Assembly: GCA_965644265.1 (NCBI GenBank)
Contig: OZ286466.1
Coordinates: 39,866,001-39,930,000, forward strand
Direction: 5' to 3'
Length of the DNA: 64,000 nt
Source: Glycera tridactyla
Lineage: Eukaryota
In this document: piece after piece, positions 1 through 64,000 of the stretch
Layout: every line of letters begins with the position of its first letter
Numbering within the stretch: position 1 is the first letter of the stretch
Made by a program: the position numbers and the translations under genes
Notes under the pieces: model-generated
What the model was told of the DNA's origin: nothing
The model's database searches: none
Seen by the model: the letters and a program-made list of their open reading frames with translations, nothing else

Positions 1-177
1 CAAACGATAGGGACTTTCGTTTTCTTTATACACCAATGTGTTCAGCAAATGAAATATTTCACTTGGCTTGCCATCCATCGATTGTTGCGCGATCAATCGA
101 TCATGGCGCTAACGAGAGATCGTTTGTAGGCGCAGCGCTATCAGCCGATCGCGCTGATCGGTCGTTGGCGCATAACA
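1..177 (+). mobile_element. Right part of a CGATCG-rich TGT...ACA MITE copy (left part lies before the window)
   Basis: Same sequence as the right end of the 240-837 copy (ttggcttgccatccatcgatt...gttggcgcataaca). It ends at 177 and is followed by AAAT, the same internal site used by the 1105-1670 insertion. Confidence 0.7.
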
Positions 178-239
178 AAATCAAGATGTAGTACATACAA
201 TCGATGGGGGATTGAGTTTTCTTCATATCTCAATGTATA

Positions 240-837
240 TGTTTCCCGCCATCGACGGATCTGCGCGATCGGCCGATAGCGCTGCGCCAACGATCGATTG
301 GCCGATGGCGCAAGAATCGATCGATGGCGCTGCGCTATCGATAGCCAAGGAAGAGAGGGCACGCACACGGCAATGTGAATAACGAAAGTTTGCCGTGAAT
401 CGTGACTTTTAACCCATATTTGGAGGGGATAAACACATTAAAAAATTATGAAACCTCCGTCCCATACTCCATCATTCATGGTCTTTACATACCCATGTTC
501 GCTTTTGCTGTATATGGAGTGGTTGCTGAAATATCCAGCATTAAAGTGAGAGATCGGCCGGTGAAAAAACAAAATGGCGGCGATTGTTTACATCCGATAT
601 CGCCGACTTTCGGGCAAGATTTAACGACATGAATACATTGAAATCAAGATGTAATACATGCAGTTGATGGGGAATTTTGTTATCTTCATAACTCAATGTA
701 TATAATGAATGAAATCTGTCAATTGGCTTGCCATCCATCGATTCTTGCGCGATCGATCGATCATGGCGCCAACAAACGATCGGTCGTGCGCGCAGCGCTA
801 TCAGCCGATCGCGGTGATCGGCCGTTGGCGCGTAACA
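240..837 (+). mobile_element. Non-autonomous DNA transposon (MITE, ~600 bp) with TGT...ACA termini
   Basis: Left end tgtttcccgccatcgacggatctgcgc, right end ...gatcggccgttggcgcgtaaca (imperfect TIRs). Flanks TATA (236-239) and TTTA (838-841) form a probable 4-bp TSD. Removing the element restores the family-internal sequence caatgTATAta..aatgaaat. Confidence 0.75.
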
Positions 838-912
838 TTTATAGCAAATGAAATCTGTCAATTGGCTTACGGCTAACGGCCGATCGCGCTGATCGACCGT
901 TGGCGCTTAACA
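838..912 (+). mobile_element. Right end (internally deleted) of the host MITE copy interrupted by the 240-837 insertion; its other visible piece is 178-239
   Basis: Continues the family consensus (aaatgaaatctgtcaattggctt) and ends in gttggcgcttaaca. Confidence 0.6.
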
Positions 913-916
913 AATA

Positions 917-1093
917 CAGTGAAACCTGTCTTAAGTGAAAAGTCACGGGACCAAATTTTTCTTTCACTTAAGACAGGATTTTGCTTAGCGCAGGACAATT
1001 ATAGTGAGAAGAAAACATCCGGGCCGATTGTGGGGTATGTGCTTAAGACAGGATTTTGCCTAGCGCAGGTTTACTCTCGAGCAGGTTTCACTG
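917..1093. mobile_element. Tc1/mariner-type MITE (177 bp)
   Basis: Perfect 12-bp TIR cagtgaaacctg / caggtttcactg flanked by TA (915-916, 1094-1095). Internal 15-bp inverted repeat ctgtcttaagtgaaa / tttcacttaagacag and a duplicated 28-bp block cttaagacaggattttgcYtagcgcagg. Confidence 0.9.
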
Positions 1094-1104
1094 TACATTG
1101 AAAT

Positions 1105-1670
1105 TGTTACGCGCCATCGACCGATCTGCGCGATCGGCCGATAGCGCTGCGCCAATGACCGATCGGTCGTTGGCGCCATGATCGATCGATCGCGCAACAA
1201 TCGATGGATGGCAAGCCAGTTGACATATTTCATTCGTTATATACATTGAGGTATGAAGAAAACTAAATTCCCCATCGATCGGATGTACTACACCTTGATT
1301 TTAATGTATTTATGTCGTTAAATATTGGCCGAAAGTGGGCGATATCGGAGGTGAACAATGGCCGCCATTTTGTTTTTTCACTCACCGATCTCTCACTTTG
1401 ATGCTAGATATTTCAGCAACCGCTCAGTATACATCAAAAACGAATACGGCGTTATAATCGCGAGAGTCTAAAGAGTAATTGATAGGAGTTTCACAATTTT
1501 TCAATGTGTTTGTCACCCCCAAATACGAGTGCAAAGTTACGATTTACGGCAAACTTCCGTGATACGTCTACGAAATCTCCTCCGCGGCCATCGATAGCGC
1601 AGCGCGATCGATCGATTCCTTGGCGCAGCGCCATCGGGCGACGGCGCAGATCCGTCGATGGCGCGTAACA
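1105..1670 (-). mobile_element. Non-autonomous DNA transposon (MITE, 566 bp), same family as 240-837, opposite orientation
   Basis: 27-bp TIR tgttacgcgccatcgac[c/g]gatctgcgc with one mismatch; perfect 4-bp TSD AAAT (1101-1104, 1671-1674). The interior is the reverse complement of 240-837. Confidence 0.9.
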
Positions 1671-1867
1671 AAATCAAAATGCAGTACATACAATCGATGG
1701 GGAATTTAGTTTTCTTCATACCTCAATGTATATAACGAATGAAATATGTCAACTGGCTTGCCATCCATCGATTGTTGCGCGATCGATCGATCATGGCGCC
1801 AACGACCGATCGGTTGTTGGCGCAGCGCTATCGGCCGATCGCGCAGATCGGTCGTTGGCGTGTAACA
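1671..1867 (+). mobile_element. Right part of the outer host MITE copy
   Basis: Continues tacattgAAATcaa..atg.. exactly as at 635-837 and ends gttggcgtgtaaca at 1867. Confidence 0.75.
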
Positions 1868-2542
1868 CACAGGCGCGCGGATCGAGTTGCGAGTAGGGTA
1901 GTGAATGAGAGAAGGTGCTACACTCGGCGATCGGGGCTGGGCAGCTGATCGGACTTGTCCCAGTACAAGCTGGATTTCTTTGTTAAATGAGCAACCAAAA
2001 CGCCCCTTGTAGGATGAGACTGTAGAAAACAAATTTATCTACCTACATAACCAGTCAATAATATTCTGTGTCCATCCAATTCCATGTAAATTGACTCGGA
2101 GCAGGCAGATTTAATCTCAAATAGTTCATGAATCCAAGATGGCCGAATCCCTGGCATGCTACAAGAACCCCCCAGTGAACATGGGTGAGAGGGTACCAGG
2201 AGAATTTCGCATTGCATGCTGGTCCAAATCCAGAGTAAACATCCCATCACAAATTTCACACACACATTTCTTGAATGAAAACTTCAAGGTGCTGAGTCAA
2301 TACAGACCTGGTGGTTGCAAGAAGGGTTATAGGAACATAATTTCTTCAAGATGGCTGACGGGTAAACACGGCCGTGAATGTTCCGGGGAATTACAAGCTG
2401 TGTAACTACGTAATGGATAACTGTACGATATTGTAAATGGACTGATACACACATGAGATACCTGGGAACAGGGGATTAATTGGATTATACATGTTCAAGA
2501 TATACGAAATGGGATATGGAGTAATTATATCACACAATAATT

Positions 2543-3385
2543 TTGGAAGTAGACATGTCGAACATAGAGTGTGGACAGGTTGGTACACCGGTAGTCGCTG
2601 ACACTGGAAATAAACGTGTTCTAAGTCCCGATAGCGATACGTCTATTTTAGAAGACAAAAGAACAAAACTAAGCACGTCAATGAATCAGGCTACGAAAGA
2701 CGATTCTTTTGATGATATTCACGAATCATTTAATGAATCAGAACTGAATATGGTCTCCACACAGAAGACAATGGATACTATAAGTCAATTAGAAACAACG
2801 TCGAGTGAATCAAGCCATTTTGAATCGTTTGCCATACAAAGCGAGGAAGAGGGTGACGAGTCGGAGTGCCCAGACCGAGAAGTTACGAAAACAGCCGAAG
2901 ATGATACGGGGCTTTCAATAGCAGGAATCGCAACACGTGCTCGCCACAAAAACACGTGTGTCTCCGATGATGAAGAAATCGTTCCAAATGCTCAGAATAA
3001 AGTGACAACAAATGCATCATGCTATATCCCCGATGAATCTGTCACTATTAAACCTGGTGGTGATCATGGTGAAACACTACCTTCAAGTGGTGTATCACAG
3101 GATATAGTAATGATAAAATCTACGACAAATGGTGATGAGTATTTGGCAGCAGCGGCAAGTGTTGAGGTTCATGCTACAACTCCCGAGACAGCTTTGGAAT
3201 TGAGTATAAAGGTGGGAGTAAATGCCTACTTGGAGTCTAATGCCTTCAGTAGAATAATCTCAGACAAGGTACAATATCATTTATCCCAAAGCATTATCCC
3301 AGTGGGTAGCGAAAAACACGAAATTGAAACACTGAGTATCTACAGAGACATGCTTATCAACATGTTCAACAAAATATGGAACTAA
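2543..3385 (+). CDS. LINE ORF1 N-terminal part (acidic, Ser/Thr-rich, probably disordered; 280 aa)
   Basis: Long ORF that overlaps the start of the RRM-bearing ORF by 10 nt. No recognisable domain. Confidence 0.6.
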   Translation: MEVDMSNIECGQVGTPVVADTGNKRVLSPDSDTSILEDKRTKLSTSMNQATKDDSFDDIHESFNESELNMVSTQKTMDTISQLETTSSESSHFESFAIQSEEEGDESECPDREVTKTAEDDTGLSIAGIATRARHKNTCVSDDEEIVPNAQNKVTTNASCYIPDESVTIKPGGDHGETLPSSGVSQDIVMIKSTTNGDEYLAAAASVEVHATTPETALELSIKVGVNAYLESNAFSRIISDKVQYHLSQSIIPVGSEKHEIETLSIYRDMLINMFNKIWN

Positions 3386-4593
3386 TTATACCAGAGGTTG
3401 AGCATCGCTTCAAGACAGACATGGAGAATTACGTAGAGACCTCTGTAAATCACAGCACAATGCGCTGTAAGGCTGAACTTCTCACTAAACATCAGCAACT
3501 AGTACAAGTGGTAGAAAAACAACAAAAAGAAATCAAGACTCTTGGAACCGAACTCGCCATGATGTCAGCATCTGTTAACCAAGAACTGATTGAACTAAAG
3601 AGGGATATTGCCACCATAGAGACACCAACGTATGGTGATGAAGGGTTTATGGATAATGTTCGAGAAGCCCTAGGTCAGATATCACTGTTAGTGAGTGAAC
3701 ACCATGATCGCATCGACCAGACAGAATATGATGTTGACGCATTGCAGAAAATTGAAAGAATGAATGTTGTCATAATAGAGGGTCTACCTGTGAACAAGAA
3801 CACCACCTTACATGATCATGTGATTGAATTCTTCAACAAGGAAACTGATCTAAAACTAAGAGTGGGTGATATATGTCAAGTTGTCAGGTATGGGCCTGTG
3901 CGTGAAAATCGACCACTTTCAGTAAAAATCAGGGCATCATCTACTGAACTTAGTAGACAAATTTTGAAGCAGAAAGCAAAATTGAGGGGAACAGAATATT
4001 TCTTAAGGGAGCAACTCACTCCCTGGGAGGCTAGGCTTTTCCATTCTGCTAAAGATGCCAAAGGCAAAGGGCTGCTAAGTAATGTATGGACGCAGGATGG
4101 GAGAGTTTTTGTCTCACATGGAAGGGAGTTGCCAAAGATTTTGTTAACTAATGACCAATCACTCTTGAGTGCAATAAATAAGGGAGGTCATAACACCAAT
4201 GAGCTGACAGTAAGGGATGAGGCACAAGCCCTTGAGAAAGAAACTACAGAGAATGATACTACAAAAGCACATGATGCTACTCTAACCACTGATCATAAAA
4301 TAGTGGAGGGAGAAAATTCTGAATCTGTAAAGGATATAAAAGATATAGCAATTTCACTGAAGAATATTAGAACTCGCATAGCAGGAAAAGAGAAAACTAA
4401 TGCAGAAAATAAATCAAAGAATAAGAAAACTAAAGGAATAGAATCTTATTTCCTAGATCCAGAAGAATTTCCTAGCCTAGTACAAAATCCAGGAGAGGAG
4501 CATGTAAATAGTTCGGTATTACGGGCTGATGACTTTCGAACAGTTCGCGGAAGGCGAACCCGCGGTTCAAATCGCGGTGTACGTAAGCAATAA
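3376..4593 (+). CDS. LINE ORF1 protein: coiled coil + RRM + CTD (L1/Crack-type RNA-binding ORF1p), basic tail
   Basis: Heptad-rich helix (LVQVVEKQQKEIKTLGTEL...), then NVVIIEGLP...RYG...RPLSVKI and FLREQLTPWEARLF...VWTQDGRVFV, the pattern typical of non-LTR ORF1p. Confidence 0.85.
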   Translation: MELIIPEVEHRFKTDMENYVETSVNHSTMRCKAELLTKHQQLVQVVEKQQKEIKTLGTELAMMSASVNQELIELKRDIATIETPTYGDEGFMDNVREALGQISLLVSEHHDRIDQTEYDVDALQKIERMNVVIIEGLPVNKNTTLHDHVIEFFNKETDLKLRVGDICQVVRYGPVRENRPLSVKIRASSTELSRQILKQKAKLRGTEYFLREQLTPWEARLFHSAKDAKGKGLLSNVWTQDGRVFVSHGRELPKILLTNDQSLLSAINKGGHNTNELTVRDEAQALEKETTENDTTKAHDATLTTDHKIVEGENSESVKDIKDIAISLKNIRTRIAGKEKTNAENKSKNKKTKGIESYFLDPEEFPSLVQNPGEEHVNSSVLRADDFRTVRGRRTRGSNRGVRKQ

Positions 4594-5122
4594 CTTCGAA
4601 CAGACCACCACCGGAAATGAAAGCGGACAGACTATTAGATTATTTCTTCGTAGTTTTCTCTACATTATGGCATCCACGACACGTTATATCACCGAACGCA
4701 GGCATACAGATCGTCTCCAGGGCTTCGTCAATGTAGTAAGTCATTGTGGCAGCATGTATAGTGCGATTATTGCTCGTATGAGAGGAATTAGTTACGGTCA
4801 AACACGTGGCGCGCACACGTGCGCGTGTCACCTTATATTTCTCTAGTAAATACAGCTACACATGCCGGAAGAACGAGAGTAACTAGGAACCTTTAACCAT
4901 ATCATACACAATGATAACACTTGAAGTCATATTTAATCTAGACTAACTGTTACTGGATTGATATCGAGAATGAAAATTGATATAATACATGCCATACACT
5001 ATAATGTAGACATGCATTAGCACAACTTAGATTTTTCGTATATTAATAATTACCGTCTCTTCTAGATGTAAAAATGACTACGTACCTTAATATTGTTAAA
5101 TAAGATTTCTAAATAGACCCAT

Positions 5123-6034
5123 TTGATTTCCTTGCAGAAAAACCTGAACGAAGCTGAGCATATAGCCAGGGAACGCGTGAATCTGGTATCAGCAACTTGC
5201 CCAGTAACGCGCAGGCACCACCTACTTGACAACTATGACCATCCGGATGTTCTCATACTAGGAAGCAGTCATGTTTGGAGAATGGGTGATTTTGTGAAAA
5301 AAGAGCTACCAGATACCTCTAGTATTAAACCTCTACTGCTAGAATGGCACTACTATGGCATCAGTGGTGCGGGATGGGGTACCTTTGCCAATGAAATAAC
5401 TGGTGTCTTTAGCAAGACTAGACATGGACTGAAGAAGCTACATCGATATGGGAATACCTTGTCAAAGCTCAAGAAACTGCAGATAAATCCAAACTACATA
5501 GTGCTTGTTCTGGGATCGAATGACATTGATCGCTACAATCAAAAAGTGAACAATTTGACAAATAGAACCAGGGATCCTAGAATTTTGAAGAGGGAGCTTA
5601 GAGCCCTGAGAATTACAAATTTTAATAAGATTACACATGATGTTATTACAGTGCTTGCACTACTGAGAAAGGAGTTTCCAGAATCCAAACTGTGTACAAT
5701 ACCTATCACATGGAGACCAGTATGGGGAGATGAGGCCAGAGCCTTGGCAGTGTGGGTGGATAACTTTATTCGTAAAAGACAAAATCCACCTATGTCTATG
5801 CATACTGTCAAAGTTCTCAATACTCACCAATTATTTGTGAAAACACACAAGACAAACAACACAACACAAAATTTGCAATCTCTTCCTATTGGTAGAAGAA
5901 AACCATGCAAACACGGAGATATTCTGTGTGGAATGTTCCAACCAGATAGGATTCACTTGAACAAGTATGGAAATCAGGGCCTTGCAATATCGATAATTGG
6001 TCAAATATTGGGTAACTGGTTTCCTATGATCTGA
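5123..6034 (+). CDS. SGNH/GDSL-family esterase (true start uncertain; probable exon starting at 5138)
   Basis: All four SGNH blocks are present in order: LILGSSH (5261-5272), GISG, VLGSND and PDRIHLN (DxxH). The first in-frame ATG (5282) lies after block I. Confidence 0.85.
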   Translation: MISLQKNLNEAEHIARERVNLVSATCPVTRRHHLLDNYDHPDVLILGSSHVWRMGDFVKKELPDTSSIKPLLLEWHYYGISGAGWGTFANEITGVFSKTRHGLKKLHRYGNTLSKLKKLQINPNYIVLVLGSNDIDRYNQKVNNLTNRTRDPRILKRELRALRITNFNKITHDVITVLALLRKEFPESKLCTIPITWRPVWGDEARALAVWVDNFIRKRQNPPMSMHTVKVLNTHQLFVKTHKTNNTTQNLQSLPIGRRKPCKHGDILCGMFQPDRIHLNKYGNQGLAISIIGQILGNWFPMI

Positions 6035-7601
6035 CTGCCTTCTCTCTCTATGTGGTAGATTACCAAACATGTATACTTCATTCCAACTTCTGTGTGATTG
6101 TAGTGTAATCAGATGTTCCAAGTCGACCAACAATGAAGATGTATAGAGATGAGTATTTTCTTCGGACCAAACTTGTAACCATCATTGTAAGTGACCTTTA
6201 AACCTTCCAGGTGTGGTTATGGTGTAGAGCTGCATGAGTACTTTGTTTCCAGGTTGTAATGGAGAATTGATGCAAGAAGTGTACTTCGAATGATCTATAC
6301 AATATTAAAAGTTAAATTTGAAAGGTCAATTGAAATAGATGTGTGATAACAATAGTGGGTGTAATCACAGACTAAGTTATATCCAGCATGTGTTTTGAAT
6401 GTTTTCTTCCTTCTAGACTATTGACTAGGACTTACCCAGTAACTGACATAGAGAACTGATATTTGACCGAGTTGCTGAGGTCCCGTATTGTGTAATAGAA
6501 TGCCTGAAAATGAGATTTTAGAGTAAATTCCATTTTATTTTGAAAATCTTCCATCCACTGGTATACTGGTACTCCTACATACATGCTGTGGTCTACTATG
6601 TCTTATTTATGGATGATGAATATGATAGACCAAATTTAACTGATTGAAAGCACATCCACTCACTGACACTCCTATATACATACTGTGGTCTGCTGGGTTT
6701 GAGTGGTGGTGCTGGAAATACTGGGATAATAGAACCCATTGATCATTGAAAACTTTGGTTAAAGTATACAGGTATTCAAGAATGAGATGATTATAACCAC
6801 AAAGATTATTGGAATGTACAAATGATTTACTAGAACTTGGTATATGCTAGTAGTGTGTCTCTCAAGGAGTATGATGAGCACTTTCAAAAATGATATGGAT
6901 ACATATAAACTGATGTTAATGTGATAACCAAATCCATAGTAAATAGACTTGAAATATGAATATTAAATTGAGAGGAAGCTATGGATGTTTTGTCTAATGA
7001 TCTGTTTTATGACCTGTCTAAATTCTGCTGAGAGAATGAATGTGACTACGATGCCAACATGAGCCGTTTTTCACGCCGTTTTTCACTTTTGATTTATTTT
7101 TCGATATTTTTGGTACTTTTGATATTTTTATTTTTGTGAAAAATCTTACTTTATTTTCCTTTTTGCAGTTGATTTACATTGCTCGCTGGCATTTTTCCTC
7201 ACTATTATTTTGTATTTTGTATTTTGACCTTTCTCAGTTTTCTATCTAGTATCTAGCCGCTGTTTTTGTTTCAGGATGTTGGATCTGAGAATAACTTGTT
7301 TGCTTATTTTGATGTCCTTATGTGATTTTCGAGCATATTGTGCCAATTAGAATCCCAATTAGAACCCATGTACCTCATGTGGTTAATTAGATTATTTTAA
7401 AAATTAGTTAAAATGAATTCTTGTGTAATCAAGTATGTACCCCCATGAACAGGGATACTACCTAGCACAGAGTCTATTCCCCTGGAAGTCATTCTTGGAG
7501 CATATTCATTTCGTGGCCATCTTGTCTTGTATTAGAGCTAATATAATTAGCGAAATTTATCAAATTAATCTATTCTCTCTTTCTTTTACTAACGATATAT
7601 A

Positions 7602-10529
7602 ATGCCTGGACAAACCACAACAAAGCAACCACCTAAAGAATCAATTAAAAGATCTACAATAGAATTGAATACGACATGTGATATATCAAAATTTAAAGGA
7701 TTTAAGATAGCACATCTGAACATTCGTAGTATTATGAATAAAATTGATGATATTAGGCTAATCCTTCTACAATCCAATATAGATGTATTGGTACTGTCTG
7801 AAACCTTTTTAACTAGTATTATTAATGATTCACAAGTTCAGATTCCTGGATATTATACCATAAGAGCTGATAGAACTGCTGCAAGCATGAGGCAAAAAGG
7901 AGGAGGAATAATCGCTTATATTAGAAATGATAGAATAGTAGAACTTGTTGAAAATTCTGATATTTGCAATGTTGACATAGAAGCACTTTGGACCAAAATT
8001 GTCCTACCTGATACAAGGCCTATATTTTTAGGAATGGTCTATAGACCACCTCACGGCAATCCTTCTGTATTTATGAATTGGGTAGAGGACTCAGTGGTGG
8101 ATTTGAGTATGCAAAGAGCGTGCGATCAGATAATTATAGGTGATGTGAATATTGATTTTTCGGATGGTAAAATTAGTAAAAATTACAAAAATTGTTTGAA
8201 ATCTTGTAATTTATCCCAGCTAATTGATAAATACACAAGGATATCCACTCTTACCAGCTCTATTATTGATCATGTTATTGTAAATGATGAATGCATGTAC
8301 CACCAACATGGTGTTCTTGAAACGGGTCTATCCGACCATAGCATGGTCATTGTTGCTAGGAAAAAAATTCAGCAACCAAGAAATGATGAATTTGTTTATT
8401 TCAAAGATTACAAAAATACAAACTTTGATGCAGTAAGTGAGGATATAATAAATCATGATTGGACAGATTTCTACAGAGCAGAAGATACAGATGAATGTAC
8501 TCATTTATTTCATGAGGCAATAAACAATATTTTGGAAAAACATATACCAATGAAAAGACATAGAGTCACAGCCAATTGGCCAAAATGGTTGAATGGTGAA
8601 TATTTGGACATGGTAAAAGAAAGGCAAAAAGCTAGTAAGAACTATAGATTGTCAAAAACTACAGAAAATGAGCAGCTAAAAAAGGAGATAGTGAAGAAAT
8701 GTAAAAAATTAAAACGAAACCTTCAACGGCAGTTTATAGAAGATTCTTTTACCCAACATCTAGATAACCCCAAGAAAATGTGGCAAACCATTAATAGTTT
8801 TTGGGGTAAAGACCAATCTGCAAATAGAATATTGAAAATAGGGGAAGAATTTGAAAATGATAAAATTGCAAATAAACTCAATACATTTTTTAGCAATATA
8901 GGGGTGGACCTTAGTAGAAAAATACCAGACGATGGGATAGATCCTCTTGAGGATTTTCCAATTTCAAATCATGATAATTTGATCCTGAAGGAGACATGTG
9001 AAGAATGGGTATGTAAATTGATATCAAAATTATCTCCTTCAAAATCAGGCAGAGATGATGGTCTTCCAGTGAAAATTGTTAAATCTTGTGCAACTGCATT
9101 ATCTCCTTTGCTAACGCGTATATTTAATTTAAGTATCTCAACAGGAGTTTTTCCAACATATTGGAAGATTGCCACGATTATTCCGTTGTATAAAGAAGGT
9201 TCTCGCTCTGTAGAAGCTAATTATCGTCCTATTAGCCTGTTAAGTACTGTTAGCAAATTATTAGAAAAAGTCGTACATCAACAGGTTGCTGGATTTTTTG
9301 AATGCCATGGTCTACTGTGTCGAGAACAATCAGGTTTCAGGGGAGGGTGCTCCACTGGCACATGTTTATTAGAGTTTTTAGATAAGATATACTACAATAT
9401 TGAAAACGGCCTGGCCAGTGGGGTGCTCTTCTTGGATTTAAAGAAGGCTTTCGACACGGTGGACCATGCTATTCTATTAAGTAAATTAAAATCATATGGT
9501 GGTGATGACATATGTGTAAATTGGTTTAAAAGTTATTTGTATGATAGAAGATGTCAGGTGAAAGTTAATAATGTGATGTCATCTGAACATTATACGCGCT
9601 GCGGTGTACCTCAGGGTTCGATACTGGGCCCTCTCCTGTTCACGATATATGTGAACGATGTTGCACATCACATGAGAGGGTCCAGTATCAGCCTATATGC
9701 AGATGACACTGCGATACTAGTGAGTGATCATGATCCAAAAAATCTCAAAGCAAAATTAACAAATTCTCTAGTGGATGTGAGCAAATGGCTGCAACGAAAT
9801 AAGTTGAGCTTGAATTTAAAGAAAACCAAAGTTATCTGTTTTGGAACAAGAACACATTTACAAAATTGTAATTTTAATATAGTTATTAATAATTATGAAA
9901 TTGAAAAGGTGGATCACTTCAAGTATTTAGGTGTCATATTAGATAGTTCACTAAAATTTTCACAACATGCTGAACATATGAGGACAAAAACATTGGGAAG
10001 GGTGGGTGTACTTGGGAGACTCAGGGGTGTATTGAATAAAAATACAACACTGATGCTCTACAAGTCACTCATTCTTCCCATTTTCGATTATTGTGATATC
10101 GTCTATGACAGCCTAGGGGTGGCGGACTCTATGAAATTGCAAAGAGTGCAAAATAAGGCCTTCAGAATCATAACTATGAGCAATTGGACAAGGAGTAGTA
10201 ATTCTACACATGAAGATTTGGATATGCCTTTCCTGGACTGCCGTAGACGATATCACACTATAGTACATGCAAATAATATTATAATGAATCAAGTACCGTC
10301 ACAGTATGAGAAACTATGTACTTTGTCAGTCCCTGCCCATGATTATGAGACACGATATCACGAGAAACCGTATATTCAAATGCAATTTTCATCTAGAAAG
10401 CAAACAGAAGGATCTTTTAGATATAGAGCTTGTAGGTATTGGAATGAGTGTGTCAACAAGTGTGCTGATTTTGGACCGTTGGAATCAGAACAGTTTAAAA
10501 TTAAGCTGAAAAATTTCATGCATATTTGA
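7602..10529 (+). CDS. LINE ORF2: APE endonuclease + reverse transcriptase (975 aa, uninterrupted)
   Basis: APE motifs HLNIRS, LSETFL, YRPP, GDVN, IDHV and SDH. RT motifs NYRPISLL, QSGFR, FLDLKKAFDTVDH, GVPQGSILGPLLF, YADD and YLGV; C-terminal SFRYRACRYWN. Confidence 0.97.
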   Translation: MPGQTTTKQPPKESIKRSTIELNTTCDISKFKGFKIAHLNIRSIMNKIDDIRLILLQSNIDVLVLSETFLTSIINDSQVQIPGYYTIRADRTAASMRQKGGGIIAYIRNDRIVELVENSDICNVDIEALWTKIVLPDTRPIFLGMVYRPPHGNPSVFMNWVEDSVVDLSMQRACDQIIIGDVNIDFSDGKISKNYKNCLKSCNLSQLIDKYTRISTLTSSIIDHVIVNDECMYHQHGVLETGLSDHSMVIVARKKIQQPRNDEFVYFKDYKNTNFDAVSEDIINHDWTDFYRAEDTDECTHLFHEAINNILEKHIPMKRHRVTANWPKWLNGEYLDMVKERQKASKNYRLSKTTENEQLKKEIVKKCKKLKRNLQRQFIEDSFTQHLDNPKKMWQTINSFWGKDQSANRILKIGEEFENDKIANKLNTFFSNIGVDLSRKIPDDGIDPLEDFPISNHDNLILKETCEEWVCKLISKLSPSKSGRDDGLPVKIVKSCATALSPLLTRIFNLSISTGVFPTYWKIATIIPLYKEGSRSVEANYRPISLLSTVSKLLEKVVHQQVAGFFECHGLLCREQSGFRGGCSTGTCLLEFLDKIYYNIENGLASGVLFLDLKKAFDTVDHAILLSKLKSYGGDDICVNWFKSYLYDRRCQVKVNNVMSSEHYTRCGVPQGSILGPLLFTIYVNDVAHHMRGSSISLYADDTAILVSDHDPKNLKAKLTNSLVDVSKWLQRNKLSLNLKKTKVICFGTRTHLQNCNFNIVINNYEIEKVDHFKYLGVILDSSLKFSQHAEHMRTKTLGRVGVLGRLRGVLNKNTTLMLYKSLILPIFDYCDIVYDSLGVADSMKLQRVQNKAFRIITMSNWTRSSNSTHEDLDMPFLDCRRRYHTIVHANNIIMNQVPSQYEKLCTLSVPAHDYETRYHEKPYIQMQFSSRKQTEGSFRYRACRYWNECVNKCADFGPLESEQFKIKLKNFMHI

Positions 10530-10558
10530 TTGATATCGAAAGACCCTATGCTTGGATT

Positions 10559-10612
10559 TTGAATTTGATTTTGAATTTGTTTTTGAATTTGTTTTTGAAT
10601 TTGTTCTTGAAT
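10559..10612 (+). repeat. 12-bp tandem repeat (ttgaatttgttt x4.5) in the LINE 3' UTR
   Basis: Read directly from the sequence. Confidence 0.85.
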
Positions 10613-11619
10613 CCTAAAAAGGCTATACTTAATAATAATAATAGCAAGGTGATGTGTCAAACAGATTTTGGGAAATTTATATTTAATTCTTTCTTCTCTC
10701 ACTGTTTACTTCCTCTTCTACATCTCTCTCTTCTTTCTCTCACCAAAAGGAGCCTTATTGTTGTACAAGTGGAATAGATATCGGTAGCGTTCAACTTGTA
10801 TTATTTTGTTCAATATGAATGACTCAATTATTTCCACTTTGTTACATTTTTCTCTTTAATTTGATCGTTATTTGTGATTATGGTAATGGTGTTTGTCGAA
10901 CCGGAAACGCATCACTGATTGATGTAACTGATTACTGACAAACTGAAATAAAGAAATATCAATCAATCAATTGAGTGAACGATTCCTGTTTTAATTCATC
11001 TAATCAAAGTTGAAACTGGGTGTGAATGTGTCAAGGAGAAAATGCGCGGGACACGTATCCCGGCCGAGTGTGGCACCTTCTCATTTTACTATCTTCTACC
11101 GCGATCATATTTCCGACCGCCTGTGGTGTAACACTTACACAACATATTTATTGATCAGCTGTTGATTCAGCCCATTTCATGAGCCTCAACCATGAATGAT
11201 GCTCATGAGCTAAAATACACATGTGGGCATCTGGTAGTAACCTCACAAATCCCAGAGAGCCAAGACTTAACATGGATTAGTTACTGCGCAAATAGCAGAG
11301 GATTATCGCCCTACTTTGTTCATTTGGGTCACAAGGTTGTACGTTGAGAATACATATTATCGCTCATATCAAATGTCTCATCTTAGCACACAATCGATAC
11401 CGGGCAGTTGCTTCGAATTCTAACGCCCACATGATTTCGTGGCAGAGAGCTACTCACCTAGCAGAGTATAGCCGGATCTGTGTGATAGGTTTGGGAAAAA
11501 GCGGAGAAAGAAGTCGAACCTTCAACCCGAAACTTCGAAACAACGCCATGTTGGTTTTATAGTAAGTAAGTGTTGACGAGATACGCCAGATGGCGACACC
11601 AACTCGTGGTTACCATATA

Positions 11620-12180
11620 CAAAAAGATATTCGTATCTTTCTGATAGCATCAAAAAGCAGGAGCAAGCACAGCGAAACTCAGCTAGATACGTCATGAGCG
11701 ACTACGACAGAAATAGCAGTGTAACAACCATGCTGCTCGAGCTCAAGTGGGAACCCCTGGAAGAGAGGAGAAAGCCGAGCCGACTTGTAATACATATATC
11801 GCATAATGGCTCACCTCGTTGACATCAACTGGCGTGCCTTCATCTCAATGGCAAACTCCACAACAAGAGGACATGATTCTCGCCCCCTACACTGTAGGCT
11901 ACAGCCACATTGCAACACCCAGGCATATGCGAACTCATTTTGTCCATGCACCATCAGGGACTGGAACAGCCTGGAGATAGACCTGCTGCTCTCTCCATCC
12001 ATTGATACATTCTGAGCCTCAATGAAGCAGCGTCACGCCTAGACTGTACCCATCATGTTTTTAATGTGCACTGTACATACAAACTACCCCCTTTTCATGT
12101 GTCTCCTGAACCGTGGATGCACACTCGTCGCAGTGTGTTGGTCCTCAACCATTGAGGTCGCACTTTTTTGGAAGAAGATC
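11620..12180 (+). mobile_element. 5'-truncated, frameshifted 3' fragment of another LINE (RTEX/L2-like C-terminus)
   Basis: Translates to QRNSARYVMSDYDRNSSVTTMLLELKWEPLEERR and TRGH...YANSFCPCTIRDWNSL, typical ORF2 C-terminal motifs. Confidence 0.75.
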
Positions 12181-12284
12181 AAGTTCGAAGTCCCATACAC
12201 ATCACTTGCAACTTGTGTTACAAGACATGGGCTCAAACAAACGGAATGAAATACTCATTCATGACAATCAGAAATTAGTGATAA

Positions 12285-13560
12285 TAGAATAGAATAGAAG
12301 GTTTGGGCTCAGTAGGAGTAAAAGTCCAAGTGAGCCGCTCTTCGTGAGATTCTAGACGACCAACATCTCTAGCTGTAGCAGGTTGTCCAGTGCTCTGTAG
12401 TCGGACTCGATGGGATGGCCCTTGAAAAGCTCATCCAGTCTCCCTTTGAATGAGCCTATCCTGGGAGCTGTCACTACTTCTGTTAGCGCATTCCACCATG
12501 TTACATAATGATTGCTGAAAAAGAGTTTTTTGGTTGTTCTTACACTGCGTTTTTCCAGTCGATAATAAACAAGGTTGGTTAGTCCTAGATGCCACAGTCA
12601 TAGGATAGGTTGCCTAGTCCTGGAACCCGATTTGTTGATCTCCTCTGAACCTTCTCAATTGTGTCTGCAAGTTTCCATGGATGTTGTGACTATATGGGGT
12701 TGCATATTCCAGCTTGGGTCTGATCATAGACTTGTACAATAACCTAAACACTTCCTTGTCCACAAATTCAAAGGACCACCACATCAAGCCTGCAGTCTGA
12801 TTGGCCTTCCCCCACATTACTTCAATGTGGACTTCAAAGGATAGATCTTTGTCAATCAGGACTCCTACTTCTTTTTCCTGATCTTTGAATTTGAGGGTGA
12901 ACAGTCTTCCTATATCTACCATACTGTATGCTGCATCTGGATGTCCTGTATTGAAACATGCCACTGTGCATTTATCCGGGTGGAAACTCAACTGCTACTT
13001 TATTACCCATTCCTGTGAAGCTGTAAGGTCTTCTTGCAATGTCCCACATTCACTATTTGTACCAACGGGTCTGTAAAGCTTGGTGTTATGACCAAACATT
13101 TTCAGATTTAATTTCACCACTTCTGGCATATCATTTACAAATATGGCATACAGTACTGGTCCAAGTACACTACCCTGGGGTACACGACTGGTGACATTTG
13201 CCCATTTGGATAGTGATCCATCCACATTCACCAGTTGTTTCCAATCAGTCAAGGATAACTTGATCCAGTTGAGCATTCTTCCTTTTATGCCATAGCTTTC
13301 ACCTTTTTTCAAAAGCCTCTGTATCGGCACCGAGTCGAATGCATTGTTGAAATCCAAATACATAATGTCAATAGGAATGTCCTCGTCTAACCACTGTCCA
13401 TTGTTCCAAACGCAGCAGTGTCTCTGTGACTGTTGAACTTTTGGGGAGGAAGCCATGTTGCTGTTTGACGAAGAGGTCATTTTCCTCCGCATGTTTGACA
13501 ATCTCATCTCGAATGATACCTTCAACGAGATTTCCATAGATAATGCGCATTTTTATACCG
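12285..13560 (-). mobile_element. Decayed CR1-clade LINE 3' fragment (RT domain to tail)
   Basis: QQHGF, YLDFNNAFDSVP, VPQGSVLGPVL, FHPDKC and YKSMIRPKLEY in shifted frames; (TTCTA)n tail on the minus strand at ~12285-12300. Confidence 0.88.
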
Positions 13561-13599
13561 TAATTTCATAATAGTGGAGAGCCACTTGATGAGGTCCAG

Positions 13600-13900
13600 G
13601 TCTAGCTCAGGTAATAACTGTCAGTGAGCAAGCTCATCGTACCAGCGGATCTGCCGGTATATCACACCAGCTGGCTCTTGAAACTCTTGACAGAGTCAAC
13701 CGCCGTCACTGACCTGGGTAGATCGTTGGAATCTTTGAAGGTCGTCAAATATATATATATATATATACCGAGAAAGGTTTCAGTACGCCTGTTCCCCTCT
13801 GTGCTCACGTAGCTTGTGCCAGTGTGATGCCCTTCATATATTTTCAATGTTCTGAAGACCCAAAGTACACGCAGATAGAGCTACCTTCTCACGCAAAATA
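13600..13900 (-). mobile_element. Short LINE 3' fragment interrupted by (TA)n
   Basis: NDLPRSVTAVDSVKSFKSQL matches the conserved WNxLP...S..SFK..L ending of ORF2. Confidence 0.55.
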
Positions 13901-15249
13901 TTATTCATGAGGCTTTCAGCTTCCAACTGAGGTCCTGTGTCTTTTATGAGACCCCCACCTGCCCACTACCCCCCCCCCCCCAACACTCTTGCCACAGACC
14001 CGCTGATTGCCTCGTTCTGGGTCCTTCCCCTGTAAGGCTATTTGGACTTTTTATGGCATGGGCCTCAAATAGAACATACATTTCCCGGCATTTATCTTAT
14101 TGATATAAAACGTAAGCAGTTTATTTTAGGTCCTGGGGGAACCCTTGAGATTACTCCTTGAAAACATGAGTCTTCTATAACAATTGTCTGATGTTTTGGT
14201 GATATGATCTGAAAACAATATTCCACAAACACACAAGAATCAAGGCGAAAAGCACTAATATCTGTTGCCTGTGTATGCTTGTAGGTAGACGTGTGGCTGA
14301 TGTGTAAATGACTGTCAGATATGTAATGAGATGGAATAATATTGTGATACACTGCCCCGGAACTTCTGTTTGTTCATATTTATAAGTTGGTCTTTCCAAA
14401 CATGATCAGAGTGAGCTGTCAGAACACCAAGTCAACATCATTGAGGGTTCTAAGGTGAACTTCAAGCCACCCCGCCAAATCGGCTCATTCAGCAATATAG
14501 CACAGACATCGCTGGCAAGACACTTGCTGGAATTTTGTCAACTTCTCTTATCTGAACCAAAATCCAACAGGATACCTGAACTGAGATTCTTCTTTGCAGG
14601 CCCAAGGATTCAAAAACTACCCACATAAGAACGGTGTTCATGTACTAGCCCGATGAGGTAAATGTCGTCCGTTTCGTGACGGAAGGCTTCAAACATTTTA
14701 CCAGATAACTTATTGTGAGGAGTGTTGAGTTTTTGAAATAATTCGCACTGATTGATCTTGTGGTTATGACAATAGCCGTTATGTATTCGCTGAAATGATA
14801 AATTGAGCTGGGATAACCGACTTCAAATTTCAGGGTCAGAAAATTAAACACCACAATCAAGCAAGCCTACCTACGACGCAGGGAGTACACGGGATAGGTG
14901 GGGAAATATTTCATCAAATTCAACCCCCAGTATTCCCTCGTCGGTATTTGAAAAAAAATCCAGGCTATTCCTGATAGTCATTCTCGCTACTTGGAGCATG
15001 AATATCCTTTAGAGGATCATGTTTTGAAACATTTACAACCAGCACCTGTTCATCTGTATCCACGCATATTGCACTGGACCAGAGCAGTCATTGCCGGGAT
15101 TTCCACCTGCCTGCATCATGCCCTTATCATGCGGATGCTGATTTAGCAAAGCCACGCGCACTAACTACATCTTGAACCACTACTGCATATTTCTAGCTGT
15201 AGTCTAAGTTCTACCATGGATAGCAACTTATTGAGATAGGAATTAACGT

Positions 15250-16190
15250 TCCTACTGCTCGCTCATGTATGCAATAAAGATATAACAGGGGAAACCTTGG
15301 TTTCGAATATCAGTACCAAAGACTCCCATAGTACTTGCCGCAAATTAAATTGTCGGCGGAACTTTAAACTTCATCAATTCCATATTTTTATGCCTCTCCA
15401 GTTTGTGTTCTCTCATTTTCAACGTCTGGGCATCTTATACCTCTGTTGGTATCCATTCTCCCGTCGGGTGAATTTCACTGGGGTGGTATGTACAATGATG
15501 AGAGTTGGTTATTGTTGGTGAACCAATCTTCAATCACTCACCAGGTTATGGATATCAAAACCAAGATAACTTTGACCTCTATGTTTGTGTGTCTCATTCC
15601 CAGAAATTGTCGTACTCACTCCAAAGCACGAATCTTTTTTGTACCTCACCAGATATCGATTCAATGTCAATTAACCTTTTCAAATGGCAGGGTTTCAATA
15701 GAGAGATTTAGTGACTGGTTCCTCCCAGAATACTGTCAACTGCAACATCGTCTTACATCTGTGACTATTCACGTATGGTTTATTTGCACGTACCCATTTT
15801 GATATATCCAACATGTCTGGTTGAAATCTAGTTTGAATTTCTCTTATGCTGTTCCTATATCTTGAACGATGTATATCATAGTTTGACCTGCATAAAGAGA
15901 TACTTGACTGTGATTTGTCATCTTTCTCATATCATCAATATATAGCCTAACAACATAGGTTCCAGTATCGACCCCTTGGATACTCCTACTTGGACCTTGC
16001 TTTCATCAGATCCAGTTCCATTAACTCTTGTGCGATGGAAATGATCTGTCAAACTTGAACTGAACCATGCGATCATTCGCTCTAGTAAACCGATTTTCCT
16101 GACCTTTTTTTAAAGTTGGATATTGCCAACCATGTCGAATGCCTTCCCGGAAATGAGAAACACCCGCCCCACCGCATTACCAGCGCCAAC
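15250..16190 (-). mobile_element. Strongly decayed Crack/L2-like RT fragment
   Basis: Minus strand gives KAFDMV, MIAWFSSSL..RTRVNG, GVSKGSILEP, YIDD..QVSLYA and, further 3', RGIKIWN. Confidence 0.65.
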
Positions 16191-17137
16191 ATCCCAGTAT
16201 AGATTGGACTTCAAGTATTGCGTTGATTGATGAGTGGTGAATTCGTTATTTACAGGTCATTACCTACATGAAATGATTCGCCTGATGTACGCTGCTCTTT
16301 CCACTGATAGGATATCACATGATCCAGTCGCAGGTTCAAACTTGTATATATCCTATTTCGATATATGTTATAGGATTCCGAAAACATTAATTTCCACATT
16401 GGATTGTCGTATACCTGACATCCATAAGCATACGCAATGTATAACTAGGTCACATTTGAATAGAATAGAATAGAATAGAAAATGCTCTTATTTTTTCTCG
16501 CAAAGTACAAAATACAATGTTACAGTTAGCCTCGGGGAGGCTTTTTCTGGAACACGCGATATGTTGGAAGCTTATAGTGAACACAATACATATATGCAAT
16601 ATAGTATCTAAACATTTTAATGGCTTCTCATCGCTCCTATAGAAGGTAGCAGATCCATCAGAGTAATCCAATGTATTGACAAAAAGTGGTTGTTGTGTGG
16701 CGACGTCCACTTCCTGTTCTCATCAATACTATAGACATCTCTGTCAATGAGAGATATCACTCCACGTGCTTTCCAACAATCAATATGTTATATTCAACTT
16801 GATAATTGATTCCTATCGTCGAATGTGAAACTTGAAATGCCCAAATTTAATTATACGCGTCATACGCTTGACCTACAACTAGCACAGTAGCAGCTCCACC
16901 GCGCCAAGCCACCTCTGTGGAGGAGGGAGGCACCTGAATATACCATGAGGGCANNNNNNNNNNNNNNNNNNNNNNNNNNNNNNNNNNNNNNNNNNNNNNN
17001 NNNNNNNNNNNNNNNNNNNNNNNNNNNNNNNNNNNNNNNNNNNNNNNNNNNNNNNNNNNNNNNNNNNNNNNNNNNNNNNNNNNNNNNNNNNNNNNNNNNN
17101 NNNNNNNNNNNNNNNNNNGATCATGGATTTATCACTG

Positions 17138-17502
17138 AACTCTGTCAAATCCAAATTTGGCGGGTACTGTTTCAAGCACTCCTGTCCTCATTCCTCGTTT
17201 GATTTCAGTTTTAATGGCACGAATGTATTAAGGAGGTGTTCCGACGATGATCGAATCGGGTTTCAGGGTCTCTGAGTGCTTTTGAAGAGGAGTACGCCAT
17301 ACGTAGATACGGCCGCAAAACCAGCGTGAAATTGACATATTTGGCGTTCAAAGGTGAAATATACAAGAGAAATTGGCCGTGATCACATTTCTAATCGTTG
17401 GAGATGTCGACAATGTCTGTCTGCAAGTTTCATTTAAATCTGAAGTGAATTCGCGATGCTAGGGCGAAAAACATACCCGCCACGATTAAGCTTGACAGAC
17501 TT
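17138..17502 (-). mobile_element. MITE family B, copy 1 (internally shortened)
   Basis: TIRs aactctgtcaaatcc...tggcgggtac / acatacccgccacgattaagcttgacagactt. The interior is the reverse complement of 18058-18496. Confidence 0.75.
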
Positions 17503-17694
17503 TAGCTTTCATAAACTTGGACAAATATGCATGCTTCCTTGATCTGGGTCATAAATTGTGATTTATCTATTGTATCAATCATCCGGCAAATAAAAAGGAA
17601 CTGGCATTTCCACTGAATGTCAATAGGTGTCACTCCACCCGATAGACACCTCATTAAATTGCGGATGATCTCGGTATCCTATATCTCAATTGTT

Positions 17695-17970
17695 CGTTTT
17701 TGTGATCTCCGTTGGAGATCACTATGCCACCACCTCTCTGCTCGAAATGCTTTCTAACTTCGCCGATTCTGACTCTCGAGGCTGGTATAATCAAACGAAT
17801 GTTGATTGGATCTGGGTAAAAGGATCGAATGACCTAACCTAACACATTTTTAAGATGATTTATTGATCTGATGAACGCCAAAATTCGAGGAAATGTACCG
17901 ATTACGTAATACGGAATTATCTCAACACTCGTTTTTGTGGCCGATCACCGAAGCACACAGATACAATCGC
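17695..17970 (+). repeat. Dispersed repeat, second copy at ~51475-51750
   Basis: Shared blocks cgccgattctgactctcgaggctg, aagatgatttattgatctgat and acactcgtttttgtggccgat. Confidence 0.75.
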
Positions 17971-18057
17971 TCAGAGATGTATAGCTACGCACAAATAGTA
18001 GATGCCTGAAAATCAAGCTCTTTGGGCACGCCCACTTTGATGTTGACATGTTTATTG

Positions 18058-18496
18058 AAGTCTGTCAAGCTTAATTGTGGCGGGTACGTTTTTCGCCCTA
18101 GCTTCGCGAATTCGGTTCCGATTGAAATGAAACTGTCTGACAGGCTCTGTATACATCTCCGACGACTACAAATGTAATCTCGGCCAGTTTTACTTGTATA
18201 TTTCACCTTAGAATGCCAAATATGTCAATTTCACGCTGGTTTGGCGACGTGTGCGGCGGCCGTATTCCCATTGTTTTATACACAAACAATCGCCGATAAT
18301 GCCGGCGGATTTCCTGTAAATATTCAATGAAATGATGGTGTAAGCCTCTTCAGAAGCATGCAGTCTAGTCGAACCCAGGTTCAATGATCGCTGGAAGGTC
18401 TATATATTCCAATCGCGCTATCAAAACTAAAATCGGACATAAAATGGCGAAGTTCGCGTCTGAAACGTACCCGCCACATTTGGATTTGACAGAGTT
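18058..18496 (+). mobile_element. MITE family B, copy 2 (439 bp)
   Basis: ~35-bp imperfect TIRs aagtctgtcaa...gtggcgggtacgttt / aaacgtacccgccac...ttgacagagtt. Confidence 0.8.
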
Positions 18497-20739
18497 TATG
18501 TTAGGAGCCGGGACTACTTCCGCCAAATCGTAGCTCTCTCTCTCTGTCTCTCTCTCTTTCTATAGAACTCACAGTTGGAAAGATCATATGAATGGATTCC
18601 TCGACATCCATCTGTCTTACCTCCATGCATAAATCTCGAAAAATCCGTGTTTTGGTCGATAAAGTAGTACTTCTTGTTCGCACCTCATTACCGGGTTTCA
18701 TGGATCACTGCGCTGATTCATGAATGAAGTTGTAGATAGCGTGTGTGGAACCAGCCAATCAGAGATCAGCACTCGCACAAATGCCGGCGATTCGACGAAC
18801 ATTTTGTGATGGATCATGGCCATAAGGCTCGCTCATGACTCGCCCCGGGAGGACAGTTACCTCAAATTCCTGAAGAAGGGCTTGTCACTATCAAGTCTCA
18901 CCGGAGATCACTCAGCGCAGCTTGGCGCTCTTGTTATTCTCTATCAGTTTCATGTTTAGAAATCTGTCTGGTTTTCAGCTACTACAACTTATCAAACTTC
19001 TAGACCCCCGATCATCAAGGTTCAGGGTTTGTGTGAGTGATGCTTGTCTGGAATACTTGGCTCACATAATCCCATGGTTTGATTAATGCTACTGGACCCC
19101 AACCATCCAACTAAGCTTTAGATTGTTTCACTCATCAGAGTAATATTTTATGTCTCTCTACCCCATGCAGTAATATTCAATTACCTGGTTTGGCATCCTC
19201 TGACATCCCCTGACTTGAGATAAATGAGAAAAGGAGACACGGTCGACACGGTTTGATTTACACACAATTTGACAGATTATCATCTACCCCCCCCATCCCC
19301 ACCCCCGACCCACACACACATCCCACCGCCACAACCGCGTATTCCAGTGCCACTACTTCTGGACACCCTTTCTCGAAGCAAAAAACGACAACATGGATGT
19401 ACAGTTAAGGTGTCATTTTTCTTATGGACAGTATATTCCAGCAGATAGCAGACAGCATGAGCCAACTCGATGCCGTAGATTGTGAGCAACTGGGGGTTAT
19501 ATAGTGAGTATCAGATCATCATCCTAATGTAAGTGCTTCCTTCATTGAATAAGATTGCTGTTACTTGGTCCTTCAAATATTTCATTGGTTGACTGGATGT
19601 GATAGATCATTGCTGATTGTGCTGCAGATGATATATCTATCAGTATGGAATATCCCTAAAGCACATGGGCCCCTGTTTTCGAAGCAACTGTAGACATGCG
19701 TTGCGCAACGGTGAAACATGTTATTTTGTGTCCTAGCTTCACGGCGCGCTGCCACACGCCATCAAAAGTGTCGACACATTTGGCGAGCGAGCCAACCACA
19801 TCAACCACCTGTTTAGCTTCACCTACAGGGACCTCAACCACTAGCCAATATTAACCCATGCGCAGTTTCTCTATATCGCTCTCTGCTTATCTACTTATTC
19901 CCCTCTCAGAAATAGACGACGTTAGTTGATAAGCATCTCTCTACTGTCTGTTTCTAAGTCTTCCCTGCTCCCCCTCTGCCATTCCTACTCTTTGTCGTTT
20001 TGTCTCTGTGTCTGTGCCCATGTCCTCTCCTCTGTCCTCATCTGTCCATCCATCCATCCATCCATCCATCTGTCTGTATGTATGTTTGTCTGCCTGACTC
20101 TCTACCTGTCTGTCTGTCTGTCCCTGCCTCTCCGCCCTCACAACCCCCCCCCCGTCCATGCACNNNNNNNNNNNNNNNNNNNNNNNNNNNNNNNNNNNNN
20201 NNNNNNNNNNNNNNNNNNNNNNNNNNNNNNNNNNNNNNNNNNNNNNNNNNNNNNNNNNNNNNNNNNNNNNNNNNNNNNNNNNNNNNNNNNNNNNNNNNNN
20301 NNNNNNNNNNNNNNNNNNNNNNNNNNNNNNNNNNNNNNNNNNNNNNNNNNNNNNNNNNNCATATTTTAGTTTGGAGATATTCTGAGGGTGGAAGCTAGCC
20401 AGTCAGTCAGTCAGTCATCCAGTCAGTCAGCTAGCCAGCCAGTCAGCCAGTCAGTCAGTCCGCAAGTCATGTTTGTTTTGTAAGATGTAATACAAGTGAT
20501 GATGTATTGTATGTATGAAATATGAAGAGTAGGCAAAGCCAGCTGCATCAGTCATCATCAGTTGTCCGAACGTCACCCCGTTCTCACCAGGTACTACTGA
20601 CAACCTACTCATAAACACAGCATCGTATCTATGGTAACATGTTATGTATCTCAAACACAGCGGTCTACAGGCGTTCTCGCGCTACCCCACTACTTAGTGG
20701 TTAGCCTACTCGTCAGGTGTCGGGGAGGACTGTGTTCCA

Positions 20740-20939
20740 TCACCAACAGCACCACCAGCACCAGTACCACCAACCATCACAGCGGAAACAATCACTACCT
20801 GCACCACCAGCCGCCGGCGGCTCCACCTCCCCACCTACCTTTCAAGCACTCAAGGCGACGACTACCGCCGCCACCACCACCCACAACTACTCACTAACAC
20901 CCACTCACTCCCGCCGCCGCAAACACCACCACCGCCACC

Positions 20940-20971
<32 letters not shown>

Positions 20972-20995
20972 CAGCACCACCACCACCACCAACAT
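20740..20995 (+). repeat. (ACC/AAC)n low-complexity tract
   Basis: Degenerate trinucleotide repeat that explains the His/Gln/Thr-rich ORFs. Confidence 0.8.
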
Positions 20996-23900
20996 TCAGG
21001 GCGAGTTGATTATGTGGTCTGGATACATGTTCTGGACAGTAGAGGTGGCGGGGGAGTATTCCCTCAAATATCGATACAGTGTGTACATCTAGGTTTTATT
21101 TCATACTTCTATGTAAACGATGTGTATGTGTGGTAAAGACGGGCATCTCTGAGGTACACGACTTGGCATGTAAGCTCGTGTAATTTCTCTGCAGTTCGGC
21201 CAGTGGGAGACAGTACGATACTCAGACTGGGGTTGTTTCTCACTATCCTCAGGCAGATTTATAGAGCACACATCTCAATGGAGCAAACCAGAATCCTATA
21301 ACAATACTTCCATTCGGGTATCTTCCAACAATAACATCAAAGGACACGAGCTTTAATAAGCATTGTGGATATGTGGCAAGGCCAGGCCAGTTNNNNNNNN
21401 NNNNNNNNNNNNNNNNNNNNNNNNNNNNNNNNNNNNNNNNNNNNNNNNNNNNNNNNNNNNNNNNNNNNNNNNNNNNNNNNNNNNNNNNNNNNNNNNNNNN
21501 NNNNNNNNNNNNNNNNNNNNNNNNNNNNNNNNACATGTGCGTGTGTGTGCGCATGTATATGAATCTGTGTTTGTGCATTCAGGCTTGTGTTGAGGCACAT
21601 GGTGGTTGTTATGTTTTAGTGGGGGCCACACAGCGTTGTTTCAACTTGCCATCCGACTTGGGGGAGACGTCATGCTGAGAGGCATACAAGAACACCTGTG
21701 CCAATACACCAACCCTCCTTGTTGGCATTCACTTCTTTCAAAACATCACTTCAAATCCAGGGCTCACTTCTGCTATTCTCTAACGGAATACAGATCTGAA
21801 GTAAGTAATAAGTAAGGGTGTCAGTACGATTGTCTGTGAAAACCATGGTTATATAACACCTCTATTCTATATAATGAAACGATCCCTGGTTTCTGGGCCT
21901 CATGAAGGCGAAGAAACGAATTGCAGACAAGAAATATGTTCTTTTGCAACCCAACAAGTGTAAATTATCTCCCTCTGCCACGCTAGCTATCCAGTTCTTT
22001 TTTCAGGTAATGGCGCTGTCTATCCAACATGTGTGCATGTTTTGAATTGGCTGGAAAACAACGTGTCTTGTCGTGATTGGTTGACTTGTAGTGTGTACAG
22101 CTCAATGTACGGTCGATCCTGCTTGGAGCTGACCTCAGCATTCAGGTGCATTTGCAAATCATATGTTTCCCGGGACTCGATGATTGCTTGGCATCACTGT
22201 AGAAGGGAATGTGATCTATACCTGACTTGTGCTCAAAATTGTGCTCAAAAGAAAATAAGAATGGTATAGAANNNNNNNNNNNNNNNNNNNNNNNNNNNNN
22301 NNNNNNNNNNNNNNNNNNNNNNNNNNNNNNNNNNNNNNNNNNNNNNNNNNNNNNNNNNNNNNNNNNNNNNNNNNNNNNNNNNNNNNNNNNNNNNNNNNNN
22401 NNNNNNNNNNNNNNNNNNNNNNNNNNNNNNNNNNNNNNNNNNNNNNNNNNNNNNNNNNNNNNNNNNNNNNNNNNNNNNNNNNNNNNNNNNNNNNNNNNNN
22501 NNNNNNNNNNNNNNNNNNNNNNNNNNNNNNNNNNNNNNNNNNNNNNNNNNNNNNNNNNNNNNNNNNNNNNNNNNNNNNNNNNNNNNNNNNNNNNNNNNNN
22601 NNNNNNNNNNNNNNNNNNNNNNNNNNNNGTTTTTCTTGGTGTAGCATTTAGTAACTTACGATAAAGCTAGCTGTATGTGTTATTTCTAGAGGACAAAACC
22701 TATTCTGCAAACTGGCAGCCATGGTGGAGATCATCGATGCAGCGGATAGGTGCAGACAGGTGTGAGAGGTATCAAGTGGCCCGCATATCAACTTCTCGCA
22801 TAGCACCTGTACTGATTGCTGTTATTTTGGGGGAACGCAAGCTTAACGAGGTAGCAAGTATGTTGGAGTTCATCTAAGGATGCGTAGCGTCCTCTATTGA
22901 TGGCAGGTGGTAAACATGGTACAGGCGTATTCTCGCCAGATGGCACCGACGCGAGCTTACCGGCGGAGCTCCATCAGTGTAGGCCTCTTACAGCGCCCTC
23001 TCGAAGGCATCGGCTTCTTTAGGTCGTCTCTTGTTTAGGTTAAATATTGATCGAACAAAATCAACTGAGGATTTCAATAGATCATCCAGAGTAATAGTCA
23101 GCAAATTGCCCCATCGTTGGTATTCCTTTCTCACCGAAATATTTGATACATAAGGTGGTATATATATGAAGGAGCCATGGGTGTATATTAATAAAACCCC
23201 AAAAGAATAGGTGCAAGAAGAAATCTCCTATTTTAGAATTGATCTTCATTGGACAATACTGAAGTTTCAGTGTCGAAATTCATATGGATCAGGTGCGGAA
23301 AATGTCTCACATTATCAATATGATATCCATTGAGAACTGGTAGCATATATCAGATGCAAGTTGTGCCGAGAATGAATGACAAGCCGGCCTGGAGCAATTC
23401 TTGACATTAAAATACGGGCTTTTTTCACAAGCGCCTCTCTAGACTTAGAGGTGCAAATTAGTGGCAATATCACTTGTCCCACCGACGAGGATGATAGCCT
23501 GCGTGTGTGATGCTGTCGGGGATAGCTCATTGAAATTCAGTAATCTCAGATGAGGGGCTTTAATCCATGAAGTCCCCATCCCTTGTAAAAATGTACTTCA
23601 GCCACTTACCTCTCCCTCTCATCTAAATGGAAGCTGTGATTTTCGAAGTCACATATCTGATTTTACTCTCACCAGCTGACCAGTGATCTGAGTTGTGAGG
23701 TAATGACCACATACCAACATCACAGGGGGTTATGTATGGAGGAGGGGCAGGGGTGGGTTGAACTGCACTTACCGTATCACCCTGCGTATTACTCAGAGCA
23801 AACATCCAGAAAGATAGCTAATTTCAAACTCGAAATTTCATTCTTGTTCAATCATTCCCATATTCTTCAAATTGTTGACTGGTCTTCCTTTTGATATGTA

Positions 23901-25089
23901 TGGAAGCTGTGAAGATCCGATGAAGATGGATCAATAGGAAAAATGAGATATAAAGTATTCCCCCTATTGGTTTCCATTGATAGTGAGGAGGTATCGCTGG
24001 CTGTCTGCGCATGCCTCGACTGCTACTGAGGCCAGGAAGAGGGTAGTGAGAAAAGCCCATATTATCTACAAATTCCTAGAATGACCCCAATAATCACGAC
24101 AATCGGATGGGCCTATCGTCATCACACCCAACACATCAAAAATCCCCATCAAATCCACTGTGATCTCCGCCCTCTCGCGCCCTCTGGTGACCTGATTTCG
24201 CTCCATCTGTCTCCGGTTGCAACTGAAGAAGATGAGCTATCACCGCCATGAAGACGCATCTTGGATTCGAATCTCCCTGTCATTCTTCATCAACTTCAGA
24301 CCTGTACCGAGTCACCTGAATATCGGAAACCTGGACCTGCCAAGGGCTTAAAAATTGAGATTTTTTTAAAGTTGATTTGACTTCGATGTCACACTAATTT
24401 CCAACGTTGTCAAATCACAAATACATACAAATGGACATTTCTTTCATTTNNNNNNNNNNNNNNNNNNNNNNNNNNNNNNNNNNNNNNNNNNNNNNNNNNN
24501 NNNNNNNNNNNNNNNNNNNNNNNNNNNNNNNNNNNNNNNNNNNNNNNNNNNNNNNNNNNNNNNNNNNNNNNNNNNNNNNNNNNNNNNNNNNNNNNNNNNC
24601 AATCTCTCAGTCTCTCTCTCTAACTCTNNNNNNNNNNNNNNNNNNNNNNNNNNNNNNNNNNNNNNNNNNNNNNNNNNNNNNNNNNNNNNNNNNNNNNNNN
24701 NNNNNNNNNNNNNNNNNNNNNNNNNNNNNNNNNNNNNNNNNNNNNNNNNNNNNNNNNNNNNNNNNNNNNNNNNNNNNNNNNNNNNNNNNNNNNNNNNNNN
24801 NNNNNNNNNNNNNNNNNNNNNNNNNNNNNNNNNNNNNNNNNNNNNNNNNNNNNNNNNNNNNNNNNNNNNNNNNNNNCCAGAGGCAGAGTAGACAGATACT
24901 CGAGGGGAACTCTCGCCCAACTGTTTTCCATCTCCCGTCATTCAGCAACCAGCAAGCAAATTAAGCTGAGAAAAATGTCACCTCAGACCAACCTTTGTCC
25001 CACTGAACACAAGCCCACTCTCCAACACCCGCTTACATGCTCGCGCACACTTCTACACCCCCTCCCCCAACATGGGCAGATTCACACAC

Positions 25090-25093
<4 letters not shown>

Positions 25094-25140
<47 letters not shown>
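25094..25140. repeat. (CA)n microsatellite
   Basis: Read directly from the sequence. Confidence 0.95.
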
Positions 25141-25143
<3 letters not shown>

Positions 25144-25444
25144 CGTACTACATGGATTCACAACAGTTTGCAATACGTGCTAAGAACGATTTGCATTCTC
25201 CATGATTTTTTTTATCAAAAACGATCACAAGACAATATTAGTTTATGGGTATGCAATTAAGTTAGGTACCCATAGATCGATGGCATGCGCTCACTTCGCA
25301 ACATTGTGATTTTCAGGCCAAAATGACCCAGATTCGGTTTTAAGTTATGACACTTCAAATGGAGATGATCAAAAGTCCGTTACCATCCACGAAGAATAGA
25401 CCTGAAATTGACAGTCAGGGTCAAATGCTCGTGTGAAGTGCTTT

Positions 25445-26125
25445 CGACATCTGAATCCAGTACCAATGCAGATACCACCTTTGACATCTGAGTTCAGTAC
25501 CAATGCAAACATTGCCTTCGATATCTGAATTCAGCATCAATACAGATACCATCTTTGATGTCTGAATTCAGCACCAATGCAGACATCACCTTCCGCATCT
25601 GAGTTCAGCACCGATGCAGTCATCACCTTTTACTTCTGAATTCAGCACTAATGCAATCATTGTTTTCGATATCTGAGTTCAGTACCAATACAGACATGAC
25701 CTTTGACTTCCAAATTCAGAACCAATGCAGACATGACTTTTGACTTCCAAATTCAGCACCAATGCACAAACATCGCCTTTGACTTATGAAATCAGCACCA
25801 ATGCACAAACATCGCCTTTGACTTCCGAATTCAGCACCAATGCACAAACATCGCCTTTGACTTATGAATTCAGCACCAATGCACAAACATCGCCTTTGAC
25901 TTATGGATTCAGCACCAATGCAGACATGACCTTTGACTTATGAATTCAGCACCAATGCACACACATTGCCTTTGACTTATGGATTCAGCACCAATGCACA
26001 AACATCGTCTTTGACTTATGAATTCAGCACCAATGCAGACATGACCTTTGACTTATGAATTCAGCACCAATGCACACACATCGCCTTTGACTTATGAGTT
26101 CAGCACCAATGAAGACATCACCTCC
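25445..26125. repeat. 39-bp minisatellite, ~17 units
   Basis: Unit ttcagcaccaatgcacaaacatcgcctttgacttatgaa; diverged at the 5' end, homogeneous at the 3' end. Confidence 0.92.
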
Positions 26126-26481
26126 TACTACTAAAGTGATGGCTAACATAGCGACGTGCTGTTCCAATGCTTGGATTTTTGTCCTGTGGAGGAAAGAAGC
26201 TTGTCTGCCTGTATCTGCTAATAAATGTAGCTACATCTGGGTCGCCATCACTGGATCACATCAGGAGGTTGTTTGTTCTTCTCTGTACATCATCGGGCCC
26301 AGGATAGCCGCCAAACAGATACCACTTGTCATTGGCCCATCTATTTATGACTGACTTTGATGATGTTAGTGTGGCTTGGCAGTATCAGCTAGGGTGCTCT
26401 ATTTGCACGTGTGTGTTTGTTTGCATTTCGTGTGCATGCGTGTGAGAGTATGAGAAAGCACACACAAGCACACTCATATAT

Positions 26482-26483
<2 letters not shown>

Positions 26484-26562
<79 letters not shown>
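26484..26562. repeat. Compound (CA)n(TA)n(GA)n microsatellite
   Basis: Read directly from the sequence. Confidence 0.95.
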
Positions 26563-26563
<1 letters not shown>

Positions 26564-28964
26564 GGGGGGTAGATAGAGAGAAGCAGATAGAGAGAGATAG
26601 AGGGAGAGAGAAGGGGCATTTCTTAGATGTACCCAGTTTGCTAGCCAACAAACCAACGGGCCTGGCAACCAACTAAACAGCTGACAAACCAACACAACCA
26701 TTAAAACAACAGCCACTACAGTCCATCAAACAACCTAACCAATCAAGAAAATCAAAACAGAGCAACTAATCAACCAACCAACTACCCAATGAACCAGCCA
26801 AGATAAATATATCTCCTCCAGCCATCTTAGCAGTAGCTATCATATTCTTTTGAAAGCTTATCAACTATCCAGTAGACTCTAATTAGAAGAGTGTCGCCGT
26901 GCCACGGTGTAGTGGAGGCATTTATCATGGACAGGATTTATTATATAATCAAGTAATCTCTAACTTAATCTTGTAGGACACGCATCTTACGAGACATTAG
27001 CCTTCTCGTCTGTTTTATATCCCTTAATTCCCGCGCGTGATTAACATTAAAGCTATAAATAGGTTCTGTAATCAATGGCGGCTTGCTGGCCCGCCTGATT
27101 GGATATCACCGTAATCAGTGAAATCATGTGCCTTTATCTGAACAACATTGAATTATACCACGGCGTCTGTTCCTACTTCCAGGCCACCCATCCCAACCTT
27201 AGCCCGTCTCTTCGTCGATTGTAGTGGTTCACTGTAGTCTTCTATGATTTGGTACCCTGAAGAAGTTGCCTTTAGCTTGATGCTTCCCTTCTCTTTGGTG
27301 GGTATACACCTAAGAACACGGAGTTAATAGCATAGGCTACGCACTTGACAATCAACAGCTGCGGTCTAACCATTCACAGCTACAGCGAGTAAAGAAGTAG
27401 GGGAAACAGGGCCCGATCGGTCACCTCCTCCGCAAGAACCACAGATCATACAAGCCTGTGCAATGGCAGTAGGCTGTGATTGAATAGACAACCCTATCCA
27501 TTTTGGTCGGCAATTCAGGACACAGCATCGGTATGGAGTGACAACCATGGCATTGGTAAATATGGTCAACAATAGAGTGAGGTGTGCATAAGGGATGATT
27601 GGGAGTGCTGCAGGGTGCATGGGTAGCACCTTCACACTCCTCCCAAACAGGAAAGGGCCGCTGCTTAAGTTGGTCCTCTGATCTAGTTTCCGAAGCACAT
27701 GTCGGCTGATTGGCGTTCACGGAAAGGAGGGGGGGGGGGGGGGGCAACTCGATACATACTTACAAATTAAAAACACTGGGGACGACGACACACGAGAACA
27801 CGGGAAAACATGACATCTTCCTTGAAGAAGTATACCATTTATTTATACAGAGATCTCCAATAACTAAAGATGTCGTTTTTGCTAGAATCTTACTTGGCTT
27901 CGATGGATCTCGAACTGCCACCCACAAAGTGACCGAGCAGTTATGTAGACGCGAATAGCATCCAGGATTCTGAGACATTTTTTGGGGAATTACTTCCATA
28001 CTTGTTCCATGGTTCTTTCACACAGGACTGTTCTTGTCTTTATCTGTGAACCCAATCTTTCCATACAGCTTTCTGTGATCAAATTGATTCGTCTGGTTTC
28101 CTAGCTATATATCTTAGCTTAAAGACAGCTTCAAGGCAAAGATGCTACAAGTATTAATTCCGCGGCTTCTCTCAACAACTGAGACTCAAATTATCTAGCT
28201 TTGGGTAATCTCCCGCACGATGTAGCATAAGGCGGATGTCACATACGTGACGGCTTACTTCTAGTTGTTTGATGCAACTTGACCCAAATACCTTCATAGT
28301 CAATGTATATTTAAAATGTTTATGGTGATATAATTTGTGTGTATAGTCCTTGGACATCCCTGATATGCTGAATAGTTTCCGAATTCAAATTCATAGTTTC
28401 TAATTATTCCTATCGATTGCATCTGCATGCTACGAGATACATTCTTTTCTGGATAATCAAGATGAAAATTCCTACAAAGTAATTGATGAGAAATGACTTC
28501 CCATTTTCTCGCAAATATTTGGTCTGCCAGCCATAGAATTTTGAATATCATCCATGTACATAGCCTGAAAATTCCTTATTTTTTGGGGACATCCAAGCGC
28601 ATGACTTCCGCCCCCGAATCATGAATATAAGGAAGCCTAGTAAGGAAAAGGGGTGATGACGAGAACAGTCTCTATCATCAGCCTGCACGACGATCTTTGT
28701 ATCAATAAGTTTCTGAACATACTTTTATTCACGTCAGAGAATACATGCTGCCGGTGGATAGCAGTTATGCTTTAGGGACATAAGTTTCTGACTTCATTTT
28801 GCCTTATACCAGCTTGATTGTTAGTGAGCAAATGAATTGAAAGAGCTCCTAAACATATCCGAGTTAACTTGTTCGAGAATATGGGACAGCTATTCAGAAA
28901 AATAACTTGATACATTTCTGACGATGAAGTCATTGAGAATAATGCTTGATTTAGTAACCAGAAT

Positions 28965-29390
28965 CGTAATGATGGAATGATACCCCTTTTCCTATGGGAC
29001 CCACCTCGAAAGAATATGCGTCATTGTTGGTGAAATAATACTTCCAATCGGTGGGCCCCACTTCAAAAGGAATTGTGTTTTAATGGTGAAACAGTGCAGA
29101 AATGATACTACCAATTCGATGGGACCCACCGCAAACAGGAATCATGAAGGTGAAATGATACCCACCATCAGATGGGACGCACTTCGAAAAGCAAATGTAT
29201 TTTTGGTGGTGAAATGAATATTGAATAGGCCTACATCGAAATGCAATGGTGTTCTTGATGGAGAAATGATATCATTCAGTCGATGAGGCTCGCTCATAAA
29301 ATAATCATATTTTTCGATGGTGAAATGATACTCTTTATCACAAGGTAACCACTTAAGAAAGGAAATGTGTTTTGATGCTGATATTAAGCC
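28965..29390. repeat. Old degenerate tandem repeat, ~55-60 bp unit, ~7 copies
   Basis: Recurring ggtgaaatgata...gatgggacccac..cgaaa motif. Confidence 0.65.
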
Positions 29391-29623
29391 AACTATGAGA
29401 AGCAAAGTAGTATATATGATCCTGTCACTGTAGGCGCACATGATCTTAACAGATAATCAGACAAATAGGTGTATATCATTCATGTTTTTATTCATTGTCT
29501 GGAAGAGTACACTGTGCATACATCATTTTGTATATGAGATCTGATTTGCATACAAAGATACAAATTTAACCTAGGATTTGCAGTAGAAACGATGATGGTC
29601 AATAATTGCACATCCGACCATCG

Positions 29624-29655
<32 letters not shown>

Positions 29656-31744
29656 GTCAATCAATCAATCAACCCGTAAAAATACATGCACCCGAAACAC
29701 TGCAAAATTCTCGCATCATTATATATCGAGAGACCCCCCCCCCCCTCACGTTTATCCTTTCCCCGTTACATGTATTATGGCATGACCCATGAGATGATTT
29801 CTACATTCAGATGTAATCATCATTCGTGTGCAATATTTGCATTTTGTAATCCTATCTCAGCAAAACTGGACGTCTTTTTAACGTCCAAAGAAAGTAAGTT
29901 ACATTCAATGGGATTTCAATGACATTTGGCGTTGGTTTGGTAGCTCTATAAGAAGTTCTTAAAAAAACATAAATCTGGTAGTTTGTCACCTATTCATCCC
30001 CCCCCCCCCCATCATTGATGTATCCATGAGTAATGCAACGAGGCTGAGGCAGCAGTCCCTCGAATCCAATCGAATTTTATACGAAGGAATATATACCCTT
30101 AAGAGCAGCTCTCTTGTCATATCCCAGCCGTTTTCCATATTCCAATAAAGCCCCAAAGATATCTGTATTTGGAAATTCCTAGGATAGTGACGAAGGAATG
30201 GTACTGGCATCAGTGATCTATAAATGAGTGTCAGTGACATACTTGATGTATAAATGAGTGACAGTGACATCATTTATTCAATGATGTCAGTAAAGAAGAC
30301 ACGTCTAATCATTGGTTTAAATGCATCTATTATTTGGAGACCCTAACAATGAATTCAGCTGATTCACGCTGAAATCTCCCAGAGAAAATCTCGTCCCAAG
30401 AAAAATATGTATTCATTACTCAAGTTTGGCTACTCGAGTGACATTAGATATAGCAGTAACAGGGAAAACAAAACTCTGATACAAGATAAGAAAGACACAT
30501 ACACCTTATTTTCACAATAACCTGTCGTATGGGACCAATAGCATTCATTCAATACAATTAGGAAGCCACCCGCTAAAGTACTTTTCATTGCCAACACTAT
30601 ACGACCACTTGCGTCAAGTGATAATTTTTCGCCTTCACGAAAATGGGTTGCATAATACAGGTTCAAGTACATCTTATAATCACAGGGTTTCCTTTTTGGG
30701 CATTACCTTTATTTCTCGTCTTGTTTCTGAAAAATATCCAGTGGAATGAATGGAAGGTGTTGTATTCATTGAAATGTTTCCGCAATAATTGACATGATGA
30801 CAATAATGCTATAATGCTGGACTCTTGACGAAGGTGACTTTGCCCATGGGCCTATCTGGGTGACAACTAAGGCATGTATTTCTTCGAGAGATTGGAAGGA
30901 GGACTAGTAGACTAGTGCATGATGCAATTCATTGTATCTTACAATGTTGAATGTCTATCCCAGAGTACAAGTTTCAAATTGACTTTACCCTCTTGATGAC
31001 GGCCTTTGGAATACCAGGGTACAAGGGTTGCACCAGGGTGCAGATCGTGTAATGACCAAGGTTCGTTTTTGTATGGTTAACTTTGTCAATTTTGGTCAAG
31101 ACTCTGAACAGGAGCTCCGCTATCCGATGTCTAGCATTACTTTTCGGTCCGGGGACACTGCGCCCAATCGCTTCTATGACGACACAATTGAAACCAAGCA
31201 TGGGTAGTACTACATTCACAATGATAATTATATCAATGTTGCATATGTACACATCTGAGGCAATATTGTGATATTCCCTTATGTGCTATTCTCAGTTTGA
31301 AAAAAAGGATAAAACCAGCACGGTCATGAATTCAAATCTTGAAATAAAGAGTATTGCTGAAAGTATTCAAGACTTTTGTGGGAGAATAAGATGTAACAGA
31401 AGGAAGGATTTAACAGACAATAGAAATGTATCGGACATATTGACAGATAACAATGTGGATCAAAGGGTAAATGTGTTGATAAACTGCAACAATCGCGAAC
31501 AATAACAGACAACGTCATCACTTCTTATCAGAAACAAATCAACAAATCACCGAAATAGACAAAGCTTCCAACCCAAATAACAGATAAGTACACTAACGCT
31601 CTCATACACATGAATCAGAATCACAGGCCCACATCACAGGAAATTGACACACATCTTCACTATCATCACGCATAATAATATGGCTAGCAGATATTTGGTC
31701 GAGTTCATGTGAACAGAAATGACACGGACTGGTTTACAGCGAGT

Positions 31745-32776
31745 TGGCCTCTATGTGGACCTGGACTGGGATGTAGCATTGTGGTCTGTGAGTGGGACTA
31801 ACATGGACTGGGATGTAGCATTGTGGTCTGCGAGTGGGACTAGCATGGGCTGAGATGTAACACTGTGGTCTGTGAGTGGGACTAGTATGGGCTGAGACTT
31901 AATATTGTGGTCTGCGAGTGGGACTAACACATTCTGATAGTAAAATTGTGCTCTGTGGGTGGGACTGACATGGGCTGAGATGTAACATTGTGCTCTGTGG
32001 GTGGGACTAACATGGGCTGAGATGTAACATTGTGGTCTGTGAATGGACTAGTATGGGCTGAGACTTAATATTGTGGGCTGCGAGTGGGACTAACACATTC
32101 TGAGATGTAAAATTGTGCTCTGTGGGTGGGACTGACATGGGCTGAGATGTAACATTGTGCTCTGTGGGTGGGACTAACATGGGCTGAGATGTAACATTGT
32201 GCTTTGAGTGGGACTAACACGGACAGAGACGTAACAGTGTGGTCTGTGAGTGGGAGTAACATGGGCTGAGATGTAACATTGTGGTCTGTGAGTGGGACTA
32301 ACATGGACAGAGACGTAACATTGTGGTCTGTGAGTGGGACTGACATGGGCTGAAGTGTAGCATTGTGGTCTGTGAGTGGGACTAACATGGACTGAGACAT
32401 AACATTGTGGTCTGTGGGTGGGACTAACATGGGCTGAAGTGTAGCATTGTGGTCTGTGGGTGGGAGTAACATGGGCTGAGATGTAACATTGTGGTCTGTG
32501 AGTGGGACTAACACGGACAGAGACGTAACAGTGTGGTCTGTGAGTGGGAGTAACATGGGCTGAGATGTAACATTGTGGTCTGTGAGTGGGACTAACACGG
32601 ACAGAGACGTAACAGTGTGGTCTGTGAGTGAGACAAACATGGACAGAGACGTAACATTGTGGTCTGTGAGTGGGACTAACACGGACAGAGATGTAACAAT
32701 GTGGTCTGTGAGTTGGACTAACATGTGCTGAGATGTAGCATTGCGGTCTGGGATTGGGAATAACATAGACAGAGAC
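31745..32776. repeat. 42-bp minisatellite, ~24 units, with higher-order structure
   Basis: Unit gtaacattgtggtctgtgagtgggactaacatgggctgagat. Confidence 0.95.
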
Positions 32777-33834
32777 AGGGAAATAAGGCAGCAAAACAAT
32801 GGATGAGTTTATGGTACATAGCATGAGAATAATTTAAAGCAATTAATGTACATGTATAACATGAGACAGCATGCTGGCCGACACTACCGAATAACCTATT
32901 CTTCCAGACAAACGACATACATATCAGCATCTGGCAGAGTGAATAAAACAACACAGTGTTTAAGCAGCAGTAAGCAGGTCGGCCTTAGAAAGTGTGTGGG
33001 TATTCCACGAAAGCGATTAAAAGACCATGACACATCGTGCAACAGGTAGGGTGGGGAGTGTTACGGATTGGGAACATTGGATATCACGAAAGATATGAAG
33101 AGCGAATTGATACAGCATTCATTGTAAGCAAAGAGTATTTATTAGGAAATAATAACTTGCTCAAACGGATATAGATACAATATGTGAAGCAACGTGGTGT
33201 GTTGAGCACGGGTAGATATTGTTGCCTACAGAATAGCATAAAGAATTTGGTGGAAGCAATTGAAAATTCAGAAATGGTTTTCATGAGTTCGCAATGAAGC
33301 AATCAATTGCAACACTATAGTAATTTAGTATTCGATGAGTGAAATCCCATCTTACTGCAAAACAAGAGCAGTAAATTAGCTATGATTGAAAACTGACGCG
33401 AATGGGAGTTTTCAGCTTCATTGGTGATTGCGTAGAAAAGTAGAAAAAAACTAAAAGACCACCATTTGAATTACAACTCCCACTGAAATACTTCTCATTA
33501 TTGAACTAAGATGAGCTATTTGTGTGACCAGGTCATGTAAATTCATGGACAGTCATTTCAACCTTCCAGCAATGAGGCGGTTTGCATATGTGAGAATCCA
33601 TTTGGGTATATGCGAAGCAGTGTCATTTCGCAACTACATAATATGGACTAGATACGAACATTCCGAACAATGCACATCTTTTGAATGTAGAAAAAAATGT
33701 TACAATATTGATCTCTTGAGTCTGCATATACTTATCTTGAAGCAGTATCATTTGTATAGGGTTTTTGATTGGGCATCGGTGCTGTATGATTCAATGCGAT
33801 GATGATTGTATGGTTGACAACGACGACGAGGACG

Positions 33835-33887
33835 ACAATGGTGATGAATGATGATGGTGATAATGATGATGATGATGATGTTGTTGT

Positions 33888-33927
<40 letters not shown>
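33835..33927. repeat. (GAT)n microsatellite
   Basis: Read directly from the sequence. Confidence 0.9.
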
Positions 33928-33930
<3 letters not shown>

Positions 33931-36362
33931 ATCTTACCATCACTATTGTAGTCATTACTACCACCAGAGACAGATACAGGCAGACAGATAGACAGAGAGA
34001 CAAAATGTAGATAAGCTCACGCAGACAGACAGACAGACAGATAGACAGACAGACATACACACACACACACACACACACAAACTTACACACACAAGCATGT
34101 ACATACCTTACCCCTGCACAGACATGCCAATGAACGAATTTGTTGATTCACTTTGCGCCCTTCATTGATTGGTCGATATGGCGATGATTTTGATAGCAGG
34201 ACGGACTTTTCGCACGATGCTTCTCAGGAGACCTCAAATCCTTGGATGGAGAATGCACTCGTGCCATTTCTTGTAATATTGGGAGTAGTCAGTGAGTGAA
34301 AGGCTGTGGGTGAATGTGTGTTCCACCCCATCTCTCTTCTCTTCGTCATGGCGTTAGCAATAAACTTGGGAGGTGGGACCAATACTGGGGTGAAACTACT
34401 GAGCCGGATTGCTATACTTTGTTTTTATCTCTACTGCTTTCTTCATATGTATCGAGTTCAATATCAGGACCCCTATTAAATCCCTGATTATCCCCATCAG
34501 CGAAATCTATTCTGGACCTGGCAGAAAAGAGATTTGTTTCCTGTTCATTAGGCAGTCCCATAGTTCCCACAGTAATGGATAGCTTTACATGATGCTAATA
34601 TCTTACGTACATACCATTCCCCTCCCTTCACACCTGCAATAAACAATGATACGCACAGTACAAGTTGAAGAATTAACAATAAGATGATATAATAACAATA
34701 ATCAATGTATGCTATGATTCAATCGACACTGACTCACTTTAGTCGAGATGTAACATGGGACTAAATCAGATATAATAGAGAAATATACTTTGAACGAAAA
34801 AATTTCAGGCGGAGGACAGAGTGAGGGAAACATATACTAATTGGGGAGAATGAGGGTATGCCATACATAGATTCAATGTACAATAATAACTAGGCAGAGT
34901 TCTGCTGGGCATGAAAGTTCCCAACTTTTAGGGTTTTCAACATCATTGACCAAGTGCCAATAACATTATGTTCCTCTAAGGGTTGGGCACAGTGGACCTG
35001 TCCACAAGCCTTCGAACTCTTTCTCGAAATACGTTGTGAATAAGTGGCGATGTAAGTGCTTCAACCTTTGTTTGTTTATTTGCTTGGGGTCTAATGGCAT
35101 GTTTCAATCCATAAGGTTATGATAGACATGTGTTCTTGATCTATGAAGGCCGTATGTCCAGTCTCCAGCAGGCACAATCCTTACAATCCCTGAACATATG
35201 ATGATGAAGAACCAGATGAGATGTCAAGTGGAACTAAGTGACAATTGAGTCGCACCTCTACATGCCTCTGAACAAACCTATGGATGGCATACCAAACCAT
35301 ATAGCTCGCTGGAGACTGACATTCAAGTCGGCTAGTAATGCCACATGCAGATGCGAGCAAAACACCATTGCCATACGCTCTAAACCCCTCTCAATCGCTC
35401 TCGAACACAATCTGTACACTTCGTTGGCAATATGATATGGTATTTCGATGAAGTAGGAATTATACGAGGATGTGCAACAATGACTTGACTTAGTTCCCAT
35501 CATTCATCACTTTCGAACCATGCACAAGAACATACACGGGTACACTCATGCACGTGTGTGTCCACCAACAGGAACTTACACGAATATACATTTACACAGA
35601 CATTTTCCCATCGATGGCAGCGACATGGATTAATTTGTCGGGATGCACTCCTGTAGAAAAGTTAATTGGAGCCTTTCAAGCCTTTTGAAGTGATGAATCC
35701 ATGCTTGCAACCTTCTTGACGCTAATGCATGGTGCACATGGTCTTCAATATATGAGAAGTTTAATGACACTGATTAATGACACTGATTTGATTTACTCGC
35801 CCATTGATATTGGATAATCCATGGGCATATGATTTTGGTTCATGTGGGCGGATTACAAGTTGAGACTAGAAGACACAGCACTCATTCACATCCACTCCGC
35901 AACTATGGGAACAAAGGTGTAAGGTGTATGAAGATTGAAAGGGTATGATTGTGAAACCGAATCTTAGATATCTGAATTTGAACAAAAATGCAGTAGGTTT
36001 AGAATATAAAATGTATGTCTTATGACCAATATATACACGACAAACTATACAATCCCTGGGTGTGTGATTGTATGGCAATTAGCACTCAAGGGTACAACAC
36101 AAAGAATGCGTATGGATGCAGAACTACTCTTTCAGTCACTAGAAAGATTAAAATTCTTCATATATACCAACATACTATCATTGACGCATATTATGAGAAG
36201 ACTGCCTTCATTTTGTGCATTTCGCACGTGCCATTCTTTTGGTAAAAGCGCAATTTTACAGAACTGAATATTGGTTTTCCATAAACCCAACGCTCTCTAT
36301 TGCGGGATTCTTTTAGTACTTGTATATCCCAATCGCAGATCCATACATTTTTGTAAGATTAC

Positions 36363-36575
36363 CTAGTTGGGGTCAGACATAATTCCAATATATGATAATG
36401 ACTTATTGCAACCAAAATTTCTTGACAAACACATGATGTATACAACATAAGCTAGTTGGGGTCAGACATAATATCAATATATGATAATGACTTATTACAA
36501 CCACAATATCTTGACGAACACAGTGTGTATAAAACATAATCTAGTTGGGGTCATACATACTTTCAATTTATGATA
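36363..36575. repeat. 89-bp tandem repeat, ~2.4 copies
   Basis: ctagttggggtca recurs at 36363, 36452 and 36541. Confidence 0.88.
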
Positions 36576-38134
36576 ATGCCATATTACTACCATGGATAGC
36601 CTGCACTAATGATCACTGGGCAGAGCTCGTGTTGAAGGCTTCTCATGTGATTATCAGAATTGTGGATACAATTATTCTCCATATATGCTCATCTCAAAGC
36701 CAGGATCAGAGCAGACCTAATACTCTCTTTTGAAATTGACTATGGGTTTTTCATATAGAAGGATCTGGGGTAGAGGACATACTTCTCTCTTTCTCGGACT
36801 ATCTATCTTTTACTCACTCATACCCACTAGCACCACACATAACCCCCCCCCCACACACACACACAAACCCACACACTCACAGACAGACGCACACACAAGC
36901 ACAAATCAAACACAGTTTTGACAGCATGATATGGTCTCTTAATGAAAATTACTATATTACAAGGAATTCGACGAGGATGTGGAACAATATCACGAAACGA
37001 GTTTTACCATGTTCTCTCTCTCACACACACCCACACATGCACACGCATGCATGCACACACACATATCTATGTATATGTATATACACAAACACATGCATAC
37101 CCGCACACGGACACAAATAAATATGACTACCGACACAGAGACACACATACATATATACACACACACCCTCATCAACTCACTGGTGACAAAGACGGATCCA
37201 CTCTAGCATAAATCTAGGACGGGATATTTAGCAACTGAATATCCACATGGACGTTCTTTCATGAACTAAAATACTGACATTGATCAGGTGCCAAGTGACT
37301 GCTTGTTTCAATCTCGGATCCACTTAGCATAGATTCAGGACAGGACTCACTTTCTGCAACTGAGTAATTTCATGGACGCACCAGTGCTTTCACGAACTAA
37401 GATACCTACAATGACCAGGTGTCGAATGACTGCTTGTTGTACTCTCTCTGTAGCTCCAAGCATCTAGATGGTGGTGATAGATGTACTCCCATCATCTGGA
37501 GATTCAAAATGAGAGGCTGATATGATGCATTTAGCAATTGCCCCTTAATTAGGGTACCCGATTTTCCAAGCAATCTTTTCAGGTGCTTTTCCTACCTCAC
37601 CCAGGTTGATCCCATAGGCCGGTGTGGTGCACTTGATGTGCTTCCTAGAACCTGGCTCTTGGGTTATCAATGTTTACAAAGCATTGTTTTCCGGTGTTCT
37701 TCCCATCTTCATCATTCAATATCGTACCGATCACTGCGAAACGTATGCACAAATGGATGGTATGATTTGAAAAGGTAACAATTGTCTGCATGTGCAGGAC
37801 TGTTGGTGTATTTGGGAACTAAACTCCACTCGGTATCTGTCGCAGCCAAATTTGGTGAAAATAACAGTAGGATGTACTGAAATGATATTCCATGCCAAAC
37901 CTGGAAGGATCACTATATGAAATCATGCACTTGGAAGAAAAGTGATATATACCACGAGGTGCAATTTGTATGAATTGCCGAAAGGAATTCTCATGAATTT
38001 CTCCATCACGTGATTTTTCACATTGGTATTTGTGAATAAAACGTAGGGAGATCTTTCGGCTGGAGTGATTACATAAGTGAAACGAAGGCACCAGAAATAT
38101 ACCAATATCATATTTGTGTCAGTGCATATGTGTG

Positions 38135-38168
38135 TTCTGTGTGCGTGCGTGTGTGTGTGAGTGTGTGG

Positions 38169-38224
<56 letters not shown>

Positions 38225-38235
38225 GTGTGTGCATG
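38135..38235. repeat. (GT)n microsatellite
   Basis: Read directly from the sequence. Confidence 0.95.
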
Positions 38236-39265
38236 CGTGTGTATGTTCATGTGTGTACCATTTATACATAGGTTACATCTTGAAGAGATTTTCTATTTGA
38301 AAAGACTCAACTTGAGATGAAAACAACTAAATGCAGTTGTTAACTACCTCTCCCTGCAATCCTCTATAGTAGATTCATCAAGTGATTCTTCAATTTATTG
38401 ATCAATTCTCACCAATGAACCTGTCATAGAGACTTTTACTTACAAACCAGTTCTTGGAACGACCCCCGCCGCCAACCCGACGTCTGTCTGTCTTCCATCA
38501 TTGTTGCAATGTTAGAGGGGTGTTGAACTGATGCCATGGAGAATTTATCAAAATCCCACATCTTCCTACAAGTTGAAGCAATTGCTACAACGCAACACCT
38601 CACATCTGTTACATCTGAGAATGCCGGATACATGCCGATTATGTAATGGTGAATAATCATATGACATATTGTTGGTATTTTTTACCAGGACCTATGTAAT
38701 GATAGCAGACCTGCCAATATCCAAACCCCACGTTCAGGAAGTTGTGGCCATTATGAGCACATTTTCAGTAAGATTTCAGCACCTTTAGTAAGATTTGGAA
38801 AATGAGAAAATATGCATGAACCATAAACCTTTGATTGAAGTTTCATGCAATATAACAACTTTTGACTCTCCTCAGCATTCTGTTTATTTTCTGGGATAGA
38901 TTGGTCGTATGGAAGAAAAATCCATCACAAGACAGCGGTTCAGATGATTCATCATAAAGAATGAATATATGAAGAAATATGGTTGCTGTTTGATATCCAA
39001 CTACACTCATTAGTCATATTCTAACATGATAAGCAAATACAAGGTCATTCTGTCCGCTGCGTAGGCAGAGGCCCCATAAACATCCCGCAACAACACTCAC
39101 CACAGTGATTAGGCAATTTCTGTTGGTTTTCTCTCTGCCTAAAGCCCTCAGTATCACAGCTAAATTCTGAGATTACGGACTTTTCTTCTGGATGTTGGCA
39201 GGTCTGTAATAGTGGCTGGAAGACTGGATCGAATAAAGCTGACTGAAAAGTGAAAACGAATGGAA

Positions 39266-39271
39266 TTTATT
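39266..39271 (-). promoter_or_regulatory. Candidate polyadenylation signal of the K2P gene
   Basis: First canonical AATAAA I found on the minus strand downstream of the stop codon (~1 kb). Confidence 0.3.
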
Positions 39272-40256
39272 GCATACTTTCTTTTGCGCTTCATTGAATT
39301 GTGACTGGACAGGAAAACTCGTCGCAAATTGGATGAAAAATGGGAGGGGGGATTCTAAAATACCATCATAACTTAGATACACATAGAATCATGAAACATT
39401 AGTTGTCACTACCCAGGAAAGAGTGAAATTTGCATTTGGTTGGTTTGTCTGTGATTATGAAAAACGGCCTTAATGTGAGGATAAATCCACCCACATCAAT
39501 TAGCTTTCGGCCTCGTAAGAATCAATGGCAACCCCACCTCATGAGAAATGGTGGCCCAATTCAATGGTCGCGGGATATTGCCATATGTCACCATGTAATT
39601 TGCCTAACTTCCATATCTCGGTCATCATTTCTCTTTTCTTATATTTTCACCCCATGCGTGTTGCCTGTTATTGGCCTTCCAATGCTTTGCCACGGCTTCA
39701 ACCATTGCAAACCCAGCAACAGCCATCAGCAACCATGGATGGTGAAGTGGACCAAGAATCTAGACTTAGGCCTGAGTTTTGAGGTAGAGAGGATGGCTCA
39801 TGGGACAGGAACCGTATGATAATCACGCAAAGACCAATTTACAGCCCACAATTTGGGATATATTTGTATCTCGCTAATGTCGAACTTTTTGTCTTCAAGG
39901 GCATCGCTCCTACACACGACTCGTCTTGGGGCGCTATTCGCAAACCACGAGATCTCTTGAGAGATGATATGATATCATTGCTAGTTCTCTCATGGCTTCT
40001 GAACACGCCCTCTACACACAGGGCTGAATCTCGAGCTCGCGAGAGTTCCGTCCCACTCTCGTCAGCATTCTCGAGCTTCCTTGACACGCTCAGAGTGATC
40101 TGGTTCCTGAAGGAAGTTGTGCATATATGCAGCTTCCCCTTCTTGGGACTAATCGCTGCGACGTTGTAACGCCGTCGACGTCGACGTGAGAATTCTCTGA
40201 GGTCATCAGCGATACCCCGACGTTCTATAGCTCATAACCACCCTGACGGTGATTGC

Positions 40257-42946
40257 TTAACCTTCATCCTCGTCACGTAGTAATCCTAACTTCCGCCCTA
40301 CCCATTTACACTTCTCCTTCACTTCTTCTTGCATCAGATTGAAACACATAGCTAGAAGAGATAATCCAAAGGCTAACCACAAGGCACACAATACAAGTTT
40401 TTTGTGAGAGGACCACTCCTTCATATCCGTGCCTGGAACAATATCACCAAAACCTATAGTACTCAATGTAATGAAACAGAAATAGGACCCTGTCAGATAA
40501 TCCCAATCTTCCCAGAGTGTGAACAAGACTGATCCGGCGAAGATGTATCCTGCGATGATGATAAGACAGATGGAGATGGGAACTGTCACTTTACCCTCAT
40601 CCTCCTCCTCCTCGTAATCAAAGGGGTCCTCGGCAAAGCCCAGTGGTGCCCCATCAGGGTAATCCAGCAGTTCTATGTCGTAGGAGGATTCAGTGCCGAC
40701 GTTGATAGCAATAGATTCAGGCTGGAACTTGACTACACTGCCCTCTTCTGTCCTATCAGTATCACTAGTAGGGCCACCGGGCTCCTCTAGCAAGTCATCG
40801 GCGAATGACTCACTCTTAGCAGTCACAAATGACTCTGCTGAGTCGTGTCTATCAGCGTCAGTCAGTCGACGTGTCTCCTCCGACGATTCTGATGAAGGAT
40901 TACGTCGCGTCGACGTCAGCCTCCATTTCTTACTACCACCGTCTCTACGTCGGAGTGATTTGCCAAAATTATGGTCACGCTTACCCGAACGTTTCGCAGA
41001 CCGCTGACGCGATAATCCGCCATGAGGTTTATCCGATTCCACAAATTCTTTCCGTCTACTGGGACTTCTATCATTGTGAACATCTTTGTGTTTTTTATCC
41101 TCTGAGCTCGGACTACGATCTTTCAATATACTTTTCTTATTTTCGTCCTTATTCGAACTTTTTTCATTGGATGCTTGATCCTTTTTGGGAGTCTTGCTCC
41201 GTTCCCGCGCCAATGCGGGATTCTCTTTTGCTGCACTTTCTACCTTTAACGTGTCCTTCTCCTTCGGGGATTTCGGCACATCCTTTGCTCTATCCTGCTC
41301 ACTGGAACTATCCTTTGATTTGTCATCGGATTTCTCACGTGAAGTGGATCTATCTGTGCCTTTATCCACGTGTAACTTCTCCTTATCCTTATTTTCTGTT
41401 TTATCCTTATCACTGGACCTTCCTCTCCTGTCGAGTTTCTTATCCATTGCTTTCTTATCCTTTTCGGTGTCCTTTTTCTCCTTATCCTTTTTATCCCGCT
41501 CAGCAGCGTCCTTTTTGTCTTTGTCTTTTTTCTCCTTATCACTGTCTTTTTTCTCCTTGTCCTTTTTCTCCTTGTCACTGTCTCTTTTATCCTTCTCTTT
41601 TTTCTCTTTATCACTGTCTTTTTTGTCTTTCTTATCTTTCTCCTTATCTTTCTTTTCTTTGTCTTTCTTGTCTTTGTCCTTGCTCGGTTTTTCTTTTTCA
41701 TCCGAGCTTTTCCCGCTATCTTTCCCTTTGGAGTCTTTGTGCAGTTTCTTATCTTTATCACTACCTTTTCCTTTCTCCCTACTCTTACTTCTATCTTTCT
41801 CTTTCCTACTTTTAGATCTACTTCTATCTTTCTCCCTCTCTTTCTCCCTGTCCTTATGTCTGATTGTTTTACGTTTTGTAGACTTGTCATGAAAATCTTT
41901 ATGTTTTTCAGTAGATGCTTTATCCCTGGACTTTCGTTCACCACTAACACCTTTCTGTACACTGGCGGACATAGGGGATATGGTAGCTTCTGCAGGAAGG
42001 AAGACTTCATCGTCACTATATGTGTCATCATCATCAATGATGGCAGTCTCTCTACAATCTGCTAATCCGTCAAGATTACTCAGGATTGTATCACTGTTAG
42101 GAGTCCGAGGCCCACTTGGTGAGTCATCATCAATGACGTCATCCAAGATGTCCGTCTCTCTTATATCAGTGTCACTTTCAAAATCGCTATCCAATATGGC
42201 CGTTTCTTTAATATCCTCATCACTATCCAAGATGGCTGTCTCTCGATCGGCCGAGCTAGGAACATTTGGGTTGGTGAGTAAAGAAGTGGGCCGACCTATG
42301 GGACTTGAAGTCCGAGGCGATTCAAGTCGGCCCTTTGGACGCGGCGATATATCAAGGGGACTACTCGGCCTACTACTCTCCTGTGCACTACTCGGCTGAC
42401 TCCCATCCTGAGAATTCGTCGGCCGATTTTTGTTGTGTTTATTAACGTCAGTTTTATTTGCTGGCGTTGTTTTACAACCATTTTTACTTTTACACTCCTC
42501 ATCCGAGGTACCTCCGGCCGCCTGCTCGATATCCTCGCAGTTCTGCGGCATTTCGTGGTCTGTATTCGTATCCTCGTCATCGCGACCGATGCTTTTCTCC
42601 TCGGCGTCGTCAACGACCTCCGTCAAACTGCGACACTCTGGATTCAGGTCGTCCTCGTCGTCAACATAGTATGTTGTATCAACCACCGCCGGCCGTAATA
42701 CACTGTTGCGCTGTGCTGCTTGCTCGCGTTTCCGCTTGAGGCGCTTGCGTTCGCGCTCCTTGTTTCGCTCACACTTTTGACAGCAGCACAGATCACAGCA
42801 GATTCGCTTGTAGAAAAGTCGGAAGCAGTCAGCCAGGAAGTTACCGATGTTGGAGAGATAGAGGAATGTAAGAGGAATGCCAACAAGAGCGTAAACAATG
42901 GTCACTAGCCGGCCCCAGGAAGTCTTTGGTGCTATATGGCCATAAC
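40257..42946 (-). CDS. Terminal coding exon of a two-pore-domain potassium channel (K2P; invertebrate TWK-7/TWK-18, TRESK-like architecture): end of P1, M2, giant loop, M3, P2, M4
   Basis: GYGHIAPKTSWGRLVTIVYALVGIPLTFLYLSNIG (P1-M2), VPISICLIIIAGYIFAGSVLF (M3), GSYFCFITLSTIGFGDIVPG (P2) and M4 LWLAFGLSLLAMCFNLMQEEV. The exon begins at a polypyrimidine+CAG acceptor that splits the first Gly of GYG (phase 1). The first 30 aa of the listed ORF are intronic. Confidence 0.95.
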
Positions 42947-42972
42947 CTGCAACAGAGGGGAGAGACAGGCAA
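42947..42972 (-). promoter_or_regulatory. Splice acceptor of the K2P terminal exon
   Basis: Minus strand ttgcctgtctctcccctctgttgcag|GTTATGGC. Confidence 0.9.
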
Positions 42973-44224
42973 TCAGAAAATCTGCACAAATAGGGCTTGA
43001 ACCAAAGGCAGAAAAAAGCAGCTAAAATCAGAAACAAAATTGATCATAATTGGGAACAACCCAAATACAAGCTATGAAGTCTCACCTACAAAAACAAATT
43101 GTTCTCATCAGCATATAGAATGAAAGATGAAGCGCCGCATGAAGATGATGTGATGTCATGTGATAAGTGATTCGTCCTTTGGACAGGTCCTTTGGATATG
43201 AAAATATCTCCAGAATCACGAGCATGTGCTATATCATATACACGTTTCAACACATTCACTCGTATGTGAGTGAGTCTCTAAAGTTCCTTCAACACCACAT
43301 CAACGTGAGAACAAATCTCCGATCAGTCAATAATATATAATGGTGTGATGGTATCCCTGAACAGATTGAACCAGACTGCTTTTTAAATGGGACAGTCTCA
43401 ATTGGTATGCAGTCTTTTCATGATAACATTTTCAGGGTCCGGAGACCAAAATACACCAATCAATTTTAAAGGAATTCTGATGATGAAAGGACGAAAGGGC
43501 CAACAATAACTCTGGCAAGAGTATTTGGCTGATATCATGCTAGGAACCAGAAAAATGCCGAATTGGTTTCCGGCGTATTGACAAGGAGGGAGTGGTATCA
43601 GCTGCGATAGTAAATCCGGCAATGACAAATATGAATATAGGTGGAAAATATTATCCCCCTTTTTGACAAATACAAGCTATGAAGTCTCACCAACAAAAAC
43701 AGATTGTTGTCATTAGCATATAGAAATACTGACAAAAATCTTTGCCTCAGATTTCTTCTTTTCCAGCTGGCGGAAAGCTTCTCACTCCTAATTCCCGAAT
43801 AGACGTGACCTACAAACCAAAATGATACTGTATATTTCAGCCAGATATGACTCTTCATAGAAACATTTCTAGAAGCAAAGGGTTTGTAGGGTATGAATAT
43901 ATTTCGAGATGTGTCGTTGAAANNNNNNNNNNNNNNNNNNNNNNNNNNNNNNNNNNNNNNNNNNNNNNNNNNNNNNNNNNNNNNNNNNNNNNNNNNNNNN
44001 NNNNNNNNNNNNNNNNNNNNNNNNNNNNNNNNNNNNNNNNNNNNNNNNNNNNNNNNNNNNNNNNNNNNNNNNNNNNNNNNNNNNNNNNNNNNNNNNNNNN
44101 NNNNNNNNNNNNNNNNNNNNNNCACACCCTCACACCCAAACAAACAAACACATATATATGTGTGAGTATTCGTATCACACACACACATATACACACACAC
44201 TCAACACATACACTCATCACACCT

Positions 44225-44227
<3 letters not shown>

Positions 44228-44301
<74 letters not shown>
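44228..44301. repeat. (CA)n microsatellite
   Basis: Read directly from the sequence. Confidence 0.95.
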
Positions 44302-44304
<3 letters not shown>

Positions 44305-47097
44305 GATTAGAAAGAGCAGTAGCACACAGGAAGGCAGATAACTACATAAACAATCAAACTAAGGCTACGTTTACAATGGTTTTTTGAACATCCGCTGGAA
44401 AAGTAGGCCCCCTACACTCAAACCTATTTGTAATGTGAATGCAACACAGATTGATGTCTTTGCGACAAGAACAGACTATAGTATGAGGTAGGGAGAGTTA
44501 GGCGAAAAGGTATGATGTACGGCCGTCAGCCAGCAGGCAGGTGGGCGAAACAACCTGTTGAGCAGACAGCAGGAGAGCAGTGGGGGTGAGCTGGTGTCAG
44601 AAATATCACATGTGCAGATACTAGGAACCCCCATGACCCGACAGGCGCTTCACCACAACTTATGAGTGGAGGTAATCTAGGTGTTGCATAGATTCTCCTT
44701 TGATTTGGCCTTTGGAGAATACGCTCCCCTTTGCCTGCCTTCATTTGCACGAAGTGATAGGAGTTATTTCGGCGGCCTTCACGTGACCCCTGGAGGCGGC
44801 CTTGGCCACGCATTCCCTGAAAATGCTGGCAGGAGACCGGGGTGTGGGGGTACCCTTCACCTGGATATAACTCACCCCCGCCATTAGATGAGAATATATA
44901 TCTACCCCATCCCATCTCAAGCTCACCCCCTCCCTCGATCTGCTTATAACGCCAGTCCCCTCAGCACCCGTCAACCGAGAACACCCTCAGGGGTTGGTTG
45001 GTTGGTTCTGGTTTGACGTCACGTCAGCACCATATGTGCTATATTGTGACGGGCGGAATCATTCAGGACTACTCCACCTCCCAGGTCGTTAGCAGAAGGT
45101 GAAAATTAATGACATTCACGGACCCTCAATGTATCATTTATGTTATGAAAGATGTTGACCATGGTGTTACCCTGTGAAAATGGGATTGATTCACATGATT
45201 GTTATTTCTATATGTCTTCTACAGTGAAGAAGGGATCAGTTCACTTGGCCGACACTTGGCCGGACACCCTCGGGAGACTTTCTCCACATGCTCTAAATAT
45301 CTTTTGCAATAGACTGAAGAGAAATTACATTAGTAAATATATCAGAGATTTTATGAATATCTGGGTAAAGATGCATTACTCGGTCTTACACTGCCACTGA
45401 CATATTCCGAGCATCTTTGATATGGATCTTTTCAGTGAAACTACAAACGTGAAGAGATATTCCAATCTCGAGGTGTCTTACCATTTAGTTCTTTGTAGAC
45501 ATATCAGGCTCTGTCAATGTGTGGGACCTCCAGGTAATGATAGTTGATTCAATAAAGACATGCCCATTATATATTGGGGAAATAAATTGGATGTCATTAG
45601 ACGGATAGAAAGATATGGGACCTGCAGAAACTACGTGTTAACAGCAATCTAGTTCCTAAATGATCATGTCTGTTAGATTGATTGTATTCTGAAAATATGC
45701 ACAACAGCATCGGAATAGACCTGTCAAATACAGGACTCACAAAGAAGGTGATATGTAATAAAATCACGCTTATTGAATGTTGATTGAAATAGGCTATATA
45801 TGCTCAGCCAATCAGATTTCCCCATAAACCTCTGTATATGTCCCGTTGAGGTGAGATGTATATAACACTTACATTAGCACTATCAAAATACATTTGTTGG
45901 CTATACCGGATAGAAACCACTCTTTAAAACCAGCCAGAGTGGTTATCGCAGAAGTATTGCACACAGTAAACACCATTTCTACAGAAGCCACCTGTCTATA
46001 TAGGCCACATTTTCACGCAACCAACCTTGGTCTTAGTCGAAAAGGTTTATGGATAAAGGCTCCAGCGATGTACATCTCATTCCTTCTAATCCAAAAACAA
46101 TACGGAGCATACACATATCAGGATAACAACGTCCATGAGTCCCACTATGAATGAAATTCTTCCACATTACCATAATTTCACCCAATCATTTAGAACACGA
46201 TAAATATAAACATATCAGAAAAAGAATACATTTAATTACTCTCCAGTTGTCATTTGTTGCTGATATAGGCGGTCAAGAGGTTGCCTTTGTCGACAAGTTG
46301 GACTTTGTGTCTCAGAATCCTGTTGCAGAACAAGTGTTATCAAACTGGGTCAGAGTGATGTTTTTTTGTGTAGACAAAAGGAGGCACGAGAGCCAAGGGT
46401 ATGTGTGCCATGAAGGATTAGCCACCACAAGCAAGGCTAGTCAAGTAGGCTGGGGCAAGTTTTGCCAAGGCCAAGACTATATCAGTCTGTGATATACTGT
46501 AGCAACACAGTCATGGGAAATCCACTAGCCCCAACAAACAATCCACATCGGGCCAGTGCCTGCCATTATGAGCAGCAAACCGAGTATTTGCTAGCCATAC
46601 CCCAGTTTTGGTGACCTTTCACCAAATTCTTGTGTTTCTATCCATACTCGATATGTGTTACATTTGGGTAAAACGGTCCCTCAGGTCACTCTCAACAAAT
46701 GGGCCACTTGGCTTTCGCTTGTAGATAGCGCACAGTTTCTGCGCGAGTGTTTGCACAAGGCTTGTAGTAGCCTAACACCAGGGACGTTTCACCGATAAAT
46801 CATTTCACTCAAAGGCCGAGCAGTGATGGGCGGTTTGTATGCCACGGTTCTGTTCAGTTGCACACGCCGTCAAACAACTTTTCTTCAAATTGCTTATGTG
46901 GCAATACATAACTGAAACGGGCCCCAGGGTAATCGATATTCAGCCTCGTTTGCATCCTTAACCTTGTTACATGATATACAAATGTAACACTGTAGAAAGG
47001 AACATGGTGACAAAATCTCGCTTATGGACTCGCCGCCTTGATTTCAGACAGATTTCATATTTCCATTGACACATCTCTGATATAATGACATGATGTC

Positions 47098-47290
47098 TGT
47101 TCGTTTGTTAGATGTTTGATGGCATGTATCAGCCCAGAGGATTATGTATGCCGCGTGATCCCAGTAAATGAAAGCTTGATGTTCTCGTCCCTGCAGACAT
47201 CACTCTCACAAACACTCAACACAAGATGATGGGAACCTGAAAGCTTGTCGAGTCGAAGTAGCTGACAGTACAGACCCACCTCCATCTCAT
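47098..47290 (-). mobile_element. Old dispersed repeat, probably a SINE/LINE 3' end with (CAAA)n tail; related copies at ~35070-35130, ~48566-48720 and ~50530-50680
   Basis: Shared gtttgtt...atggcatgtatcaRcccagaggatta...catcactc...acaagatgatgg. Confidence 0.5.
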
Positions 47291-47535
47291 TACCATAGAT
47301 ATAGTAAACCTGAAGATGGCATATCTGACTATGTAACTGGCAATGACACGATGAAATTGACGAGAAAATATCAGCGTAGCGACCCCTCCCCTCCCGATTT
47401 CTCGTTACTGTATCGTGTCCTATCATGAAGAAATTACAGTAAATGAAATGATTTGATTTGCCTGTGCTTATGATTTTGCTGATTGACTGCCTGCCCACAT
47501 GGACCAGTCTCAATATACATCAGGATGCATCTTGC

Positions 47536-47771
47536 GTAAAAACCACATCAAGATACATTTTCCTGACAATCCATGCTGTGGGTTATTGTTTGTGCGTGAA
47601 AACCACATCAAGATACATTTTCCTGACAATCCATGCTGTGGGTTATTGTTTGTGCGTGAAAACCACATCAAGATAGATTTTCCTGACAATCCATGCTGTG
47701 GGTTATTGTTTGTGCGTGAAAATCACATCAAGATACATTTTCCTGACAATCCATGCTGTGGGTTATTGTTT
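47536..47771. repeat. 60-bp tandem repeat, ~4 nearly identical copies
   Basis: aaccacatcaagata recurs at 47541, 47601, 47661 and 47721. Confidence 0.95.
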
Positions 47772-50700
47772 GGGAGTGGGCTCCAGATTAAAAACAGGCA
47801 GATTTCCATCTGATATAAATATCTGATACGTCACCACAAATGCATGAAGATCCAATTCGAGAATTATCGGTTCAAGTACCTTTTCCAGGACCCCCGACGA
47901 CCACCGAGAACATGATTTGGAATATCTGTGTGCACTAGGAGATGATTCACATTGGTTTTCATTGCATGTATACGGCGAATCTGTCGATATTATCGGCCAC
48001 TCTTCGTACATGGGACAGTAAAGATACCATGTCACAAAGAAAACTACTCGAAAGCAAAAGTGGCCATCAAAGTCTGCCAGTGAGATTCAATTCAAGCGGA
48101 CCTCGATTGCGTCTGTGAGCACGAAAAGCTCACACGTCACATTCGGAGACCTCAATGATGTAGTCATAACATGTGTTAGTATTACCACAGTAATGACCTT
48201 GGTGTTCCTGCAAATACTCACTTCTTTGACAGACATTGATGGCGGTGGAACAGCTCTGCTTGGGGCAGCAGTGGTAAGAGCATCAAAGTGGGATAGTGGG
48301 TCGAGTAGGTGAGTGCGTTCGTTGGTGGTGTTTGTGGCGCTTCTGTGGCGATGATTCCCGTGTCCCTGCAAGGAATTGGTGGTGGTGGAAGAGCTTTGAT
48401 TGGGACAGCAGTGGAAGGACCATCAAAATGAGATAATGGGTAATTAGGTGAGAGGGTTGGTGGGTGCCTCTGTAGCAATGATCTTGATGTACCTGTAAAT
48501 GCTCAATTCTTTGACACGAAGCAATACTGCAGGCAAAGGTATTCCTGGAGCAGCAGTGGTAGTTCTCGTTTGTTTATTTGAGGATTAATGGCATGTATCA
48601 ACCCAGAGGATTAGCAAGGTCGTGTGTTCCTGGTCAATGAATGATGAATGTCCTCTACCCTCCAGATATCACTCCCACAACCCCTGAACACAAAATGATG
48701 GCAACAAATATGAAAATAAAGTGTTTCAGATCCAGAATCTGAAATTGTCAAGTGGAGCCACAGTGGTGGGGGCCGCGAAAGCGAGACAGTGAATCGGGTA
48801 GGTGGGTGGGTGGGTGGGTGGGTTGGGTTAATGGGTGGGTGAATTGGTGGGTGGGTAGCATCCTCATCAGGCATCGGAGGCAATAGCACATTGATGAATG
48901 GATGAACTATTACGCTCAACGTAAATATGCTCGTCGTCCTGTTTGTTAGACACTTCACTAAAGCCGACACACTGTTTGTTCAGCTGTACCAGCAGGCAAT
49001 ATGAACACACGTACGTATCACGTACACACGCACGCACGCACATACAAAATCTCTCACGCATTCTGGAAGACACTAGCTAACATCGCAACGACCACGTATC
49101 ACCACAGAGGATCCGAAACCATATTGCTTCGACTTGAGATCGAAGTTCTGCTATGGGACTAGTATATACAATTCCAGAGATGAAAATCTTACGAATACGT
49201 TTGTCCCAGATTGGAATACAAAGAACAAAATTTCTCATTATGCCTTGAGACATTTCACAAGCGACATACATCGTGGTACTTATATAAAAAACGACTTTCA
49301 AAATTATGCCATCTCTTTTCTATTGCCTCTATATGAAACAAATGAGGTGGTGCATTGTGGGCAAATGAATCCTTCAGCGTTTCCAAACCCAAAACTCAGT
49401 TGCTACATACACTGTTGTGGACGTTCTGCGGTATGAAATGATTATATACACATCATGTCTTAAATCCCTGGAAGTATGACATGCGTTACTGTTAGTGGGC
49501 CATCTTGCCTTGAGCCGGCATTCAAGGTCCCCGTGTCAGACACGTGGCTGTCTGCGGGCCAGTGTCTTGGTACTGGCCCGAGGCGTGATCTGTGTTCTTC
49601 TGCCCATTAAGCGTCCATTACCCTAGTGAAGTTACCCATGAACTTGAGATGCGGATATGTCCCGAACTGAAGAGGTTCCTTATCACTCAATTGGACTTTC
49701 ATGTTATTCCACGATTTCGTTTAAAAATCGGAATATCATGCAACACATAGAACAGGACGTCATAAACAGATGCATTGGCGAACGAACCTGGGATGATAAG
49801 TCCATGGAATGGTGACAGAATTCATGGCTACCATCTGGCAGCAAGAACCTATAAAAACAATCTACACTGTCAAGGTTTTCTCCCGTGGCGAATACAGCCC
49901 TACAACCAACAATGTTGGTAAACAATGGTAAGCAGTTCCCCATATTGAATGGGTGACACAATTGCCATGGTTGAGCATCCAAATCTATTCAGACATCTAT
50001 GCTCTGCGATTTTTAGGATTGAGGGACGAAGACATCTTCACTATCATTGAATTTCCAACATGGCTGCCTCACCATTCTTTGGGATTCATAGGCAAGTCAT
50101 ACTTCACTACCTGACCTGATTGGTTTTGATGATGATCTTCATTGAGAATGATGGATTGGGGGCTCTCTATATTGTATATCAGGCAGTGGAAATATACGCT
50201 ACCTGCCTGATGTGTCCTGGGTTAGATAAGAAATTAGGACTGGGAATGATGAGTGATGTGAAAAGGCAGTCCCATAACAGGAGTGAAATGGCACCTCTGT
50301 GTGGAGGTAACTGAGTGTAACCTATATTCTGCACCACTCTATTTCACCCATTTATCAAAAATGGGGGATGAATGGGGACTTATTAATCTTAGGCTCTTTA
50401 CGATGGCGTTGAAGACGACCAGAGATAAGATGCTCCAATCAGTATTATCCTGTAATGTTACTTGTTGCTGGAAGTGGGGGTGAGCAACTGAATTAAACTC
50501 GCTACCCAATCAGCCGAAAAGATGGTTGGTTGAGGTTTAGCCAAATGCATCAACTCAAAGGATTATGTATGTCATGTGTCTCAGATCTGTGAAGTCTGCA
50601 TGCTCTATTCCTAGCAGGCATCACTCTCCTCACGCCCCGAATACAAGATGATGGACAACTTTTTGGTGGAAGTAATTCACAGTTCAGACTCATCGGTACA

Positions 50701-51474
50701 CACCACACAAAAACCTCCACGAACCAATTGATGGCATATTTATGTAACTGGATGAAAGCTTAATCTCAGGTCTAATCGATGCTTTGTTGTTGGGGGCACT
50801 ACACATTGCAGACATCGCAAAATTGGTGTGCGTTTTTTTGTCAAGGTATATTTCAATGTGGCGAAATTTTAGTATAAAATGTTGCCAGTGACATGGAAAG
50901 GTGTGTTTCATGAACATTGCTACACCATCAACCTTCATTGATTATTGATTTGTTCATCCAATGTGTGATGGAGTATATGGGATGAAATTGATATAAGACA
51001 ATATCTAGGCTGTGTCTTGGTAGAAAGATAGCGATTGTTCAATCAGGGTGTGAGCGACCGCAATCAAGTCAAGATCGAATGTCATGCTCTGGCATGTCGT
51101 GAAATCATCGTCGAGCTCACCAATTTAAATTGTACTTCTGCCATCAGCTGCCGCAGTCAAAACACAAAGTTAGATTGCTGTGTATCGATAAAATGACACG
51201 TGATCGGGGGCTGGATTTGTGACGGGATTGACAGGGCGGTAGATAAGAAGAACCCTCGAGTATGCCGGCCCGCCGGCCGCTGCGTCAATGTGACAACAAA
51301 CCTGGCAGGTTATCGACGCCTAAATTCCCCGAGGACCGCCACCTAGTGCTCCCCCGACGCACTAAACGACACGGCTCTCCACAGCTCGGCTATCACTACT
51401 ACAGTAGCTGAACCACAAGCTACATTAGTCTTTAGCCATAGATCCATTCCATAGGCCCTTCTGTCCATTTTACA

Positions 51475-51750
51475 GTTTTTGAGATCTCCACCTGCGGCTG
51501 GAGATCTTTATGCCATCACCTCTCTGCTAGACCTGCCGACCAACTCCGCCGATTCTGACTCTCGAGGCTGATATTATCAAATGAATTATGATCGGGGCTG
51601 TGTAAGAGGTGAAAATGATCTAATCTAACACCATTTCAAGATGATTTATTGATCTGATTAACGACAATTTGAGAAAATGTAGCAATTACGTAATCGGCAA
51701 TTCACTTTACACTCGTTTTTGTGGCCGATTACCGCAGCACACAGATCTCG
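51475..51750 (+). repeat. Dispersed repeat, paralogous to 17695-17970
   Basis: See 17695-17970. Confidence 0.75.
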
Positions 51751-52364
51751 ACAGCACGGATGAGGATGTGCTGCGTGCAAATAGCAAGTGTGTGCGAGGC
51801 AGCATATTAATATAGAAACGAAGTAGGTCAAGGCGAGAGAGTCTCTCTGTCTCTCTCCCTCCCTCCCTCTCTCCCCCTCCCCCCCCCCTCTCTCTCTCCC
51901 TCCCTCTGTCTCTCTCGGAGATCTCTTGGCACACGTAGGCGCTCTTGTTTAGTTGTAGTTCGAAGCCGTGTGCTATTTGGATGCCGCTGACATGGGTGAT
52001 TTCATACAAGACCCTTTCTCCATCGTCCCAACGGACGGCCAGATGACGTGGAAGTCACATACATTCATATAGACCCTTCATCATTTGACGGAATGAAACC
52101 TCGAATTCCCATGCACCACCATCACCTACCATCGAATCATGCGCGGATGCTTTGAACTGTTAACCTCGGATATGGAATCAATATGTTTTGATTATGAGAT
52201 ATCAGAGACTAAAGTATCAATGTCTCAAAAATATCACCTATCCTGTTCATGCTTTTGGAAGCTCTCAATCTCCAATTAAGATCGGGGAATCTGAAATCAC
52301 AACTGAACAATGCGGGAGAGCCAATAACTTCTATTTTTTTCGCTCATAGACGTTGGTCGAACAG

Positions 52365-52680
52365 CCCTTGTTGCTCAATCAGACTATAATGACGCTCTGT
52401 GCCACACAGATTCATTGGTCTATCAGACTACAATCTGACATTATTCAACACCCAGGCTTGTTGGCCAATCAGGCTATAGTGACACTCTGTGCCACACAGA
52501 ATCATTGGTCTATCAGACTATAGTTTGACACTCCTCAACACCCAGGCTTGTTGGCCAATCAGGCTATAGTGACACTCTGTGCCACACAGATTCATTGGTC
52601 TATCAGACTATAATTTGACACTCTTCAGCATTCAGTCTTGTTGGCCAATCAGAAAATCTGACAATGGTGACACTCTGTTT
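52365..52680. repeat. 90-bp tandem repeat, ~3.3 copies
   Basis: ctctgtgccacacaga at 52395, 52485 and 52575. Confidence 0.92.
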
Positions 52681-54634
52681 CGTTTGCCACAACAAATTGA
52701 AGCATACCACACAAACAAGGGCACCAAGTCACATATTGGAGAATTTTCTCAATCAGCTATTCAGTCACCTGCATCTACACACATTAGATTATATTCGTGT
52801 TCACAATGAAGCTGCTCTGGCTCAAAACACTCTCTTAATTGACAAGCATGTGAATAACTCCATCTCCAGAATGGGTTGGCTGTACCAGTTTACTTGGAGG
52901 CGGGCATAACACTAGTAGTTTTTGCATTCATACATGCATTGGGAGTACTTTTTTCACTCATGCAGTATACACATGATTTATCTGTGATGAAACAGCAAAA
53001 ATGCATGGAGATGAAGTAGAATGAATCATACTCCAATTGGTGAACTTGTCATGTGTTCGCACAGTACCCTAATCATATAGATATCAGGGACCAACTTGAA
53101 TGAGCAAGGACACCATGGGAAAAAGCTGTGTTTTTCTGAAATCAGCATAAAATTAAGATAAGCAGCGGATTGGATTGCATCAATTGCCCATATGCATGAT
53201 AGATAGAATCGTTATGACACATCAGCTCATGTTTTGACACCAGACACTTCACAATCTCACACACATACAAAAAAGATTCAATGATGATGGCATAAGAAAA
53301 TTTGCAAGCATATTCTCCAAAAAGTGTCCTAGCCTGATCTCAACTATGAGCCAAATATTCGAGATATACTGAGATAAGATATCCATTTAGCTTAGGCACA
53401 CAACCCGGAAATTGTCATCACCGTAATCGTAATGACTTTGAAGACTCAGAATTCTTATGCGATTCAAAATAATTTGTGAAGCTAATTCTCATTTGGAGAG
53501 CGCTCTTGTTCAACCAATGAGCTGAGTAGGTGATAAAAATATTCCAATTGTAATAAGAGAGTGACGATGTCCGAATAGATGATACACTTTTGGTGTACCA
53601 AAGGTGCCGCGAACTCCAGATAGGTGGGGTCAGATATGGTGGAGATATTTTAGAAAAGGCCAGAAAGATGTTTAATGGCATGTGCATTGTTGGATAATAC
53701 CAGCTGGGATGGATTAACGGCAAGATGCTCATGCTTTGATACTAAACACGAGAAAGAGTGGCGAGAGGTAAGGGAACTCATCGGCTGCCAATACAGTATG
53801 TCAAAACAAACCACTCCCCATGATCTCACCAATTTCTGCAGCAGATTGATTAGAATCATATTAATATGATAATTACCTGAAGCGGCGTGGATTAACATCA
53901 CTCATACCTTGAACCACCCTTTCCCAGCAAATCTGGCCTATTTGACCAAGTGATTTATTTTCGATGCCACCTCTGAAGTGAACTACAAGAATTAGAATGA
54001 AAGTGCATGACATTATATGTAATTAGACATCTCAATTTCAGCATGATAGCCCATGTTGAGAGGTTAGGTCATTGGGGCCATTTCGGCTAAATGTTATCAT
54101 TTGAGTTTCACTGTCCCTTGAGTCGTGTCTATACGTAATAAAGGGATTTTAATGGCTTGAAGTTTTGGGATTGAGAAGTGTACCCTAGCTGCCAATGATG
54201 TAGAACGCTGCCACCTCGCTGAGGCCCGTCAGCATTGGCGAGTTGACTTAACCTTTCGTATTTGATGGTGTTTCTGGCACACGCTGGGGCTACCCCTGGC
54301 GCACATGCACCTTCGTGCCACACACCCAACCTGTGGCTGTATCCCGCGCGAAGTCCTGACAAAACACCGAGGTGTGCACGTGCCTGGTATGTATAAGTAG
54401 ATACAGGTGTGCGTGTATAAGTGTGTATCATCTCCAACCACTCAGTCAGCAAGGGAGTCAGTCAGTCTGTCAGTCTGACTTTCTCTTCCTCTTCATCCCC
54501 TCTCTTTGTCTCAGTCAGTTTCTTTCTTGCCATCTCGCTTATATGATCAGTGAATCCCTCTCGCACTTTCCTCCGCACCCCGTGTCCTTCAGTACATCTC
54601 TCCGTCGATCCATCTATCTGAACCTCAATCTATT

Positions 54635-54835
54635 CATTCATCTTTCCATCCATCCATCCACCCATCCCTTCATCCATCCATCCGCACGCCTCTCCGTGCA
54701 TCTACCCATCAACCAAACAATCAATCAATCAACCAACCAAGCGATCGACCAATCAATCAATCAATCGATCGATCAATCTGTCAGTCAGTTAATCAGTCAG
54801 TCAATCAATCAGTCAGTCAGTCAGTCAGTCAGTCT
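54635..54835. repeat. Compound tetranucleotide tract (CCAT)n-(CAAT)n-(CAGT)n
   Basis: Read directly from the sequence. Confidence 0.85.
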
Positions 54836-56262
54836 GTTTTTTAATCGTTATCACACACAAGCATGGTCATAATATAAGGAGTATCACACGTTGTTTTTCT
54901 GTTTGTCTATTTCTTTATCCATCTATTCAGCCGGTTCCATAAATCAAAAGTCCCAAAGATCAGACTGGTATATATTTCCAGTACGTGGGGTGTGCGTGTG
55001 TGTGCGCGTGTGTGTACGTGCGTATACATGTGTGCCTTTCATGTGTGGAGTTTATCATGCTAGACAATCAATCAACAGGCTTCCACCGCTCTGAAGAGTG
55101 GGCGAAAATTCTGTAAAAATACAAAGAGGTAAGTATGCGTGGTATGTGCGCATGCGCATGCAGTTGTGAATGCACTACATACGTCCGCGTGTGTTGTGTG
55201 GGTGTGTGAGTGAGAGAAAAAGGAGAGGTAGGGGTAGGGGAGAGAATACATGTGTGCTGTTCATGTAAATGGCAGATGTTTGGTTGGTTGGTTGGATGGT
55301 TGGTATAGGAGTTTATGTTTCTGTAATTTACTACATTGTTCCTCATATGATAGTTCACACTATGTTTCTGTTTGGACAGACGTGATACCCCCCCTCTCTC
55401 TCTCCCTCTCAACTCTCTCTTTGTCTCTGTCTCTGTCTCTCTCTGTCTCTCTGTCTCTCTGTCTCTCTCTACATGTACCTCACGTAGTCTAGTGTAATGA
55501 GTAATTCATTCACCGAGGAACATCAGAAGGAGCCTTCTGGAGATTATTCGAGACCGGAAATGTGAGATACCCAAAAAAAAACTGGTTTTCTCTCCGGTTT
55601 GGTATATCGAATATCTGTGGTCATGAATAAATGAAAATAAGCACCCCAATCTCGTAATATGATTCTGTCTACCACTGTGCATCCCTCCATCACCAACTTT
55701 GGGGTAATGATGTATTAGACTGTGAAACCGTTCAGCTAAATACAAAACGTGTGACTATTTTGAGAGTTTACATTGTCAACATCGTCTAAGAGCCCTTCCT
55801 GTGCTCCCAACTCCCTTCACGCCTGTGGAGCGTATCTTCAGATCTTGTTCTGAACATCTCCAAATCCTAATATGATATTTTATGTTGTATATACTGTCCG
55901 AAATGTGATTTATGTTTTTATGTTATTTCTTTTTCTTCCCTGTTATTATTATATCTTTTTCTCGAGTAGGGAAGATATAGTCAAATATTGTGTCTTCCTC
56001 ATGAGAGTATGAATACAACTTAATGATATGTATAAACCTATTGGATCATGTATGTCGTGTGTCCCCGTGACAGCTGAATACTCTATCCCCTGCTAACATC
56101 GTGCACTCTTCCACTCATCGAACACAAGATGGGAAGCCCGAAGCTGGCACTTCAGACACACCTAAATCCAATACATTTGAACGCATAACTAAAGAATATG
56201 TAGAATCGGACATCTACCTCAAGATAAGCTTTCTCCAGCGCAATCGAGGTATATGCAGAGTG

Positions 56263-56263
<1 letters not shown>

Positions 56264-56313
<50 letters not shown>

Positions 56314-56320
56314 GACAGAG
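56264..56320. repeat. (CAGA)n microsatellite
   Basis: Read directly from the sequence. Confidence 0.95.
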
Positions 56321-57299
56321 AGATACTTGAATTGTGAAACAAAAAATAAGTACACAGTTTTCTGTGAATACAGTCAGTCTATTTCCTATGGTTTAATCGT
56401 GGCTCCATACTTAATTGAAAGTAAAATTCAGGGTCCAAATCGAAGCGACATATGGGAAGTAGGTTGAGCCCAGAGTACTATTCCTATTGAATGAGAATGG
56501 ATAATCCTGNNNNNNNNNNNNNNNNNNNNNNNNNNNNNNNNNNNNNNNNNNNNNNNNNNNNNNNNNNNNNNNNNNNNNNNNNNNNNNNNNNNNNNNNNNN
56601 NNNNNNNNNNNNNNNNNNNNNNNNNNNNNNNNNNNNNNNNNNNNNNNNNNNNNNNNNNNNNNNNNNNNNNNNNNNNNNNNNNNNNNNNNNNNNNNNNNNN
56701 NNNNNNNNNNNNNNNNNNNNNNNNNNNNNNNNNNNNNNNNNNNNNNNNNNNNNNNNNNNNNNNNNNNNNNNNNNNNNNNNNNNNNNCGGGTGTGTTCGCA
56801 TCTATCCGAGCAGTCAGCCAGATGTGTCAGGAAAAATAAGACTGGGAAGTGGGTCTGTAGAGCGTATGTTGGCTCATTGCGTGTTGTGATAGGCCTATCC
56901 AGATGACAAGCAATCAGCGATTGACTTGGGAATATTTCTCCACTGTAAATCCTGTCATTCACTAGGTCTTTCTCACACGATCAATAATGCTGCTGGGACC
57001 CTGCAGATGGGTGTGGGGTGGGTGGGTGGGCGCATTATCCGTGTGAGTATCATGTTTGCTGTGTATCTATTGCAAATGCCTGTATCATGGCTTGGAATGC
57101 CTCTTAATATGAGTTGGTATTAATAATCCAAACGGAAGTCCAAAGTGCTGATATAATGAACATGGATGTTTATTGGGTACAAGACATACCCGACAGAGTA
57201 CGATCGGATTCAGGTAAAGGTGTGTCAGAGTAACATTTATATCCTATTGTATACCATAGAATTGGGAATGTCTCCCCACCCTTATGATGAATAAGCGAT

Positions 57300-57660
57300 G
57301 TGTGATCCGTTTCTGTTCAGTACAGGTCCTTGATTTATTCCCATCTGTCAAATATAGTCTTCAACAATCCGTGTGCCAATTATCCCACAGATGAGTCCCT
57401 CTTAGACAAGAACCTGCTGTTATTTGCTGTTTAAGACTCATTCGAATGTCTGTTTAGTCCTATTTTCAGAGCGACGTCCTCCATGGATTGGGAACACTCT
57501 CAATTCTGTTATCCTTAAAGGATCAATAACAATCTCGTGATAGTGACAGTTGGAGAATTATCACTATACAATCATAAAGCGAAACGCTCTGGTGGGAATA
57601 TAAGTGAAATACTTTGGTTTGAATATCAGGACTGGCCCTCCTTGAGGAATGCGTTGTTAT
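57300..57660 (-). mobile_element. Possible highly decayed RTE-like RT remnant
   Basis: Minus-strand fragments IPQGG and VALKIGLN resemble RT motifs; weak. Confidence 0.3.
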
Positions 57661-58356
57661 GCTGTGTCAGGTGCCAGTATGATGTGATGATCTCAGTCAC
57701 TGGCACATAGTCTGGTGTCGCCGTGATCAAGCAGGTGGTTTCGTGTGATCTTCACGTCAATTCACATGCAATCATAAGTAAGACCATAACTTAACTATAC
57801 GACAAGAGTACAAGAGATGGACCTACTGAAATACAAATAATAACCTGGGTAACAGCACACTGTTTGCCATCTTCACACCGAAGATATACCACAATAGACT
57901 ATACCGAGCTGAGAGAATAGTAAATCAGGTAGCTGCATATGATAGATAGCACTGGTTATATCTATCTAAGAGAATAGTAAGGAAGGTAATTGTACTTAGC
58001 AAGTATAATTTCTCACAACAGCAGACATGTGACACAGATTTTACAGCGATATAGAGCTGAGGCTCTTAAGTGAATTAAATCAAGTATCAGGTGCTCGAGG
58101 CACTTGAGAATACAAGAAATTCATATATGTGCTTCGATGACCCAACAAACTTAGTTGATACGTAAGCACTACAGTACAACTGCACATCATGCACTGAAAT
58201 AATTTTGCGTCACGTTTGAACTGGTCATCTGACAGCGGCTGGCATGCTTACCAGGCTTCCCTGAGGACGCCTACTGCGTTGCTGGCAATATAACTTACGA
58301 AAAGTCTATGTTCACTGTGCCACTCCGTGGCACAGGATTAGATATCAAACCTAATG

Positions 58357-58557
58357 CCTAAGAGCGTAGTTCAATAGAGATCCTGTGCTATGATGCCCAA
58401 CCCTGCTTGGACCCACTCAGTTAGCACTGGAACATGCATTGTCAACGACGCCTTAACAACGCCTGCAGAACCTATTCGCTTTGCAGCCCTTTTTTAGTCT
58501 ATGTTAGCACTGGTGCCATGGGGTGGCACAGGATCTCTATCGAACTACACCCTTAGG
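58357..58557. mobile_element. Small inverted-repeat (MITE-like) element
   Basis: 32-bp inverted repeat 58357-58388 / 58526-58557 with 3 transition mismatches. Confidence 0.6.
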
Positions 58558-58888
58558 GGCTAAGACCAGAATCCAATCATTGCAAATGTGCCCATGGATA
58601 AGGGAGTACGACAGCAAGCAATGTACAGGTGATGTAGCGTTAGTCTGTCACCGAATACTGATGCTCCAAAAAGTTGCGATTTGATGCGATTTCATCAATC
58701 TTTCGATGCATGTTATATCATTCAATCTTATTCATTGGCGAATGACATTTACTTGACAGGATCCGTAATTCCCCACTCATGCAGTATGATTTCATTCTCA
58801 TATCACGTATGAGTTCTGTATTCTAAGTTGTGAGTGCCATTTTCCATGCGGAACTGGGCAGGGTTATTGACAGCAATTATAACATGTA

Positions 58889-58993
58889 CAGTCGAACCTA
58901 CCCGAAAGACCATCTCTCTGCCCATAAAGACCAATTTCTTTGCGACCGAATGTGGTCTTCATAGATAGGTTTGTTTGTTTGTTTGTTTGACTG
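58889..58993. mobile_element. Short Tc1/mariner-type MITE with a (GTTT)n expansion in its right TIR
   Basis: TA|cagtcgaacct...aaagacca ... tggtcttc...aggttt(gttt)n gactg. Confidence 0.6.
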
Positions 58994-60479
58994 TTTTGAC
59001 TGGTCTCAGTCCAGTACCACTGTCGGAGCCCGAAGGTTCTGATCTTCCCAGTACTGCTGTTAGCTATTTATGGATGATTGGTCTAATCTTGGCAAGGCGC
59101 AACCCTCTGCCTGTGATTAAATTTTGAACCTCCTGCCTTGTGCTTGCATGTGTCTGTATGCTGAGGAGGTGTATCAGTGTAGCTGGGTTTTTTGTAGTCA
59201 CTTATTATAGCGACACTGCTTACCTAGGACCATTGTTTTCAGATGCCAGATAGGCGCTCACACCATCACCCAGCCCTGGTGGTGTGTAGCTCATGCCTGT
59301 TTCTGTGTTTAGAGCTCAACACTGGGGGCCCAGACCACTGGTGTAGTCTGTGACTATTGGTGTAGTGTATGGCTCACCCATACCAGTACTGCGTCCTCAC
59401 AACCCTGCCGTGGTCACCCATCCCATGACTAGCTGCGGCCACAGCTGTTCTACATTCTGGTTGAGTGTGAAGACGCTACCACTACACCACGCAGCCCCAT
59501 TTGACTGTATATCAAAGACTATAGAAATGCCCTAAAGTGTTTCGATTTCATATGAAGTATGAGTTGTGAATTCCAAGTTGTAGGTATTATCCTCTACGTT
59601 GAACTTGCTGGGGTTATCAACCGCAAATCGGACCACCATCAGCAGCCCCCATCAGCAGCAGCAGCAACCGAAGTAGCAACAGCATCCATGGCAATATCAA
59701 CCCCCTTCAATAGTAGCAACTGCCTCATAACATCACTGATAGAAACATCAGAAGTTGGCAGCTCGCAGCAAATACCCGCAAAAGCAAATCAATGCAGGTA
59801 CATATTATTGTTGTAAGCAAATTACACCACAAGTAAACAGACCGTTGTCGCCTGGCCAAAATATCCAGTTGACAATTCATAGGACTGAGGCAGCCGAATT
59901 GTATGGGTGGGGCGCGGGTAAGGTTTGGGTGGGGGTGGGTGAGGGTGGGGCCGTCTGCATAGGATTGGCAGGTTGACAAACCACCTGCTCCGGATCTGTC
60001 AAATATATTTAGGTAGGGCAGGGGATGCCGACAGGTCATGGAGTTCCCCAAGCTCAGTTCGTATTTAAACACACTGAATTAGTACAAATTTTGATCAAAC
60101 GCGATCATTCCGAATTTCGAATGAAACAGGATATCAATGGAAAATAGGTCGCTATACCCGCCGATTTTACGTCTTTGTCGAGTACCTTCCGAATTAGTGG
60201 TGCATAGTAAAATGCGGAATGTTCTGGTCTCACTCGAAATCTAATATGACATGCGCCCGAAGCCATGCTTTCCCCTCGTGCCTTTAACCATCAGGCGCTG
60301 AATCCATTATTCAGTTTTAACCCTAAAGGTCTTTCAGGTGGCCGATGTACCTGGTTGTCACCCCCAACTCAATCTTGAGGATTCACCGTAATTCTTGATG
60401 GAAGAGGGCATGTTTTCGGCATGTGAAAGCCACCGCCAGTACATCTACCATTGGTGCCGCCAACAGCACCAAAATCAGC

Positions 60480-60735
60480 CACTGTGAGTGACGCAGCACC
60501 AGCAGCACCAGCACCAGCACCAGCAGCACCAGCACCACCACTAGCACTGGCACCACCAGCATGCCAACCCCACCACGAGTACCCCATAATCACTAACACC
60601 AGCACCACCACCACCGCCACCGACACCAGCACCACCGGCACCACCATCAGCGGTACGCCAACCCACCACGAGTATACCACTACGATAACCCAAACCACCA
60701 CCCCACCACCACCACCACCACCACTACCACCACCG
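60480..60735 (+). repeat. (ACC/AGC)n low-complexity tract
   Basis: Degenerate trinucleotide repeat that explains the Ala/Pro/Thr-rich ORFs. Confidence 0.8.
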
Positions 60736-61628
60736 TTCCCCTATGGTACATTTCGTTACTTGGGGTGACAGTTCTTGCCATTAACTCACAGTTGTGTACA
60801 CCAAACCAGCAGTGCTAGATCAAACTCGGGACTATACAAGCCAGGATGCCTTCTTAAATACAGTATACAAGAACAAAATACTCTACTGTTGGCTTAGCTG
60901 CCTCTAACAAAATATCCACCAAGACTCGGAAAAATAATTAGCATTGGGTAGTTCCAATTGATTGAGGTAGATACATTTTCACCCCTGTCAAACTGGGTGC
61001 CTGTCTCATGTAGCAGCCCTACTCGATGATGTCTAACAAGGTTGACGGGCAGGTAATTCATTAACCCTCTCAGCCCTAGTAACTCAGAGCTGGCGTACTT
61101 GGTACCCGCTTTCTGTCACAATGAGCGTACGCGTGATGTTACGCACACCATGTCGATTTTTCTCGGAAGAGATGTGCGCTTATGTACNNNNNNNNNNNNN
61201 NNNNNNNNNNNNNNNNNNNNNNNNNNNNNNNNNNNNNNNNNNNNNNNNNNNNNNNNNNNNNNNNNNNNNNNNNNNNNNNNNNNNNNNNNNNNNNNNNNNN
61301 NNNNNNNNNNNNNNNNNNNNNNNNNNNNNNNNNNNNNNNNNNNNNNNNNNNNNNNNNNNNNNNNNNNNNNNNNNNNNNNNNNNNNNNNNNNNNNNNNNNN
61401 NNNNNNNNNNNNNNNNNNNNNNNNNNNNNNNNNNNNNNNNNNNNNGATTTGCCATAAAAATGCAATGAAATAAGGGCGAATCCATTTCAAAAGTAGTATT
61501 CAAATTCAGGCTCCATAATGGCAGGAGACCTATACAATCCAGTCATGCCATTGAAGGGCGAATCGGACAAGTACTGGCGAATTTAGAATGTGAAACATAC
61601 CCGCAACGTATGCATTTGACAGCATATA

Positions 61629-62030
61629 AAGTCTGTCAAGCTTAATCGTGGCGGGTACGTTTTTTGCCCCAGCATCGTGATTTCGCATCGTATTGAAATG
61701 AGACTGACTGACATACTTTGTTTACATGTCCAACGACTAGAAATGTATTCCCGGCGAGGTTCCCTTGTATATTTCACCTTAGAACGCCAAATATGTCAAT
61801 TTCACACTGGTTTCGCGGCGTGTGCGGCGACCGTATCTTCACTGTTTCGCATACAAATAATCGCCGATAATGAATGCAATGAAATGATGGCGTAACCCTC
61901 CTCTAAAGCATGCAGACTATCCGAGACCAGGGCCTGTTCAATCGATTCATGCCATTAAAAGTCAAATATAACGAAAATTGACGAAGTTAGCGTCTGAAAC
62001 GTACCCGCCACATTCGGATTTGACAGAGTT
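61629..62030 (+). mobile_element. MITE family B, copy 3 (402 bp)
   Basis: Same TIRs and interior as 18058-18496; flanked by TA on both sides (61627-61628, 62031-62032). Confidence 0.85.
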
Positions 62031-64000
62031 TAGTTACATTCTTTGGATCTTAATATATGAAAGTGATGTAAATGTATGTATAGAAGTACATATTTAAGCA
62101 TACTACTGCTACTTGTCCGAGAACATTGATGCACGGCGTGAATACATGTAACATCATCTACGTAGGTAACTACGTTGGTATATACGCAATGACGTTGATA
62201 CATACGTTCTGGTTTACCTCAGTGCTGACGTCTCTACCTGAGTACATACGCATATATGTACGGAGATACATAAATCAGTACCTGCATACAAACGTTAAAA
62301 GCTCAAGGACGCGTCGCAAATTCTAGGTTTATGAATATTCCTACGTACGTTACGCAGACACGTATGTGTGCGTGCGTGTGCGAGCGTAGGTACGTGCCAA
62401 ATGTAGCAGAACAAAGCAAACGAGTCGGGAAAGAAATGTAAATATCAAGCACGATAAAAATGAGTGTTGTTGGGCGAACGTCAAACAATTTTTGCGACCT
62501 AATTTCTGGCAGAGAGAGCCGGCTGCGGTATTTTTTGGCTGATATCCGGTGTATTTTTGACATTCGACAATGTGCGTGCCGGGTTGCACTTGCCAAGATC
62601 TGACAAGCACGACTAGAACGAAGAAACAGTTGAGAACCATTAGGGAATCTCATCTCATACTTCCCGTCGCCCCCCCCCCCCCCCACACTCTACATTTGCA
62701 GATGGTGAGACTTATTGCACGCGCGTTTCCCCTCGAAACCCGAAATGAACAATTAACACGCGAACCACGTTGGTGTCCATTTCTTTCTCCATGAGCTGAT
62801 TGGTACGTGAAATCGACATGTCGGCATAAGAATCCACCCAAAAACGCAGCAAAATTTCCCTGGACTAGTCTGATGGAGCGACGAAGGTTCTACCGAACCA
62901 TTGAACTTATGGCAGGGTACCTTAACCTTTAGGTATAGAACCAATTATGGGGAATACTCGCCCTGAATTTGTCCAAATTATATGAATCTTGGAGCATCTT
63001 TCATGAGAGTGTGTGCATGTTTAGTGAAGATCGAGGTTCATAATCTATGTGATACAAAAATGTCCGCAGCTGGAAGTCCTTTAGGTAACTGATGGTGGTC
63101 ATGACCCTCGAAGAAACGGTCCAGAGCATGATATATGGGAGTGGGAGAAGACGTGGGAAAATACCATCATTCAGCCGCAAACTTACGTATATTTTACGTC
63201 TTTGTGACGTCCCTGAAACGTAGGGGAGATACTGGGGGAGTGGGAGATTGGCTATTTTTTGTTTTGGTTTGTTTCGATGCAACGCCAACGCCATGTAAGG
63301 AATACAAAGTGGGTGAATCCTATTGACGTCAGATGTTATAAGCAACATCATCAGCAAACGTCGTAACGATAAAAATATAAGATATGAGATATCATGATGT
63401 CATATGGTCGTTGTTTTGGTATTCCTTTCACTCATGACATCATCTTCGAACGTATTCTGTCTATCAATGCTGTGATATATCTTCTCAAATGCTCCTCCCA
63501 ATATAGATAGGTTTGTTGGGTGGATGTTTGGGGTTCCATGCCAGATAAATCTTATACCATCCAGGGGATGGATTATGTAGGTCGTGTATCCCAGTTTTAT
63601 AAGAGGTGGAGGCTCTGTACCCTGTAACCATCACTTTAAAAGCTCTGAACACAGGACGATAGGGTGATTTCTTGATTAAGTAGATGAAGCTCACAGTTCA
63701 GAAACTCCTCTGCCCACATTACATAATATAGGCGAGATTAGGACAAACAAATATAACCGCCCATTACCTTGCACGCAGGCCTGACTAAAATGCTTTTTCA
63801 TCAGAGCATGAACCTAGGAAACAGACTAGGCGTATGAAATACGTCAGGGACCATACACAGGGCCACTATTATTCGAGGGATCAACAAAATGGCACTTTGG
63901 TGTGGCGAATGAATATGATGCACCCTATGCGTTGGGCAAAATGATGAAAATATCCATAAAATCTAGGTTTCAATGGGATATTCTAGACTCAATTCAGCGG

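Follow-up and report, generated by a model that had tools for sequence, protein, structure and literature searches.

In this study, which was based on a 64,000-nt window of the Glycera tridactyla genome and on related copies elsewhere in that genome, we found a LINE in which a separate gene for an SGNH esterase lies between ORF1 and ORF2 and is divided into two exons. On balance, we regard it as probable that this middle gene has an internal promoter of its own and is spliced, and that the genomic RNA keeps the intron. We also lean, by a little over even chances, towards an old, still active and undescribed clade of "complex" LINEs, whose internally promoted SGNH gene carries an obligatory intron that has come through each round of copying by reverse transcriptase from the gene's capture onwards. 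No published LINE with such a layout was found in the literature; Repbase or Dfam entries may hold prior descriptions.

Organisation of the element

The element is a full-length APE-type LINE of 8.6 kb (2347..10971; this and all of the features below are on the forward strand), as was determined by end-to-end alignment to its relatives, and over its entire length it matched the loci L031 and L034 at 94% and 96%, respectively. Hundreds of esterase-bearing copies are present in the genome, and the hallmarks of LINEs were observed, i.e., dispersed copies, a fixed 3' tail, 5' truncations and empty sites, with LTRs being absent. Contigs of run X1 that join 2337 to 10972 represent the host repeat as an empty site. 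The 5' UTR (2347..2554) begins with CAAGATGGC, a start motif that we take to be a YY1-like initiator, which is common to the relatives and recurs 188-237 nt upstream of the ORF1 ATG in 29 lineages. It is followed by an L1-type ORF1 (2555..4593), the separate SGNH-hydrolase gene and ORF2 (7602..10529), which is intact, has 975 aa and encodes an AP endonuclease and a reverse transcriptase (Pfam Exo_endo_phos, E 2.5e-5; RVT_1, E 1.2e-39). The 3' end (10947..10971) consists of AATAAA and an (ATCA)n tail; the relatives end likewise with AATAAAG and a short-repeat or A-rich tail. A search of seven loci against Rfam gave a single chance match that was far below its threshold.

In the window, a deletion of 7 nt near 3332 disrupts the frame of ORF1, as comparison with L031 and L034 shows; in both of these, ORF1 is intact and encodes 681 aa. 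Its AlphaFold model (pLDDT 84.5) had human L1 ORF1p structures as all of its best 10 Foldseek matches, including 2yko, 2ykp and 2ykq (top E 4.7e-6), and the modelled protein has the composition of a type II (transposase-22) ORF1 with a coiled coil, a single RRM and a CTD. The only Pfam family that was accepted for ORF1 was Baculo_FP_2nd, in 21 of 31 members; a match to Bacillus_HBL (E 0.027) was dismissed as a coiled-coil artefact. A type IV (esterase) ORF1, as in CR1, L2 and RTEX, was rejected, since the esterase frame is separate in all copies and ORF1 has an RRM. A Penelope-like element was likewise ruled out, because ORF2 has an AP endonuclease rather than GIY-YIG and the ends are of the LINE type rather than pseudo-LTRs. 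The ORF1 type and the 3' tail are consistent with the CR1 group (CR1, L2, L2B, Daphne, Crack and Kiri), as judged by descriptions of that group only; the ORF2 homologs that were retrieved bear no clade names.

The first-pass annotation of the window had proposed a stand-alone SGNH gene within a LINE, and both its coordinates (the ORF1 stop, the acceptor, the first AUG, the donors and the ATGs) and this layout agreed with our results. Among 38 loci that were selected by ORF1 alone, 37 carry the esterase between ORF1 and ORF2, the single exception being a deletion that extends into ORF2. The esterase was never fused to ORF1 in 132 of 132 matches, in which its open frames were 253-347 aa long, and all three genes are intact and separate in 43 of 113 copies. 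Moreover, 17 of the 20 supported splits of the esterase tree were shared with the ORF2 tree.

Structure and conservation of the esterase gene

The predicted gene consists of exon 1 (4667..4735; an ATG and 22 codons, MASTTRYITERRHTDRLQGFVNV), a phase-0 GT-AG intron of 402 nt (4736..5137) and exon 2 (5138..6034), which encodes 298 aa with the SGNH hydrolase, so that the spliced product would have 23 + 298 = 321 aa. Conservation was assessed in 113 copies from 42 lineages that are 38-90% identical in amino acids; this set omits L044 and L045, which are degraded, L042, which lacks the GSSH motif, and 18 of 118 distant matches. The acceptor, which in the window reads tttgatttccttgcAG directly before 5138 in phase 0, has its AG at the identical phase-0 position in 109 of the 113 copies across 42 lineages, while each of the 12 positions upstream has an AG in no more than one copy; this fixation far exceeds chance. 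Genome-wide, TNYAG was found exactly 123 nt upstream of the GSSHVWR motif in 314 of 432 matches, compared to none in the reversed control. The donor (TA/GTAAGT at 4736 in the window) scored highest of some 45 GT sites in 27 of the 37 lineages, with an assumed scoring matrix. A second one, AC/GTAAGC at 4583, together with the alternative start ATG 4529, would yield 18 + 298 = 316 aa; of 10 that were compared, only the window and the two relatives nearest to it had this variant of the first-pass annotation.

Exon 1 was searched for with a rule that did not include the ATG and that was fixed before new copies were examined; it was satisfied by 49 of 66 held-out copies. Exon 1 was present in 35 of the 38 loci that were picked by ORF1 alone, and its ATG was found at -69 (or -72) in 93 of 113 copies. 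The entropy at its three codon positions (1.09/0.94/1.63) corresponds to third-position degeneracy, and stops occur in the two other frames in 35 and 31 of 37 lineages, with none in frame. In nine pooled pairs, dN/dS was 0.043 for exon 1, the lowest value of the whole element, 0.083 for exon 2, 0.075 for the ORF1 core and 0.109 for ORF2; both exons are under purifying selection, which answers the selection check that had been suggested earlier. The donor, acceptor and exon 1 were kept even between lineages in which synonymous sites have reached saturation and the intron interior cannot be aligned.

The predicted intron has the features of a U2-type spliceosomal intron, i.e., a donor matching the GT consensus, a pyrimidine-rich AG-free tract, YAG and a restored frame. 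Its length ranges from 224 to 672 nt in 37 lineages, with all three mod-3 classes being represented, and reading into it from exon 1 meets a stop within 3-54 codons in all 37; hence, neither read-through nor a constant frameshift is possible. The first AUG of exon 2 (5282) lies downstream of the GSSH block (5261-5272), and a Met ahead of the Ser block occurs in merely 13 of 42 lineages at scattered positions. Judging from these sequence features, it is very probable that the gene is spliced, and the conserved splice sites favour the proposed 4735^5138 joint with ATG 4667. In the contigs of run X1, whose nature as RNA is a guess (share 0.05), cover of the esterase was thin and this joint was absent, which speaks neither for nor against splicing. 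Truncations at exact 5' positions close to the acceptor (-1, -4, -12, -24 and -72) were considered as signs of a branch point, but this was rejected: they do not indicate one, and the sample had been selected for exon 2.

LINEs are copied via RNA, and intron loss is therefore expected. However, the intron was retained in all of the complete copies that were examined, and 5'-truncated spliced copies were absent. A search with a pattern that would detect 87 of 93 found no intron-less copy among 432 esterase motif matches, of which 23 are attributable to chance and about 410 remain; the precise loss that had been anticipated for some copies was thus not observed. This pattern supports the earlier suggestion that an unspliced RNA may serve as the retrotransposition template.

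Properties of the predicted enzyme

The catalytic residues are encoded in exon 2 (Ser 5267-5269, Asn 5519-5521, Asp 5945-5947 and His 5954-5956); S44, N128, D270 and H273 are invariant in 42 of 42 lineages, G74 was found in 42 and G77 in 41. The Pfam match to Lipase_GDSL (E 8.8e-5) was slightly below the cut-off. The model (pLDDT 90) resembles the folds of PAF-AH and GDSL esterases (Foldseek PAF-AH, E 1e-5; versus 1bwp, Z 15.1, rmsd 3.2 and 178 aligned), and the motif set of Ser (I), Gly (II), Asn (III) and Asp-x-x-His (V) in this predicted fold is that of an SGNH/GDSL hydrolase. A transmembrane or signal segment was absent from all 37 predicted products, the hydropathy maxima of which were 1.58 (19-residue) and 1.06 (N-terminal 12-residue), which speaks against the "env-like" protein of the first-pass annotation.

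A full HMMER search revealed 39 outside homologs at 22-43% identity. Word-index protein searches with exon 2 and the alignment A1 gave no match, none of the 20 clusters examined contained a named homolog, and the exon-1 profile did not match the outside homologs. Locus searches with P0001 in metagenomes and with A1 in viral contigs were also without a match, and in metagenomes A1 matched two short contigs, neither of which contains an RT. In L277, which is from another dataset and is 20% identical, there is a TAG at the same codon, a 27-codon ATG exon and a top-ranked donor; in L276, the AG is displaced by one base (phase 2) and the matching donor ranked only third.

Expression of the esterase gene and alternative explanations

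A CpG-rich stretch (4467..4935) that runs from the end of ORF1 through exon 1 into the 5' portion of the intron is a predicted internal promoter. Its CpG o/e is 1.4 compared to 0.35 in the ORF1 body, exon 2 and the spacer, and in the 37 pooled lineages it is 1.3-1.5 at -200 to +100 of the donor compared to 0.3-0.6 in the coding bodies. The N-terminal third of ORF1 is, however, also fairly CpG-rich (0.8-1.1), which weakens the argument. The stretch contains TCGAAC (4536 and 4596), CCGGAA (4611) and CACGTG (4803 and 4816). Upstream, TCGAAC occurs in 28 of the 37 lineages, CATGCG in 18 and CCGGAA in 13, while CACGTG was found in 17 of 37 introns with 1.2 expected; we presume that they include NRF1-, ETS- and E-box-like elements. 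The GCATGCG-type motif lies mostly at -54 to -70 from the exon 1 ATG, outside ORF1, while 22 of the 28 TCGAAC occurrences share a single codon phase of ORF1, and part of this motif may therefore reflect protein conservation. We consider it reasonably probable that the esterase mRNA starts 0-60 nt upstream of ATG 4667.

The main competing explanation is that a spliced RNA from the 5' end of the element carries ORF1 and the esterase, with reinitiation at ATG 4667 and no internal promoter. Human L1 uses reinitiation for ORF2, and here the ORF1 stop lies 23-84 nt from the exon 1 ATG in 57 of 60 copies, as in termination-reinitiation, a purine is at -3 in nearly all lineages and one promoter would suffice. 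Yet, 46 of 60 copies have an extra ATG in the gap, mostly within the GCATGCG motif and in varying frames, a spliced full-length RNA should produce intron-less elements, of which none were found, and the CpG island and the intron motifs are left unexplained; we therefore find reinitiation possible but rather unlikely. It is quite improbable that, as with retroviral env, splicing from a 5'-leader donor to an acceptor ahead of exon 1 gives a doubly spliced subgenomic RNA. Even though GTAAAC directly follows the start motif in many 5' UTRs and, in the window, a TAG is embedded in pyrimidines a short way upstream of ATG 4667, the GT is missing from the 5' motif in several lineages and no acceptor is conserved upstream of exon 1, contrary to the retrovirus-type splicing proposed for the window. 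Within 250 nt upstream of the ATG, the highest-scoring AG has a median of 3.7 (2/37 reach 8; controls 2.1 and 3.7), whereas the true intron acceptor scores 11.0 (25/37 reach 8). The internal promoter fits better than such a splice.

It would be very improbable for splicing to be absent today, with the signals being relics of the captured gene or exon 2 being translated alone or by recoding. The intron position predates the element, as L277 indicates, which suggests that the intron arrived with the captured gene; this agrees with relics, but the donor, acceptor and exon 1 are conserved despite saturated synonymous sites, exon 1 has the lowest dN/dS, and exon 2 has no conserved start that could replace the excluded read-through or frameshift. 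Hardly credible is the idea that the esterase is an independent mobile or host gene found by chance in one LINE copy, or a broken ORF1-esterase fusion: homologs elsewhere do lie on short contigs with no RT in view, but the linkage, the separate intact frames and the largely congruent trees refute both within this genome.

In the internal-promoter model, transcription of the esterase would likely start at the end of ORF1, and the spliced transcript would likely encode a basic, soluble enzyme of some 320 aa. The full-length RNA, which is the template for new genomic copies, would escape splicing and retain the intron. An element that had lost the intron would also have lost the predicted promoter elements within it and could no longer express the esterase; both this and the escape of the full-length RNA may explain the persistence of the intron. 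Because the intron survives reverse transcription, the element would have to regulate how its full-length RNA is spliced or exported, possibly via conserved motifs in the spacer between the esterase and ORF2, as in complex retroviruses. One of them, CTCCTAC..GC(T/A)GTGGTC (6572..6594), has its core in 25 of 42 lineages and is often doubled, with a looser second copy at 6669-6690 in the window. A conserved inverted repeat of 6 bp with a 3-nt centre (GCTAAT-ata-ATTAGC, 7537..7551) is present in 27 of 42 lineages and stands 50 nt upstream of the ORF2 ATG; most other lineages have GCTAAG-nnn-CTTAGC, in which one pair is altered on both sides. In the spacer, no further intron, long ORF or poly(A) signal proved to be conserved; AATAAA occurred 32 times in the spacers with 50 expected and not in that of the window. 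By analogy with ZfL2-1, the product may be an active, membrane-binding small-acyl esterase, which would help the RNP of the element in the cell that expresses the copy.

Comparison with known systems

A sense-strand coding intron was kept across at least 42 lineages, and such a LINE must be able to steer one transcript clear of the spliceosome while another is spliced. As exon 2 lacks a usable start codon, ORF-based transposon annotation would miss such genes. The available text on Penelope-like elements describes intron retention as highly unusual among retroelements (PMC8557442). Those elements also retain introns that outlast retrotransposition, and in both Penelope and Chlamys-3 the intron overlaps an internal promoter, but they form a different subclass with GIY-YIG, pseudo-LTRs and introns that lie in the RT gene's 5' UTR. 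In foamy virus, an internal promoter in a structural gene drives the accessory genes and the unspliced RNA is the template (PMC3185757); this shared arrangement is our working model, although foamy virus is an LTR retrovirus whose promoter was shown experimentally, whereas that of the window LINE is predicted.

SGNH genes were captured by other transposons as well. Bdelloid LTR retrotransposons and Terminons have a GDSL/SGNH ORF3 (PMC5408684), which is likewise a captured stand-alone gene with intact catalytic residues; these elements are, however, of the LTR or Penelope type, ORF3 follows pol and the available text describes no intron in the coding sequence. The intron-containing Texim SGNH genes are similarly carried by transposons, the fish Helitrons; they were argued not to be parts of retrotransposons because they have introns (PMC4021074), which pose no problem for elements that move as DNA.

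Among LINEs, a transposase-22 (type IIA) ORF1 was reported for L2 subgroups 3 and 7 and CR1 subgroup 1 (PMC4120745) and for Daphne (PMC13343379). These CR1-group LINEs share with ours the L1-like ORF1, the APE-RT ORF2 and the AATAAA and short-repeat tail, but they have two ORFs only, and neither an esterase nor an intron is listed in the available text. In the type IV ORF1p of CR1, L2 and RTEX, an esterase domain of about 165 aa lies inside ORF1p, and esterase-type ORF1ps "lack defined RNA binding domains" (PMC3905857, PMC4120745, PMC13343379). The zebrafish ZfL2-1 protein, which had been cited as an example of this type, is also a strongly basic SGNH hydrolase with intact catalytic residues that is encoded upstream of ORF2, and it has the transposon-specific positions H191 and S228 as its own feature. 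A sequence link was nevertheless not detectable: the solved ZfL2-1 esterase gave no match at E <= 10 to the profile of 42 lineages, and it was absent among the listed fold matches of the model. The esterase may thus represent an independent capture. From what these sources describe, the published esterase ORF1s replace an RNA-binding ORF1, whereas in the window LINE, the intron-split esterase, with a core of about 260 aa, accompanies a complete L1-type ORF1. Because it is separate from the RNA chaperone, the role of retroelement esterases becomes directly testable here: the gene, the intron and the catalytic serine can be changed while ORF1 and ORF2 are left as they are, and all three frames are intact in 43 copies.

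Results

The arrangement of ORF1, an intron-split SGNH esterase and ORF2 is real, general in this clade of Glycera LINEs and under selection. In the window, end-to-end alignment with other genomic copies placed the LINE at 2347-10971, and its empty host site was seen in contigs of sequencing run X1. ORF1 (2555-4593, with a 7-nt deletion near 3332 in this copy) is followed first by the SGNH frame (5117-6034) and then by the APE-RT ORF2 (7602-10529), which is intact; all of the coordinates in the first-pass annotation were correct when re-checked against the sequence. The LINE is flanked by a CGAT-rich palindromic repeat (1-1870) arrayed in direct and inverted copies. A 928-aa open frame at 40260-43043 (-), which starts with what we take to be a potassium-channel-like pore motif, is probably a host gene exon.

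A protein search of the genome gave 132 matches, all with open frames of 253-347 aa, and the esterase was fused to ORF1 in none of them, as had been proposed for this stand-alone gene. Counting the window, 113 copies were analysed: 12 were close copies and 100 came from the 118 distant ones, while loci L042, L044 and L045 were left out. In 109 of these, counting back exactly 41 codons from the GSSH Gly leads to an AG, which is preceded by a T-rich tract that is almost free of AG. Because this acceptor (directly before 5138 in the window) is TAG, a stop, in many copies, the esterase frame cannot simply extend upstream. Genome-wide, TNYAG stands at the acceptor distance in 314 of the 432 GSSHVWR-motif matches. 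Common to the subfamilies 3' of the ORF1 stop is an exon 1 (4667-4735) of ATG plus 22 codons that end in G-F/Y-x-N-x, then GT. A search rule built solely on the final five codons plus GT, and not on the ATG, recovered an ATG with an open frame in 93/113 copies and, once fixed, held in 49 of 66 new ones. Exon 1 shows third-position degeneracy, the other two frames carry stops, and in 27/37 lineages a donor matrix scores its GT higher than any other of the roughly 45; the proposed splice sites are thus conserved at both ends of the intron (4736-5137). The alternative donor 4583 with ATG 4529 occurs in only three of ten close copies and was set aside. Read-through, frameshifting and a start in exon 2 were each excluded as a general route to the esterase.

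Linkage of the three genes was also borne out in 38 loci that were hand-picked from 150 ORF1 matches, avoiding those already in the set: the esterase was present in 37, the acceptor in 36, an intact exon 1 in 35 and ORF2 in all 38. In the nine of 15 pairs that were unsaturated, which are not fully independent, dN/dS was 0.043 in exon 1 and 0.083 in exon 2, with 0.075 in the ORF1 core and 0.109 in ORF2. Among 20 supported esterase splits, 17 also appeared in the ORF2 tree and two conflicted, both within one subclade. For the copies L063, L074, L092, L100, L084 and L089, the conflict of the ORF2 tree with the ORF1 and esterase trees suggests that 5' and 3' halves of the element may have recombined.

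The predicted structure of the ORF1 core comprises a coiled coil, an RRM plus a CTD, and the ten best structural matches to it were all human L1 ORF1p. Predicted structure and structural matches identified exon 2 as an SGNH hydrolase, in which Ser44, Asn128, Asp270 and His273 are invariant in 42/42 lineages at 38-90% identity; its role in the element is a prediction. The ZfL2-1 esterase was not among the solved structures recovered by a profile search. The predicted spliced products (314-337 aa, pI about 9.9) have no signal or membrane segment, which speaks against the env-like protein first suggested.

In the spacer, a 25-nt motif (6572-6594 and 6669-6690) recurs 140-900 nt past the esterase stop in 25/42 lineages and is frequently repeated, with two or three copies spaced by about 100 nt; it has no Rfam match and is a candidate element for export, termination or protein binding. 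An inverted repeat of 6 bp around a 3-nt centre (7537-7551 in the window), with a TCAT-rich leader after it, stands 30-100 nt upstream of the ORF2 ATG in 27/42 lineages, one pair being changed on both sides. Since spacers contain 14-94 ATGs, ORF2 may depend on internal initiation or on a transcript of its own. A tandem array (L274-L275, G000:C29:54946000-54965999) holds at least four units of 4843 bp, identical in the two compared; in each unit ORF1 is truncated at its 5' end, the esterase is present and ORF2 is missing. Near-identical copies of one subfamily cluster at G000:C34:87.4-91.1 Mb and C29:13.5-14.4 Mb, which suggests segmental duplication or target preference.

Discussion

Splicing of the esterase intron is strongly inferred from these conserved sequences. 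A degenerate pattern that would have detected 87 of 93 known copies had their intron been lost gave no intron-less match genome-wide; precise intron loss was therefore not found, and the reverse-transcribed RNA was unspliced, as had been envisaged, at least for the approximately 410 copies that keep the motif. Should the intron contain promoter elements, its loss would cost the element its esterase, which would account for long-term retention; the missing dead spliced copies are left unexplained by this idea.

As to expression, no conserved acceptor was found upstream of exon 1, and env-type splicing out of the 5' leader is accordingly disfavoured. An internal promoter for the esterase gene is predicted and, in our judgement, somewhat favoured. 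A CpG-rich zone in which TCGAAC, GCATGCG, CCGGAA and CACGTG recur runs from the ORF1 end through exon 1 and 200 nt into the intron. Extra ATGs cluster 45-90 nt upstream of the exon-1 ATG, 39 against an expected 21, and the nearest 45 nt hold 17 against an expected 27; a transcription start between this cluster and ATG 4667 would give such a pattern. Against such a promoter count the CpG-richness of the ORF1 N-terminal part, the placement of TCGAAC mostly in one ORF1 codon phase and the lack of a conserved poly(A) signal in the spacer. Ribosomes could instead reinitiate at the esterase ATG after the ORF1 stop, which the gap of 23-84 nt would suit.

Outside the genome, 39 homologs share 22-43% identity with the esterase, on contigs too short to reveal an RT. 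In the homologous contig L277 from another dataset (20% identity), TAG occupies the same codon as the acceptor does here, and a 27-codon ATG exon, whose donor scores best among 50, is followed by an intron of 511 nt; upstream of its esterase exons lies an ORF with an RGG-rich tail end. Gln occupies the acceptor codon in four of 14 homologs of testable length, each with only 1-5 residues before it (binomial P about 0.001). From this Gln and the L277 intron site, the intron appears to have come with a captured gene. In homologs P0004, P0013, P0024 and P0036, the Met precedes the junction site by 22-27 codons, matching the predicted exon 1 in length, and these four may be spliced or intron-less forms.

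Full-text literature searches, a scope that leaves aside Repbase, Dfam and most subscription papers, turned up no LINE whose esterase gene is separate and contains an intron. The available parts of PMC11203168, PMC12477816 and PMC9977147 held nothing relevant. Surveys of 448 Jockey-group and of vertebrate CR1-group elements give the esterase and the transposase-22 type as alternatives for ORF1 (PMC4120745, PMC13343379), and the string 'splic' is absent from the available text of both. As far as the accessible portion of PMC3905857 goes, LINE esterases occur as domains of ORF1 proteins that have no RNA-binding domains, whereas that of Glycera is a separate gene beside an L1-type ORF1. Judging from the available sections of the respective papers, stand-alone GDSL ORFs in bdelloid LTR elements (PMC5408684) resemble this separate gene, Helitrons likewise carry SGNH genes with introns (PMC4021074), Penelope-like elements also retain introns (PMC8557442), and the internal promoter predicted here has a described counterpart in that of the foamy virus accessory genes (PMC3185757).
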